Shown here one piece after another: positions 1 through 64,000 of a DNA stretch of 64,000 bases. The notes beneath the pieces were generated by a model. It was not told the origin of the DNA. It saw only the letters and a list, made by a program, of their open reading frames with translations, and did no database searches. Origin of the DNA: Azolla caroliniana (taxonomy: Eukaryota; Plantae; Polypodiophyta); contig JBHGNT010000004.1 of assembly GCA_043228905.1 (NCBI GenBank), positions 14,198,001-14,262,000 on the forward strand. Reading direction: 5' to 3'. The position numbers and the translations under genes are program-made. Position 1 is the first letter of the stretch. The number at the start of each line of letters is the position of its first letter.

Positions 1-321
1 CCATACTTGGCTTCCAAATAGAATGAGTTATGAGTGCTCGTTGTAGATTGTGTTTTGGTGGCTCGCTTTTTTCTTCTTTTACTTTTCTCCACGTGTCTTG
101 CTTTTTGTTTGACTTATCCTCAAGACCTTGGTTCGTGTTCTTGACCTCCAGATGTGAATGCTCCATACTTTATATTCTTGTAGAGTTCAATACCTTGAAT
201 TCTAAAAACACTTTCACAGATACTTGGGGTGGAGTTGCAACCACTGAAGCTATGTTTTTGTTGGTCGGAAGCGTAACATTTGTTGGCGCTCAGAATGTCG
301 CTCAAATAAGTGATTGTCACA

Positions 322-800
322 TCACACTTCAGTAAGAGATTTTGGATCATCATGGAAGGTAAGAAGTAAATCCTTCACATCATTGCGCAGACCTTGATGA
401 AATTGGTCCATTAACGCAGCCTCGTCCCATGGAATATCACATGCTACAAGGCGAAAATTTGTAGCATAAGCGGAAGCAGGACGATCTCCTTGTCGTAATC
501 GCCAAATTTTGTTTATTGTGGTCCTCATACTATCGGTGTCTCCAAAGTTGGCTTGGAACTCATTAATAAACCCTTCAAAATCTTCTAATAATGGTGAGTG
601 CTTCTCTAGGAGTGGTGCAAACCATGCTAATGCGGTACCCGTTAACAAGGTACCAACTAGTCCCACACAAGCAACATCAGTTGGGTAACTGCTATGATGC
701 AATTTAATCACAAGTCGTACCTGATTTAATAATCCATGAAATTGAGACCTTGTACCATCAAACTTGGTCGACAGACTAATCTTGGGTTCCTTCGGCGAGG
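322..800 (-). pseudogene. Ty3/gypsy gag (capsid) remnant
   Basis: Gag motifs homologous to the ORF at 18144-18455. The N-terminus appears deleted, and there is a stop/frameshift before the CDNHLFER continuation. Confidence 0.8.
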
Positions 801-1127
801 TTTGAACTGTCGAGACTTGGGAATAGGAGAGAGAAAGATGTGATGACGATAGAAGGTATATATATATATAGAGAGAGAGAGACAACACTAGAAATGGAAA
901 GAGAGATTATATTATAAGAGAGCAAGGATTACAAAGAGTAGGCTAAGGGGCTATAAACTGGTGTTGAACCGAATGAGTTGTGATGAATGAATAGACACCT
1001 ATTTATAGGTCCTTATGGAGTATTCTAGAATGTTCTTGAATATTTTCGATATTTATGATATTTAATATAATCATGGAATATCCTAGAATGTTCTAGAATA
1101 CTCTCAATATCTTGTAATAACTAATAA

Positions 1128-1199
1128 TGCATTTTGTATAATGGTTAAAGTTCTAACATATAGACCAAGACGTCTTGGGCTCGAATCCTTGTAAGGCCA
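1128..1199 (+). other. tRNA-like (Pol III A/B box) segment inside LTR #1, antisense to the element
   Basis: B-box-like GGCTCGAATCC at 1178-1188, weak A-box TGTATAATGG near 1135, ending GGCCA at 1199. No intact cloverleaf. Confidence 0.5.
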
Positions 1200-1219
1200 A
1201 AATGTATGTCTTCATGACA

Positions 1220-1600
1220 GTTAGAGGCCTATGCTCCTAGTCCACTAGGTAGTTATGTTCCAAGGAGTTAGTGTCAGTCGCTTAGTACGAGCATTGAAGT
1301 ACTTGTCAGTGCTTTTAAGTACTTGTATAAAAAGTGCTATGATGCACATTTGTATGTATAGAGTTTATAGAGTGTTTTGAATGCAGGCTCATTGTCTTGC
1401 TATCTATCTCTATCTTTGTCTTTGTCTCTCTCTTTGTTCGCCCGTTTGACTCCGGCCATCGTTTTCTATGTTCTATAGCTCGTTAGAAAGCTTTTTTAGA
1501 GAGCTTTCTAAGGAATTTTCATTTACTAAATTCCGTTACCGTGATGAGAAGTTAAGAGCATTTTCGTCCGCAACCATCTTTGTCGCACGGTTCCTCAAAC
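1220..1600 (+). repeat. Old copia-type LTR remnant
   Basis: Carries the AGTTAGTGT..GAGCATTGAAGTAC..ACTTGTATAAA module (1266-1333) shared with the copia LTRs at 18457, 20995, 24125, 32353, 36618 and 52375. Boundaries are approximate. Confidence 0.6.
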
Positions 1601-2041
1601 GTAAGGTAGATTTTGAAGTCATAAATCAAGTGAAAGGTACATTCTCTCTCTCTGTCATTCGAACCATTGCTTCCATGCGACTTAGGTCACATACATTGCG
1701 ATGTGAGACAGGGCGTTGGGGCACAAGTGATGAGAGTGGTTGGCTATGCACACTTTGCCCTAAACAAGTTCGTGAGTCTGAGTATCACACTTTGATACAA
1801 TGCTCTGCCTTTGATCATATTCAACCATGCTTTCCACATCTCTTCGACCAAGCCCAATCCTTGCATGAATTCCTCTCACAACCACAATGTGCACTCTCGA
1901 TTGCAACATTCATTGGTAAAGTTCTTGAACATCGAGAGTCACTACTCACTTTCACACGTATCATGTGAAATGTAATATTTTTGGTTTCATAGGTCATATT
2001 TGACCTCCAAAGAAGATAATATAATCCATCCATCTATCCAT
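1601..2041 (+). mobile_element. 3' end of a LINE: ORF2 C-terminal CCHC region, stem-loop and (ATCC)n tail
   Basis: RLRSHTLRCETGRW..CTLC..ESEYHTLIQC is a typical non-LTR ORF2 C-terminal zinc finger. Hairpin AGGTCA-TATT-TGACCT near 1991-2006 and an ATCCATCCATCTATCCAT tail. Confidence 0.8.
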
Positions 2042-2071
2042 ATATCTCTTTCTGTAGGGTTTGGTCCTACA

Positions 2072-3468
2072 ATGGCAAACACTCATAAAGCCGCCACAAA
2101 GTTCGGGAGTATGATTGATAATGAGCCAAGATCACCAACAAATCTTGATTCCAATGCAATAGACAAAATGCTTATGAGTCACTTGATTTCTCTTCAAAAA
2201 ACCATAAACAAGCAAGGTGAAGAGATCAGGACGTTAATGAAAGAGAATGCTAAGATCTAGATTGTTGTCATTAAGAATGAAAGTCTTAAGAAAGTGGTTG
2301 CAAAATTTGAAGATAAGATTCAAGAATGTGAGAAAGATTCCTTCGAAACAAATGAGCACCTTAACCAGATTGGGTTAAAGGAAGCATTAAAAGAAGAAAA
2401 ATTGGACACGATGAGGCGGGATGTAAGTGAGATGAAAAATCTATGTACAACGAAGTGATGGGCCAATGTATGTGATATCAAACTCATCGACTATACATGT
2501 GATGCATCAAGAGAAGAATATAGAAAGCATAGATGTCCGAGAATTGAAAGAACGTGAATGACGATCACAGAACATTGTCGTCCTTGGGATTAAAGAAGAG
2601 AGTATGGAAACATCCGCATACCTCAGAAAGGCCACTGGTGATTTTTTTAGCATGCATTATGGGATGTTGGATGTGAATGTATATGGGGCACACCGAGTTG
2701 GGAATATATGGTGGTACTCACTCCGAAGAAAGGCCTATTGTATGCACAATGATACAAAGCGGCAGATCATACTAAAAAATAGTTGGGTATAGCTCAAAGG
2801 TATGCAATGCTTTGTGAATGAAGATCATACTATCTAAAAAACAAAATGTCGGACGTAAAGCATATGAAGAAAGATTGAAAAAAAAGGTTAAGGATGTGCC
2901 TAAAGATGGAAATGTAGGCAAATAGGGACACGTGACCTATGAGCCTAACCCACGTCTTTTACGACTATGCTTTTGGAATTACAATGGATACCCATGGAAT
3001 GCAGGATTTGGCATAGATGAGTTCACCAATGACTTGGATATCACACTTCTTGTTGAAACATGGGAGCATGATACTCCAAGGATTCAAGGTTTATGAAACT
3101 ACAATGTACACTCTCTGATATGGGAGAAAAATCCAAGACAATGAAGAGGACAAGGAGGGGTGACATGTTTGATTAAGAAGGAAATAGAGAAATATGTGTC
3201 AATCATAAAAAATGATGAACATAAATTCTACATATGGCTCAAAATAGAAACACCTAATGATTTTCCCACTTTCGTAGTTGGATGTTACATTCCTCATCAG
3301 GATTCTAACTTTTATTCTTGTTTGGATTCTAACTTTGATTCTTTTGCCAATCTAGAAGATGATATTGCTTATTTCAAATCCAAAGGGGAAGTTATTGTCT
3401 TTGGTGACATGAATGCTTGTACAAGAAGTTTCCAACTTGATTCACAAGAATCTTTCATGCCACATATC
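2072..3468 (+). mobile_element. Degraded LINE 5' part: coiled-coil ORF1 and APE endonuclease of ORF2, interrupted at 3469
   Basis: K/E-rich heptad ORF fragments and NIVVLGIKE. APE motifs WNYNG, LLVETW, GQGGV, GCYIP and FGDMNA, with in-frame stops. Confidence 0.75.
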
Positions 3469-3957
3469 TGTCATAGACAAGATGCCACATAGAATGGCGG
3501 GGGTTGAACCCGTGACCTTCTGGTTTTATTGGGCAACCTTGCCAATTGAGCTACATCAATTTGTGCTTTATTGTACTGTATAAGATTCAACTTATTTTAT
3601 TATAGATTGATCACTAGAAATTTCAAGAACCTTCTAGAGAATGCATCTTCATGCGCTCTCTAGAAGTTTCCATGCACTCTCTAGAAGTCTTCTAGCTTTC
3701 ATGCATACCTCCACATTCTTGTATAAATATTGGGGTGCACCTTGATTACAATCAAGGTGAACAACACCAGTTACGAAAGCATATACAATTCTTGTTTATT
3801 TTTCTATTCTCTCTCTCTTGCTTGTTCTCTTGTCTAAGCTTTGTCTCCCGCTATCTCTTAATATTGAGCCTCGTCTACTTGTCCTTGACAATCTTGTGGT
3901 CTTGCTTATGCTCTCACTCTCTCTTAGTACTTAGCCTCATTCCACCCATTTGTGACA
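3469..3957 (+). repeat. 5' LTR of Tcn1-like element #2
   Basis: TGTCA...TGACA inverted termini, TATAAATA at 3722 and a CT-rich U5. The left end breaks a LINE endonuclease frame. Confidence 0.8.
3492..3560 (-). other. tRNA-like (Pol III A/B box) segment inside LTR #2, antisense to the element
   Basis: The minus strand reads GATG-TAGCTCAATTGG-CAAGG...GAAGGTCACG-GGTTCAACCCC-CGCCATT: consensus A box, B box and a CGGG/CCCG T-stem. Confidence 0.7.
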
Positions 3958-5901
3958 GTTCCTTCACCTTCCCATTTTCTGAGCCTCAGCATGTCGGATC
4001 TTACATCAAAGAAAAAAACAACTCTCCGATGGAACTCGAAGAAAAAAACAACTCTCCTCCTACATCAACAAATGTTCTACCTATAGAGCATAGTTCCTCA
4101 TCTAGGCTTTCTCCAACTCCTCCCCATCCCACTACAGTATGGAGCCCAAGATTAGTTTACCTGACAAGTTCGATGGCACGAGGAAGCATTTATGAGGGTT
4201 CATAAATCAGATGAACCTTATTATCAAACTAGAGCCTCGATGGTATGCGGATGATTTTCGTCAAGTTGGTCTCACCAGGACCCTTCTGTCCGGAGCTGCA
4301 CAAGCCTAGTTTGTACCATTGGTCGAAACTTCATCACCACTTCTACAAAATTTTCCTGCCTTTCTGGCAACATTTGGGGATTATGACTAACACCGAACTA
4401 CCATCACCAAACTCTATTCATTACATCAAGGTATGCATCTGGTATTTGTTTATGCCTCTGAATTTAGACAATTAGCATGTGATGTTCAGTGAGATGGCCA
4501 AGCTCTGTGCGACCATTTTCGTCGGGGCCTTCGAAGCAAGATTACAAATTTACTAAACTTTCCAGAGCGTACGTCATTGTCGCAAGCCATCACGCAAGAA
4601 ATTAGTTGTGACAATCAGTTGTTACAGCTTCGTAAAAAAGAACAAGCAACTTTAAGGTGGAAACCCTTTTGAAGATCTTCTCCATCGTCATCGTACGAAG
4701 ACCCCGTGCTGATGGAAATTGATCGAGCTCGCGCCCCGCCACTCACTGAGGTTGAACGGAGGTATCACCGAACCAATAAACTATGTTTATATTGTTGTGC
4801 ATCCACCCATCTAATTCGTTTTTGCCCAATCAAGAATAACCAATGACAAATATCTACAAACAATATGACAAGATGGCCCCAACAACCGGAAAACGACGGT
4901 GTCCAACTACAGTAGGAGCCATGTGGTCGGACAATCTGCATTCGTGTGGCTCCCATAGTTCAGCTACATCGACAAAAGATTTCTTCTTTCCAGTAAGCAT
5001 CCATGTCAAGTCAATTTCAATTAGGTCCTTTGCACTTCTCGATTCTGGGGAAACAATGTGATTTATGGACGAAAGGTTCGTTCGTAAACACAAATTTCCG
5101 GTTGTCCAATTGGCCAAGCCAATCCGAGTGGAAGTTATTGATGGACGCATGCTTTCTTCGGGAGCCGTCACCGAGGCATTAACATTTTTTATTATCACTT
5201 CACCGCGACATTCAGTTATCCTTGGTTTGTCTTGGCTGAAGGCACATAATTCACTTGTTGATTACTTTCTCCCAAACTAGCTCGGAGATGCAAGCAATAT
5301 CTCATGTTGCTGCAGGTGCTCACCCTCCCATTAATGCAAGAATCAACTCCAAGGCGAATTCTCACATCCCAATCACAAAAAGGAAAATAGTGCATAATGT
5401 CTCTGCGTCAAGCAATCCAATGAGGACAGCTATTGACTCACTATTGTCCAAATATGAAGACTTCAGGGACATGTTTGAGAAAAAGAATGCTTATCACTTG
5501 CCTGAGCATCGACGTTACAACTGTGTGATCGATCTGCAAGAAGGTGTCGGTCCTCCCTTTGGCCCAATTTATGGGTTGTCGGAACCAAAACTCCAAGCAC
5601 TCCAAACTGATCTCGATGAGAACCTTGAAAAGGGTTTTATTCAACCCTCAAAATTACCAGTAGGAGCTCCTATTTTGTTCGTGAAAAAGAAAGATGGCTC
5701 CTTACGCCTTTGCGTTGACTATCGGGGTCTAAATTAGATTATTGTTTGCAACGGCTACCCACTGTCTCTCATCCCAAAGCTGTTGGATCGATTCCAGACT
5801 GGAAAAATCTTCTCTAAGATTGACCTACGGGGAGGAGCATACAATCTGGTATGAATCAAATCTGGAGATGAATGAAAAACCGCCTTTAGAACGTGCTACG
5901 G

Positions 5902-6716
5902 TGTTGTGTCAAAGCACGTCACGTATAAGAGCTTGGCGTGTCTAGGTGGAACCACTGGAGTTTTGAACCAGGAGAGTGGAAATAAGAAGATGAAAGAGAA
6001 GAGTGGGAAGTCGAGCCGGAAGTATCTCAATAGTCACAAGTGGTTTGCAGCCCGACCCGCGAAGACAAAAAACCTTATATCGTTCCACCTACGTAACCAA
6101 ATTAATTGTGCAAACACAAATTGGAAATCCCTCTGGAAGAGCTTTCCAACAAGCTATAGAACGTAAAAGACAGACGTCATAATTGAGAGTTAAGAAGAAA
6201 ATACCGTACAACGCTACTCCTCAAACACAGACGAAGAAGAAATGCCAAAATAGGAAATTCACTATTTCTTCGAGAGAAAACCCTTTACAAAATAGGACTC
6301 TTTGATTGTTCCCCCCCCCCCTCCATGACAGACGCCCTCCCCTCTTATACTAAAGTGATGTCTTTAATGTAGGCCACGTGGCACACACCTAGAGAAGCTT
6401 GTGCATGTGCGCGATATAAAGCATGTGGACCATGTGGCACACATGTAGAGAAACTTTGCATGTGCGTTATATGGTGCACATGAAATACATTACATGGTTT
6501 TGACTACACAACATTTGTTCCAGAGTAATGCAAATAAATCCCTAAGAACAATAATACTAAAGAACTTTGAGTCTAGAATGTAAATCAATTCCAATGAGTT
6601 GAATCAGGTGGATCTCCAAGGAGTGTTGGGTCACCGAACCAAGTTGAGATGCGTGGTTGTAATTGATGCAAGTGTGGAATCATGGTTGCACCAATCGGTC
6701 GTATCCCTTTACGACA
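5902..6716 (-). repeat. 3' LTR of Trp-gypsy 1
   Basis: Direct repeat of 14218-15030 with many transitions; TG...CA ends. Confidence 0.92.
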
Positions 6717-8317
6717 TGCACCCCCTCCTAACCTGCACATCCTCCGGTATGTACCAAGTGGAGAAAATTCAACCAAAGTCTTCTTTCCTTTTATTTGAAC
6801 ATTTGATGATGCATGCCAATCATCTTCATTCAATTCCGGAATCGACATGAGAGACATCTTCTCCACTTCAAACTTCTCGTTTACTTTCTCTTCTAGACGA
6901 GTATCATGTGATGAAACTGTCGTTACCGCTTCTAATTGGATACTTGTAGTTGCCACGTCATGGACCACCTCTTCTTCAACATCTTCTTCCCAATTCAAAT
7001 TAGCTTCCACGGATCGTTCATCCTGCAAAATGTCAGGAACAAGAGAGGCTCTTTGTTTAAAGAGTTTAATTCGTTTACCAGCAATCGGATTTCGAAGAAG
7101 AGTTCCATCAAATTCTGACAAGATATATGTTCCATTTTGCCGGACTACTACCACTCGATATGGCCCAAACCATCGATGAGAGAATTTTCAAATAGATTTG
7201 TGTTGATGCTCAAGGCTACTATCAAACACAAAAACCCAATCTCCTTTTTCAATGGGAATATTCCGAACTCGATGTCTCTTGTCAAATCGATCCTTATTCT
7301 TCAATCAAACTTCTTGTTGTTTCCTGGCAGCTTCAGCTATAGCCTCCAACCTATTCTCTAATTGCCGAACTTGAATAGCCAACAAATCTTCACGTTCCCT
7401 CTGATCTTCCCAACGTAAAACTCCCCAAGTGGGAATCATCCACTCCGTAGGTATAATAGGCTTTTGACCAAAAAGTAGTTTCGATGGCATAAATCCCGTA
7501 ATAGAGTTGTGAGTGCATCTATCAGCCCAGAGAGCATAAGGAAGCATGCTAGGCCACATAGAAATTTGGCCATCACATGCTTTGACCAAAGCTTTCACAA
7601 TCGGACCATTGCCCCTTCCCACTTTACCATTTCCCTCAGGATTATATGCAATAGTCAAAGTCAATCGGATCCCGAATCTTTGGAAGAACATTCGAGCCTC
7701 ATCTGAATCTAGCTCCCCTCGATGTGTTACAATTTGCCCAACATTACCATATCTACAAATTACATCCTCCAATAAAAACTTTAGAACGGCCCGATGCAGA
7801 CTTGTTTCGGAGAGGTCTTCCTTCCACTTGGTTGGACAAATCCTCTCGAGCCAGAACCAAATATTTCATTTGATTTCGACCAGAGGGCATATGAACTATA
7901 TCCACCATCCACTTATAATGCAACACAGGTGAGTACATCGGATGTAGCTCATCTCTCACCCTATAATCAGAATACATTTGACATTCAATGCATGATTCCA
8001 CATACCTTTGGATGTCTGCATACATTCCCTTCCACCAATACTGATCCTTAATCTTCGAAAATGTGTTGACCACTCCTTTATGTCCAGCCCAATGACTATC
8101 ATGAAAATCAGAAATAATCTTATCTTTCTAAACTTGTAAACCGATAGCTCGAGTTGGAGGATCCTTAACTTTCTTTGCAACTCTCCAAAGATATCCATCC
8201 TTCAAGAGAAACCTATAAGCGTTCTTCCTGAATAGCCGAAAATCATTTGGTGTCTAATCAGGGCTTCCTTCTTGTGCTTGTAGGAATTTCCCGATTTGCA
8301 ATAGCTCTCCTTCATAT

Positions 8318-10295
8318 TGTAAAATGCCTCTAAATTCTCCTCATTTTCCATTTCATCTGAATGTATTTATACACCATGGTAATACATTCCAAGATCCATT
8401 CGGTTATCTTAGCACACTTCTATTTACTTACTTCTAACTAACCCTTTACTAACTATAGCCTAACTAACTAACCCAAGGTCTAACCCCCTAACCTTAGTTA
8501 TAGCTACTTGGGTTAGGTGAGAGCTTTTTCCTGTGGTTTTACCACATGACCCCACAATTCCCCCCTTCGAAAAAATCAGAGCCTGTTGACTGTGTCTGAT
8601 GGAGTCTTTGCTCTTTTACTGTGGGAGCTACCGTTGTCGCGTTGTTATGGCAGAACGCGTCGCGCTTGCTCGTGTGCGATGGCGGCTCTACGTCGTCTTG
8701 CTTGTTCGTGTGTGATGGAGGCTCTGCGTCGTCTTGCTTGTTCATCTGTGATGGCGGCTCTGCGTCGTCTTGTTGGTTGGTTGCGACCGAAGGGTTTCCG
8801 GAGTCCTCTTCGCAGGGGTCATCATGGTGAGTTTCCTCCTCATGGGCTGATTTAGTTGTGGATGGGAGTAGATATGGCTTCATCCGGATCACGTGCGCAT
8901 AGGTAATCCGTCCATTAGCATCTCGACGGAGAGAATAGGTGTTGGCCCTCATTGAACGGATGACCGTAAAAGGGCCAATCCATCGATGCATCATTGATTC
9001 ACTAAGTCCTTGTCGCCGGATTGGAAAATAGACTAGGACCTTTTCGCCGATTGCATATTCTACCAGCTGACAGCCCTTTTCATAGCACCATTTTTGTCGT
9101 GCTTGAGCCAATTGCAGATTCTTGTGTATGCTCGTCCGTAAGATAGGTTGGACCTGTTGCAAGTGCAACCACCAATCCATTGCATCGGTTCGAGTATGTT
9201 TTTTGGGCAGATCCACCTTGATGTCGGGGGGTAAACAAGGGTCTCTTCCATATAGTGCTCTAAAAGGACTGATTCGAGTCGAGGCCTGCACCGAAGTATT
9301 ATACGCATGTGTGATGAATGGTAGGATCAAGTCCCACGTTGTGTGTAGTTGATCGATGAATGCGGTAAGTTGTTGTTTAATCGTCTTGTTCATCCGTTCT
9401 GTCAATCCATTTGTTTGGGGATGATATGGGGAGGTAAAAATTTGTTGAATGCCTAATTGTGTGGCTAATGCTTGCAATACCTCTCCGCTAAATTGTGGGC
9501 CTTGATCTGACAGGATGCGAGCTGGGCAACCATGTGGGAAAATGATCCACTCCATCAACTTTGTTGCTATGGTGACAACTCGTGCATCTGGAATTGCGGC
9601 AGTTTCGATCCATCGCGTCAAGTATTCCGATATGACTAAGATATACCTGTTTCCTGCCTGGGATTCGGGAAAAGGGCCGATGATATCCCATCCTATTAAT
9701 TCAAAGGGTTCAGAAACAGTAATAGGTTCGAGTAAGCCGTCATTGGAATGGGGTGGCTTAATTTGTTGACATGAGTGACATTGTTTGATGTAGGTTGCGA
9801 TTGTTGTATGCATTTGCGGCCAATAATATCGGAGACGGATCTTGTCCAACACCTTGTGGAATCCGAGGTGGCCAGACATCGGGTGATCGTGAAAAAATTG
9901 CATATATAAATTCCTCAAGCTTTGTGGTATCTAGATTCGTGGCTCTTTTCCTGTTTGTATAAAGTATACGACATTATTTTGCAACTGGAAATGGTTGTGT
10001 ACCTTGTTGCTTGTGGTCGATTGGATGTCATGGGTGTTTTGTCGTATTTGTTCGTCGGCTTGTTGTAGGGCTGCTATCTGGGCCATCGTTGTGGGTAATT
10101 GGACTACTGTAGGGTTGACTTGAACACATTGTGTTTCTACTTTATCTTGGCACACTTCTATTTACTTACTTCTAACTAACCCTTTACTAACTATAGCCTA
10201 ACTAACTAACCCAAGGTCTAACCCCCTAACCCTGGTTATAGCTACTTGGGTTAGGTGAGGGGTTTTATCCACTAGTTTTACCACGTGACCCCACA
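8318..10295 (-). mobile_element. Internally deleted Ty3/gypsy element retaining only integrase
   Basis: 3' LTR at 8318-8556 with a PPT (GAAGGGGGG); partial 5' LTR at about 10142-10295. ATAT TSD (8314-8317 / 10296-10299) restores host EEEYEGE. Confidence 0.9.
8539..9918 (-). CDS. Gypsy integrase (HHCC, DDE, GPF motif) with a 12-aa repeat tail
   Basis: 459-aa open frame: HDHPMSGH..CHSC, WDIIGP, SDQGPQF, YHPQTNGLTER, WIGPF; (K/Q)QDDAEPPSxxx three times. Fragment of a deleted pol. Confidence 0.8.
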   Translation of the reverse strand: MRNLYMQFFHDHPMSGHLGFHKVLDKIRLRYYWPQMHTTIATYIKQCHSCQQIKPPHSNDGLLEPITVSEPFELIGWDIIGPFPESQAGNRYILVISEYLTRWIETAAIPDARVVTIATKLMEWIIFPHGCPARILSDQGPQFSGEVLQALATQLGIQQIFTSPYHPQTNGLTERMNKTIKQQLTAFIDQLHTTWDLILPFITHAYNTSVQASTRISPFRALYGRDPCLPPDIKVDLPKKHTRTDAMDWWLHLQQVQPILRTSIHKNLQLAQARQKWCYEKGCQLVEYAIGEKVLVYFPIRRQGLSESMMHRWIGPFTVIRSMRANTYSLRRDANGRITYAHVIRMKPYLLPSTTKSAHEEETHHDDPCEEDSGNPSVATNQQDDAEPPSQMNKQDDAEPPSHTNKQDDVEPPSHTSKRDAFCHNNATTVAPTVKEQRLHQTQSTGSDFFEGGNCGVMW

Positions 10296-13200
10296 ATATT
10301 CCTCCTCTCTAAATTCAGGCACCTGCAAACCAATCCCATTACAAATGAATCCATTATCAAAATCATCCTCTTCCTCCAGAGAAAATGGCTCTAGAATAGT
10401 CCGTGCTCGGGACAACATATCAACCATAACATTGGTTTTCCCTGTAACATGTCGGATCTCTAGGTTAAATGTTTTAATATAGGCAATCCATCTCAGCATG
10501 GATATATCTATAGAAGAGCATCTTGAAATCATTCCAAGGATCGACAGAGAATCCGTCTCTATAACCACTTCCGATCCAATCAAATAATCCTTGTCTACTT
10601 TAATCGCAGAAACTATGCCCCACAACTCTCTCTTTATTTGAGCATACATTCTTTGTTGATCATGTAAAATCTTTACTCCAAACCGAATAGCATATTGATC
10701 TCCAGTTTCATCCTCTTGATTAATAACCCATCCGATTCTAGTCGGACTTGCATCTACAGTCACAAAGATAGGTCGACCTTGCTCATATATAGGTAGTCGC
10801 AAGGCTGGTGCAGATGACAAAAGTATCGTAATCTTCTTCATGGCCAATGTATGCTCCTCCTCCCATATAAACCTTTTTCCTTTCCGTAATAGCTTATATA
10901 AGGGATTAGCAATATGTGCAAAATGTGGAATCCAAATATGATAAAAAACACATGCACCTAAAAACCGTCTTACTTCTGATGTTGACTTGCAGATATCCTC
11001 CATTGCATTGATGTCATCCACGTTGGCTGGATCAGGTTTCCGACCATAGGGGCCATACAAATGTCCCACAATCTGCACTTCAGATCTACCAAAACTTGAT
11101 TTTTCTCTAGAAATTGTCAAATGTGCCTCCTCTAAATTCTTCAATATGTCTTCACAGTTTGCTATATGATCTGAGACGAATTTCCGACATCCATCCAACC
11201 CAACTTCTTCATCCTTCTCCTCTTTTAGACATCCTTTAATCGGAATGTCATCCAAGAAAGGCATTGTTCGACGAGGAATGTGATCCCTGAGCACCTTATT
11301 CATTGCGTTCATCATATGAGCGATAGAATTAGTTGCACCTTGTGGTAAAGTACACATTCTAACCAGCCCAATAGGTCTACGCATTATAGTAATATCCCTA
11401 CTATCCAAAGCAAGCTGAAATTGATCATATCCAGAATACAAAATCAGCCATGGAGTAGATAGCTCTACCTACAAAAGATTATGTGAAGGAATCCACGACG
11501 GGACCAACTCTTGAATTCTGAATCGTTACTTTGTTAATTGGTTGGAGATCTTAATTGAACATGAGAGATCCGTTCTTTTTTGGCACTGTAAACCACCTGT
11601 TAGAATATGGAGCATTCAAAGGCTCCAAGATACCCATCTGCACCTTCTCTTTTAGCAACTCAATGAGTTTTGGAATATGAGCTCTTGGAACAAGAATTGG
11701 TTTCAAGTTCCAAGGCATATGAGGGACAATAAAGATAATCATTGGCTCCACCAGTTATGGGTCCACACAACCTATCTCTGAAGGTGAAAAAGTAAAAGCC
11801 TTACTATGTTGAGATAACATCTTTTGAAATTGGCTCTCTTCAACTTGATTAAGGAAATCACCCCCTCCTATCTAAAGCTTCCCTTGCGAAGACTCCATAA
11901 ACACATGACCAATCCTCCTCGGATCTCGTAACATTGGTTCTTCCTCTACCTTTTTTTAGCAACCATATCCATCCGATTTTGAAATGCTGCAATTTCATCA
12001 TACATATCCACTGAATTGGCTAGAATAAAAAATGACTGACCTTCATTTGAATACAAAGAATTTTCCAACTCTCCAATGGTATCCACAAAGGAAAGTTCCT
12101 GCATAATTCCTGACACCTAATCATCTGGTTCCAGAATCCGATGTTTAAGAAGCATCACCCGAATGTCTTCCACATTTACCTAACTTTTACAATTTAAATC
12201 ATCAATAGAAGAAAATGAGATTGCTCCTGTCTAAAAAACATAAACTTTATTATTTCTAGAACAATTATTCTCATACAGGGACTTTTGTTGTCCCAGACTA
12301 TTATAGCCCTGTTTGACAATAGTCCTATCTAAAAATCCTGATCAGAGGATACATGTAAACTATCCTTGTTTCTTTCATGATTAGGTCGAACTGTCTAAAA
12401 TTGTATTGTCCTTCCACCATCCATATCTTTGATCCGAGCATAGGCTGATCCATCGTCCAATACCTTGGTCTCCATGCGGACAACAACCATAAAGGGTTGC
12501 CCCAATATAACTCAATATGTGGCTGAATCTTGAATAAAGAAATGTTGAAGCATAGTAACACCCCCGATTGACACCTCCACATCTGGGCAAGCTCCAAATA
12601 ACTCCTCTGATTCCGAGTAAAGTGGCTCCTCGGAATATTATCTTCATGCTTCAGCACTTGTGTAGATCCTTCTTTCCAACCAACCTCCTTTGCAGTCATT
12701 GTTGTATCAACTGTAATTCGCTTTCTTCGCATCTTCTCCAGTAAATCATCTTGAACTTCCTCTTTGGAAACTTCCAACAAGTCTCAATGTTGCTTTAGAA
12801 CATAATTCTCAATGAAAGAGAAAGCATCTACCTCTTGTTCCAATTCAGTTCGCATCCGGAATGTTGGAGATGACTTCTTGGATACTTGTATAGGGTTTGG
12901 TTCAGCCTTTTGCATGTCCAAATTTTGCTTTTCGGATGGAGAACGAAAATCAGCCCTCTTTAGAACTCGTTCACGATCCAACTCTTCCTCTCTTCTCCTC
13001 TTCTCCTCTACCATCACATCATAATTTGTGGGAAAAGGTGAATCACTCCAACCAGTCATTTGACAACCATCTTCAATAAGAACAATTTGGATAGTTGGAT
13101 CTTGCTTGGGGAATTCAATTAGTCGAATAGCAGCCAAAGTAGAATGGAAAATAGCTTGTGCATGTCGAAGCTCTTCTTCCTCCAAGAGCTTTTTCATTCC

Positions 13201-14197
13201 TCCTCGCCCAAAATTTGTCTTTAGTGGTTGACGAGTCATGGATGAGTGGATCAACCAATCCTTGTAGAATATGAGGTTCTTCTGCATCGCTTCCTAATGC
13301 TCCGCACACTCCGATCTTCAAGCTCCAAACTGTCACACCATAAGCATCGAAAATCCCTAGTCGGAAGAGTTCGTTGCACTTGTGGCTAATGTTGCACCTT
13401 CGACATGGAAGAAATCTTCCACTCCATGAATTTCTTCACTAGGTCATCTACGTCACTTGGTTGTGGTTTCTCCATAGATGCCTCAATCCCTGTTCCTGTC
13501 TTCAAAGAGAAGGTTAGAGTAGCATTTCTAGGTCCCTTCAAGCCCAACCATGTTCTTCTTTTCTCACATCAAAGGCAGATGGACCAAATTCGGCTCCAGT
13601 CCTCCTCTAAACCTGTTTCAGTTTCAATTGATTCCATAAGTTTTCCTAGCTCTACCCTATCTGCATCGGGAACCGAGCGAAGGAAGAGAACCACCTTCTT
13701 TGGTTCAAGCAAAGTTTTCTCCTGAACTGAGAGTTGTCGGAACTTTGCTTCAAAATTAGTAAGGGTCTCTAGAACTAACCCATGCTTCTTGTCCAACTCC
13801 ACCCAAGCTTCAAATGCCCGCCAAGTCATCTTTGTAGAATCAACATAATTAAAAACACCGAGCAAATCACGACGGAATCCCTCCCATTCAACATCTTATG
13901 TTTGAAGCTCTTCTATGATCGGAAGAACATCGGCAGCTACCACACGATGGAAGTTGGATTTCTTCAAATCAGAGGGAATATTGCGATGTAACATCTCTGC
14001 ACGAACACCTGCAAAAATCGGGTCACATACTTTCCAGTGAATGGACCTAACTTCTCTAATACCCCATCCACAACTCGATCTAGGTTTGGACTCCTCTCCC
14101 TCCTTGTGAGAATAGGTTCTAGAATTGATTGAAGTTGTATTGCATCCATGTTCGAAGATGTAAAATCCCAAAGAACTCACTCTCCTTGCCGCCCGTT

Positions 14198-14215
14198 TTC
14201 ACGTCAGGTTCACCA
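14198..14215 (-). promoter_or_regulatory. Primer binding site, tRNA-Trp
   Basis: TGGTGAACCTGACGTGAA, 2 nt from the LTR; 17/18 complementary to the plant tRNA-Trp 3' end (TTCACGTCGGGTTCACCA, recalled sequence). Confidence 0.8.
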
Positions 14216-14217
14216 CA

Positions 14218-15030
14218 TGTCATGTTGAAGCACATCGCATATAAGAGCTTGGCGTGTCCGGGCAGAACCACTGGAATTCTGAACCAGGAGAGTGGAAATA
14301 AGAAGATGAAAGAGAAGAGTGGGAAGTTGAGCCGGAAGTATCTCAATAGTCACGATTGGTTTGCAGCCCTACCCGTGAAGATAAAAAACCTTATATCGTT
14401 CCACCTACTTAACCAAATTAAGTGTGCAAACAAAGATTGGAAAGCCCTCTGGAAGAGCTTTCCAACGAGCTATAGAATGTTGAAGACAGACGTCACAATT
14501 GAGAGTTATGAAGAAAATACCATACAACGCTACTCATTAAACGCAGACGAAGAAGAAATGCCAAAATAGGAAATTCACTATTTCTTCGAGAGAAAACCCT
14601 TTACAAAATAGGACTCTTTGATTGTTCCCCCCCCTCCATGACAGAAGTCCTCCCCTCTTATACCAAATTGATGTCTTTACATGTAGCCCACGTGGCACAC
14701 ACCTAGAGAAGCTTGTGCATGTGTGCGATATAAAGCATGTGGGCCATGTGGCACACATGTAGAGAAACTTTGCATGTGCATTATATGGTGCACATGAAAT
14801 ACATTACATGGTTTTGACTACACAACATTTGTTCCCAAATAATGCAAATAAATCCCTATGAACAGTAATACTAAAGAAGTTTGAGTCTAGAATGTAAATC
14901 AACTCCAATGAGTCGAATCAGGTGGATCTCCAAGGAGTGTTGGGTGACCGAACCAAGTTGAGATGTGTGGTTGTAGTTGAGGCAAGTGTGGTATCGTGGT
15001 GGCACCAATCGGTCATATCCCTTTACGACA
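14218..15030 (-). repeat. 5' LTR of Trp-gypsy 1
   Basis: Direct repeat of 5902-6716, adjacent to the PBS. Confidence 0.92.
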
Positions 15031-16169
15031 ACGGTCATTTCGATTATAAGGTAATGCCTTTCAGCCTCACTAATGCTCCTGCAATATTTCAACATATGAT
15101 GAATGACATCTTCTGAGAATATCTAGATCACTTTGTTGTGACCTATCTAGATGATATCTTGGTCTTCTCTTCCAACATCAAGGAGCATACTCTACATGTC
15201 AGGTTAGTCCTCGCCAAAACTTTGCGAGCACAAACTCTATGATAAAAGTGAAAAATGCGAATTTGATCGTACTTCTGTAAAGTTTCTTGGGTAAGTCATT
15301 TTGACACAGGGAATTACAATGGACACATGGAAAGTCAAGACTATCCAAGAGTGGGTATGAGATGTGCAATCATTCCTTGGTTTTGCCAATTTTTATCATC
15401 GCTTGATCAACGGATTCTTAGTGATCACACAACCTCTCATTGCTCGTACCCGCAAGGATGCCACTTTGGAATGAACAATAGCTGCCGAAAAGGCATTCGA
15501 TTTGCTGAAACGGGCCTTTACTATGGCACCAATCCTTTTACATCTTGACCCCACTAAGCCTTTCCAAGTCGAAATGGATGCTTCTGATATCGCCATTGGG
15601 GCGATCCTCTCCCAGCCAGATGAGGTCAGTGTGCTTCACCCGGTGGCTTACTACTCCCACAAATTCACAACCCTAGAAATCAACTACCCCATTTACGACA
15701 AAGAGCTTCTTGTTATTATTGCTGCTTTCTAGAATGGAGACCCTATTTAGTCGGGGCGTAACACCATATCCAAATGATTACCAATCACAAAAATCTAATA
15801 TACTTTTCTACCATACGAATCTTAAATCGTAGACAGGCGCGATGGTCAACCTTCTTAGCAGACTATGATTTTGAGATAATCTTTCGACCCGACGCTCAAC
15901 ACATGACAATTGATGTCTTAGCTCGACGGTTTGAGTTCGAGCTCACTCGGAGGATGAAGCCTATGTTCAGCAGTCCCAGAGTTTGTTAAAGCCTGACCAA
16001 TTCTACAACTTCGTGACTTGCTTGCTCCGGGATGACTCTTTATTCAAGCAAATAGCAGAAGACACTACAACTGACAAGTTCTCCACAGAGATCAAGGCAA
16101 ATATCACAAACCCCTCCCATGAACCCAAAAGACCCAATTTAGCTCGTTTTACAATTCAGGATAATCATG

Positions 16170-16240
16170 ACATGAGAAGATTCGAACCCATGACCTTATG
16201 TTACATGGGTCGAGCCCTTGCCAGTAGACTATGCATTGTA
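16170..16240 (-). other. tRNA-like (Pol III A/B box) segment inside LTR #3, antisense to the element
   Basis: The minus strand reads GCA-TAGTCTACTGG-CAAGGG...TAAGGTCATG-GGTTCGAATCT-TCTC. Confidence 0.7.
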
Positions 16241-16314
16241 ATACGAAAGATATTATTTTCATTTATTATTTCACTATAGAAAATTCATGTAGAACATTCT
16301 AGAAACCTCAGGAG

Positions 16315-17031
16315 TGTTAGGAAACAGGTCCCTCCGGATGGGAAGTGAGAAGAACAGTACTGATGAGCAAACTCGGTCGAGGCCAAAACCGGATGTGGAA
16401 GACCCAGCTACGGAAGACCCGGTGAGAACCGGATGACGAGTACCCGGCATGAGCCAGATGGTGAAGACCCGGTGAGAACCGGATGTGGAGTACTCGGCAA
16501 CGGAAGACCGGTGAGAACCGGATGACGTGTGCCTGGCAAGCGCCGGATGATGCAGGCCTAGTGAGGAGTGCTCACTGGATGAAGGGACATATTCGTAAAT
16601 ATGTTTCTAAGAGTCCATCGGGGCTATATTTGTAAATAGCTGAAAAGTCATATTAGTACAAATATGACTTAGGGCAAATAGAGATAAAGTTGTTGTCATT
16701 CTTGTTGGCACAAGATTAGAGCGTGCAACTGTGCACAGAGAGAGTGAGAGAGAGGAAGAGGTCGTTGCCTCTGTTGTAACCACCGCCTGTGGCGAAGATA
16801 GAAAGCTCGAGGTCATTGCTTCGGTGCTTTACCATTTGTACATTCTGACATAGTGATAGTTTGCAGTCTGTGGGTTGCCGTGGTTTTTTCCCTAGTTTGG
16901 GTTTTCCACGTTAACATCCTGTGTACTCTTCTCTCCATTGTGTCGTGCATTCATTCCCCGTTTTTTCTGTGTTTTGATTCTAAGCTCGGTTGTGGCCGAG
17001 CGTTGTTCATTGGGAGCGTGTGTTCATATCA
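16315..17031 (+). mobile_element. Copia solo LTR related to the LTRs of element C
   Basis: TG...CA ends and an AGGAG TSD (16310-16314 / 17032-17036). Homologous to the reverse complement of 25808-26546, including degenerate U3 tandem repeats. Confidence 0.9.
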
Positions 17032-17339
17032 AGGAGTACTCCTGAAAACACTATATAAGGAGGCACAAGGCATTATTTCGAACCAAATCGGGTCAACGCC
17101 AGTCTTAAGCCTCCTAGATACTACTGTATATTCTATTCACATAATATATATTTTTTGTTATCATCACTCTCTCTCTTTCTTTTCTTTTTTTTTGTAAATG
17201 TATGTTTATATTAAAACAACATGATAATACAAAAAAACCTTGCTATCAAAACTACGTCAAAGGGAGCGATGTTTGTATCATCACTCTCTTTCTCTCTCAA
17301 TATCTCTCTCTCTCTCTCCCTCTCTCTCTCAGTCTTTCC

Positions 17340-17915
17340 GTCTCTCGAGAGTTCTACACCTCTCTTAGTACTAATCCTCATCTTTTAGTACTAATTCCTT
17401 CTCTGTCTTAGTACTGCTCCTGACAGTTTGAACCGATTTTCCGGTCTCCTTCCTCCTCGTCCTTCTCTCTTCTTACTTCTCCTTCCCTTCATACTAATAT
17501 CTTATTCCTCTTTTCTCTAATACTATGGCGACTGTTAGCGCTCAAGAATATCAATCCATTTTCTCGGAGTTGCAATGCTTGAAAGATAAGTTTCTTGCAT
17601 TGGAACGAGAAAATCAACAACTGTTGGGTCTCTCGAGAGTTCTACACCTCTCTTAGTACTAATCCTCATCTTTTAGTACTAATTCCTTCTCTGTCTTAGT
17701 ACTGTTCTTGATAGTTTGAACCGATTTTCCGGTCTCCTTCCTCCTCGTCCTTCTCTCTTCTTACTTCTCCTTCCCTTCATACTAATATCTTATTCCTCTT
17801 TTCTCTAATACTATGGCGACTGTTAGCGCTCAAGAATATCAATCCGTTTTCTCGGAGTTGCAATGCTTGAAAGAGAAGTTTCGTGCATTGGAACAAGAAA
17901 ATCAACGGCTGTTGG
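17340..17915 (+). repeat. 288-bp tandem duplication spanning the LTR end, primer site and gag start
   Basis: 17340-17627 is repeated at 17628-17915 with a few substitutions. Confidence 0.9.
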
Positions 17916-19770
17916 GAGATCTTCAACAAATCTCCTTAGAGAACCAACAGACACAACAACAACATGAGGAATTAGCGTTACGCGTGCACAACTCGAAGCG
18001 ATCATAGTAGGGTTGCAACAACAAGGACCAAATACGCAAGGGATTCATAAAGAGCAATGTGATCACAGTTTAGAGGATTCCTTAATAAGGTATGATTAGT
18101 CATTCAAATAAATCCTTCCCTATATCCCACCGATGAATCACGAGTGTCTCTAGTACGCACGTTGTTAAGTGGCTCAGCTTTGGCATGGTTCGCTCCGTTG
18201 TTAGAAAAGGAATCTCCATTACTAAATAATTTTGAAAAGTTTATAACTGAGTTTAAAGCTTGTTTTGGAAATATTGATAGCATAAGGACAACAATCAACA
18301 AAATCCGACGATTACGTCAAGGTGACCGTCTAGCCTCCGCATACGCTGCAAATTTCCGTCTACTCGTCTCTGATATCCCCTGGGATGACCAAGCATTAAT
18401 GGAGCAATTTCGTGATGACCTACGTAACGATGTCAAGGATTTACTCTTGACCTTCTTGTTGAGATACAAGCTCAAGATTGGCCGGATCGGCTGTGCAAGC
18501 CAAGAACCGAATCGGTTTGGACCGATCAGTTAGGCCGGATCAGTGCGTAAACTAGTGTGTCAACTGGTGCACAAACCGGTATGCAACAAGAGGCCGGATC
18601 GGTGCAGAAACCGGGACGCCGTTGAACAGATATTCCGCGAGGGAATATATTTGGGAGTTAGTGTAGGAGCTCAATTATGAGCATTGAAGTACGTGTCAGT
18701 ACTTCTATCAGTTCGTAATGTGCGTCAACGTGACATGATAGTGGCTGACTACACCTCCAAGATAAAGGATATTTGTGACACCCTCGCCTCCATTGATGTG
18801 AACGTTGAGGAGGGCGAAATGGTGCAGATCTACCTCAGGGGATTGGCGTTGAAGTTCAGAGCATTCCGAACTGCTATTTGTACAAGGGAGAATACGACGT
18901 CATTTTTCAACTTGCAATCGATGTTCCTTGTAGAGGAGAATCATGTGGGTGAATCCACGAGTATGCAAGCCGACAACAAGATGGTGTACATGGAGAGAGA
19001 TTGGCGCCGTGGTCGTGACGGACGAGGCGAGTCGGCGCGCAATGGAGGCGGCCGACGGAAGCAAGGAAGAAGGCATCATGGTGATGCCGACACAAATTCC
19101 GGGGAGTCGAGGAGGTGACAAGAACCAGCAAGGGAAACACGCCACGAAATGCTGGTATTGTGGCAAGAAAGTCCACAAGGAGAATGAGTGTTGGAAGAAG
19201 TGCACCAATTCAAAGAAAACCGAATCCAGATACGGATGGATCGAGCAAGGAAATCGGCAGTGGACACACTACACTGAAGGATCCAAAAAAGTCGAAAAGG
19301 GGGCAGCCTTTGTGACAGGAAACGAAGCGAACTCGATGAAGAAGGACACCCTGAAATCGAACGAAGTGTGGTATGTTGACTCTGGAGCGTCAAACCATAT
19401 GATGGGCCATAAAGAGTGGTTCTCATATCTGGAAAAACTGGAACAACCGAGAGTAGTCGCAACAGGAGATGACACTCCGCATCCGATCGTACATGTCGGT
19501 GAAGTTCCCCTCAGCCACATCGGGCAAAAAGGAAAGCTAATGAATGTGTTACACGTGCTGACAATTACGAAGAATCTGGTGTCGGTTGGACATATCGTCG
19601 ACCAGGGGATGCAAGTCCGGTTCACGCATCTCGGGTGCTTCATCGAGGAAGAAGGCCAAGTTATTGCATAAGGGCACAGAGATGGGAGGATGTTCGTCCT
19701 CGACACCAATGACGTAGGCACCGCCACGTTCACGAAAGGGCAAAAAGTCGAGTCGGATATTGTCTTGTGG

Positions 19771-20994
19771 GCAATGACATAACCCAATATTCTTCCCAAG
19801 GGGAAGACTTCCTTGTAGGAGACTTAAATGCGAGAACCCGATCCCAAAAATGCACACTATTTGAGATGGATAAAAACCTAGACATGGTGAATATCGACCC
19901 TTTAGTCATAGGCATCACACGTAGGTCTAAAGATCAAGGTTTGGCCATCATTTGCTTGAACTTGGAAGTCGACATCATTTTGCAAACCATAGCTTCCTAT
20001 ACTTTGAGCGAAAGTGCGGCACCTCCAACGCCACCAACTCTAGTCAACCAAACCATCACACCAGCATACATTTCACGGATGAGCACTTTGACATCTACTC
20101 CCAACATGTTCAAGCCCAACTCTCCTCTATTGATTCTTCCCTGCCTTTAGAGAACCTAACTACAGAACTCATGCACATCCTTCACTTAGAAGGATTTAGT
20201 AGCTTCCCATACACAAAACACTCCAATCAAAATAGAATAGGGTCTATGCCACATAATAGGTGGTATGATGAAGATTGTATAGCTTTGTATAGACAACTTA
20301 AAGTGTCGCGACTTAGTGGTACTATTTCCTCAGTACAGGCTCGCAAAGAGATGCGCAAGATGACACGTCATAAAAGACGAGCTTGGGAAGCATCTCAATA
20401 TAGGGAACTCTACCACATGCTCATGAGTAGGGACTGGACCCTTGCATGGAAGAGACTACGGGAGCCGAGACCACAAACATCCATTGAGGACCCCCACGCT
20501 TGGCACACATATACAGAGAGACTACCACGTCCCGAACCAACCACCCATTCCAATGCCTTCCACACCTCGACCCACCATGGGGACACTTTTCACGAAGATC
20601 ATAAAAAAATTACAACATAGGAAGTCCATGGACCACATAGGATTGCGAGCCGAACACATCATATATGCGCGAGAGTGCTTAGCTCCTTTTCTCACTCTAA
20701 TCTTCAACCATGCCCTCGCTGAGGGTTTTCCACCACAATGGACCATGAACACAGTGACCCCTATACATAAAGGAGGGGCCCCAATGCAGCCAAATACATA
20801 TAGGACCATCATGATAGTTCATACGCTTGCTAAACTATGTGGTGCAGTAATGGAAGCAAAGCTTAGCGATTATATGCAGACCTTAAGCCTTCGAGCACTT
20901 GAGCAGGCTAGCTTTAGACGAGCCTTCTCCACTATTGACCATATCTTCACACTTAGATGCTTGATTGACCAGACGAAGGATCGCAAGAAGAAAC
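19771..20994 (+). mobile_element. LINE ORF2 fragment (endonuclease end and RT N-terminus)
   Basis: VGDLNART, WYDEDC, PIHKGG..PNTYRTI, QASFRRAFSTIDHIFTLR; frameshifted. Confidence 0.85.
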
Positions 20995-23900
20995 TGTGAA
21001 AGATTGCTTGTGGAAGCGTTAGAAAGAACAGTACATAGAGAGACAGAGAGTACGCGAGAGAGACAGAGAGAGAGAGAGAACACACTATTTTTTCAAAATT
21101 ATATGAATACTCTATACTCTCTATACTCTGTATCTACAACGCGCTCATCAGCACTATTTATACAAGTCCACACGGGACTGTTAGAAGTATGGTGTACTTC
21201 AATGCTCACACGAGCGTCTGACACTAACTACGAGACTATAACTGCCTAGTAGTCTAACCTATACTAGGCTTTCGGTTACGGATTGGATCCGGCATACCGG
21301 CTCCCCAGCTCACTAGTCCTTATTGCTTACCTGCTCGGTTGCTCACCGGCATACCAATTCATCTCGCTTACCGGCTCAGGCTTATTCAGCCGATCCGGCT
21401 CCGGTTGAGCTGGCCGCTCAACACTCCCCCTCAAGCTCAACCTGAGGTAGGGTCGTGGTGTCAACCTCTGTGGCAGCCGGTTCTTCCAACCGACTTCTCC
21501 TGGCATCGCTTCGCCTTGCTCCCGCTCCTTGTCCGGTCCGGTCCCGTTTGCCGCGACCCCTTTGGTTCTACGTGCCTCGACCTTCGGCATGTCTGCTCAA
21601 TAGGCCCATTTCAGCTCCTTCGCTACTATGACTCCGGCACTTGCCGATCCGTTGGTTCCTCTGCGATGGCATTGACTTCTGCTGCGTCTGTGTCTCCTTG
21701 GCCTCTAGTTGATCCGACTCATCCGGAACCGTTTGTTGATCCGAATCGGCTGTCTCCGACTCGTTCCAACTCTTGTGCGAATCGGTATCCTCCGATTCGA
21801 TTTTCGGCTTCCGGCCTCTCACCACATCAGACCACGTCCGGGTCTTGGCCTTCTCCGTGCTTCCCTTGGCTTCTTCAGCCGGTTCATCGAAGTCGAATTC
21901 TTCATTCGACTCTGCATCATGGCCATTATGATCGTGATGACCTCCACATAGCATGCACTTCTCTTCCTGAGTATACACTCCTTCTTTACAGCCGCTCACT
22001 CCGACCTATTCGTTTTTTTCTTCTTGTCTCCACGTCTACCGGTTCTTCTCTTACCTACGGGTTCAACAGTGTTTTTGCCTTTGCCCGTTTCGGTAGTGTC
22101 TTTGCCCTTGTGTCTCCCCCTCAAGTGTGGCACGTCGAGATGCTGAACACCAAGCATTTCGGTAAAGTGCTGCAACTTGTCCGACCCGAGCGGTTTGGTG
22201 AAGATGTCGGCAACTTGCCGATCCGTGTGAACATACCGTAGTTCAACTTCACCGCTCAGGACCCGCTCACGCACGAAGTGATAATGCCCTTCTATGTGCT
22301 TTGTGCGAGCATGGAACACAGGGTTCTTGGCGAGCTGCATGCTGCTGAGGTTATCGCAGTAGATCAGGATCGGGGTCAGTACCTCGATCCGCAAGTCTTG
22401 CAGCAGCCGCCGAGGCCAAATGGCTTCGCAGGTGGCAACGATCGCGCCCCGGTATTCAGCCTCAGTGCTGGATAGAGCCACTATTGGCTGCTTTTTGTTG
22501 CTCCATGCAACAACCGTGCTCCCAAGAGAGAACATAAAGTCGGAAGTTGAGCGGTGATCTGATGCATCGCCAGCCCAGTCGGCATCCGTGTAGCCGACAA
22601 GCTCTTCGGTTATACCTTGCCGGTATAAGAGCCCCCGGTCCTTAATGCCGCTTACATACCTCAGTATTCGTTGCGCGCACTGAAGGTGCTCCACGGTCGG
22701 CTTCTGCATGAATTGGCTTACCACTCCGACCGGATAGCTAATGTCAGGTCGGGTGATGGTCAAGTAGATTAGGCTTCCAACTATTTGTCGGAACTATTTC
22801 TCATCGCAGGCCGGTCTGGAGTTGGGACGGATCTTTTGGTTCTGGTCCAGGGGTGTGGAGACAGGTCGGCATTCCATCATGCCGAACTTGTACATCATAT
22901 TCAACACATAATGGCGTTGAGAAAGCAATATGCTGTCGGGGGTACGGATCACCTCGATCCCCAAGAAATAATGATGGTCCCCCAAGTCCTTCATATCAAA
23001 TGCATCTGACAACTAGGACTTGACGCAGTTGATTTCCGAAAGACCTCGGCTAGTGATAACTAAATCATCAACATAGACTAAGATACATACCAGACCGTTT
23101 GAGCCTTGACAGATGAACAGGGAAGAGTCCGACTTAGAGGCAACAAACCCCATCTTTCGCAACCGGTGTGTGATCTTAGCATTCCAAGCATAGGGGGGCT
23201 TGCTTCAAGCTGTACAGCGACTTCCTCAGCCGGAAAACCGCCGACTTGTTCACCTCCGACTAAAATCTGGGGGGCTGAGTCATAAAGACTTTTTCTTCAA
23301 GATCTCCTTGAAGGAAGGCATTCTTCACATCCATCTGATGAAGATGCCACCCCCTTGCCGCAGTAACCGCCAGTACCACACGAACCGTCGTCATCTTCGT
23401 TACAGGAGCGAAGGTCTCATCGTAGTCGATTCCGTGGGTTTGCGCATATCCCTTCGCCACTAACCGGACCTTGTACCGATTAACTGTACCGTTGGCATTG
23501 TACTTTACCTTGTACACCCACTTGCATCCAATCGGTTTACAGTGACGGGGAGGGTCAACCAAGTCCCAAGTTCCGTTGGCATCCAATGCCCGCATTTCTT
23601 CCTCCATAACGGCACGCCAATTTGCGTCCTTTGCCGCTTCTGCGTAGCTCTCCGGCTCACGCACTTCCGCGACCTTGGTCATGTACGCATAATGATGCGC
23701 CATGTACTCGTTATACCCGTACCGTTTAACGGGATCCTTCTGACGAGTGGACCGGCGTAACTCACCGTTACCCGGTATGAGACCCTTCTTGGCCGGTTCG
23801 GTTTTCGTTCCCGAAGATCTGCCTATGTTCTTGCCGAAGTCAGATACGCACCGATCCGACTCATTATTGCCGGTCTCGAATTTCGGCATCTTCTACTTCC

Positions 23901-24124
23901 CTTTCTCTTTGCGTGTGAACAGTCTCCTTGGTTCTTTGCGCGGGGAGAGCACGACAGAGTCTCCACTACTCGCCGTCTCATCATCCGACTGGTTGGACTG
24001 ATCCAGTCTCTCATTCGGTCCGCTTAACCGGAACGATTCCAGACTCTCATCTTGAGTCCCGGCTTCATCTTTCTCTACCTGGGCCAGTTCGGGCTCACTA
24101 GCCCCATCCTCCGACATCAGGTCG
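20995..24124 (-). mobile_element. Copia element E, 3' half (RT, RNase H, tail, PPT, 3' LTR 20995-21423)
   Basis: ORFs 23260..23889 and 21996..22763 ([43 protein letters not shown]). The LTR matches 52375-52786. Confidence 0.9.
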
Positions 24125-24598
24125 TGTTGAGAGACAAGCTCAACATCAGCCAGATTGGCTGAAGAAGCCGGGGACCGGATCGGCTGGGACCGATCGGTTA
24201 GGCCGAGTGCGTAAACCGGGAGGTCGTTAGGGAAGATATTCCGTGAGGAATATATTTGGGAGTTAGTGTAGGGGCTCTTGATGAGCATTGAAGTACTGTC
24301 AGTACTTCGGTCAGTCCTTCTAGGACTTGTTTAAAAGTGCTCACTGAGTTACCGAAGGACTGACCGAAGTACTGACAGTACTTCAATGCTCATCAAGTCC
24401 TAGAAGGACTGACCGAAGTACTGACAGTACTTCAATGCTCATCAAGAGCTCCTACACTAACTCCCAAATATATTCCTCACGGAATATCTTTCCTAACGAC
24501 CTCCCGGTTTATGCACTCGGCCTAACCAATCAGTCCCAACCGATCCAGTCCTCGGCTTCTTCAGCCGATCCGGGCGATGTTGAGCTTGTCTCTCGACA
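24125..24598. repeat. Inverted repeat (fold-back) of two partial copia LTRs
   Basis: Arms 24125-24329 and 24394-24598 are reverse complements with scattered mismatches. Same LTR family as 32353-32746. Confidence 0.92.
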
Positions 24599-24763
24599 CT
24601 TCGCCCCGACTCCGAAAAGGTTTGCGACCCGAAAAGGTTCCGATAGATTGTCGGAAGCCTCATATACTTGACTATCACCTGGCCGGACTTTAGTTACCCA
24701 GTTGGCTTGATTAGTCAGTTCATGGCGTGGCCAACCGAGGAATACCTTCAGTACGCGCAACAT

Positions 24764-25550
24764 TGTCGCGCCGTTTCGCGCGTGCGTGGAGAAAGGCGGG
24801 ACCATAGGGGGTCTTGGACTAGGGAGTGACGGAGCGTAGGAAGTCGTGCTTCACCGTTTCAGGGGCATCCAAGGAGCACACCGGAAACAACCGAAGGGAG
24901 AGAGAGAGAGAGTGCAGGCACGCAACATTGACTCTCGCACACACGCACACAGCACGCCGACCCAACTCACGCCTTATGTACAGAAACGAGAAAGAAACAC
25001 AAAGACACACACACGCACACCAACAGAGACTCTAATATGCACAACCAAATGTATATGTATTTACAGGACTACGAGATTCAACACCGACTTCGAGACGGGC
25101 CTAGGTCGCATAGGATACAACTATTGCCTACTACCAAGCCGCCGGTCGGGGAGCTCTCGGGCTTGTTGCGCCGAACGGGGCTTGCACAGAGTACAGGGCA
25201 GAAAACCGAAACGCTAGACACCAGTGCTCGATGCACAGAACGACGAAGAAGAAGTAGAGGAGAGCAAGAAAGGAAAGAGAGAAAGAGGAAGAGAGAACGT
25301 CTCTTCGTCTAACGATATACCCTGCTAATAAAAAATGGGCAACCCCTTCACAAGGGGCACTCCCTTCCTTTTATAGAACAAGGAGAGGGATGCGTTACAA
25401 TGTGGGATAAATCCCGGCTTTCATGGGATTCTTTGTCCCGACTTGACTCTTACTATTCACACGTTTATACAAGAGTGAGTGCGCATGGTGCACACCGCGG
25501 ATTCTCTCGATATTCTCCGATTCCGCCTAGGGACGGTTTTCTCCAAGACA
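24764..25550 (-). mobile_element. Solo LTR of the Trp-gypsy clade
   Basis: TG...CA ends, both homologous to LTR 52803-53485. Removal restores copia RT QYAQ|RVLRYVSGTKDRG. Degenerate 4-bp TSD ACAT/ACGC. Confidence 0.82.
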
Positions 25551-26081
25551 ACGCGTACTCAGGTACGTCAGTGGCACAAAGGACCGGGGGCTACTATATC
25601 GAACTGGTACTGCAACGCAACTAGTTGGCTATACAGATGCCGACTGGGACGGAAATGCCGGCGATCGTTGATTATCGATCCACATCCGAATTCACGTTCT
25701 CCCTTGGGAGCGCCGCGATTGCATGGAGTAGCAAGAAGCATCTGACAGTTCCACTGTCAAGCACAAAGGCCGAGTATCGAGGAGTGGTTGTCGCAACGTG
25801 TGAAGCCTGTCGGGAACTCAACGCTCCTTATGCACAACGCCCGGCCTCAACCGAGCTTAGAATCATACACAGAAAAACAGGAAACGGAAAAACACGACAC
25901 AAAGGAGAGAAAAGGTGCACAGGATGTTTACGTGGAAAACCCAAACTAAGGGAAAAACCACGGCAACCCACAGGCTGCAAACTATCACTATATTGGAATG
26001 TACAAATAGTGAGTTCACGGAGGCAATGACCTCGTGCTCACGATCTTCGCCACAGGCGGCGGTTACAACAGAGGCAACTAC

Positions 26082-26113
<32 letters not shown>

Positions 26114-26556
26114 GTACACTGTTACGTGCTCTCTCTTCTTCTTCTTGCACCAACAAGAAAAGTAACAACAACCGTTGTAAGTTTGCCCTAAGTCATATTT
26201 ATACTAATATGACTTTTCGGCTATTTACAAATATAGCCTCGATGGGCTCTCAAAAACATATTTAGGAATATGTCTCTTCGTCCGGTTCTCACCGGGTCTG
26301 TACCATCCGGTTCTCTGTAGCCGGGTACTCCTCATCCGGTCTTCACCGGGTCTGTATCATCCGGCTCTCCGTAGCCGGGTACTCCTCATCCGGTTCATAC
26401 CGGGTCTGCACCATCCGGCTCTCCGTAGCCGGGTACTCCTCATCCAGTTCATACCGGGTCTGCACCATCCGGCTCTCCGTAGCCGGGTACTCCTCATCCG
26501 ACACTGTTCTTCTCTCTTCCCATCCGGAGGGACCTGTCTCCCAACAAACTCCCCCT

Positions 26557-29500
26557 TCACTCCGGCATGGGGTGTCTTACCAATCGGATCTGCTTCCGGC
26601 ATGCATCCAGCTTGTCGGGTATCAGAACTTTGGTCAGCATATCTGACCCGTTCTCGGCCGTGTGGATCTTCGACAGTGCGAACTCCTGGTCATCTACTCT
26701 TTCCCGGATCCAGTGATACCTTCGTTGGATATGCTTCGTCCGGGAATGGTAGGACGCATTTTTAGCAAGATGGATGGCACTTTGACTGTCGCAATAGAGT
26801 CGGTATTCATCTTGCCAAATACCGAGCGCTCCGATGAAGTCCCTCATCCATAATATTTCCTTGCCAGCTTCCACAGCTGCCATGTACTCCGCCTCCATGG
26901 TTGACAATGCAACAATCTTCTGCAGCCTCGACTGCCACGAAACGGCTCCCCCTACATATGTCATTACATACCCGGATGTAGACCAGCGGGTATCCACATC
27001 AGCCGACATGTCCGAATCGGTGAAACCGTCAAGTTAAGGTTTTCCGGAGCCGAATCGGAGACACATATTTGAAGTGCCCTTCAAATACCGGAGTATCCAT
27101 TTGACTGCGTTCTAGTGCTCCTTGTCGGGATTGCTCATAAACTGGCTCACCACTCCGACTGCGTATCCTATATCCAGTCGGGTACACACCATTGCGTACA
27201 TCAAGCTCCCGACGGTAGAGGCATATAGAATCTTCATCATATCCGCCTTCTCTGCTTTCGTCTTCGGGCTTTACTTACCAGATAGCCTGCAGTTTGCCGG
27301 AAGTGTCGATCCGACCGTTTTCGAATCTGACATGTTGAACCGGTGAAGCACCTTTGTCACGTACTTCTCCTGTGACAGTTATAATTGCTTCACTGACCGG
27401 TTCCGGATAATATGCATCCCCAACATCTGTCTTACCGGACCCAAGTCTTTCATTGAGAAGGTCTGGTTGAGAGCCTTCTTCAGCATCCGTATTTAGACTT
27501 GGTCCCGTCCGACGATCAACATGTCGTCCACGTACAAAAGGAGTATTAGGAAGTCGCCTCCTTCAAACTTCTTCACAAACACGCAGTGATCGGCCTACGT
27601 CTTGTGGTACCCTTGATCGGCCATGAAGGAGTCGAACTTCCGGTACCATTGCCAGGGAGCCTGGTTTAGTCCGTACAGGCTCTTCTTCAGCCGGCATACC
27701 AGGTGCTCCTTCCCTTTCTCCACAAATCCTTCCGGTTGCTGCATGTAGATCTCCTCTTCGAGGTCGCTGTGAAGGAATGCCGTCTTCACGTCCAGCTGTT
27801 CTTCCTCGAGGTCCATGCTTGCCGCTATACTCAGCACCATCCGGATGGAGATCATCTTTACTACCGGGGCAAATATCTCGTCAAAGTCCACGCCCTTTTT
27901 CTGCTGGAACCCCTTCACCACGATCCTGGCTTTGTATCTCGGGGGGTTGCTGGCATCTCCCGGTTTCAACTTATACACCCACTTGTTTCGGAGTGCCCGC
28001 TTTCCTTTCGGCAACTCCACCAATTCGTACGTATGGTTCTCATGCAAGGAATCCATCTCATCCTGCATGGCACTTAACCATTTGAGGCTATGGGTGTCAT
28101 CCTTCGCTTCTTCGAAGCTTTCCGGCTCTCCCTCATCGGTCAGCAGAACATGCTCTGCATCAGGAAATCTCCGGGGGGGCCTTCTCTCTCTGAGAGGATA
28201 TCTCCGTCTTCGGGCTTCGGTAACCGGCTCCTCCACTTGCTCTTCATCCGAATCCGATTCGGGGTCTTGGCCGGTTCCGATTTCAGCTTCCACTACTTCT
28301 TCTTCAGCCTGTTCGGTATCCTCACCGTAACCGGCTGGTCCCTTGAGTGCTAACCGGTCTCTTGCCGGTTGGGTTTGCTCATCGTAGAGTCGATCCTTAC
28401 CGGTCGACTCGGAGTTCATTATCTTCTTCTCTGACTCCCAGTCGGTGAGCGTCTTGTCCTCCATGAAGATAATATCTCGACTCCGGAATACCTTCTTGTC
28501 GACCAGGTCCCACACTCGGCAGCCGAACTCATCGTCACCGTAACCGAGGAATATGCATGGCCGGGTCTTTGGATCTAACTTTCCTCTCCGGTCCTTAGCT
28601 ACATGCACGTACGCGAGACACCCGAATACCTTCAGATGCCGGTAGGACACTTCCTTACCGGTCCAGACTCTCTGTGGCGTGTCTCCGTCCAAGGGTACTG
28701 AGGGTGATCTGTATATCATGTATGTCGCTGTCGACAGTGCCTCAGCCCAAAACTTCTTGGGTAGTCTTGCATGCGCTAGCATACTCCGGACCCTCTCCAT
28801 TATGGTCCGGTTCATCCTCTCGGCCAGTCCATTTAGTTCCGGCGTCTTCGGCACGGTAAATTCGAGCCGGATTCCCTTCGAGCGGCAGTACTCCTCGAAC
28901 TGCCCCCGGTATTCTCCTCCGTTATTTGCTCGAACCGCCTTCAGCTTCCGGCCGGTTTCTCTTTCCACTCTCGCGTGGAGCTCTTTGAAGACGGATAGCA
29001 CCTGATCCTTCGTCTTCAACGGTGTGGCCCACAACTTCCGGCTGTGGTCATCTATGAACGTCACGAAGTACTACACTCCGGCATGTGACTTCGTGTCTAC
29101 TTGACACACATCCGTATGCACCAACTCCAATGGTGCATTACATCTCATCGGTGGCCTTGGTCGGAAGGAGGTCCAGTTTTGCTTACCGGCCAGACAATCA
29201 GTGCACTTCTCCAAGTGCACGTTCTTCACTGGAATGACGTTGTCGTCTGCAAGCCTCTTCATCCCCTTCTCCCTCATATGACACAGTCTCTTGTGCCACA
29301 GCTCACCGGCAATGTCGGATGCCACGTTCACTTCTTCCGGACATAACTGGGCATTCATCAGGTACAGTGTGTTGACCTTCCGGGGCCGAGCCACAATCAG
29401 GCTCCCTTTGTTGAACTTCATGACACCGTTCCGGATGCTTCCCGTGTAGCCTTCATCATCTAGCCGACCGGCTGATATCAGGTTCAGACGAACCTCCGGA

Positions 29501-30603
29501 ACGTGTCGGACATCCTTCAACAGCAACCTGCATCCGGTTGGTGTTGACAGCCACACGTCTCCTATGCCGACAATTCGGCATGTACCTTCATTCCCCATCT
29601 GGACACAGCCGTGATCACCGGCTGAGTAGGATGAGAAGCATTTCCGGTTCGGGGTAAGGTGGAATGATGCTCCGGAGTCTACCACCCAGGTCATCTCGTC
29701 GCCGGCAAGGTTTATCTCACTCTCCTCGGTGATGAGCATCAACTCTTCTTCACTTGCCGCGATTGCCGTCGTTCCCTTCCGGTCCGTTCCCCTCCGGTCT
29801 TTACTGTTCCGGTCCGGGGTCCGCTTCGAATCGGTACCGTCGGTTTCCTTGTCTTTACGGAAATGCCGACAGTTCTTTTGGAAGTGTCCCAGCTTGCCGC
29901 AATAGAAGCAAGTGGGCCTCCCCCTTGACTTTGACCGTGTCCCCGACTTCTCCCGGTTCTGGGGACTACGGTTTCTATGTCTTCCGCGTTCCAATTCAGT
30001 AAGGAGCGCTTTGGAGTCGGAGCTCGTATCTTTATCTTTCCGACGCGCCTCCTCATCTACCAAGCTTGACTTTACTCTTGCTAGGGATATCCGCTTTCCT
30101 TCCGGCCTAGCGTTGCCCAAAGTGACAACCAACGTCTCCCAGCTATCCGGGAGGGAACCGAGCAGGAGTAGCGCTAGTACCTCATCGGCGAGAGGTACTT
30201 CCAATGAAGTTGCCTGGTGGATCAGCCCCTGGAAGGCATTCATGTGCTCCGCCATGCTGGAGCCATCTTGGTACTGGAGTCTTACTAGCTTCCGGAATAC
30301 CGAAACCTGATTAACAACATTTTTGTTTTGAAACATTATGCCGATCTTCTCCCAGAGCTCATGAGCCTTGCTCTCTTCATTGAAGTTGTTGTACAGGCTC
30401 ATGTCGATGAAGCACCGTATGTACGCCGTTGTCTTCATGTGCATCACCTCCCATATCGCGGCGTCGATTTTGTCCGGTCTCTTGTCCCCGAACTGAACCG
30501 GGAGCCAGAGGTCTTTAACCATGAGCATGTCCCTCATCTTCGACTTGCACACTGAATAGTTGGAACCGGTGAGCTTGAACATGCCGCCAAACGATTCGTC
30601 CAT
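26557..30603 (-). pseudogene. Copia gag-pol polyprotein with several premature stops
   Basis: Collinear ORFs of 510, 489 and 150 aa: CFYCGKLGH, WVVDSGASFH, HTDVC, DVKTAFL, YVDD, SDMLTK. Confidence 0.92.
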
Positions 30604-31097
30604 TTTCTGTGTCGTTTCACTCTGATACCACTTGTCGGGAACTCAACGCTCCTTATGCACAACGCCGGGCCTCAACCGAGCTTAGAATCATACACAGAAA
30701 AACAGGAAACGGAAAAACACGACACAAAGGAGAGAAAAGGTGCACAGGATGTTTACATGGAAAACCCAAACTAAGGGAAAAACCACGGCAACCCACAGGC
30801 TGCAAACTATCACTATGTTGGAATGTACAAACAGTGAGTTCACGGAGGCAACGACCTCGTGCTCACGATCTTCACCACAGGCGGTGGTTACAACAACGGC
30901 AACGACCTCTTTCTCTCTCTCTCTCTCTTTGTACACTGTTACGTGCTCTCTCTTCTTCTTCTTGGACCAACAAGAAAAGTAACAACAACCGTTGTAAGTT
31001 TGCCCTAAGTCATATTTATACTAATATGACTTTTCGGCTATTTACAAATATAGCCTCGATGGGCTCTCAGAAACATATTTACGAATATGTCTCTTCG

Positions 31098-31426
31098 TCC
31101 GGTTCTCACCGGGTCTGTACCAGCCGGTTCTCCGGAGCCGGGTACTCCTCATCCGGTCTTCACTGGGTCTGTATCATCCGGCTCTCTATAGCCGGGTACT
31201 CCTCATCCGGTTCATACCGGGTCTGCACCATCCGGCTCTCCGTAGCCGGGTACTCCTCATCCGGTTCATACCGGGTCTGGACCATCCGACTCTCCGTAGT
31301 CGGGTACTCCTCATCCGGTTCAGACCGGGTCTGCACCATCCGGCTCTCCGTAGCCGGGTACTCCTCATCCGGTTCATACCGGGTCTGCACCATCCGGCTC
31401 TCCATAGCCGGGTACTCCTCATCCGG
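31098..31426 (-). repeat. 54-bp tandem array in the U3 of element C LTRs
   Basis: Unit CCGGCTCTCCGTAGCCGGGTACTCCTCATCCGGTTCATACCGGGTCTGCACCAT. About 6 units here, about 4 in 26281-26500 and about 5 in 35694-35968. Confidence 0.9.
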
Positions 31427-31669
31427 CACTGTTCTTCTCTCTTCCCATCCGGAGGGACCTGTCTCCCAACAAAGCCATATGGCTGAAGCGGCTACTTAAG
31501 GATCTGCAAGTGGAGGTGTCCGGTCCGATGACGATCTACTGCGACAACGTCAACAACATCCAACTTGCGAAGAACCCCATGTTCCACGCCTGGACTAAGC
31601 ACATTGAGGTGCATTACCACTTTGTCCACGAGCGTGTCCTCTTTTTGGTGAAGTTGAACTTTAGTATGT

Positions 31670-34600
31670 AGCTGTAGCTGAATTCTCGCCGAATTCCTTT
31701 TTCTTGCAGAAAGCTACTGAATTGGTTGGAAAAGTACTCTTTTCCGCCATCCGACCGTAGGCATTTGATCTTCCTCTTCGATTCCCGTTCCACCATCTTC
31801 TGGAGGCTCCGGAAACACTCGAAGACTTCGCTCTTCCGCTCAATGAGGTAGATCCACGTATGTTGCGTGTAGTCGTCGATGAAGGAGACGAAATATCGAC
31901 TCCCGCCAATGCTAACATTTTGTGCCAGTCCCCACACCTCCGAATGGATAAGGTCGAGCTGGTTACGGCTTCGATTTCATTCGGTGGGGAATGGAATCCG
32001 GTGTTACTTCCCGAGTTAGCAGGCTTCACAAATCTGGGCTCTCCGGCCACTAAACTTCGGCAAACCGAAAATGACTTTGTCCGTTTGTAGGTCTTGAAGC
32101 CTTCGGTAGTTGATGTGGCCGATCCGCTTGTGCCACAAGTCGATATCCGACTCGACCTTCTGTCCTATGGTGAACAATGTGGTGCCGACGTCATTGGTGT
32201 TGAGGATAAACATCCTCCCATCTCTGCGCCCTTGCACAATAACTTCACCCTCATCCTCAATGAAGCACCCGAGGTGCGTAAAACGCACCTGCATCCCCTG
32301 GTCGACAATCTGTCCGACCGACACCAGGTTCTTCGTGATCGTCAGAACATGTTGTAGAAAGTAGCGTGCGGAAGCAGGTATGAAGACCGAACTGAAGGAA
32401 GAAAACTCAGGTTTAATGGAGAGCTTGAGCTTACGCAGTATACGCGGGAGAGACAGAGAGAGAGTGAGAGAGAACAGAAGAACTATATTTAACAATAATA
32501 CTCAGTCTGTACATAAGACGTGCTCAGTGAACACTTTTATACAAGTCCTAGAAGGACTGACCGAAGTATTGACAGTACTTCAGTGCTCATCAAGAGCTCC
32601 TACACTAACTCCCAAAAATATTCCTCACGGAATATCTTTCCTAACGACCTCTTGGTTTACACACTCGGCCTAACCGATCGGTCCCAACCGATCCGGTCCT
32701 CGGCTTCTTCACCCGATCCGGCCGATGTTGAGCTTGTCTCTCAACACTGCCCCTCAAGCTCAACTCGAGGCTCCTCGGGATCCTTGGGCTCATAGCTCCG
32801 GTTCCTCCTGGCTTCACGCCTCGACCGCGCTGCTCGACCTGTTCGACTCCGCGCGCTTCGACCCTTCCGGTCGGCTTGTCTGCTCATGCGGCCCTCATCA
32901 GCTCTTCTGTTGTTGCGGTGTTGACGCTTCTCCTGCTGTCTTTTCTTTCGCTTGGGCCTCGGTTGATTCAACATATCTGAATCAAATATCCGAACCGACT
33001 CGGCTACCTCCGATCGGTCTCCGCTCTCGTCCGAGTTGGCTGTCTCCAACTCGTCTTCGTTCTTCTCGCCCTCGATGGCGTCATCTTCCCAATGCGTGGT
33101 TGGCTTTGGCTCTCTCCTTCGGTTGCTCCCCTTCTGTCCGCTTCCGAACTTTTCCGCGGGTCCGCCCTCGGCTTCTTCAGCCGATACGAAGTCGAACTCG
33201 ACAACAGACTCGGTGTCGCGGTCTCCGCTCCTTTCATTCTGATTTGCTTGGTCGTTCGGGACTATTCTCCCCCTCAAGTTCGGCATGTCAAGGTGACACA
33301 ATCCGAGCGCACCCGAGAATTTCCGCAACTTGTTCAGACCAAGAGGCTTGGTGAAGATGTCGGTAGCCTGCCGATCCGTCAGAACGTACTGAAGTTCGAC
33401 TTCACCGGAAAGGAGACGCTCACGGACGAAATGGTAGTGCACCTCAATGTGCTTGGTCCGTGCGTGGAAGACGGGGTTTTTCGCGAGTTGGATGCTGTTG
33501 AGGTTGTCGCAGTAGATCGTCCTTGGATCGGTCACCTCCTCTTGCAGGTCCTTAAGTAGCCGCTTCAACCATATGGCTTCGCATGTCGCGACAGCCGCTC
33601 CTCAGTACTCGGCTTCGGTGCTCAACAGTGCAATTGTCGGCTGCTTCTTACTGCTCCACACGATCGCGGCACTCCCGAGGGAGAACGCGTATCCAGACGT
33701 GGATCGGCGATCGGCGGCGTTGCCAGCCCAATCAGCATCAGTGTAGCCGACTAACTACGCGGCTGCTTACGTACCAAAGTACGCGTTGCGCACACTGAAG
33801 GTGCTCCTCGGTAGGTCGCGCCATGAACTGACTGACCACCCCGACCGGATAATTGAGGTCGGGTCGGGTGATGGTCAAGTATATGAGGCTTCCGACAATT
33901 TGTCGGAACCTCGTCAGGTCGCATACCTTTCCCGTATCGGGACGAAGCTTGACGGTTCTGTCCAGAGGAGTCGAGACGGACTTACAGTCAGCCGTCCCGA
34001 GTTTGAAGAGCATACCCAGCACGTAATGACGTTGGTTGATCAATATGCCTTCGGGGGTACGGATCACTTCGATCCCGAGGAAGTAATGAAGGTCCCCCAG
34101 ATCCTTCATGTCGAACGATGCCGCAAGCTGGAGCTTCACGCGGTCGATTTCACCTAGGTCGACGCCAGTTATGAACAAGTCATCAACATATAGTAAAATA
34201 CTAACCGGTCCGAGTTGACCTTTCCGGATGAACAGGGAAGAGTCCAATTTTGTCGTGACGAAGCCCATCCAACGCAGTTGTTGCGTGATCTTCGCGTTCC
34301 AGGCACGCGGGGCTTGTTTCAGTCCGTAAAGGGACTTCTTCAGTTCGCATACTGCCGAGGAGTTCGTTCCGGAGTGAAATCCGGGGGGCTGTACCATGTA
34401 CACCTGTTCCTCAAGGTCACCTTGCAGGAACGCATTCTTTACATCCATCTGATGTAAGTGCCACCCCTTCGCCGCAGCTACTGCGAGTAAAACACAGACA
34501 GTCATCATTTTCGCGACCGGTGCAAATGTCTCATCGTAGTCGATGCCGTGTTTCTGCGCGTAGCCGTCTGCCACTAGCCGAGCCTTGTACCGGTTAATGG

Positions 34601-35161
34601 AGCCATCGGTGTTGTACTTGACCTTGTACACCCACCTACACCCGATCGGTTTTACCCCTGTTGGTACGTCAACCAGGCCCCAGGTCTCGTTCTCCGCCAA
34701 TGCGTGCATCTCTTCCTCCATCGCGACACGCCAATTCGCATCTTTAGCCGCTTCTGCGTAGATCTCCGGCTCACGCACTTCCGCTACACGGGTCATGTAC
34801 GTATAATGATGCGCCATGTACTCGTTGTATCCGAACCGCACAACAAGATTCTTCTGGCGGATAGATCGGCATAATATCACATTAGCCGATGTCGAGGCCT
34901 TCTCAGTCGACGCGGACGTCACCTTTAAAACCTGTCACCGGTTCCCTCGGAGTCGGACTCGCGTCGGTCTGACTCGTTCCTATCCGTGCCGGAATCCGAC
35001 ACCTTCTTCTTCCCTTTCTCTTTGCGTGTAAGCCGTTTCCTCGGCTTCCTGCGTGGGGAATGCACGGCCGAGTCTCCACTACTCGTCGGCTCTTCATCGG
35101 ACTGGTCGTACCGACTCAGTCGTCCAATCGGTCCACTTAACCGGAGTGAGCTGAATTCTCG
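31670..35161 (-). mobile_element. Circularly permuted copia segment: linker-RT-RNaseH-PPT-LTR joined to late protease region and integrase
   Basis: ORFs 33738..34922 (RT) and 32741..33568 (RNase H + tail), then LTR 32353-32746, then directly HVLTITKNLVS..LWHKRIGH..CEAC..FIDDY..LRSDGGKEY..IRREFS. Confidence 0.85.
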
Positions 35162-36211
35162 CCGGTGAGCTTGAACATGCCGCCAAACGATTCGTCCATT
35201 TTCTGTGTCGTTTAGCTCTGATACCACTTGTCGGGAACTCAACGCTCCTTATGCACAACGCCCGGCCTCAACCGAGCTTAGAATCATACACAGGAAAACA
35301 GGAAACGGAAAAACACGACACAAAGGAGAGAAAAGGTACACAGGATGTTTACGTGGAAAACCCAAACTAAGGGAAAAACCACGGCAACCCACAAGCTGCA
35401 AACTATCACTATGTTGGAATGTACAAACAGTGAGTTCACGGAGGCAACGACCTGGTGCTCACGATCTTCACCACAGGCGGCGGTTACAACAGAGGCAACG
35501 ACCTCTTTCTCTCTCTCTCTCTCTTTGTACACTGTTACATGCTCTCTCTTCTTCTTCTTGCACCAACAAGAAAAGTAACAACAACCGTTGTAAGTTTGCC
35601 CTAAGTCATATTTATACTAATATGACTTTTCGACTATTTACAAATATAGCCTCGATGGGCTCTCAAAAACATATTTACGAATATGTCTCTTCGTCCGGTT
35701 CTCACCAGGTCTGTACCATCCGGTTCTCCGTAGTTGGGTACTCCTCATCCGGTCTTCACCGGGTCTGTATCATCCGGCTCTCCGTAGTCGGGTACTCCTC
35801 ATCCGGTTCATACCGGGTCTGCACCATCCGGCTCTCAATAGCCGGGTACTCCTCATCTGGTTCATACCGGGTCTGCACCATCCGGCTCTCCGTAGCCGGG
35901 TACTCCTCATCTGGTTCATACCGGGTCTGCACCATCTGGCTCTCCGTAGCCGGGTACTCCTCATCTGGCACTGTTCTTCTCTCTTCCCATCCGGAGGGAT
36001 CTCTCTCCCAACAAAGCCATATGGCTGAAGCGGCTACTTAAGGATCTGCAGGTGGAGGTGTCCGGTCCGACGACGATCTACTGCGACAACGTCAACAACA
36101 TCCAACTTGCGAAGAACCCCATGTTCCACGCCTGGACTAAGCACATTGAGGTGCATTACCACTTTGTCCACGAGCGTGTCCTCTTTTTGGTGAAGTTGAA
36201 CTTTAGTATGT
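35162..36211 (+). repeat. Direct duplicate of 30566-31669 (gag start, PBS and 5' LTR of C, TSD and host RNase H flank)
   Basis: Same LTR/AAGCC/host junction at 36013-36018 as at 31471-31476. Differs by one 54-bp unit and scattered SNPs. Confidence 0.93.
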
Positions 36212-36990
36212 TTCGACCGATCGGGAGAACGCTGACATTTTCACCAAACCCCTTGGTCTGGACAAGTTGCGACAATTCTCGAGTGCGCTTGGGTTGCAGC
36301 ACTTCGACATGCTGAACTTGAGGCCAAGATTGACGACGAATTGGACAAAAGTGGAGACAAATCGGAGGCAGCCGATTCGGCTTGGATGTTTGATTTGGAG
36401 ACACCGAATCAACTGAAGGCCAAGCGGAAGAAAGGGCAGCAGAAGAAGCGCCAACACCGTGCAGCAACGGAGCTGGAACAGGCCGCACGAGCAGACAAGT
36501 TGACCGTAAGGGTCGAGTCGTGCAGAATTGAACGGGTCTAGGAGCACGAGCGAGGCGTGAAGTCAAGAGAAACTGGAGTGAAGGACCGGAAGAGCCTCAA
36601 GGGAGCTTGAGGGGGAGTGTTGAGATACAAGGTCAACATTGGCTGGAGTGGCTGTGCAAGCCGAGAACCGGATTGGTTTGGACTGATCGGTTAGGCCGGA
36701 TCGGTGCGTAAACCGGTGTGTGAACTGGTGCGGAAATCAGTGCGCAACAAGAGGCCGGATCGGTACGGAAATCGGAAGGCCGTTGAACAGATATTCCGCA
36801 AGAGAATATATTTGGGAGTTAGTGTAGGAGCTCAATTATGTGCATTGAAGTGTTGGGAATTCGGTCCCTCCGGATGGGATGTCCGGAGATGAATGACGGC
36901 AAGCCCGGTTGCGGTTACGGAACCGGATGATGAAGACCCCGGTACGGAGCCGGATGATGAAGACCCCGGTTACGGAACCGGATGATGAAG

Positions 36991-39900
36991 TGTTGCAAAA
37001 CAGCGCTCGGTCACAAACCGAGGAATAGGATCAACTCACAGAAAATGGGAAATACAAAATGCACGAAGACAATAGAGAGAAGAGTACACTGGATGTTTTA
37101 CGTGGAAAACCCTAAATGGGAAAAACCACGGGAGTCCTCAAACTCCAACTATCACTACAAACAGGGATGTACAATGGTGAAGCTACAAGGCAACAACCTT
37201 GAGCTCACTGTCTTCGCCACAGGCGGCGGTAATACACAGAGGCAACGACCTCTTCGTCTCTCTCTCTCTCTCTCGGCTGCTCACTTAGCTCCCTCTAAGT
37301 GGAAAACCAGAAAATGAACAACAACATAAAACTGTTTGCCCTAAGTCATATTTATATACATATGACTTTCGGGCTATTTACAAATATAGCCTCAAGGGGC
37401 CCTTGGCAAACATATTCACAAATATGTCCCCGTATCCGGATCTCTCTCAAGGTACATTCGTCATCCGGCTCCGTAGCCGGGGTCTTCATCATCCGGCTCC
37501 GTAGCCGGGGTCTTCATTCCCGATTCCCGAACATCCGACCATCCCATCCGGAGGGACCGTAATCCCAACAAACTCCCCCTTCACTTCGGCATGGGATGTC
37601 TTTCCAGTCCGACCCTCTTCCGGCACGCTTCCAGCTTGTCGGGTGTGAGCACCTTGGTCAGCATATCCGACCCGTTCTCGTCCGTGTGGATCTTCGTCAG
37701 CACGAACTCCTGGTCTTCTATGCTTTCCCGGATCCAGTGATATCTACGTTGGATGTGCTTCGTCCGGGAGTGATAGGCCGCATTCTTCGCAAGGTGGATG
37801 GCACTCTGACTGTCGCAGTAGAGTCGGTACTCCTCCTGCCGGATACCGAGCTCTCTAATGAAGTCCTTCATCCATATTATTTCCTTGCCGGCTTCAACAG
37901 CCGCCATGTACTCCGCCTCCGTGGTTGACAACGCAACCGTCTTCTGCAGCCTCGACTGCCACGAAACAGGTCCCCCTGCATACGTCATCACATACCCTAA
38001 TGTGGACCGGCTGGTATCTGCATCAGCCGACATATCCGAATCGGTAAAACCGTCGAGTTCGGGCTTACCGGAGCCGAATCGGAGGCACACGTTTGTCGTG
38101 CCCTTTAGGTATCGGAGTATCCACTTGACCGCGTTCCAGTGCTCTTTGCCGGGATTGCTCATGTACCGGCTCACTACTCCGACTGCGTATCCTATGTCCG
38201 GTCTTGTACACACCATTGCGTACATCAAGCTTCCGACGGCAGAGGCATATGGTACTTTCATCATGTCCTCCTTCTCAGCCTTTGTCTTGGGGCTTTGCTT
38301 GCTGGACAACTTGCAGTTTGCCGGGAGGGTTGACCCGACCGGTCTTGCTTCCGACATGTTGAACCGGTGAAGCACCTTTGTGACGTACTTCTCCTGTGAC
38401 AGCCACAACTGCTTCTTCTTCCGGTTCCGGATGATGTGCATCCCTAGTATTTGCCTCGCCGGACCCAGGTCCTTCATTGAGAAAGTTCGGTGAAGCGCTT
38501 TCTTCAGTATCCGTATCTTGGCCTGGTCCCGTCCGACGATCAACATGTCGTCCACGTACAGGAGGAGTATTAGAAAGTCTCCTCCTTCGAACTTCTTCAC
38601 AAACACGCAGTGATCGGACTGCGTTTTGTGGTAGCCTTCGTCGGTCATGAAAGAGTCGAACTTCCGGTACCATTGCCGGGGAGCCTGGTTTAGTCCGTAA
38701 AGGCTCTTCTTCAACCGGCATACCAGGTGCTCCTTCCCTTTCTTCTCGAATCCTTCCGGTTGCTGCATGTATATCTCTTCTTCGAGGTCACCGTGAAGGA
38801 ATGTCGTCTTCACGTCCATCTGTTCTACCTCGAGGTCCACGCTTGCCGCTATGCTCAGCACCGTCCGGATGGAGGTCATCTTCACTACCGGGGCAAATAT
38901 CTCGTCGAAGTCGACGCCCTTCTTCTGCTGGAACCCCTTCACTACGATCCTGGCTTTGTATCTCGGGGGGTTTCCGACATCTCCCGGTTTCAGCTTGAAC
39001 ACCCACTTGTTTCGAAGTGCTCGCTTTCCTTTCGGCAACTCCACAAGTTCATATGTGTGGTTCTCATGCAGGGAATCCATCTCCTCCTGCATGGCACTTA
39101 ACCACCTGCGGCTATGGGTGTCAAGTTTTGCTTCTTCAAAGCTCTCCAGCTCCCCCTCGTCGGTTAGCAGCACGTGCTCTGGTTCCGGAAATCTCCGGGG
39201 GGCCCTTCTCTCTCTTAGAGGATATCTCCGTTCCGGAGCTTCGGTAACCGGCTCCTCCGTTTCCTCTTCATCCGAATCCATTTCGGGATCGGGGCCAGTT
39301 CCGGTATCAGTTTCATCTTCCTCGGCCGGTTCTGTTTCTTTTCCGTCTTCGGCCGGATCCTCGAGTGCTAACCGGTCCCTTGCCGGTCGGGACTGCTCTT
39401 CGTAGAGTTGATCCTCACCGGTCGACTTGGAGCTCTTCATCTTCTTCTCCGACTCCCAGTCGGCGAGTGTCTTGTCCTCCATGACGATGATATCTCGACT
39501 CCTGAATATCTTCTTGTCGACCGGGTCGCATACTCGGTAGCCGAACTCGTCGTCGCCGTAACCGAGGAATATGCATGGCCGGGTCTTTGGATCTAACTTT
39601 CCTCTCCGGTCCTTTGCCACATGCACGTATGCGAGACACCCGAACACCTTCAGATGCCGGTAGGACACTTCCTTACCGGTCCACACTTTCTGCGGCGTGT
39701 CTCCGTCCAAAGGTACTGAGGGTGATCTATTTATCACATACGTCGTCGTCGACATTGCCTCAGCCCAAAATCCCTTGGGTAATTTCGCATGTGCTAGCAT
39801 ACTCCGGACCCTCTCCATTATGGTCCGGTTCATCCTCTCGGCCAGCCCGTTCAGTTCCGGCGTCTTCGGCACAGTAAACTCGAGCCGGATTCCCTTCGAG

Positions 39901-42241
39901 CGACAGTACTCTGCGAACTGCCCCCGGTATTCCCCTCCGTTATCCGCTCGTATCGCTTTCAGCTTCTTGCCGGATTCTCTTTCCACTCTCGCGTGGAGTT
40001 CTTTGAAGACGGACAATACTTGGTCCTTTGTCTTCAACGGTGCCGTCCACAGCTTCCGGCTATGGTCATGTTTGAATGTTACGAAGTACTGAGCTCCGCC
40101 ATGTGACTTCGCTTCTACTTGACACACATCAGTGTGTACCAACTCCAATGGTGCGCTACGTCTCGTCGGTGGCCTTGAGTGGAAGGAGGTCCGGTTTTGC
40201 TTACCGGCCAGACAGTCGGTACACCTCCCCAGGTGTACGTGCTTTACCGGTATCAGGTTGTCATCGGCAAGCCTCTTCATCCCCTTCTCACTCATGTGGC
40301 ACAGTCTCTTGTGCCACAGCTCACCGGCAGTGTCGGCTGCCACGTTCAGCTCCTCCGGACATAGCCAGGAATTCATCAGGTACAGTGTATTGACTTTCCG
40401 GGCCCGAGCCACTATCAGGCTCCCTTTGCTGAACTTCATGACACCGTTCCGGATGCTACCCGTGTAGCCTTCATCATCTAGCCTCCCGGCCGAGATCAGG
40501 TTCAATCGGACCTCTGGAACGTGTCGAACATCCTTCAGCAGCATCTTGCATCCGGTTGATGTCATCAACCACACGTCTCCTATGTCGGCAATCCGGCATG
40601 TGCCTTCATTTCCCATCCGGACACAGCCGTGCTCACCGGCTGTGTAGGATGAGAAGTATTTCTTCTCCGGGGTCAGGTGGAACGACGCTCCGGAATCGAC
40701 CACCCAGGTCATCTCTACACCGGCAAGGTTTAGCTCCCTCTCTTCGGTAATGAGCATTATCTCTTCTTCACTTGCCGCGAGTGCCGTCGTTCCTTTCCGG
40801 TCCTGCCCTCGCCGATCCGGACCTCTCCGGTCCGTGGCTCCCCGGTATGCACCGTTTCTCTCCGGTGACTTCTTCGAATCGGTGTCGTCGGCTCCGTTGT
40901 CCTTTCGGTAATGCCGACAATTCTTCCGGAAGTGCCCCGGCTTCCCACAGTGGAAGCATGTGGGCCTTCCTCTTGACTGCGACCGGGTCCCCGACTTCTC
41001 CCGTCTTTGCGGACTCCGGTTCCATTGTCTTCCCCGATCCGATTCGGTAAGCAGCATCTTCGGATCGGAAACCGGTTCTTTATCTCTCCGACGCGCTTCT
41101 TCGTTCAAAATGCTTGTCTTTACCGTTTGTAGAGACAAGTTATCTTCGGTGCAGGAGGTGCTGAGAGTCACCACCAAGTTCTCCCAGCTTTCCGGCAATG
41201 TACACATCAGAATGATGGCTTGCATTGCATCCTCCAACGGGAACTTGATCGCCGCAAGCTGGTTCACGAATCCCATGAACGTGCTCACGTGTTCCACCAT
41301 ATTCTCGCCGTCCCGGTACTTGAGGTTCACTATCTTCCTCATCAGGGAGGTCCGGTTCAACGCATTCTTCCTCTCGTAGAGGCCCGACAGCTTCTTCCAC
41401 ATCTCATATGCATTGGTGTCGTTCGCCACATGTTGTAGGACACTTACATCGACATATTGCCGGATCGTCGCTACGGCTTTCCGGTTCAGGAGCTTCCACT
41501 CCGACTCTATTACCCCCTTGGGTATCTCGGCATTGTCGATCGGTTCGTACAGGTCTCGGACGATGAGAAGGTCTTCCATCTTTATCTTCCAGTCGGCGTA
41601 GTTATGTGAGTTCAACACCATCATGCCCGGCTACCCGCTGCTGCCACCTTCCATTTTCTGCATTGCCGTCGCTCTGATACCAATTTGTTGCAAAACAGCG
41701 CTCGGTCACAAACCGAGGAATAGGATCAACTCACAGAAAACGGGAAATACAAAATGCACGAAGACAATAGAGAGAAGAGTACACTGGATGTTTTACGTGG
41801 AAAACCCTAAATGGGAAAAACCACGGGAGTCCTCAAACTCCAACTATCACTACAAACAGGGATGTACAATGGTGAAGCTACAAGGCAACAACCTTGAGCT
41901 CACTGTCTTCGCCACAGGCGGCGGTAATACACAGAGGCAACGACCTCTTCGTCTCTCTCTCTCTCTCTCTCTCGGCTGCTCACTTAGCTCCCTCTAAGTG
42001 GAAAACCAGAAAATGAACAACAACATAAAACTGTTTGCCCTAAGTCATATTTATATACATATGACTTTCGGGCTATTTACAAATATAGCCTCAAGGGGCC
42101 CTTGGCAAACATATTCACAAATATGTCCCCGCATCCGGATCTCTCTCCGGGTACATTTGTCATCCGGCTCCGTAGCCGGGGTCTTCATTCCCGATTCCCG
42201 GACATCCGACCATCCCATCCGGAGGGACCGTAATCCCAACA
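36991..42241 (-). mobile_element. Full-length copia element A inserted in the 5' LTR of sister element B
   Basis: LTRs 36991-37570 and 41686-42241; TGAAG TSD (36986-36990 / 42242-42246); PBS iMet at 41671-41682; PPT 37573-37580. Confidence 0.96.
37581..41624 (-). CDS. Copia gag-pol polyprotein (gag, CCHC, PR, INT, RT, RNase H), 1347 aa
   Basis: Uninterrupted ORF with CFHCGKPGH, WVVDSGASFH, HTDVC..RADNGGEY..NGLAER, YVDD and SDMLTK. Confidence 0.95.
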   Translation of the reverse strand: MMVLNSHNYADWKIKMEDLLIVRDLYEPIDNAEIPKGVIESEWKLLNRKAVATIRQYVDVSVLQHVANDTNAYEMWKKLSGLYERKNALNRTSLMRKIVNLKYRDGENMVEHVSTFMGFVNQLAAIKFPLEDAMQAIILMCTLPESWENLVVTLSTSCTEDNLSLQTVKTSILNEEARRRDKEPVSDPKMLLTESDRGRQWNRSPQRREKSGTRSQSRGRPTCFHCGKPGHFRKNCRHYRKDNGADDTDSKKSPERNGAYRGATDRRGPDRRGQDRKGTTALAASEEEIMLITEERELNLAGVEMTWVVDSGASFHLTPEKKYFSSYTAGEHGCVRMGNEGTCRIADIGDVWLMTSTGCKMLLKDVRHVPEVRLNLISAGRLDDEGYTGSIRNGVMKFSKGSLIVARARKVNTLYLMNSWLCPEELNVAADTAGELWHKRLCHMSEKGMKRLADDNLIPVKHVHLGRCTDCLAGKQNRTSFHSRPPTRRSAPLELVHTDVCQVEAKSHGGAQYFVTFKHDHSRKLWTAPLKTKDQVLSVFKELHARVERESGKKLKAIRADNGGEYRGQFAEYCRSKGIRLEFTVPKTPELNGLAERMNRTIMERVRSMLAHAKLPKGFWAEAMSTTTYVINRSPSVPLDGDTPQKVWTGKEVSYRHLKVFGCLAYVHVAKDRRGKLDPKTRPCIFLGYGDDEFGYRVCDPVDKKIFRSRDIIVMEDKTLADWESEKKMKSSKSTGEDQLYEEQSRPARDRLALEDPAEDGKETEPAEEDETDTGTGPDPEMDSDEEETEEPVTEAPERRYPLRERRAPRRFPEPEHVLLTDEGELESFEEAKLDTHSRRWLSAMQEEMDSLHENHTYELVELPKGKRALRNKWVFKLKPGDVGNPPRYKARIVVKGFQQKKGVDFDEIFAPVVKMTSIRTVLSIAASVDLEVEQMDVKTTFLHGDLEEEIYMQQPEGFEKKGKEHLVCRLKKSLYGLNQAPRQWYRKFDSFMTDEGYHKTQSDHCVFVKKFEGGDFLILLLYVDDMLIVGRDQAKIRILKKALHRTFSMKDLGPARQILGMHIIRNRKKKQLWLSQEKYVTKVLHRFNMSEARPVGSTLPANCKLSSKQSPKTKAEKEDMMKVPYASAVGSLMYAMVCTRPDIGYAVGVVSRYMSNPGKEHWNAVKWILRYLKGTTNVCLRFGSGKPELDGFTDSDMSADADTSRSTLGYVMTYAGGPVSWQSRLQKTVALSTTEAEYMAAVEAGKEIIWMKDFIRELGIRQEEYRLYCDSQSAIHLAKNAAYHSRTKHIQRRYHWIRESIEDQEFVLTKIHTDENGSDMLTKVLTPDKLEACRKRVGLERHPMPK

Positions 42242-42481
42242 TGAAGACCCCGGTTACGGAGCCGGATGATGAAGACCCCGGTTACGGAGCCGGATGATGA
42301 ATGTACCCGGAGAAAGATCCGGATGCGGGGACATATTAGTGAATATGTTTGCCAAGGGCCCTTGAGGCTATATTTGTAAATAGCCCGAAAGTCATATGTG
42401 TATAAATATGACTTAGGGCAAACAGTTTTACTGTTGTTGCTCATTTTCTTGTTTTCACTTAGAGGGAGCGAAGTGAGAGCA

Positions 42482-42524
<43 letters not shown>

Positions 42525-42817
42525 GAGGTCGACGCCTCTGTGTAATACCGCCGCCTGTGGCGAAGACAGTGAGCTACAAGGTTGTTGCCTTGTAGCTTCA
42601 CCATTGTACATCTCTGTTTATAGTGATAGTTGGAGTTTGAGGACTCCCGTGGTTTTTCCCATTTAGGGTTTTCCACGTAAAATATACTGTGTACGCTTCT
42701 CTCTATTGTCTTTGTGCATTTTGTATTTCCTGTTTTCTGAGAGTTGATCCTATTCCTCGGTTGTGGCCGAGCATCGTTTTTCAACAAGTGGTATCAGAGC
42801 ACGGTTAACACAGAAAA

Positions 42818-45800
42818 TGGAAGGCGGCGGCAGTGGGCCTCCGGGCATGATGGTGTTGAACTCACAGAACTACGCCGACTTGAAGATAAAGATGGAAGAC
42901 CTCCTCATCGTCCGAGACCTGTACGAACCGATCGACAATGCCGAGATACCCAAGGGGGTAATAGAGTCGGAGTGGAAGCTCCTAAACCGGAAAGCCGTAG
43001 CGACGATCCGGCAATATGTCGATGTAAGTGTTCTGCAACATGTGGCGAACGATACGAACGCGTATGAGATGTGGCAGAAGCTGTCCGGACTGTATGAGAG
43101 GAAGAATGCTCTGACCCGGACCTCCCTGATGAGGAAGATAGTAAATCTTAAGTACCGGGACGGCGAGAGCATGGTCGAACACGTCAGCATGTTCATGGGA
43201 TTCGTAAACCAGCTTGCGGCAATGCAATGCAATGCAAGCCATCATGTTCCCGTTGGATGACGCAATGCAAGCCATCATGCTGATGTGTACCCTTCCGGAG
43301 AGCTGGGAGAACTTGGTAATTACTCTCAGCACCTCCTGTAAGGAAGAGAACTTGTCTTTACTAACGGTAAAGACAAGTATTCTAAATGAAGAAGCGCGTC
43401 GGAGAGATAAAGAACCGGCCTCCGACTCGAAGGCGCTGCTTACCGAATCGGAACGGGGAAGACAACGGTACCGGAGTCCGCAAAGACGGGAGAAGTCGGG
43501 GACACGGTCGCAGTCGAGGGGAAGACCTACATGCTTCTACTGTGGGAAGCCGGGGCACTTCCAGAAGAACTGTCGGCATTTCCGGAAAGACAACGGAACC
43601 GACGGTACCGATTCGAAGAAGTCACCGGAGCGAAACGGTGCATACCGGGGAGCCACGGACCGGAGAGGTCCGGATCGGCGAGGGCAGGACCGGAAAGGAA
43701 CGACGGCACTCGTGGCAAGTGAAGAAGAGATAATGCTCATTACCGAAGAGAGGGAGCTGAACCTTGCCGGTGAAGAGATGACCTGGGTGGTCGATCCCGG
43801 AGCGTCATTCCACCTGACCCCGGAGAAGAAATACTTCTCATCCTACACAGCCGGTGAGCACGGCTGTGTCCGGATGGGAAATGAAGGTACATGCCGGATT
43901 GCCGGCATAGGAGACGTGTGGCTGATGACATCAACCGGATGCAAGATGCTGCTGAAGGATGTACGACACGTTCCAAAGGTTCGATTGAACCTGATTTTGG
44001 CCGGGAGGCTAGACGATGAGGGCTACACGGGTAGCATCCGGAACAACGTCATGAAGTTCAGCAAAGGGATCCTGATAGTGGCTCGGGCCTGGAAGGTCAA
44101 CACACTGTACCTGATGAATTCCCGGCTATGTCCGGAGGAGCTGAACGTGGCAGCTGACACTACCGGTGAGTTGTGGCACAAGAGACTGTGCCACATGAGC
44201 GAGAAGGGGATGAAGAGGCTTGCCGAAGACAACCTGATACCGGTAAAGCACGTACACCTGGGGAAGTGTACCGACTGTCTGGCCGGTAAGCAAAACCGGA
44301 CCTCCTTCCACTCAAGGCCACCGACGAGACGTAGCGCACCATTGGAGTTGGTACACACTGATGTGTGTCAGGTAGAAGCGAAGTCACATGGCGGAGCCCA
44401 GTACTTCGTAACATTCATAGATGACCATAGCCGGAAGCTGTGGACGGCACCGTTGAAGACAAAGGACCAAGTATTGTCCGTCTTCAAAGAACTCCACGCG
44501 AGAGTGGAAAGGGAATCCGGCAAGAAGCTCAAAGCGATACGAGCGGATAACGGAGGGGAATACCGGGGCCAGTTCGAGGAGTACTGTCGCCCGAAGGGAA
44601 TCCGGCTCGAGTTTACTGTGCCGAAGACACCGGAACTGAACGGGCTGGCCGAGAGGATGAACCGGACCATCATGGAGAGGGTCCGGAGTATGCTGGCACA
44701 TGCGAAATTACCCAAGGGATTTTGGGCTGAGGCAATGTCGACGGCGACATATGTGATAAATAGATCACCCTCAGTACCCCTGGATGGAGACACGCCACAG
44801 AGAGTGTGGACCGGTAAGGAAGTGTCCTACCGGCATCTGAAGGTGTTCGGGTGTCTCGCATACGTGCATGTGGCAAAGGACCGGAGAGGAAAGTTAGAAC
44901 CAAAGACCCGGCCATGCATATTCCTTGGTTACGGCGACGACGAGTTCGGCTACCGAGTATGGGACCCGGTCGACAAGAAGATGTTCAGGAGTCGAGATAT
45001 CATCTTCATGGAGGACAAGACACTCGCCGACTGGGAGCCGGAGAAGAAGATGAAGAGCTCCAAGTCGACCGGTGAGAATCAACTCTACGAGGAGCAGTCC
45101 CGACCGGCAAGGGACCGGTTAGCACTCGAGGATCCGGCCGAAGACGGTGAAGAAACAGAACCGGCCGAGGAAGATGAAACTGATACCGGAACCGGCACCG
45201 ATCCCAAAATGGATTCGGATGAAGAGGAAACGGATGAGCCGGTTACCGAAGCTCCGGAACGGAGATATCCTCTAAGAGAGAGAAGGGCCCCCCGGAGATT
45301 TCCGGAACCAGAGCACGTGCTGCTAACCGACGAGGGGGAGCCGGAGAGTTTTGAAGAAGCAAAGCTTGACACCCATAGCTGCAGGTGGTTAAGTGCCATG
45401 CAGGAGGAGATGGATTCCCTGCATGAGAACCACACATATGAACTTGTGGAGTTGCCGAAAGGAAAGCGGGCACTTCGAAACAAGTGGGTGTTCAAGCTGA
45501 AACCGGGAGATGCCGAAAACCCCCCGAGATACAAAGCCAGGATCGTGGTGAAGGGGTTCCAGCAGAAGAAGGGCGTCGACTTCGACGAGATATTTGCCCC
45601 GGTAGTGAAGATGACCTCCATCCGGACGGTGCTGAGCATAGCGGCAAGCATGGACCTCGAGGTAGAACAGATGGACGTGAAGACGGCATTCCTTCACGGT
45701 GACCTCGAAGAAGAGATCTACATGCAGCAACCGGAAGGATTCGAGAAGAAAGGGAAGGAGCACCTGGTATGCCGGTTGAAGAAGAGCCTTTACGGACTAA

Positions 45801-46909
45801 AGCAGGCTCCCCGGCAATGGTACCGGAAATTCGACTCTTTCATGACCGACGAAGGGTACCACAAAACGCAGTCCGATCACTGCGTGTTTGTGAAGAAGTT
45901 TGAAGGAGGAGACTTTCTAATACTCCTCCTATACGTGGACGACATGTTATTCGTCGGATGGGACCAGGTCAAGATACGGATGCTGAAGAAAGCACTTCAC
46001 CGAACCTTCTCAATGAAGGACCTGGGTCCGGCGAGGCAAATACTAGGGATGCACATCATCCGGGACCGGAAGAAGAAGCAGCTGTGGCTGTCACAAGAGA
46101 AGTACGTGACAAAGGTGCTTCAACGGTTCAACATGTCGGAAGCAAGACCGGTCGGATCGACCCTCCCGGCAAACTGCAAGTTGTCCAGCAAGCAAAGCCC
46201 CAAGACGAAGGCCGAGAAGGAGGACATGATGAAAGTACCATATGCCTCTGCCGTCGTAAGCTTGATGTACGCAATGGTGTGTACAAGACCGGACATAGGA
46301 TATGCAGTCGGAGAGGTGAGCCGGTACATGAGCAATCCCGGCAAAGAGCACTGGAACGCGGTCAAGTGGATACTCCGATACCTGAAGGGCACGGCAAACG
46401 TGTGCCTCCGATTCGGCTCCGGTAAGCCCGAACTCGACGGCTTTACCGATTCGGATATGTCGGCTGATGCAGATACCAGTCGGTCCACATCAGGGTATGT
46501 GATGACGTATGCAGGGGGAGCTGTTTCGTGGCAGTCGAGGCTACAGAAGACGGTTGCGTTGTCAACCACGGAGGCGGAGTACATGGCGGCTGTTGAAGCC
46601 GGCAAGGAAATAATATGGATGAAGGACTTCATTAGAGAGCTCGGTATCCGGCAGGAGGAGTACTGACTCTACTGCGACAGTCAGAGTGCCATCCACCTTG
46701 CGAAGAATGCGGCCTATCACTCCCGGACGAAGCACATCCAACGAAGATATCACTGGATCCGGGAAAGGATAGAAGACCAGGAGTTCGTGCTGACGAAGAT
46801 CCACACGGACGAGAACGGGTCGGATATGCTGACCAAGGTGCTCACACCCGACAAGCTGGAAGCATGCCGGAAGAGGATCGGACTGGAGAGACATCCCATG
46901 CCGAAGTGA
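42818..46909 (+). pseudogene. Copia gag-pol of element B with a frameshift (about 43221) and a nonsense codon (46664)
   Basis: Near-identical to the element A protein; about 19-nt insertion in gag and CGA>TGA in RNase H. Confidence 0.92.
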
Positions 46910-46979
46910 AGGGGGAGTTTGTTGGGAATTCGGTCCCTCCGGATGGGATGTCCGGAGATGAATGACGGCAAGCCCGGTT

Positions 46980-47113
46980 GCGGTTACGGAACCGGATGAT
47001 GAAGACCCCGGTTACGGAGCCGGATGATGAAGACCCCGGTTACGGAACCGGATGATGAAGACCCCGGTTACGGAGCCGGATGATGAAGACCCCGGTTACG
47101 GAGCCGGATGATG
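46980..47113 (+). repeat. 28-bp tandem array in the U3 of A/B LTRs
   Basis: Unit CCGGATGATGAAGACCCCGGTTACGGAG, about 4-5 copies in B and fewer in A. Confidence 0.9.
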
Positions 47114-47296
47114 AATGTACCCGGAGAAAGATCCGGATGCGGGGACATATTAGTGAATATGTTTGCCAAGGGCCCTTGAGGCTATATTTGTAAATAGCCC
47201 GAAAGTCATATGTGTATAAATATGACTTAGGGCAAACAGTTTTACTGTTGTTGCTCATTTTCTTGTTTTCACTTAGAGGGAGCGAAGTGAGAGCAG

Positions 47297-47334
<38 letters not shown>

Positions 47335-49318
47335 GAGGTTGACGCCTCTGTGTAATACCGCCGCCTGTGGCGAAGACAGTGAGCTACAAGGTTGTTGCCT
47401 TGTAGCTTCACCATTGTACATCTCTGTTTATAGTGATAGTTGGAGTTTGAGGACTCCCGTGGTTTTTCCCATTTAGGGTTTTCCACGTAAAATATACTGT
47501 GTACTCTTCTCTCTATTGTCTTTGTGCATTTTGTATTTCCTGTTTTCTGAGAGTTGATCCTATTCCTCGGTTGTGGCCGAGCATCGTTTTTCAACATGAA
47601 GTACGTCTCAATACTTCTGTTAGTCCATATGGACTTGTATAAAACTACTCTCTGAGCACATCCTATGTACAGAGTTTACACATTATTCGAATTTAGTTTT
47701 TTCTGTGTTTTTTTCCCTCTTTGTCTCTCTTGTGTACATTGTTTCTTAAGCTCTCCATTAAACCTATTTTTCTCTGTTGGTATTCTATGTTTCGTATAGA
47801 TTCTGCACGTAACATTTCACACTTCCCCGAAGAACCAAAGTCATGAATAGAAGCAATCAACCGTGCAGTACGATGACATAACCGCCTCTTCGAACGATGT
47901 TCGGAACATCAATTTCAAATGCCAAGGGCAAGATCGGAGCCCACCTACGCTTTAGTTGTAGCAAAGCCTTTCCCAAGGGAGTCATTTAATACTTCTCCAA
48001 TAAATACACCGACCGACTCCAATGGAAATCGACACCACACGTCGTCGCGGACCACTATCGGAAGAAGAAAAGCAGCGACGCCAGGCAAATCGATTATGTC
48101 TTTGTTGTGGTGGACCGGGGCATATTGCAGTGAACGGTCCCCATCAACCAGGAAGGCAGGTAAATCAAATAACCACTAGTACTAATAATACTAAACCCGA
48201 ATCTATTTCTCTAGGTGTGACCGATAGTCCTAATAGCCCAAGCCTTTCAAATAAATTTGAAATCCTTAGTCAACTAGAAGAAGAGTTAGACGATTAAGTC
48301 TAGCCAAAATAGGAGCTGTTTGGTTGGACAACCCTAGATCTGTGCAGCCCATTTGTGGTTCCATTTCCTCTAAGCAAGTTGGCAATGTGTTCTTAGCTCA
48401 AGTAATGGTTAGTACTAAAGTACTCCTTCAGTACATGTCTTAGCAGTCTTAGATTCCGAAGCCAACTCTTGCTTCATGGATAGGAATTTTGCCCAACATC
48501 TTTAGTAGTTATTGATGGTCGTCCCATTGCTTCCGGAAAAATCATAGAGGAGTCAGAGCCAGTTCAAGTTGTCCTAGATAACTTGGTGTGTGTAGTATCA
48601 TTTCATATAATTAGTAGTCTAGATCATCCAATTGTCTTGGGGTTACCGTGGTCCGAATTACATAACCTAGACATAGATTGGAGAACACGAGAAATCCGGT
48701 ATTGACAAATCCGAGGATCTACTCATAAGATTGCAACCATTTCGCTCCATCAATTACATGAGGAAGGATGCAAGGAAGCAATGTTTGTCTTCACAGTATC
48801 AGTAAAACTTTCCAACACTACTAAAGAGGAATCCATAGTTCAACTTCCAGAGAAGTATCGTCAGTATGCCAATGTGTTCGATAAGGTACAAGCCAATATG
48901 CTTCCTCACCACCGGCCGTATGATTGCCCCATCGATTTACAACCAGAAAAAGAGCCACCATGGGGACCGATCTACAATTTTTCACCAACCGAGCTAGAAG
49001 TCCTTCAAGCCTATATAGAGGACAATTTGGCAAATGGTTTAATTCGACATTCGAAATCTCCAGCTAGCGCAACCATTTTCTTCATGAAGAAAAAGGGTGG
49101 ATAAATTCGTCTCGTCTTAGACTATCGCGGCTTGAATATGGTCACCATTAGGAATAGGTATGCACTTCCCCTTATCTCAAGTCTTTTAGAATGGATCAAT
49201 GGTGCAAGGTCCTTCACAAAGATCGACTTACGAGGAGCATATAACTTCGTATGGATCTTACCAAGAGATGAATGGAAGACCGCGTTCCGCACAAGATATG
49301 GGCACTTCGAGTATACGG

Positions 49319-52300
49319 TGTCGTGAAGATCCATCACTACATGTGGATCGTGAGGTGGAACCGCCGGGGTTCTGGACCGGAAGGACTCGAAGTTTGCACT
49401 AGCTTTCGCGAGAAAGGATTTAAGATAGATTGAAAGAGAGAGAGATTGAGATTGAACCCTTTACACATGTAGTAAAATACATTCAGAAGCTCTTGAAGAC
49501 ATCCATCTTTTCGTACATTATTACTATTTCATATTGTGTGTGAAGAACCACACTCGATTTTGTACATTCCATGCAATTTTCATTATTACTATTTCATATT
49601 GTGTGTGAAGAACCACACTCGATTTTGTACATTCCATGCAATTTTCACACCGTTGCCAAAAATCTTCACAACATCCACCCCCACCAAACTGCACGTCCTC
49701 TGGTACGTGCCAAGAAAAGAGAGTGCGAGATTTCAGCTACGGTGGTCAAGCAGACTCCTCCATGTCCTCATTCACATAACTCAAGTCAGTTGGTTCAGTC
49801 CTACTATCTTCATCGTCGAGGTGATCGAGGTCAGGATCCTCGTCTTGCCTTTTCTTGAAAATATTTACTCTTTTTCCTGCAATGGGATGGCCAACCTTCA
49901 TCCGTCTAGCTCCGCAAGGTGGTATGTGGCATTGTCGTTGGCACTTATCACTACATACGATCTGAACCATCTTCTTGTGAACTTTCTTGTTGTACTGTGT
50001 TGATTGTCAAGGCTGTTGTCGTAGACCAATACCCAATCTCCTTCTTCAATCTTCTTGGGACGCAGTTGATGCGTCTTGTCGAACCGAATTTTGTTCTTCA
50101 CTCGGGCTGCCTCCATGATCTTTTGCGCCTTTTCTAGATCTTCAGGTTTCCTTTTAAGTTGCCTTATCCGCGCCACTAATAATTCTTCTCGGCTCATCTC
50201 GTTCTCCCATGGTATCGCTACCCATGAGCCGATCATCCATACATAAGATCCGTTGGCATATACCCGTCACTGAACTATCTATAGTTTTGTTGGCCCACAA
50301 GGCATAGGGAAATAGTTGTGGCCAATTCCCAACTCAACCGTTGCATGATCATACGATGGCTTTGACGATTGGTCCATGCCCTTGCTCGATCTTCCCATTC
50401 GCTTCTGGATTGTAGACAGTCGTGAGGGAGAGCTTCACGTCTAGTCGTTCGAAGACCTCCGTTGCTTCGTGTGCATCCAACTCCCCTCGGTCGGCCACTA
50501 TCTTTCCCACACATCCATATCGGCAAACAACCTCTTAGAGTAGAAATTTTCAAACTACTGACATCGTCTTATTTGTCAAGGCCTGTCCTTCTACTTGATT
50601 TGTCAAGTCTTCTCTTGCTAGAGCTAACTACTTCATTTGTCCCACTCCCATTGGCATTGAGACTAGATCCACCATCCATTTGAAGTGTATGGTGAGTGGG
50701 TATGTCGGTCGTAGCTCATCACGATGACGTATATTCGAATGTAGTTGGCAAGTTTCGCATGTGCGCACGAAATGGAGTACATCTTTGTACATGCTTGGCC
50801 ACCAGTACTTCTCCTTCAACTTTTCAAATGTCGCTCATGTTCCTCTATGACCTGCCCAAGGACTCTCGTGGAATTCAGTCATTACCGTCACTTGCTCTTC
50901 TTTCTTTTCCACCACTCGACGTGGCATTCCTGTCCTTCTTTTTGGGTGTCGCCAAAGGAATTCCCCCCTCAAGAAGTATCGGTAAGCTTTCTTCTGGATT
51001 CGTAGAGCCTCTTCCTTTGTCAATGAAGCATCCGTCCTCATTGTTCTTAGGAATCTACCGATTAGTAACCACTCTCCTTTGTACTCGTCCTCGTTGAAGG
51101 CGTGCAAGGTTAGCGTGCCCTTGTCTTCCGCCGATAGTCCAGCCATCTTAAAGAAGTCGAGGGTGACGTCTTCATCTTCCAAAACCATGTCACCTTCATT
51201 CTCAAATCTTGCCCTCGACAGCGTGTTAGCCATGGTGTTCTTCTTCCCTGCAATGTGGCGGATCGCTGGGCTTAAAGACTTGATATAGGCGATCCACCTT
51301 AGCATAGCTAGATCTGGGGTCGCACATCCTAAGATCATCCCGAGGATTGGGAGACAATCTGTCTCAATTATCACTTCCGACCCAATCAGGTAGTCTTTGT
51401 CCGTCTTCACTACCGACACAATACCCCAAAGTTCTCGCTTGACTTGGGTGTATCCTCATTGTCGTTCGCTGAGAGCCTTTGCCCCGAACCGGATGGCATA
51501 CCGCGCATTATCTTCTCCTTCTTGGTTGATGACCCACCCGATTCCGGTTGGGCTTGTATCTATAGTCACATAAATTGGCTTCCCTTCGGTATAGTTGGCC
51601 TTTCTTAGTGTTGGAGCTTCAAGAAGTAGTTTCTTCTTCAATCTTCGCATCGTGTTTGTGTGCTTGTCTCACCATTCAAACTTCATTCTTTTCTTTAGCA
51701 ATCCATATAAAGGCTCGGCGACATGAACATAGTGCGGAATCCAGATATGATAAAACGCGCATGCTCCAAGGAACCTTTGAACCTCCGTTTGGTTTACGCA
51801 TTCAGCTTTCCTATCTTGCATCGCGTTCACCTTGGATGGCGAAGGCTTCCGGTCGTATGCTCCGCACAAGTGACCTACCACCAAGATCTCTGGTTGCCCG
51901 AATGCGGATTTTTCTCCCGAAAATGTCAAATTCGCATCTTCGAGCCTTTGGAGCACCTTTTTGCAATCTTTCATATGATCGGCGATGAACTTTCTACACC
52001 CTTCCTTATCTTTCGATTCATCTTTCTCCTCATCCGAACATCCTTTTATCGGAATATCATCCAAGAATGGCATCGTGATGTCCAGAATGCAATCCTTCAA
52101 GACCTTGTTCAAGGCATTCACCATATGAGCCACCGAGTTTGTTGCACCTTGAGGTAAGGCACACATCCATACGAGCCCGATCGGAGTCCTCATGGTTGTA
52201 ATGTCATGACTATCGATCGCCAACTGGAATTCGTCATATCCGGAGTAGAGATCACCAATGGAGTAGATGGACCAACCTGCAAACGATTCGGCAAATTCAT

Positions 52301-52374
52301 CCACACTCAGACCAATTCTAGCATTCCGAATTGTCACCTTGCTAACGGGTTGATAATCTTGGATTAATCATAAT
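49319..52374 (-). mobile_element. Trp-gypsy clade element G, 3' half (RT, RNase H, integrase, 3' LTR 49319-~49673)
   Basis: DLYSGYDEFQL..LPQGATNS..MPFLDDIPIKG, TIDTSPTGIGW, KYWWP..CETC. The PPT region matches 6717-6760. Left flank is ACGG. Confidence 0.88.
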
Positions 52375-52798
52375 TGTTGAGCGGCAAGCTCAACCGGAGC
52401 CGGATCGGCTGAATAAGCCTGTGCCCATGAGCGAGAGGAATCGGTATGCCGGTGGGCAACCGAGCCGGTAAGCAAGAGGAGCCGGTATGCCAGATCCAAT
52501 CCGTAACCGGAAGCCTAGTATAGGTTAGACTACTAGGCAATTATAGTTTCGTAGTTAGTGTCTGATGCTTGTGTGAGCATTGAAGTACATTGTACTTCTA
52601 ACAGTCCCGTGTGGACTTGTATAAATAGCGTTGATGAGCGCGTTGTAGATATAGAGCACAGAGTATTCATATAATTTTGAAAATTAGTGTGTCTTGCTCT
52701 CTCTCTCTGTCTGTCTCTCTTGCGTACTCTCTCTCTCTCTCCTTGTGTATTGTTCTTTCTAACGCTTCCGCAAGCAATCTTTCACATGGTATCAGAGC
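52375..52798 (+). mobile_element. 5' LTR and iMet PBS of a copia family-E element
   Basis: TGTTG...TCACA (52375-52786), homologous to 20995-21423 and followed by TGGTATCAGAGC. Confidence 0.9.
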
Positions 52799-52802
52799 GC
52801 GT

Positions 52803-55800
52803 AGTCATGGAGAAAACCGTCCCCAGGCGCAAACCGTGTATAGTGTGTGTGAACCGGCCCTTACACGTGGGCACGTCCCTTGTTGTATAGTAGATAGGTA
52901 GGCACAAAGGTCAAATCCTAGGTAGCAATATTCTATAGGGGAAAATCGAGGGGTATCTCTGTCTGAAAGGACAGAGAATTAATGTGATGTAAACGGGTGA
53001 AGCGGCCTCCCTCCTTGAGCTATAAAAGAGAGGGAGACGGGGGAGAGAGGGGATCGCGCGCTAGAGGGGACGAAGTGATGTCGGACTGGGACCGAGCTCT
53101 TCTTCTCTGTCATTCTCCATAGCTTTCTTTTGCGCAGGTTCTCAAGAGGCTGATCCTGCTCCGTGGAACGCCCGTGTGCTTCTGGCAGAATCTCCATCTT
53201 GCTCTCCTGTGTGCGTGGGTGATCAGGCGCCGGCATCCATCTCGCCGACCTGGTCGGCTGTAACCATTCGAGTCGTCTGCATACATTTATATACATACGC
53301 TAGTGTACTCAACTCGTGTCTCCTGTGTTGTTGGGCCGCGTCCTCGTGCACTTCTTTGTCTATACGTGTGTGGATGTCTCTCTCTCTCTCTCTCTCTCTC
53401 CCTCTCTCTCTCTCTCTCTTATTCCTCGGTCCAAGACCCTAGTGGTCCCGCCTTGTTCTCCACGCACGCGCATAACAACGCGACATATTTGGTGAACCCG
53501 ACGTGAACAGGCAATAGAGGAGTAGAAGATGAGGGGGTCGAACCTTGCAGAAGCCATGGCTTTGGCTGTAGACCGTATAGTGAGTGCGTGCGAAGGCACC
53601 GGCGCCCTTGATAGGGCTATCGAGGCGGTTGTCGGTACGATCGGCCGATTTAGTGGGAAGGATGCCACGAGCTACTTGGCGTCCTACCGGGCTGAGATGG
53701 TAATGAGGGACATTTTGGAAGAGAGGCCTCTAGCCGGATTCCCTCGAGTGGCAATGCCGGGCATCCATACGGAGGTACTCGAGGTACGGGCCGAGAGCCG
53801 GACCTGGGAGGAGTTCAAAGGTCGGCTCCTCGAAAAATACGGGCTTGAAGATGTGCTTCGACTTTCGAAGCGGGACTTGATGGAGTGGGTGGAGACCCCC
53901 GACAAAGGAAGGAACGCGTCAGTGCTCCTCCGGGAGTTTCAGGAACGCTTCGTGCGCCTCTCGGTGCTTGACCGAACCGTTCTGGACACAAGCCGTGTCC
54001 TATTGTTTGTTAAGTCAGTTGACGAGTAGGATGGGGAGCAAGTAGGCCTCCTATTGGAGACTGATGACGGGCTGACGGCCGACTGGGCCGTGGTAAAGAG
54101 GGTCTATGGCCGTTTCGACAAACGGCGGGAATGGGTTGACAAAGGATCGACAGGGGCGGGCTTTGTCGCAGCAAGGAAGCTCGAGCCAATACCACCAGCG
54201 CGAAGGGAAGAGACCCGAGATTGGCTCGAGACCAGATCGGCTTCGACCGGCATGGTCAAGGGCTCGCCCGGGGGAGCAACTGACGCGGATGGTAAAGGAT
54301 CTCCAGATCGCCCAAGCACGGAGGGACGGTGGCGAACAGGCCCATGACCGATGACCTCTGGCTCGAAACAGGTGCATGTGGTGTGACGCGGTTGGCCACA
54401 TCCGGAAGGATTGCGGGGACTTCACCGAGGCGAAGAGAAGCAACGTGGTGTACCTGTGGAACGGTCAGGTGCACGCCAGCGAAACCCGAAGGCCCCTGGA
54501 CCTGAATGTCGGGTGAGGGGGTATGAAAAGGCTGATGGAGGAAGCGGCGGCTCGTCACGCGGAGACTGTCCGCTACTCGGCGTCAGCTGGTATTCAGGTC
54601 GGAGGTGGCGAGGCCCCGAAGACGAACAAAGCCGGGTTCTGGCCGACAATGCTAGAAGGCCTTGCCGGCGCACGACTAAGGAAAGAAGTGGCGGACCGCG
54701 CGGAAAAACGCGGAAAAACTTGGTGGAAGAAAAGACGGGCTTCGTCGAAGCCGCTTGTCAAAACTACGAGGCTCTGGTGGAGGACAAGCGGGTAGGGAAA
54801 ACCGGAGGGGCCGGGCCCTCGCAACGATATGAAACTCGGTTCGGGCAAAGGCGGAATGAGGCCAGTGTACTCGGCGCCCAGGATAATCCCAAGAAGGGCG
54901 GGTACCGGTTGGGCACAGAAATCGAAAGATCCACGGACCTACGAAAGGTCCTGGAAGAACGAATCCTCGACAGCAAGGTGGAACTGTGGCTGAGGGAAGT
55001 GCTTGGGATCGCCAAGAAGGAGTTCCACGACTCCATCGTAGACTTGGTGAAGAGGAAGAGGCTGTCGATGGAGACAGAACCGGAGAAGCCCGTGGAGATG
55101 CGGACGACGCACATAGAGGACATGGCGCTGGAAGACGAGTTGGCGGAGAGCCACTATTGGAGGCCGCACTGGGCCAGAGCGACCACGGAGACCCCCGTGA
55201 AAATCGGAGATGTTCATGAACCGATGGTGGCGTTGGTGGACAACGGTTCAGAAATCAACTTGATGTCCATGGACTTCTATAAGAAGGGGAAATGGCCGAT
55301 CCACACTAGGCACGGGTGGAAAATACAGGCAACGACACGTGCCACCAAAGAACTGCATGGAGCCTGCCCGAATGTACGAGTAAAGATCGGCGATGTCGAG
55401 ATTGACCAGCAGTTCTTCGTGCAGGAGACGTCCTCACATCCGGTTATACTAGGAGAACCGTACATCACGGTAGCACGGATGGAGACCAAGGTGTTGGACA
55501 ATGGCTCGGCCTATGCAAGGGTCAAGAGCCAGGATGGGCGTCACTCGGTCTAGTTCCTGACGGTGAGACCGAACCATGAGCGGAACCGCGAGACCCTCGG
55601 GGGCGAAAGTCGAGAGGATTTTTAGAGAGGGCTATCAAGGCATGGGGCCGCGATAGTCCGGACACTCCGGGAAAACCCCACAAGTGTACGATAGCGAAGA
55701 AGACCTGTACTATAACTAGGAAATTTTGGTTCTCCGACAACGGAGGGTGTACGATAGTCGACATTGTTGGACGGAAGAAGAAATGGGCGGAGGAGCGACT

Positions 55801-57307
55801 TCGAGCATGTGGTATCCTCGGCTTCGGAGAGGAAATCAACGGAGCCGTGGAGGCGGTCTCTTTCGACGATACCTTGGGGGAGCTGCGAGAGGTAGTTGGA
55901 GGAGTCCTTAAAGAGGACCAGACGATTCTGATATGTTCGGAAAGGATGTACGAAGTCATCGCCGACTTCAGTAGAGGGCTCAAGTCGGATCGGATAGCCC
56001 GGGTGGACACGAGGTACAAGACTGTGGACCGGAAGGTGAGGCCAGTCGCGGCTCCGTTGCCGGAGGGCAGCGAGTTGCGAATAAAGGGGGTTGCGTCGGA
56101 CCCGAGTTTACGAAATCCGGCCCGCATAGGACACACGTTCACCGACATAACGTTGCGCGAGCTCAAAATCGGTGGGGGCGGCTTCCTACTGCTGGCGGAA
56201 GAGGATCGTTTTCGGGGAATGCTCGGAAGGCATGGGAAGGCTTTCGCATTCTCACCGGAGGAGATCGGGTGCGTAGACCCGACAGTCGTGGAACCAATGG
56301 TAATATTCACGGTACCGCATGTGCCGTGGAGTCTCAAACCGATTCCAGTACCCAGAGCTCACATCCCGAAGCTGATGGAGATGTTAAAGCAGAAGGTCGA
56401 GATGGGAATCCTCGAACTGTCAAGTGCCCCATACTCGAATCGGTGGTTTATCGTGCCGAAGAAGGACGGCACGCTGCGCTTTATTCAAGACCTGCAGCCG
56501 GTCAACAAGGTGACCATTTGAAACGCAGGAATCGGACCGACAATAGACGAGTTCACGGAGGCCTTCGCCGGATGGTCGATTTACTCGGTCGGTGATCTCT
56601 ACTCGGGGTACGATCAGTTCCAGCTAGCCATAGAGAGCAGAGACATCACGACAATGCAAACTCCTCTCGGCCTAGTACGGATGTGTACCCTACCGCAAGG
56701 AGGGACAAACCCGGTGGCTCACATGGTGAATGCAATGAACAAAGTGCTGAGGGATTGTATCCCGGACATCACCATGCCGTTTTTGGACGACGTCCCGATC
56801 AAGGGATGCCCAGTGGAGGAAAGGGACGAGACGATCCGACCGGACGGGTGCCGGAAATTCGTGGCGACGCACATTGATGACTGCGAGAAGGTGCTGCAGA
56901 GGTTGAAGGGCGCGGGGCTCACCTTCTCCGGGGGAAAATCGGCCTTCGGGCAATCAGAGATCATGGTCGTCAGACACCTATGCGGGTCGTACGGCCGGAA
57001 ACCGTCTCCGGCTAAGGTAGAAGCCATCTCCACGATGAAGCACGACTGTAGGTCGGTCACGGAGGTTCGGAGGTTCTTGGGAGCATGCGCGTTCTACCAC
57101 ATATGGATCCCGCATTACGCCCACGTCGCAGAGCCGTTATACGGGTTGTTGAAAAAAGGGCGAAAATTCGAGTGGAAAGATGAGCATACGGAGTCTGTCT
57201 GAAAGATGAAGGAAGCACTTGCCGCAGCTCCAGCTCTCCGAAAGGCTGTCTACAGAAAGGACACTCCCATTTATGTAACGATAGACACGAGTCCGACCGG
57301 GATCGGA
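52803..57307 (+). mobile_element. Trp-gypsy clade element H, 5' part (LTR, PBS, gag, PR, RT, start of RNase H), degraded
   Basis: LTR about 52803-53485; gag from 53529; CMWCDAVGH knuckle; ALVDNGSEIN protease; RT MPFLDDVPIKG; stops and frameshifts. Confidence 0.88.
53490..53507 (+). promoter_or_regulatory. Primer binding site, tRNA-Trp
   Basis: TGGTGAACCCGACGTGAA, 18/18 complementary to the plant tRNA-Trp 3' end as recalled. Confidence 0.85.
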
Positions 57308-57648
57308 TGTGTTGACCGGTCAGAGAAGGCAAATGGGAAAGCAAGGTCGGATCGGATAAATATAGAAATAGGAATAGAATTATTAGGAGGGACGGATCCG
57401 GTAGTTGTAACCGATCCGGATCCGAACCGATTCGGTTTCGGTTAACGGTTGCCTACCGAGCACCGATTGTAATCTGGCCGGATGCCTATAAAAGGATCCG
57501 ATGTTTTGTAATGAAGGGGCGAAGAATTAATATAGTTTTGCTTATGCTGATTAATCTTGTCTTCGTCTGTGCTTAAGTGTAATTATCATACGCGTGTATT
57601 AACATCCTATCCCTACCACCCCTTTGGAGAAGTGTCGGATAGACACCT

Positions 57649-60600
57649 GTGTTGCGGCTAGTCCAGCCATACATACAACACTATTTTGGCGACCACGATT
57701 CCTGCAAAGTGCAGAGGACAACCGGGGGATGGATGTCTAGACAAAATAACGACCACATCACCGAAAGAGGGAGACGCCACGCCGAACGGCAGCGACGACG
57801 GGAAGCCCTGCAACAAGCCGTCGACGAGATCCGGCGCGATCGGTCATTCTCAAAAACGCTTCGGCAAATCGCAGAAGACGCACTGCAGTTCCAGGTTCTA
57901 CAAGCTTCCGACGAAGGCAGTAGCATAACCAGCCTCCAAGAAGCGGAGACACTACTACAGACTCTCGCTGGCGGCGACGGGGACGCAGCGGCATTTGCAA
58001 CATTAGAGGCGGATTCGGATAGCGGGGAAAGCATGAGATCCCGCTATAAAAGCAGCCACGAGAACAACCCCTTTGAGTCGGATCACTCAGCAACATCGGA
58101 GCCAGAGGAGGAAATAACTCTGGAGTTCGGTGACCGGCAATCGCTGAGGAGGGAGGAGCGGTTATCAACACCACCCGCGGAGGAACCGCAGGAGCGGTTA
58201 TCAACACCACCCGCGGAGGAACCGCAGGAGCGGATACCAACACCACTTGCGGAGGAACCGCAGGAGCGGAGACCGACATCGGAGGAACCAGCGCAGGAGA
58301 ATCAGTGGGACGACACGATGCCGTATCCGTACCCAAAGTATCGGGATGAGCCCGACGGAGAGGCACATGTGTATGCATTCCTGCGAACATGGGAAGCCAA
58401 CCACGTGTCCCAGAGACTGACGGAGCCCGAGGCCGACCGATCCAAAGTCGCCGAATTCGGCATGACATTAGAAGGACCGGCGGCCCGGTGGCACGACAAG
58501 CACTTACCAGGCAGCTTCGCCACGTTCGAGGCATTGAAAACCCAGTTTTTACGCTTGTTTCATAGACGAGTGGAACAAAGGGAATTGGTCGGACAATTCT
58601 ACACCACTCGGCAGGGAGAAAACGAGACGGTCCCACAATTTATCATTCGTTTCCAGACCTTGCACAGTCAATTAGCAAGAGCACCACCCGAAGAGGAGGC
58701 CAAGGTAGTCTTTTTGGCTGCGTTAAAAGACCCACTTCGAGCGATGTGTGGAATCCTCGATTTCAGCACCAGCACAATGGACCAAGTCATTGATCGGGTC
58801 CTGGAAATGGACAACACGAGCTCCTTCTTGCCGATGGGGGCGTTACACCAGGCGCTTCCGAAGGAGGAGGACCTCCGGTTCCGACAAGCCCTACAATGCA
58901 CAACATGCCTAAATTCGGGGCACTCGACCGTTGACTGCACCCTGCGCGCACAGTGCATGATATGCAATTCTCGCGCCCACACAACGAACCAATGCGAGTA
59001 TAACCTGTTAACTCGACAAGCGGCACCGGTCCGACACATAGAACCGCGCAATCGGGACCCGGAAGAGGATCGATTCCGGAGGGACGACCGCTACCGACGA
59101 GAACGCGGCGACAGATACCCCGATAGAAGACGCGACAGCTATGACCGAGAGGAGAACCGAAGGGATAGCTACCCCCGGGACCGGTACGACCGAGAGGAGA
59201 ACCGAAGGGATAGCTACCCCCGTGACCGGTACGACCGAGACGAATCCCCGGAATACGAGCGACGCAGAGAAGAAAGGCGGCCAAGGAACCGGAACTTCCG
59301 ACGGAACCAAAGGCGTGGATTCTTCCGTAGAGAGGAGCGTCGGGAGGCAACAAGGAATGACAAACCAGTAGCGGCACCGGAGAACCGAAAAACCGAGGAC
59401 AACCGCCGGGGAATGCCCCTTCCCCAAACATGGGAAAAAGGAGAATCCAGCAACACGCACAGGGTGTACTGTTATTACTGCCGAAAAGAAGGGCATTACA
59501 GTAATCAATGCCCAAGCAAAACAGCCGACAAGCAGCCAGCAGTCAACATGGTGACAGCCGAAGTACAGCAGGTTACCACGCGGTCGAAGGGGAAGGCCGC
59601 CGAATGGGAAGCCCAGGAAGCAATCAGAAAACAAGCGGCACAATGGATCAAAGAAGCCAACGAACAAGGTGCGGCGGAAGTAAGAAACCAAAATATGCCA
59701 AGGGAGGAGGAAATCGTACAGCCAGGAGAAAACCCGACATGGCAAGCACTACAAGATTGTCAGATCGTGCTGCCGTTGGCACGGTTACTGCAGTTGGTGC
59801 CGCGGTTCACAGCAGACTTACAAGCCGCCGTGAGCAAACCGACGCCGACGCCAGCACCGGCATTTTTCTCCAACCCGGAGGAAGGCCCAGCGGTGGTTGA
59901 TACCAGTAGCCCAGCAATCACGACAATCGTCAAAGGAAAGGAGATTCCAGGAACAATTATTGACGGAGGCTCCGGGGTGAACGTCATTAGTCGACAGACA
60001 TGCGACGACCTAGGCATCCAGGAGTGGGAACCATGCCCCTTCTGGTTACGCATGGCGGATACAAGCTCAGTCCGACCAACTGGTCTTATCCGGGACTTGG
60101 AAGTAACAATAGGAGGCCACGTATTCCGAATATCGGCCGTGGTACTAGAGCTGAATGTACAAGGCGCATATCCCCTACTGTTAGGACGACCATGGCTGCG
60201 AACGGCGCATATCAAGCAAAACTGGCAAAAGAATATGATCACGTTCCGACGAGGGAAAACAAAGGTACGGGTAGCCACGCAACCACGGGTGCTCACTAGC
60301 AAGGAGGCAACCCCTTTATATGCCGAAAGCATCAACATGTTGGAGGGCTTACCGGATGAGGAAGTTGATCGGTACCTCGAGGAACACCCACAGATCGTCC
60401 CACTTTTTGAGGTGGATATCACGGCAGCAGTAGAGCCGTACATCACAATGCCGGACGAGCCGGACAAAGTGGCGATCCGGGAACTACGCCAAGCACAGGA
60501 AGCCCTAGAAAGAGAAATGACGATATCCCAAAGGGTGAAAGCATCCCAGCTAGAAGAGGTGGATCTCGGCACAACAGAACAACCCCGACCGGTAAAAGTC

Positions 60601-63513
60601 GCGAAGGAATTGCCGAAGGAGGAAAAACAGGCAATGGTAGCACTGTTAACGGATTTCAAGGACGTGTTCGCATGGTCATACGAAGACATGCGAGGGTTGG
60701 ACCCCCAGCTCTACCAGCACCAAATTCATCTAAGTACTGACGCGAAACCCATCGCTCAACGTCGGTACCGGATGAATCCAAACTATGCGGCAAAGGTGAA
60801 GGAGGAAATTGACAAGCTCCTCCGGGTCGGATTTATCCGACCAGTCAAGCAGGCAACCTGGCTAAGCCCGATAGTGGTGGTCCCGAAAAAGAACGGCAAA
60901 ATCCGGGTATGTGTGGACTACAGGAAACTAAATGCCGCGACAGTGACCGACGCTTTTCCACTACCATTCACGGACGGAGTGCTAGATGCGGTGGCCGGCC
61001 ACGAAGTTTACAGCTTCCTGGACGGATTCAGCGGCTACAACCAAATCCGAATGAACCCGGCCGACCAAGAGAAAACAGCGTTCGTGACGGAATGGGGAGT
61101 GTTCGTCGCGGTCGTGATGATGTTCGGATTAAAGACAGCCCCTGCAACATTTCAAAGGATAATTATGGAAATCTTCGGTGATTTTATTCCCGGTTTTATG
61201 CAGGTCTTCCTAGACGATTTCGCCGTCTACAGCCGACACGGAGAGCATCTCGATCACCTACGACTATGCTTAGAAAAGTGCCGCGAGTACCGATTAAGTC
61301 TGAACCCGGCTAAGTGCGTCTTTGGAGTCGCAAGCGGCAACTTGTTAGGCCACGTGGTGAGTCGGGAAGGAATCGCGGTAGATCCGGATAAGGTAAAAGC
61401 AATTCTCGATGCACCGGCACCGAATAGCGCAAAGGCTTTAAGCCGATTCCTTGGTCAAATAAGGTGGCATAGTCGGATGATACGGCACCTTGCCGACTTT
61501 GCGACACCATTGCACGCTGCTGTACATAGAGTACCTTTCCAATGGACAGAAACAGAGGAGGCAGCCTACCAAGCATTGAAGGTCATGCTGTCACAAGCTC
61601 CGGTGGTGCAGCCGCCGGACTGGAGTAAAAGCTTTCACGTCTTCGTCGACGCGTCGGACGTAGCAATCGGCAGTGTTTTGATGCAACTCACGGAACCGAA
61701 ATGGTATCGGCCAGTGTACTACGCAAGCAGGAAACTCTCGAAAGCCGAACGGAACTACTCTACAACGGAACGAGAGGCATTAGGAATGGTGTACAGTGTC
61801 ACAAAGTACAGGCACTATCTGCTCGGACGAAAGTTCTCTTTCCACGTTGACCACTCGGCACTACTCTACCTGGTCTCAAAGGCAGCCCTGACAGGAAAAC
61901 TCGCACGGTGGACGCTGCTATTACAGGAATTCGAATTCGACATTTTCCACCGACCCGGGGTGCAGCATGCGGTAGCAGACTACCTGAGCAGACTAGAATC
62001 CGGAGAATCAAGGGACGGCGTACAGGACGAATTTCCCGACGCCGAGCTGTTTAAGGTCATGACGGCACCGGCAACGGAGACCACAGTAGCAGACGAAGAC
62101 AAATGGTTAACCGAAATGCATCAGTTCCTGAGCACCGGAGTTCCCCCGGAAAACCTGGACCGAGACGAACGGAAAAGGATGGCAGTACGGAGCAGACATT
62201 TCTGCTTGGTAGGAGACACCCTCTATCACAAGGGGGCAGATGGCGTATGGAGGCGAGCAGTGCGGAGCGATGAAAAGGATCTGATCCTGAGGGAAGCCCA
62301 CTGTGGAATTGCAGGCGGGCATTATGCCGGCGAAACAACAGCCCGGAAGATATGGCAGAGCGGACTATGGTGGCCGACTACCATGAGAGATGCCGTTAAG
62401 TATAGCAGGGAATGCGACCTGTGTCAACGACTGGGCCAACCCACGGAGCAGGCCCGGATGCCACATCACCCGGTCTTGCCATTAGAACCATTCCAAAAGT
62501 GGGGCTTGGACTTTGTCGGCCCCTTTAAGCCACCGGCAATGCGGACCGGAAATCGGTATATAATAGTGGCTACCGACTACTGCACCAAATGGGTAGAAGC
62601 AAAGGCACTACGGGACAACACGGCGGCGTCCACGGCCAAATTTTTATATGAATGCATATGGTGTCGGTACGGATGCCCGATTGAGCTGATCAGTGACCAG
62701 GGAGGACATTTTCTCGGGCAGGTGGTGGAAAGTTTGACATCATTCTATGCGGTAGTACACAAACGAAGCACTCCCTACTACCCTCAAGCCAACGGATTAG
62801 TGGAATCAACAAACAAAACGCTACAGAACATCCTTAGAAAAATCGTTAATGAGAACCGGACCGACTGGGACACGAAGTTGCAGAGCGTGCTGTGGGCGTA
62901 CCGAACGGCGTACAAGACCAGCATCCGGACGACCCCGTTCCGACTGGCATTCGGCTTGGAAGCAGTCATGCCAGTAGAATTCCAAATTCCTAGCTTAAGA
63001 ATACAGGTTAAGGAGCGGTTAAGCGAGAAGGAATCCGAACGAATCCGGTTGAAGATGCTGTTAGAACTGGAAGAAAATCGAATAGCCAGCCTGCTACAGC
63101 TAGAACTAGAGCAAAGGAGGAGGAAAGCCTTTGTAGACCGACACCGGCGCGGTAACGAAAAGGAATTCGAGGTCGGGAAACCGGTATTACTGTTCCAGAC
63201 AAGGATGGGGAGCATGCCAGGGAAATTGCGATTTCGGTGGACCGGACCATTCTGGATCACAAAGGAGTACAATGGGTCTTACCAGCTCGGGACGTTGTCA
63301 GGAGAAGTTGTGGGCAAATGGGCAAATGGTTTTCGCCTAAAACCGTATAAGGGGCACATGCCAGCTAACCCCTTCAAGCAAGAACCGGACATCCTGAATG
63401 GCGAGGAACCGACGCAGATACGGAGGACCGAGGAGCCGATACCGACGCGTAACAACGAGGAACCGACAACAGGTCGCACCAACCCGAACACATCGGGGGG
63501 AACCGAACAATGA
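57649..63513 (+). CDS. Gypsy gag-pol polyprotein, 1954 aa (first likely ATG near 57733)
   Basis: Zinc knuckles CTTC..H..C, CMIC..H..C and CYYCRKEGH..C; IIDGGSG protease; FLDGFSGYNQI and FLDDF RT; VDASD..TEREAL RNase H; HHCC, LDFVGP, SDQG, QANGLVE and WTGPF integrase. Confidence 0.95.
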   Translation: MLRLVQPYIQHYFGDHDSCKVQRTTGGWMSRQNNDHITERGRRHAERQRRREALQQAVDEIRRDRSFSKTLRQIAEDALQFQVLQASDEGSSITSLQEAETLLQTLAGGDGDAAAFATLEADSDSGESMRSRYKSSHENNPFESDHSATSEPEEEITLEFGDRQSLRREERLSTPPAEEPQERLSTPPAEEPQERIPTPLAEEPQERRPTSEEPAQENQWDDTMPYPYPKYRDEPDGEAHVYAFLRTWEANHVSQRLTEPEADRSKVAEFGMTLEGPAARWHDKHLPGSFATFEALKTQFLRLFHRRVEQRELVGQFYTTRQGENETVPQFIIRFQTLHSQLARAPPEEEAKVVFLAALKDPLRAMCGILDFSTSTMDQVIDRVLEMDNTSSFLPMGALHQALPKEEDLRFRQALQCTTCLNSGHSTVDCTLRAQCMICNSRAHTTNQCEYNLLTRQAAPVRHIEPRNRDPEEDRFRRDDRYRRERGDRYPDRRRDSYDREENRRDSYPRDRYDREENRRDSYPRDRYDRDESPEYERRREERRPRNRNFRRNQRRGFFRREERREATRNDKPVAAPENRKTEDNRRGMPLPQTWEKGESSNTHRVYCYYCRKEGHYSNQCPSKTADKQPAVNMVTAEVQQVTTRSKGKAAEWEAQEAIRKQAAQWIKEANEQGAAEVRNQNMPREEEIVQPGENPTWQALQDCQIVLPLARLLQLVPRFTADLQAAVSKPTPTPAPAFFSNPEEGPAVVDTSSPAITTIVKGKEIPGTIIDGGSGVNVISRQTCDDLGIQEWEPCPFWLRMADTSSVRPTGLIRDLEVTIGGHVFRISAVVLELNVQGAYPLLLGRPWLRTAHIKQNWQKNMITFRRGKTKVRVATQPRVLTSKEATPLYAESINMLEGLPDEEVDRYLEEHPQIVPLFEVDITAAVEPYITMPDEPDKVAIRELRQAQEALEREMTISQRVKASQLEEVDLGTTEQPRPVKVAKELPKEEKQAMVALLTDFKDVFAWSYEDMRGLDPQLYQHQIHLSTDAKPIAQRRYRMNPNYAAKVKEEIDKLLRVGFIRPVKQATWLSPIVVVPKKNGKIRVCVDYRKLNAATVTDAFPLPFTDGVLDAVAGHEVYSFLDGFSGYNQIRMNPADQEKTAFVTEWGVFVAVVMMFGLKTAPATFQRIIMEIFGDFIPGFMQVFLDDFAVYSRHGEHLDHLRLCLEKCREYRLSLNPAKCVFGVASGNLLGHVVSREGIAVDPDKVKAILDAPAPNSAKALSRFLGQIRWHSRMIRHLADFATPLHAAVHRVPFQWTETEEAAYQALKVMLSQAPVVQPPDWSKSFHVFVDASDVAIGSVLMQLTEPKWYRPVYYASRKLSKAERNYSTTEREALGMVYSVTKYRHYLLGRKFSFHVDHSALLYLVSKAALTGKLARWTLLLQEFEFDIFHRPGVQHAVADYLSRLESGESRDGVQDEFPDAELFKVMTAPATETTVADEDKWLTEMHQFLSTGVPPENLDRDERKRMAVRSRHFCLVGDTLYHKGADGVWRRAVRSDEKDLILREAHCGIAGGHYAGETTARKIWQSGLWWPTTMRDAVKYSRECDLCQRLGQPTEQARMPHHPVLPLEPFQKWGLDFVGPFKPPAMRTGNRYIIVATDYCTKWVEAKALRDNTAASTAKFLYECIWCRYGCPIELISDQGGHFLGQVVESLTSFYAVVHKRSTPYYPQANGLVESTNKTLQNILRKIVNENRTDWDTKLQSVLWAYRTAYKTSIRTTPFRLAFGLEAVMPVEFQIPSLRIQVKERLSEKESERIRLKMLLELEENRIASLLQLELEQRRRKAFVDRHRRGNEKEFEVGKPVLLFQTRMGSMPGKLRFRWTGPFWITKEYNGSYQLGTLSGEVVGKWANGFRLKPYKGHMPANPFKQEPDILNGEEPTQIRRTEEPIPTRNNEEPTTGRTNPNTSGGTEQ

Positions 63514-63788
63514 TGCGGCATATGTAAAAAAAAAAAAAAAAAAAATGATGACGTGGTGCTACGGTCAAGAAAATTCAAGACAAGAAGATCAAGAAAATCA
63601 TGGTAATGATGAAGGAGGTAGTTACAACCGTCACACGGGTGCACGAGCTATTTAAAGCACAGAACGTGGGGGGCCGAGGTACAGGATTTAAAACGCGCGT
63701 CAATTAAGGAGTCATAATGACAGACACGTAGGAGATTCGACACACGCGGCAAAGAAGCGCAAGCATGACACGCGGCAGCAAAGGACAG

Positions 63789-63915
63789 ACATACTATTCA
63801 TGACACAGCATGCGCAGGCGCCAAAAATAGGGCATGCTATTCATGACAGAGCATGCGCAGGCGCCAAAAATAGGACATGCTATTCAAGGCAGAACACGTG
63901 CAGCCGCCAAAATTA
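63789..63915 (+). repeat. About 43-bp tandem repeats (3 copies) in the 3' UTR of element I
   Basis: CATGCTATTCATGACAGAGCATGCGCAGGCGCCAAAAATAGG-like units. Confidence 0.75.
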
Positions 63916-64000
63916 AAGAGTGACATGCTAATTATGGCAGGGGACGCGCGAAAAACAGGAAAAGGCGGCTCGAGGGAAACGCCACTATATAAAGGAAGAA

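Follow-up and report, generated by a model that had tools for sequence, protein, structure and literature searches.

Why should the LTRs of retrotransposons carry, close to their start and antisense to the element, the two internal boxes of a tRNA promoter? The question arises from a 64,000-nucleotide stretch of Azolla caroliniana DNA (the window), in which an earlier note had described such an A-box/B-box pair near the start of three LTRs. All three pairs were confirmed at the positions first noted. With an A/B-box weight matrix built from 31 host tRNA rows, the modules of LTR families A, B and C score 24.2, 20.9 and 19.8, compared with a shuffle 99th percentile of 11.2 and, in 244 other LTR windows, a 95th percentile of 8.2 and a maximum of 15.3. 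Scanning the whole window at a threshold of 17 returned only the three modules and one weak site at 53544, and neither ARAGORN nor Rfam called a tRNA in the window. The weak site lies on the minus strand directly behind a Gypsy-element primer site, with a score of 18.6 and a spacing of 32. The features are located as follows.

808..1219, minus strand: family C LTR
1134..1188, plus strand: family C module, with the A box at 1134-1144, the B box at 1178-1188 and C at tRNA position 54
2902..3468, plus strand: broken LINE-like endonuclease frame, cut by the family A LTR (weak Pfam match, E 0.11)
3469..3957, plus strand: family A 5' LTR, 489 bp, TG...CA
3500..3510, minus strand: family A B box
3514..3518, minus strand: family A tRNA variable-loop motif (positions 44-48), conserved though outside the scoring matrix
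3542..3553, minus strand: family A A box, 12-nt type
3722..3729, plus strand: family A TATA box, the putative Pol II promoter of the LTR, 179 nt from the A box
3754..3764, plus strand: predicted 5' end of the family A transcript (self-primer), which pairs with the primer site
3958..3970, plus strand: family A self-priming site, after the LTR, with two letters different from other family A copies
3958..16162, plus strand: decayed gag-pol of element A, read from sequence, interrupted at 5902-15030 by a nested element and with LTR B at its end
16163..17425, plus strand: family B 5' LTR, with a nested LTR at 16315-17031 that has a 5-bp duplication
16178..16231, minus strand: family B module, with the B box at 16178-16188 and the A box at 16221-16231

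The TG boundary at 3469 had been said to break a LINE frame. The LINE-like frame does run to 3468 and stop at the TG, but the Pfam match of the frame is weak. LTR B carries its module as described, but its opening TG is lost and it contains nested insertions. Elsewhere in the window, the nested element at 5902-15030 (minus strand) is of Phygy type, with an ACGG duplication, a tRNA-Trp-type primer site and LTRs without a module. A 288-nt tandem duplication (17340-17916) reaches from the end of LTR B into the start of gag, and related Copia elements with 54-nt and 28-nt internal repeats are clustered in both orientations at 26000-47700.

All three LTRs are members of chromovirus families of the Tcn1 type, which are self-priming. 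Module-bearing elements contain Pfam domains for gag, protease, RT, RNase H, integrase, SH3 and chromodomain in the Gypsy domain order, with the chromodomain C-terminal and detected in families A and C and RT in family B. TG...CA LTRs, a polypurine tract and a 5-bp target duplication were all found in the Tcn1-type families. An 11-nt stretch lying 32-34 nt after the TATA box is complementary to the site that follows the 5' LTR; an exact search found this pair in 4 of 10 elements, and inspection by eye showed it in young copies of B-type and A2 as well, which bears out the earlier view that these elements need no tRNA primer. Self-priming of this layout was predicted for Tcn1 (PMC6317226, in the part of the text at hand). 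The TATA box (110-190 nt away in most families) and the self-priming layout together place the module at the 5' end of U3. As to a possible grouping with fungal Tf1/Sushi elements, the nearest named protein is from a chytrid (57%), the Atlas matches are fungal and chordate, and Tcn1-type elements separate from Galadriel-like elements in a tree built without a named Tcn1 reference. Gag, PR, RT, RH, INT, chromodomain, 5-bp TSD, self-priming and, less clearly, fungal nearest proteins are common to these families and the Tcn1 clade chromoviruses described in the accessible portions of PMC2864245 and PMC6317226; those portions, unlike our data, mention no tRNA-like LTR module. According to the same portion of PMC6317226, Tcn1- and Phygy-type elements are limited to mosses and club-mosses.

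Across the 523 Mb of genome searched, there are 1574, 2014 and 1130 first-look candidates for LTR families A, B and C. The module is present at 30/30, 30/30 and 26/26 examined loci of the three families; these counts are no independent test, because the loci were chosen by similarity. A second sample, blind to the module, was obtained with a pattern for the junction between polypurine tract and LTR (3541 matches, control 444). The 97 junctions sampled are the first listed places on one contig, and 72 of them have an integrase upstream. An antisense module with a score of at least 10 follows 71 of these 72 integrase-backed 3' LTR junctions, and 68 of 72 are above the shuffle 99th percentile; at the single exception, no LTR follows. 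Among the 25 junctions without integrase, 13 have a module, several of them in non-coding self-priming elements of ~1.7-2.2 kb, and the other 12 resemble chance matches. The LTR elements L404, L405, L406 and L410, which are non-coding and self-priming, measure ~1.7-2.3 kb and contain tandem repeats inside, retain both the antisense module and the TATA box. The coding elements with a module are 5.0-6.7 kb long, autonomous and mostly self-priming.

A strict A-AGGT-B pattern has 13,841 matches in the genome and 74 in the control. The first 30 matches, all at one chromosome end, comprise LTRs (10 of Tcn1 type, 12 from a different Gypsy lineage), SINE-like copies (3), tRNA genes (3) and two further sites. 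The orientation is antisense in every module scored, in Tcn1-type and Phygy-type LTRs alike. Long tandem arrays of tRNA genes are also found in this genome (G000:C15:13024846-13112934, C14:10491540-10545160 and C8:17796786-17823370).

The module is conserved at its boxes and has decayed elsewhere. In an alignment of 22 LTR families, partly guided by the conserved motifs themselves, column conservation is 0.96 for the B-box invariants, 0.91 for tRNA positions 44-47 and 0.90 for the A box; for reference, it is 0.93 for TATA, 0.99 for the LTR end, 0.56 between the boxes and 0.60 in the rest of U3. The LTR families are related, so these conservation counts are not independent. Two tRNA-like traits outside the matrix are also kept, T8-R9 in 23/25 families and AGGT at positions 44-47 in 19/25. 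The distance between A and B box is 35-38 nt in 21/25 families and 42-43 nt in the remaining 4 (mostly 36-37 nt in host tRNAs), and this spacing stays kept while the module lies anywhere between 6 and 63 nt from the LTR end. The cloverleaf stems of a functional tRNA gene were not found in the modules. The anticodon stem has 44/125 pairs, with chance at 39%, versus 68/75 in 15 host tRNAs, and pairing of the T stem falls outward from the box (0.96, 0.84, 0.60, 0.44, 0.36); across these stems, the host tRNAs pair at 91-100%. In young copies with LTRs 99-100% identical, the B box is kept and the 3' acceptor arm is gone, the end lying 5-10 nt past the B box. The conservation is punctate: positions 49-51 and 59 are free to vary, and A-box G10 is poorly kept and often lost, while family C has C54. 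A T4 run follows 8-236 nt from the B box in 17/20 families, yet there is no fixed Pol III terminator position, as no T4 lies within 400 nt in 3/20 families and the run is directly behind the B box in two. In family A2 (L207, L219), the B box is located within a perfect 8-bp hairpin at the extreme LTR end, out of register with the tRNA T stem.

These observations support the earlier description of a tRNA-derived head that has a fixed position in U3 and travels with the element. Three observations had been named that would speak against it, namely absence of the module from most intact copies, a TSD or tail of its own as for an independent SINE insertion, and boxes conserved no better than U3. 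We checked all three and saw none of them: both LTRs carry the module in 10/10 two-LTR elements, most of which have clear 5-bp duplications; the module has no TSD or tail of its own; and the boxes are far more conserved than the rest of U3. The observation is real, and the retention of the boxes is selected.

The earlier note overlooked that the module recurs in a second Gypsy lineage and that some relatives lack it. This second lineage is assigned to Phygy by its want of a chromodomain, its tRNA-Trp primer site and its NCGN duplications (5/7 LTR pairs), features which agree with the absent chromodomain, tRNA-Trp primer site and 4-bp NCGN duplications of the Phygy non-chromoviruses in PMC6317226 as far as its accessible text goes. 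That text mentions no U3 module for Phygy; here, an antisense U3 module is found in a subset of the Phygy-type families. It lies 113-693 nt from the LTR start and is sometimes doubled, and three LTRs (L451, L466, L469) have two antisense A/B modules ~165 nt apart. Its spacing is 35-38 nt in 16/16 modules, its anticodon stem has 33/80 pairs, and the pattern of box retention is as in the Tcn1 type. Only 1 of 10 Phygy-type 5' LTRs met by chance carries a module, a small sample that marks it as a subset trait. Since the similarity between Tcn1-type and Phygy-type modules (36.7) is barely higher than a null with the boxes kept (32.5), the sequences suggest that the two lineages likely captured the module independently; alternatively, LTRs may have been exchanged between them.

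Among relatives on metagenome contigs, L291, L293 and L298-L301 have the module behind the integrase and L302 has a weak one; at this place, L292 and L294-L297 have none. Across 71 loci with enough sequence to be scanned, eight scored at least 13 in antisense orientation, five of them where the LTR begins and three deeper inside. The module was not found in the LTRs of Galadriel-like chromoviruses of the same genome, and the B-box complement is absent by eye from the first 400 letters of the published transcript of P. patens RLG1. The Galadriel-like family (L201:860-920, L448) has a degenerate, weak A/B-like site on the sense strand in the 5' untranslated region, outside the LTR. A pattern scan of viral contigs gave four matches, in large contigs. 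The claim that all Tcn1-like LTRs open with the module thus holds for 71/72 integrase-backed junctions in this genome and fails for several relatives from other samples. The module is dispensable for many elements, as L292, L294-L297, the Galadriel-like LTRs and 9/10 chance-sampled Phygy-type 5' LTRs are without it. Module-bearing elements form two supported groups that differ in A-box length; constraining the bearers to one clade is rejected (p-AU 0.011), and with L292 added it is not (0.082). There may have been one old capture followed by losses, or two captures.

The nearest tRNA for family A is tRNA-Ile(UAU), clearly so only for copy L093 (z 4.5, versus z 2.1 for the window copy, when the boxes are fixed in the null), and one Phygy-type module is nearest to tRNA-Arg(UCU) (z 2.4); for the other modules, no parent was assigned among the 19-20 tRNA labels sampled. 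A SINE-like repeat of ~215 nt (L490-L514, e.g. G000:C1:8076089-8076294; 2617 first-look candidates) stands free between GA microsatellites; it contains two A/B modules in opposite orientation and has a short A-rich end. Some 90 nt of it match the head of family A with a score of 105-107, against a null maximum of 64.5, and the shared part begins ~13 nt before the A box, near the predicted Pol III start. That this repeat shares the head suggests that the head may be transcribed. Judging from the shared sequence, a family A-type LTR head may have founded the SINE-like family, or may have been renewed from one. We also tried C-type and Phygy-type modules as the source of the second half of the repeat and rejected them (best score 52, null up to 62).

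What, then, is the module kept for? Boxes retained while stems are lost are the pattern expected from selection on a TFIIIC DNA site. We give somewhat better than even chances to the reading that the module is a retained TFIIIC/Pol III DNA site, which would travel along as a barrier for, or modulator of, the Pol II promoter of the element. TFIIIC would bind the module, TFIIIB would be loaded onto the stretch from the A box to the TATA box, and Pol III would be directed outward, away from the Pol II promoter. Such a platform between host flank and Pol II promoter could keep the 5' LTR open against neighbouring heterochromatin, or stop read-through from the flank, and the element RNA is still predicted to come from Pol II and to be primed by its own 5' end. 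In yeast, tDNA barriers (PMC2040200) and a TFIIIC block to Pol II read-through (PMC4228148) are established, as far as the consulted sections report. As at these tDNA barriers and ETC sites, A/B boxes here would form a chromatin or transcription boundary beside Pol II units; the yeast sites are host loci, whereas these are carried by a mobile element (PMC2040200, PMC4228148, same sections). A barrier alone cannot explain the strict antisense orientation, because the fission-yeast tDNA barrier works either way round (PMC2040200, same section). In the 3' LTR, moreover, the module lies where the element's own transcription must pass and might obstruct it. TFIIIC tolerates looser spacing than the narrow range kept in most families, and the poorly kept G10, the C54 of family C and the many elements without a module speak against this reading as well.

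The strict orientation speaks for another reading, in which the Pol III product itself matters, with an antisense RNA of 70-180 nt from the 3' LTR running across the polypurine tract and damping the element (self-limiting silencing) or disturbing plus-strand priming. The T4 runs behind most B boxes and the SINE-like repeat that begins near the predicted Pol III start are in line with this, but neither terminator position nor transcript length is conserved and RNA structure is not retained. We consider a role of the product unlikely. Antisense placement in U3 is also the geometry of the 3' site of Ty3 (PMC5371799, from the available text), and U3 of the genomic RNA might pair with a host tRNA and aid packaging or strand transfer. 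The spacing equals that of host tRNAs, and runs of 11-21 nt can pair with one or other of the sampled tRNAs if G-U pairs are counted, a figure for which no null was computed. HIV-1 likewise has a tRNA-like stretch in U3-R. Against such pairing, Tcn1-type elements self-prime, the punctate conservation leaves several positions free, and tRNA-Trp, the Phygy primer, ranks only 6th to 20th of 20 labels in 14/14 modules, with at most 10 paired letters. The tRNA-complementary U3 sequence of the bipartite Ty3 primer site is a likeness to our modules, but it matches Ty3's own primer tRNA, and here the Tcn1 type has no tRNA primer and the Phygy type no match (PMC5371799, same text). We regard an RNA-level role as quite improbable.

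The module could instead be a landing pad or decoy that attracts Pol III-targeted integrases, the element's own or those of others, to the LTRs. In the first 300 nt of 84 LTRs, 4 of 12 breaks (a small count) lie upstream of the point where Pol III is predicted to start, at a distance of 6-20 nt; one of these four is a deletion, however, and the inserted sequences are unlike each other. There is no hot spot in 142 LTRs (many chosen as intact), the elements have chromodomains, and insertions in the window hit coding regions of other elements. We regard targeting as very unlikely. The module could also be a neutral, functionless relic of one or two old SINE or tRNA insertions copied into both LTRs, as the related SINE-like repeat, the relatives without a module and the unrejected tree with one old capture and loss might allow. 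This explanation is strongly disfavoured and is the least probable of all, as the boxes match TATA in conservation and the stretch between them has diverged as the rest of U3 has, the spacing is kept at varying distances from the LTR end, and the Phygy-type LTRs repeat the pattern.

If the preferred reading of a TFIIIC/Pol III site is extended to both lineages, two unrelated Gypsy lineages would each have captured a tRNA promoter, turned it outward and retained it as a Pol III insulator that moves with the element, spreading more than 10,000 TFIIIC sites through a plant genome, and one LTR head would also have founded, or been renewed from, a SINE-like family. We hold this complete account to be plausible, at somewhat less than even chances. 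If TFIIIC binds, elements that dwell in heterochromatin bring their own boundary, which would answer how such LTRs stay transcribable, and ~10^4 extra sites for a Pol III factor could lead to factor titration and effects on chromosome folding.

An antisense tRNA-type module in autonomous plant LTR elements appears to be new, and tRNA-derived LTR segments are already known from Helenus. The earlier suggestion of novelty is to be limited in this way: a literature search, whose coverage excludes most subscription papers and Repbase entries, found no antisense tRNA boxes in autonomous plant LTR elements, and LTRs derived from tRNA have been published before, for the Helenus TRIMs. In Helenus TRIMs and TRIMp3 (Kojima 2024, PMC10886601; here and below as far as its consulted parts extend), as in our elements, both LTRs contain a tRNA-derived segment with conservation centred on boxes A and B and no functional tRNA, and an origin by SINE insertion into an LTR was proposed. 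Helenus elements are non-autonomous, 311-1263 bp long and tRNA-primed, whereas the elements described here are autonomous and several times longer, and their Tcn1-type families are self-priming. The examples in the Helenus supplement are in sense orientation with a T run behind, and the element RNA was proposed to be a Pol III product; here, the module is antisense and upstream of a kept TATA box. Cassandra similarly has a small-RNA promoter in a plant LTR, but this promoter is 5S-derived, belongs to a TRIM and drives the element's own transcript, unlike the antisense tRNA-type module (PMC10886601). Kojima noted that "not a few LTRs" in Repbase have tRNA-like parts and pursued only TRIMs. Our elements contrast with the view in that paper (PMC10886601) that Pol III promoters in LTRs are confined to miniature elements.
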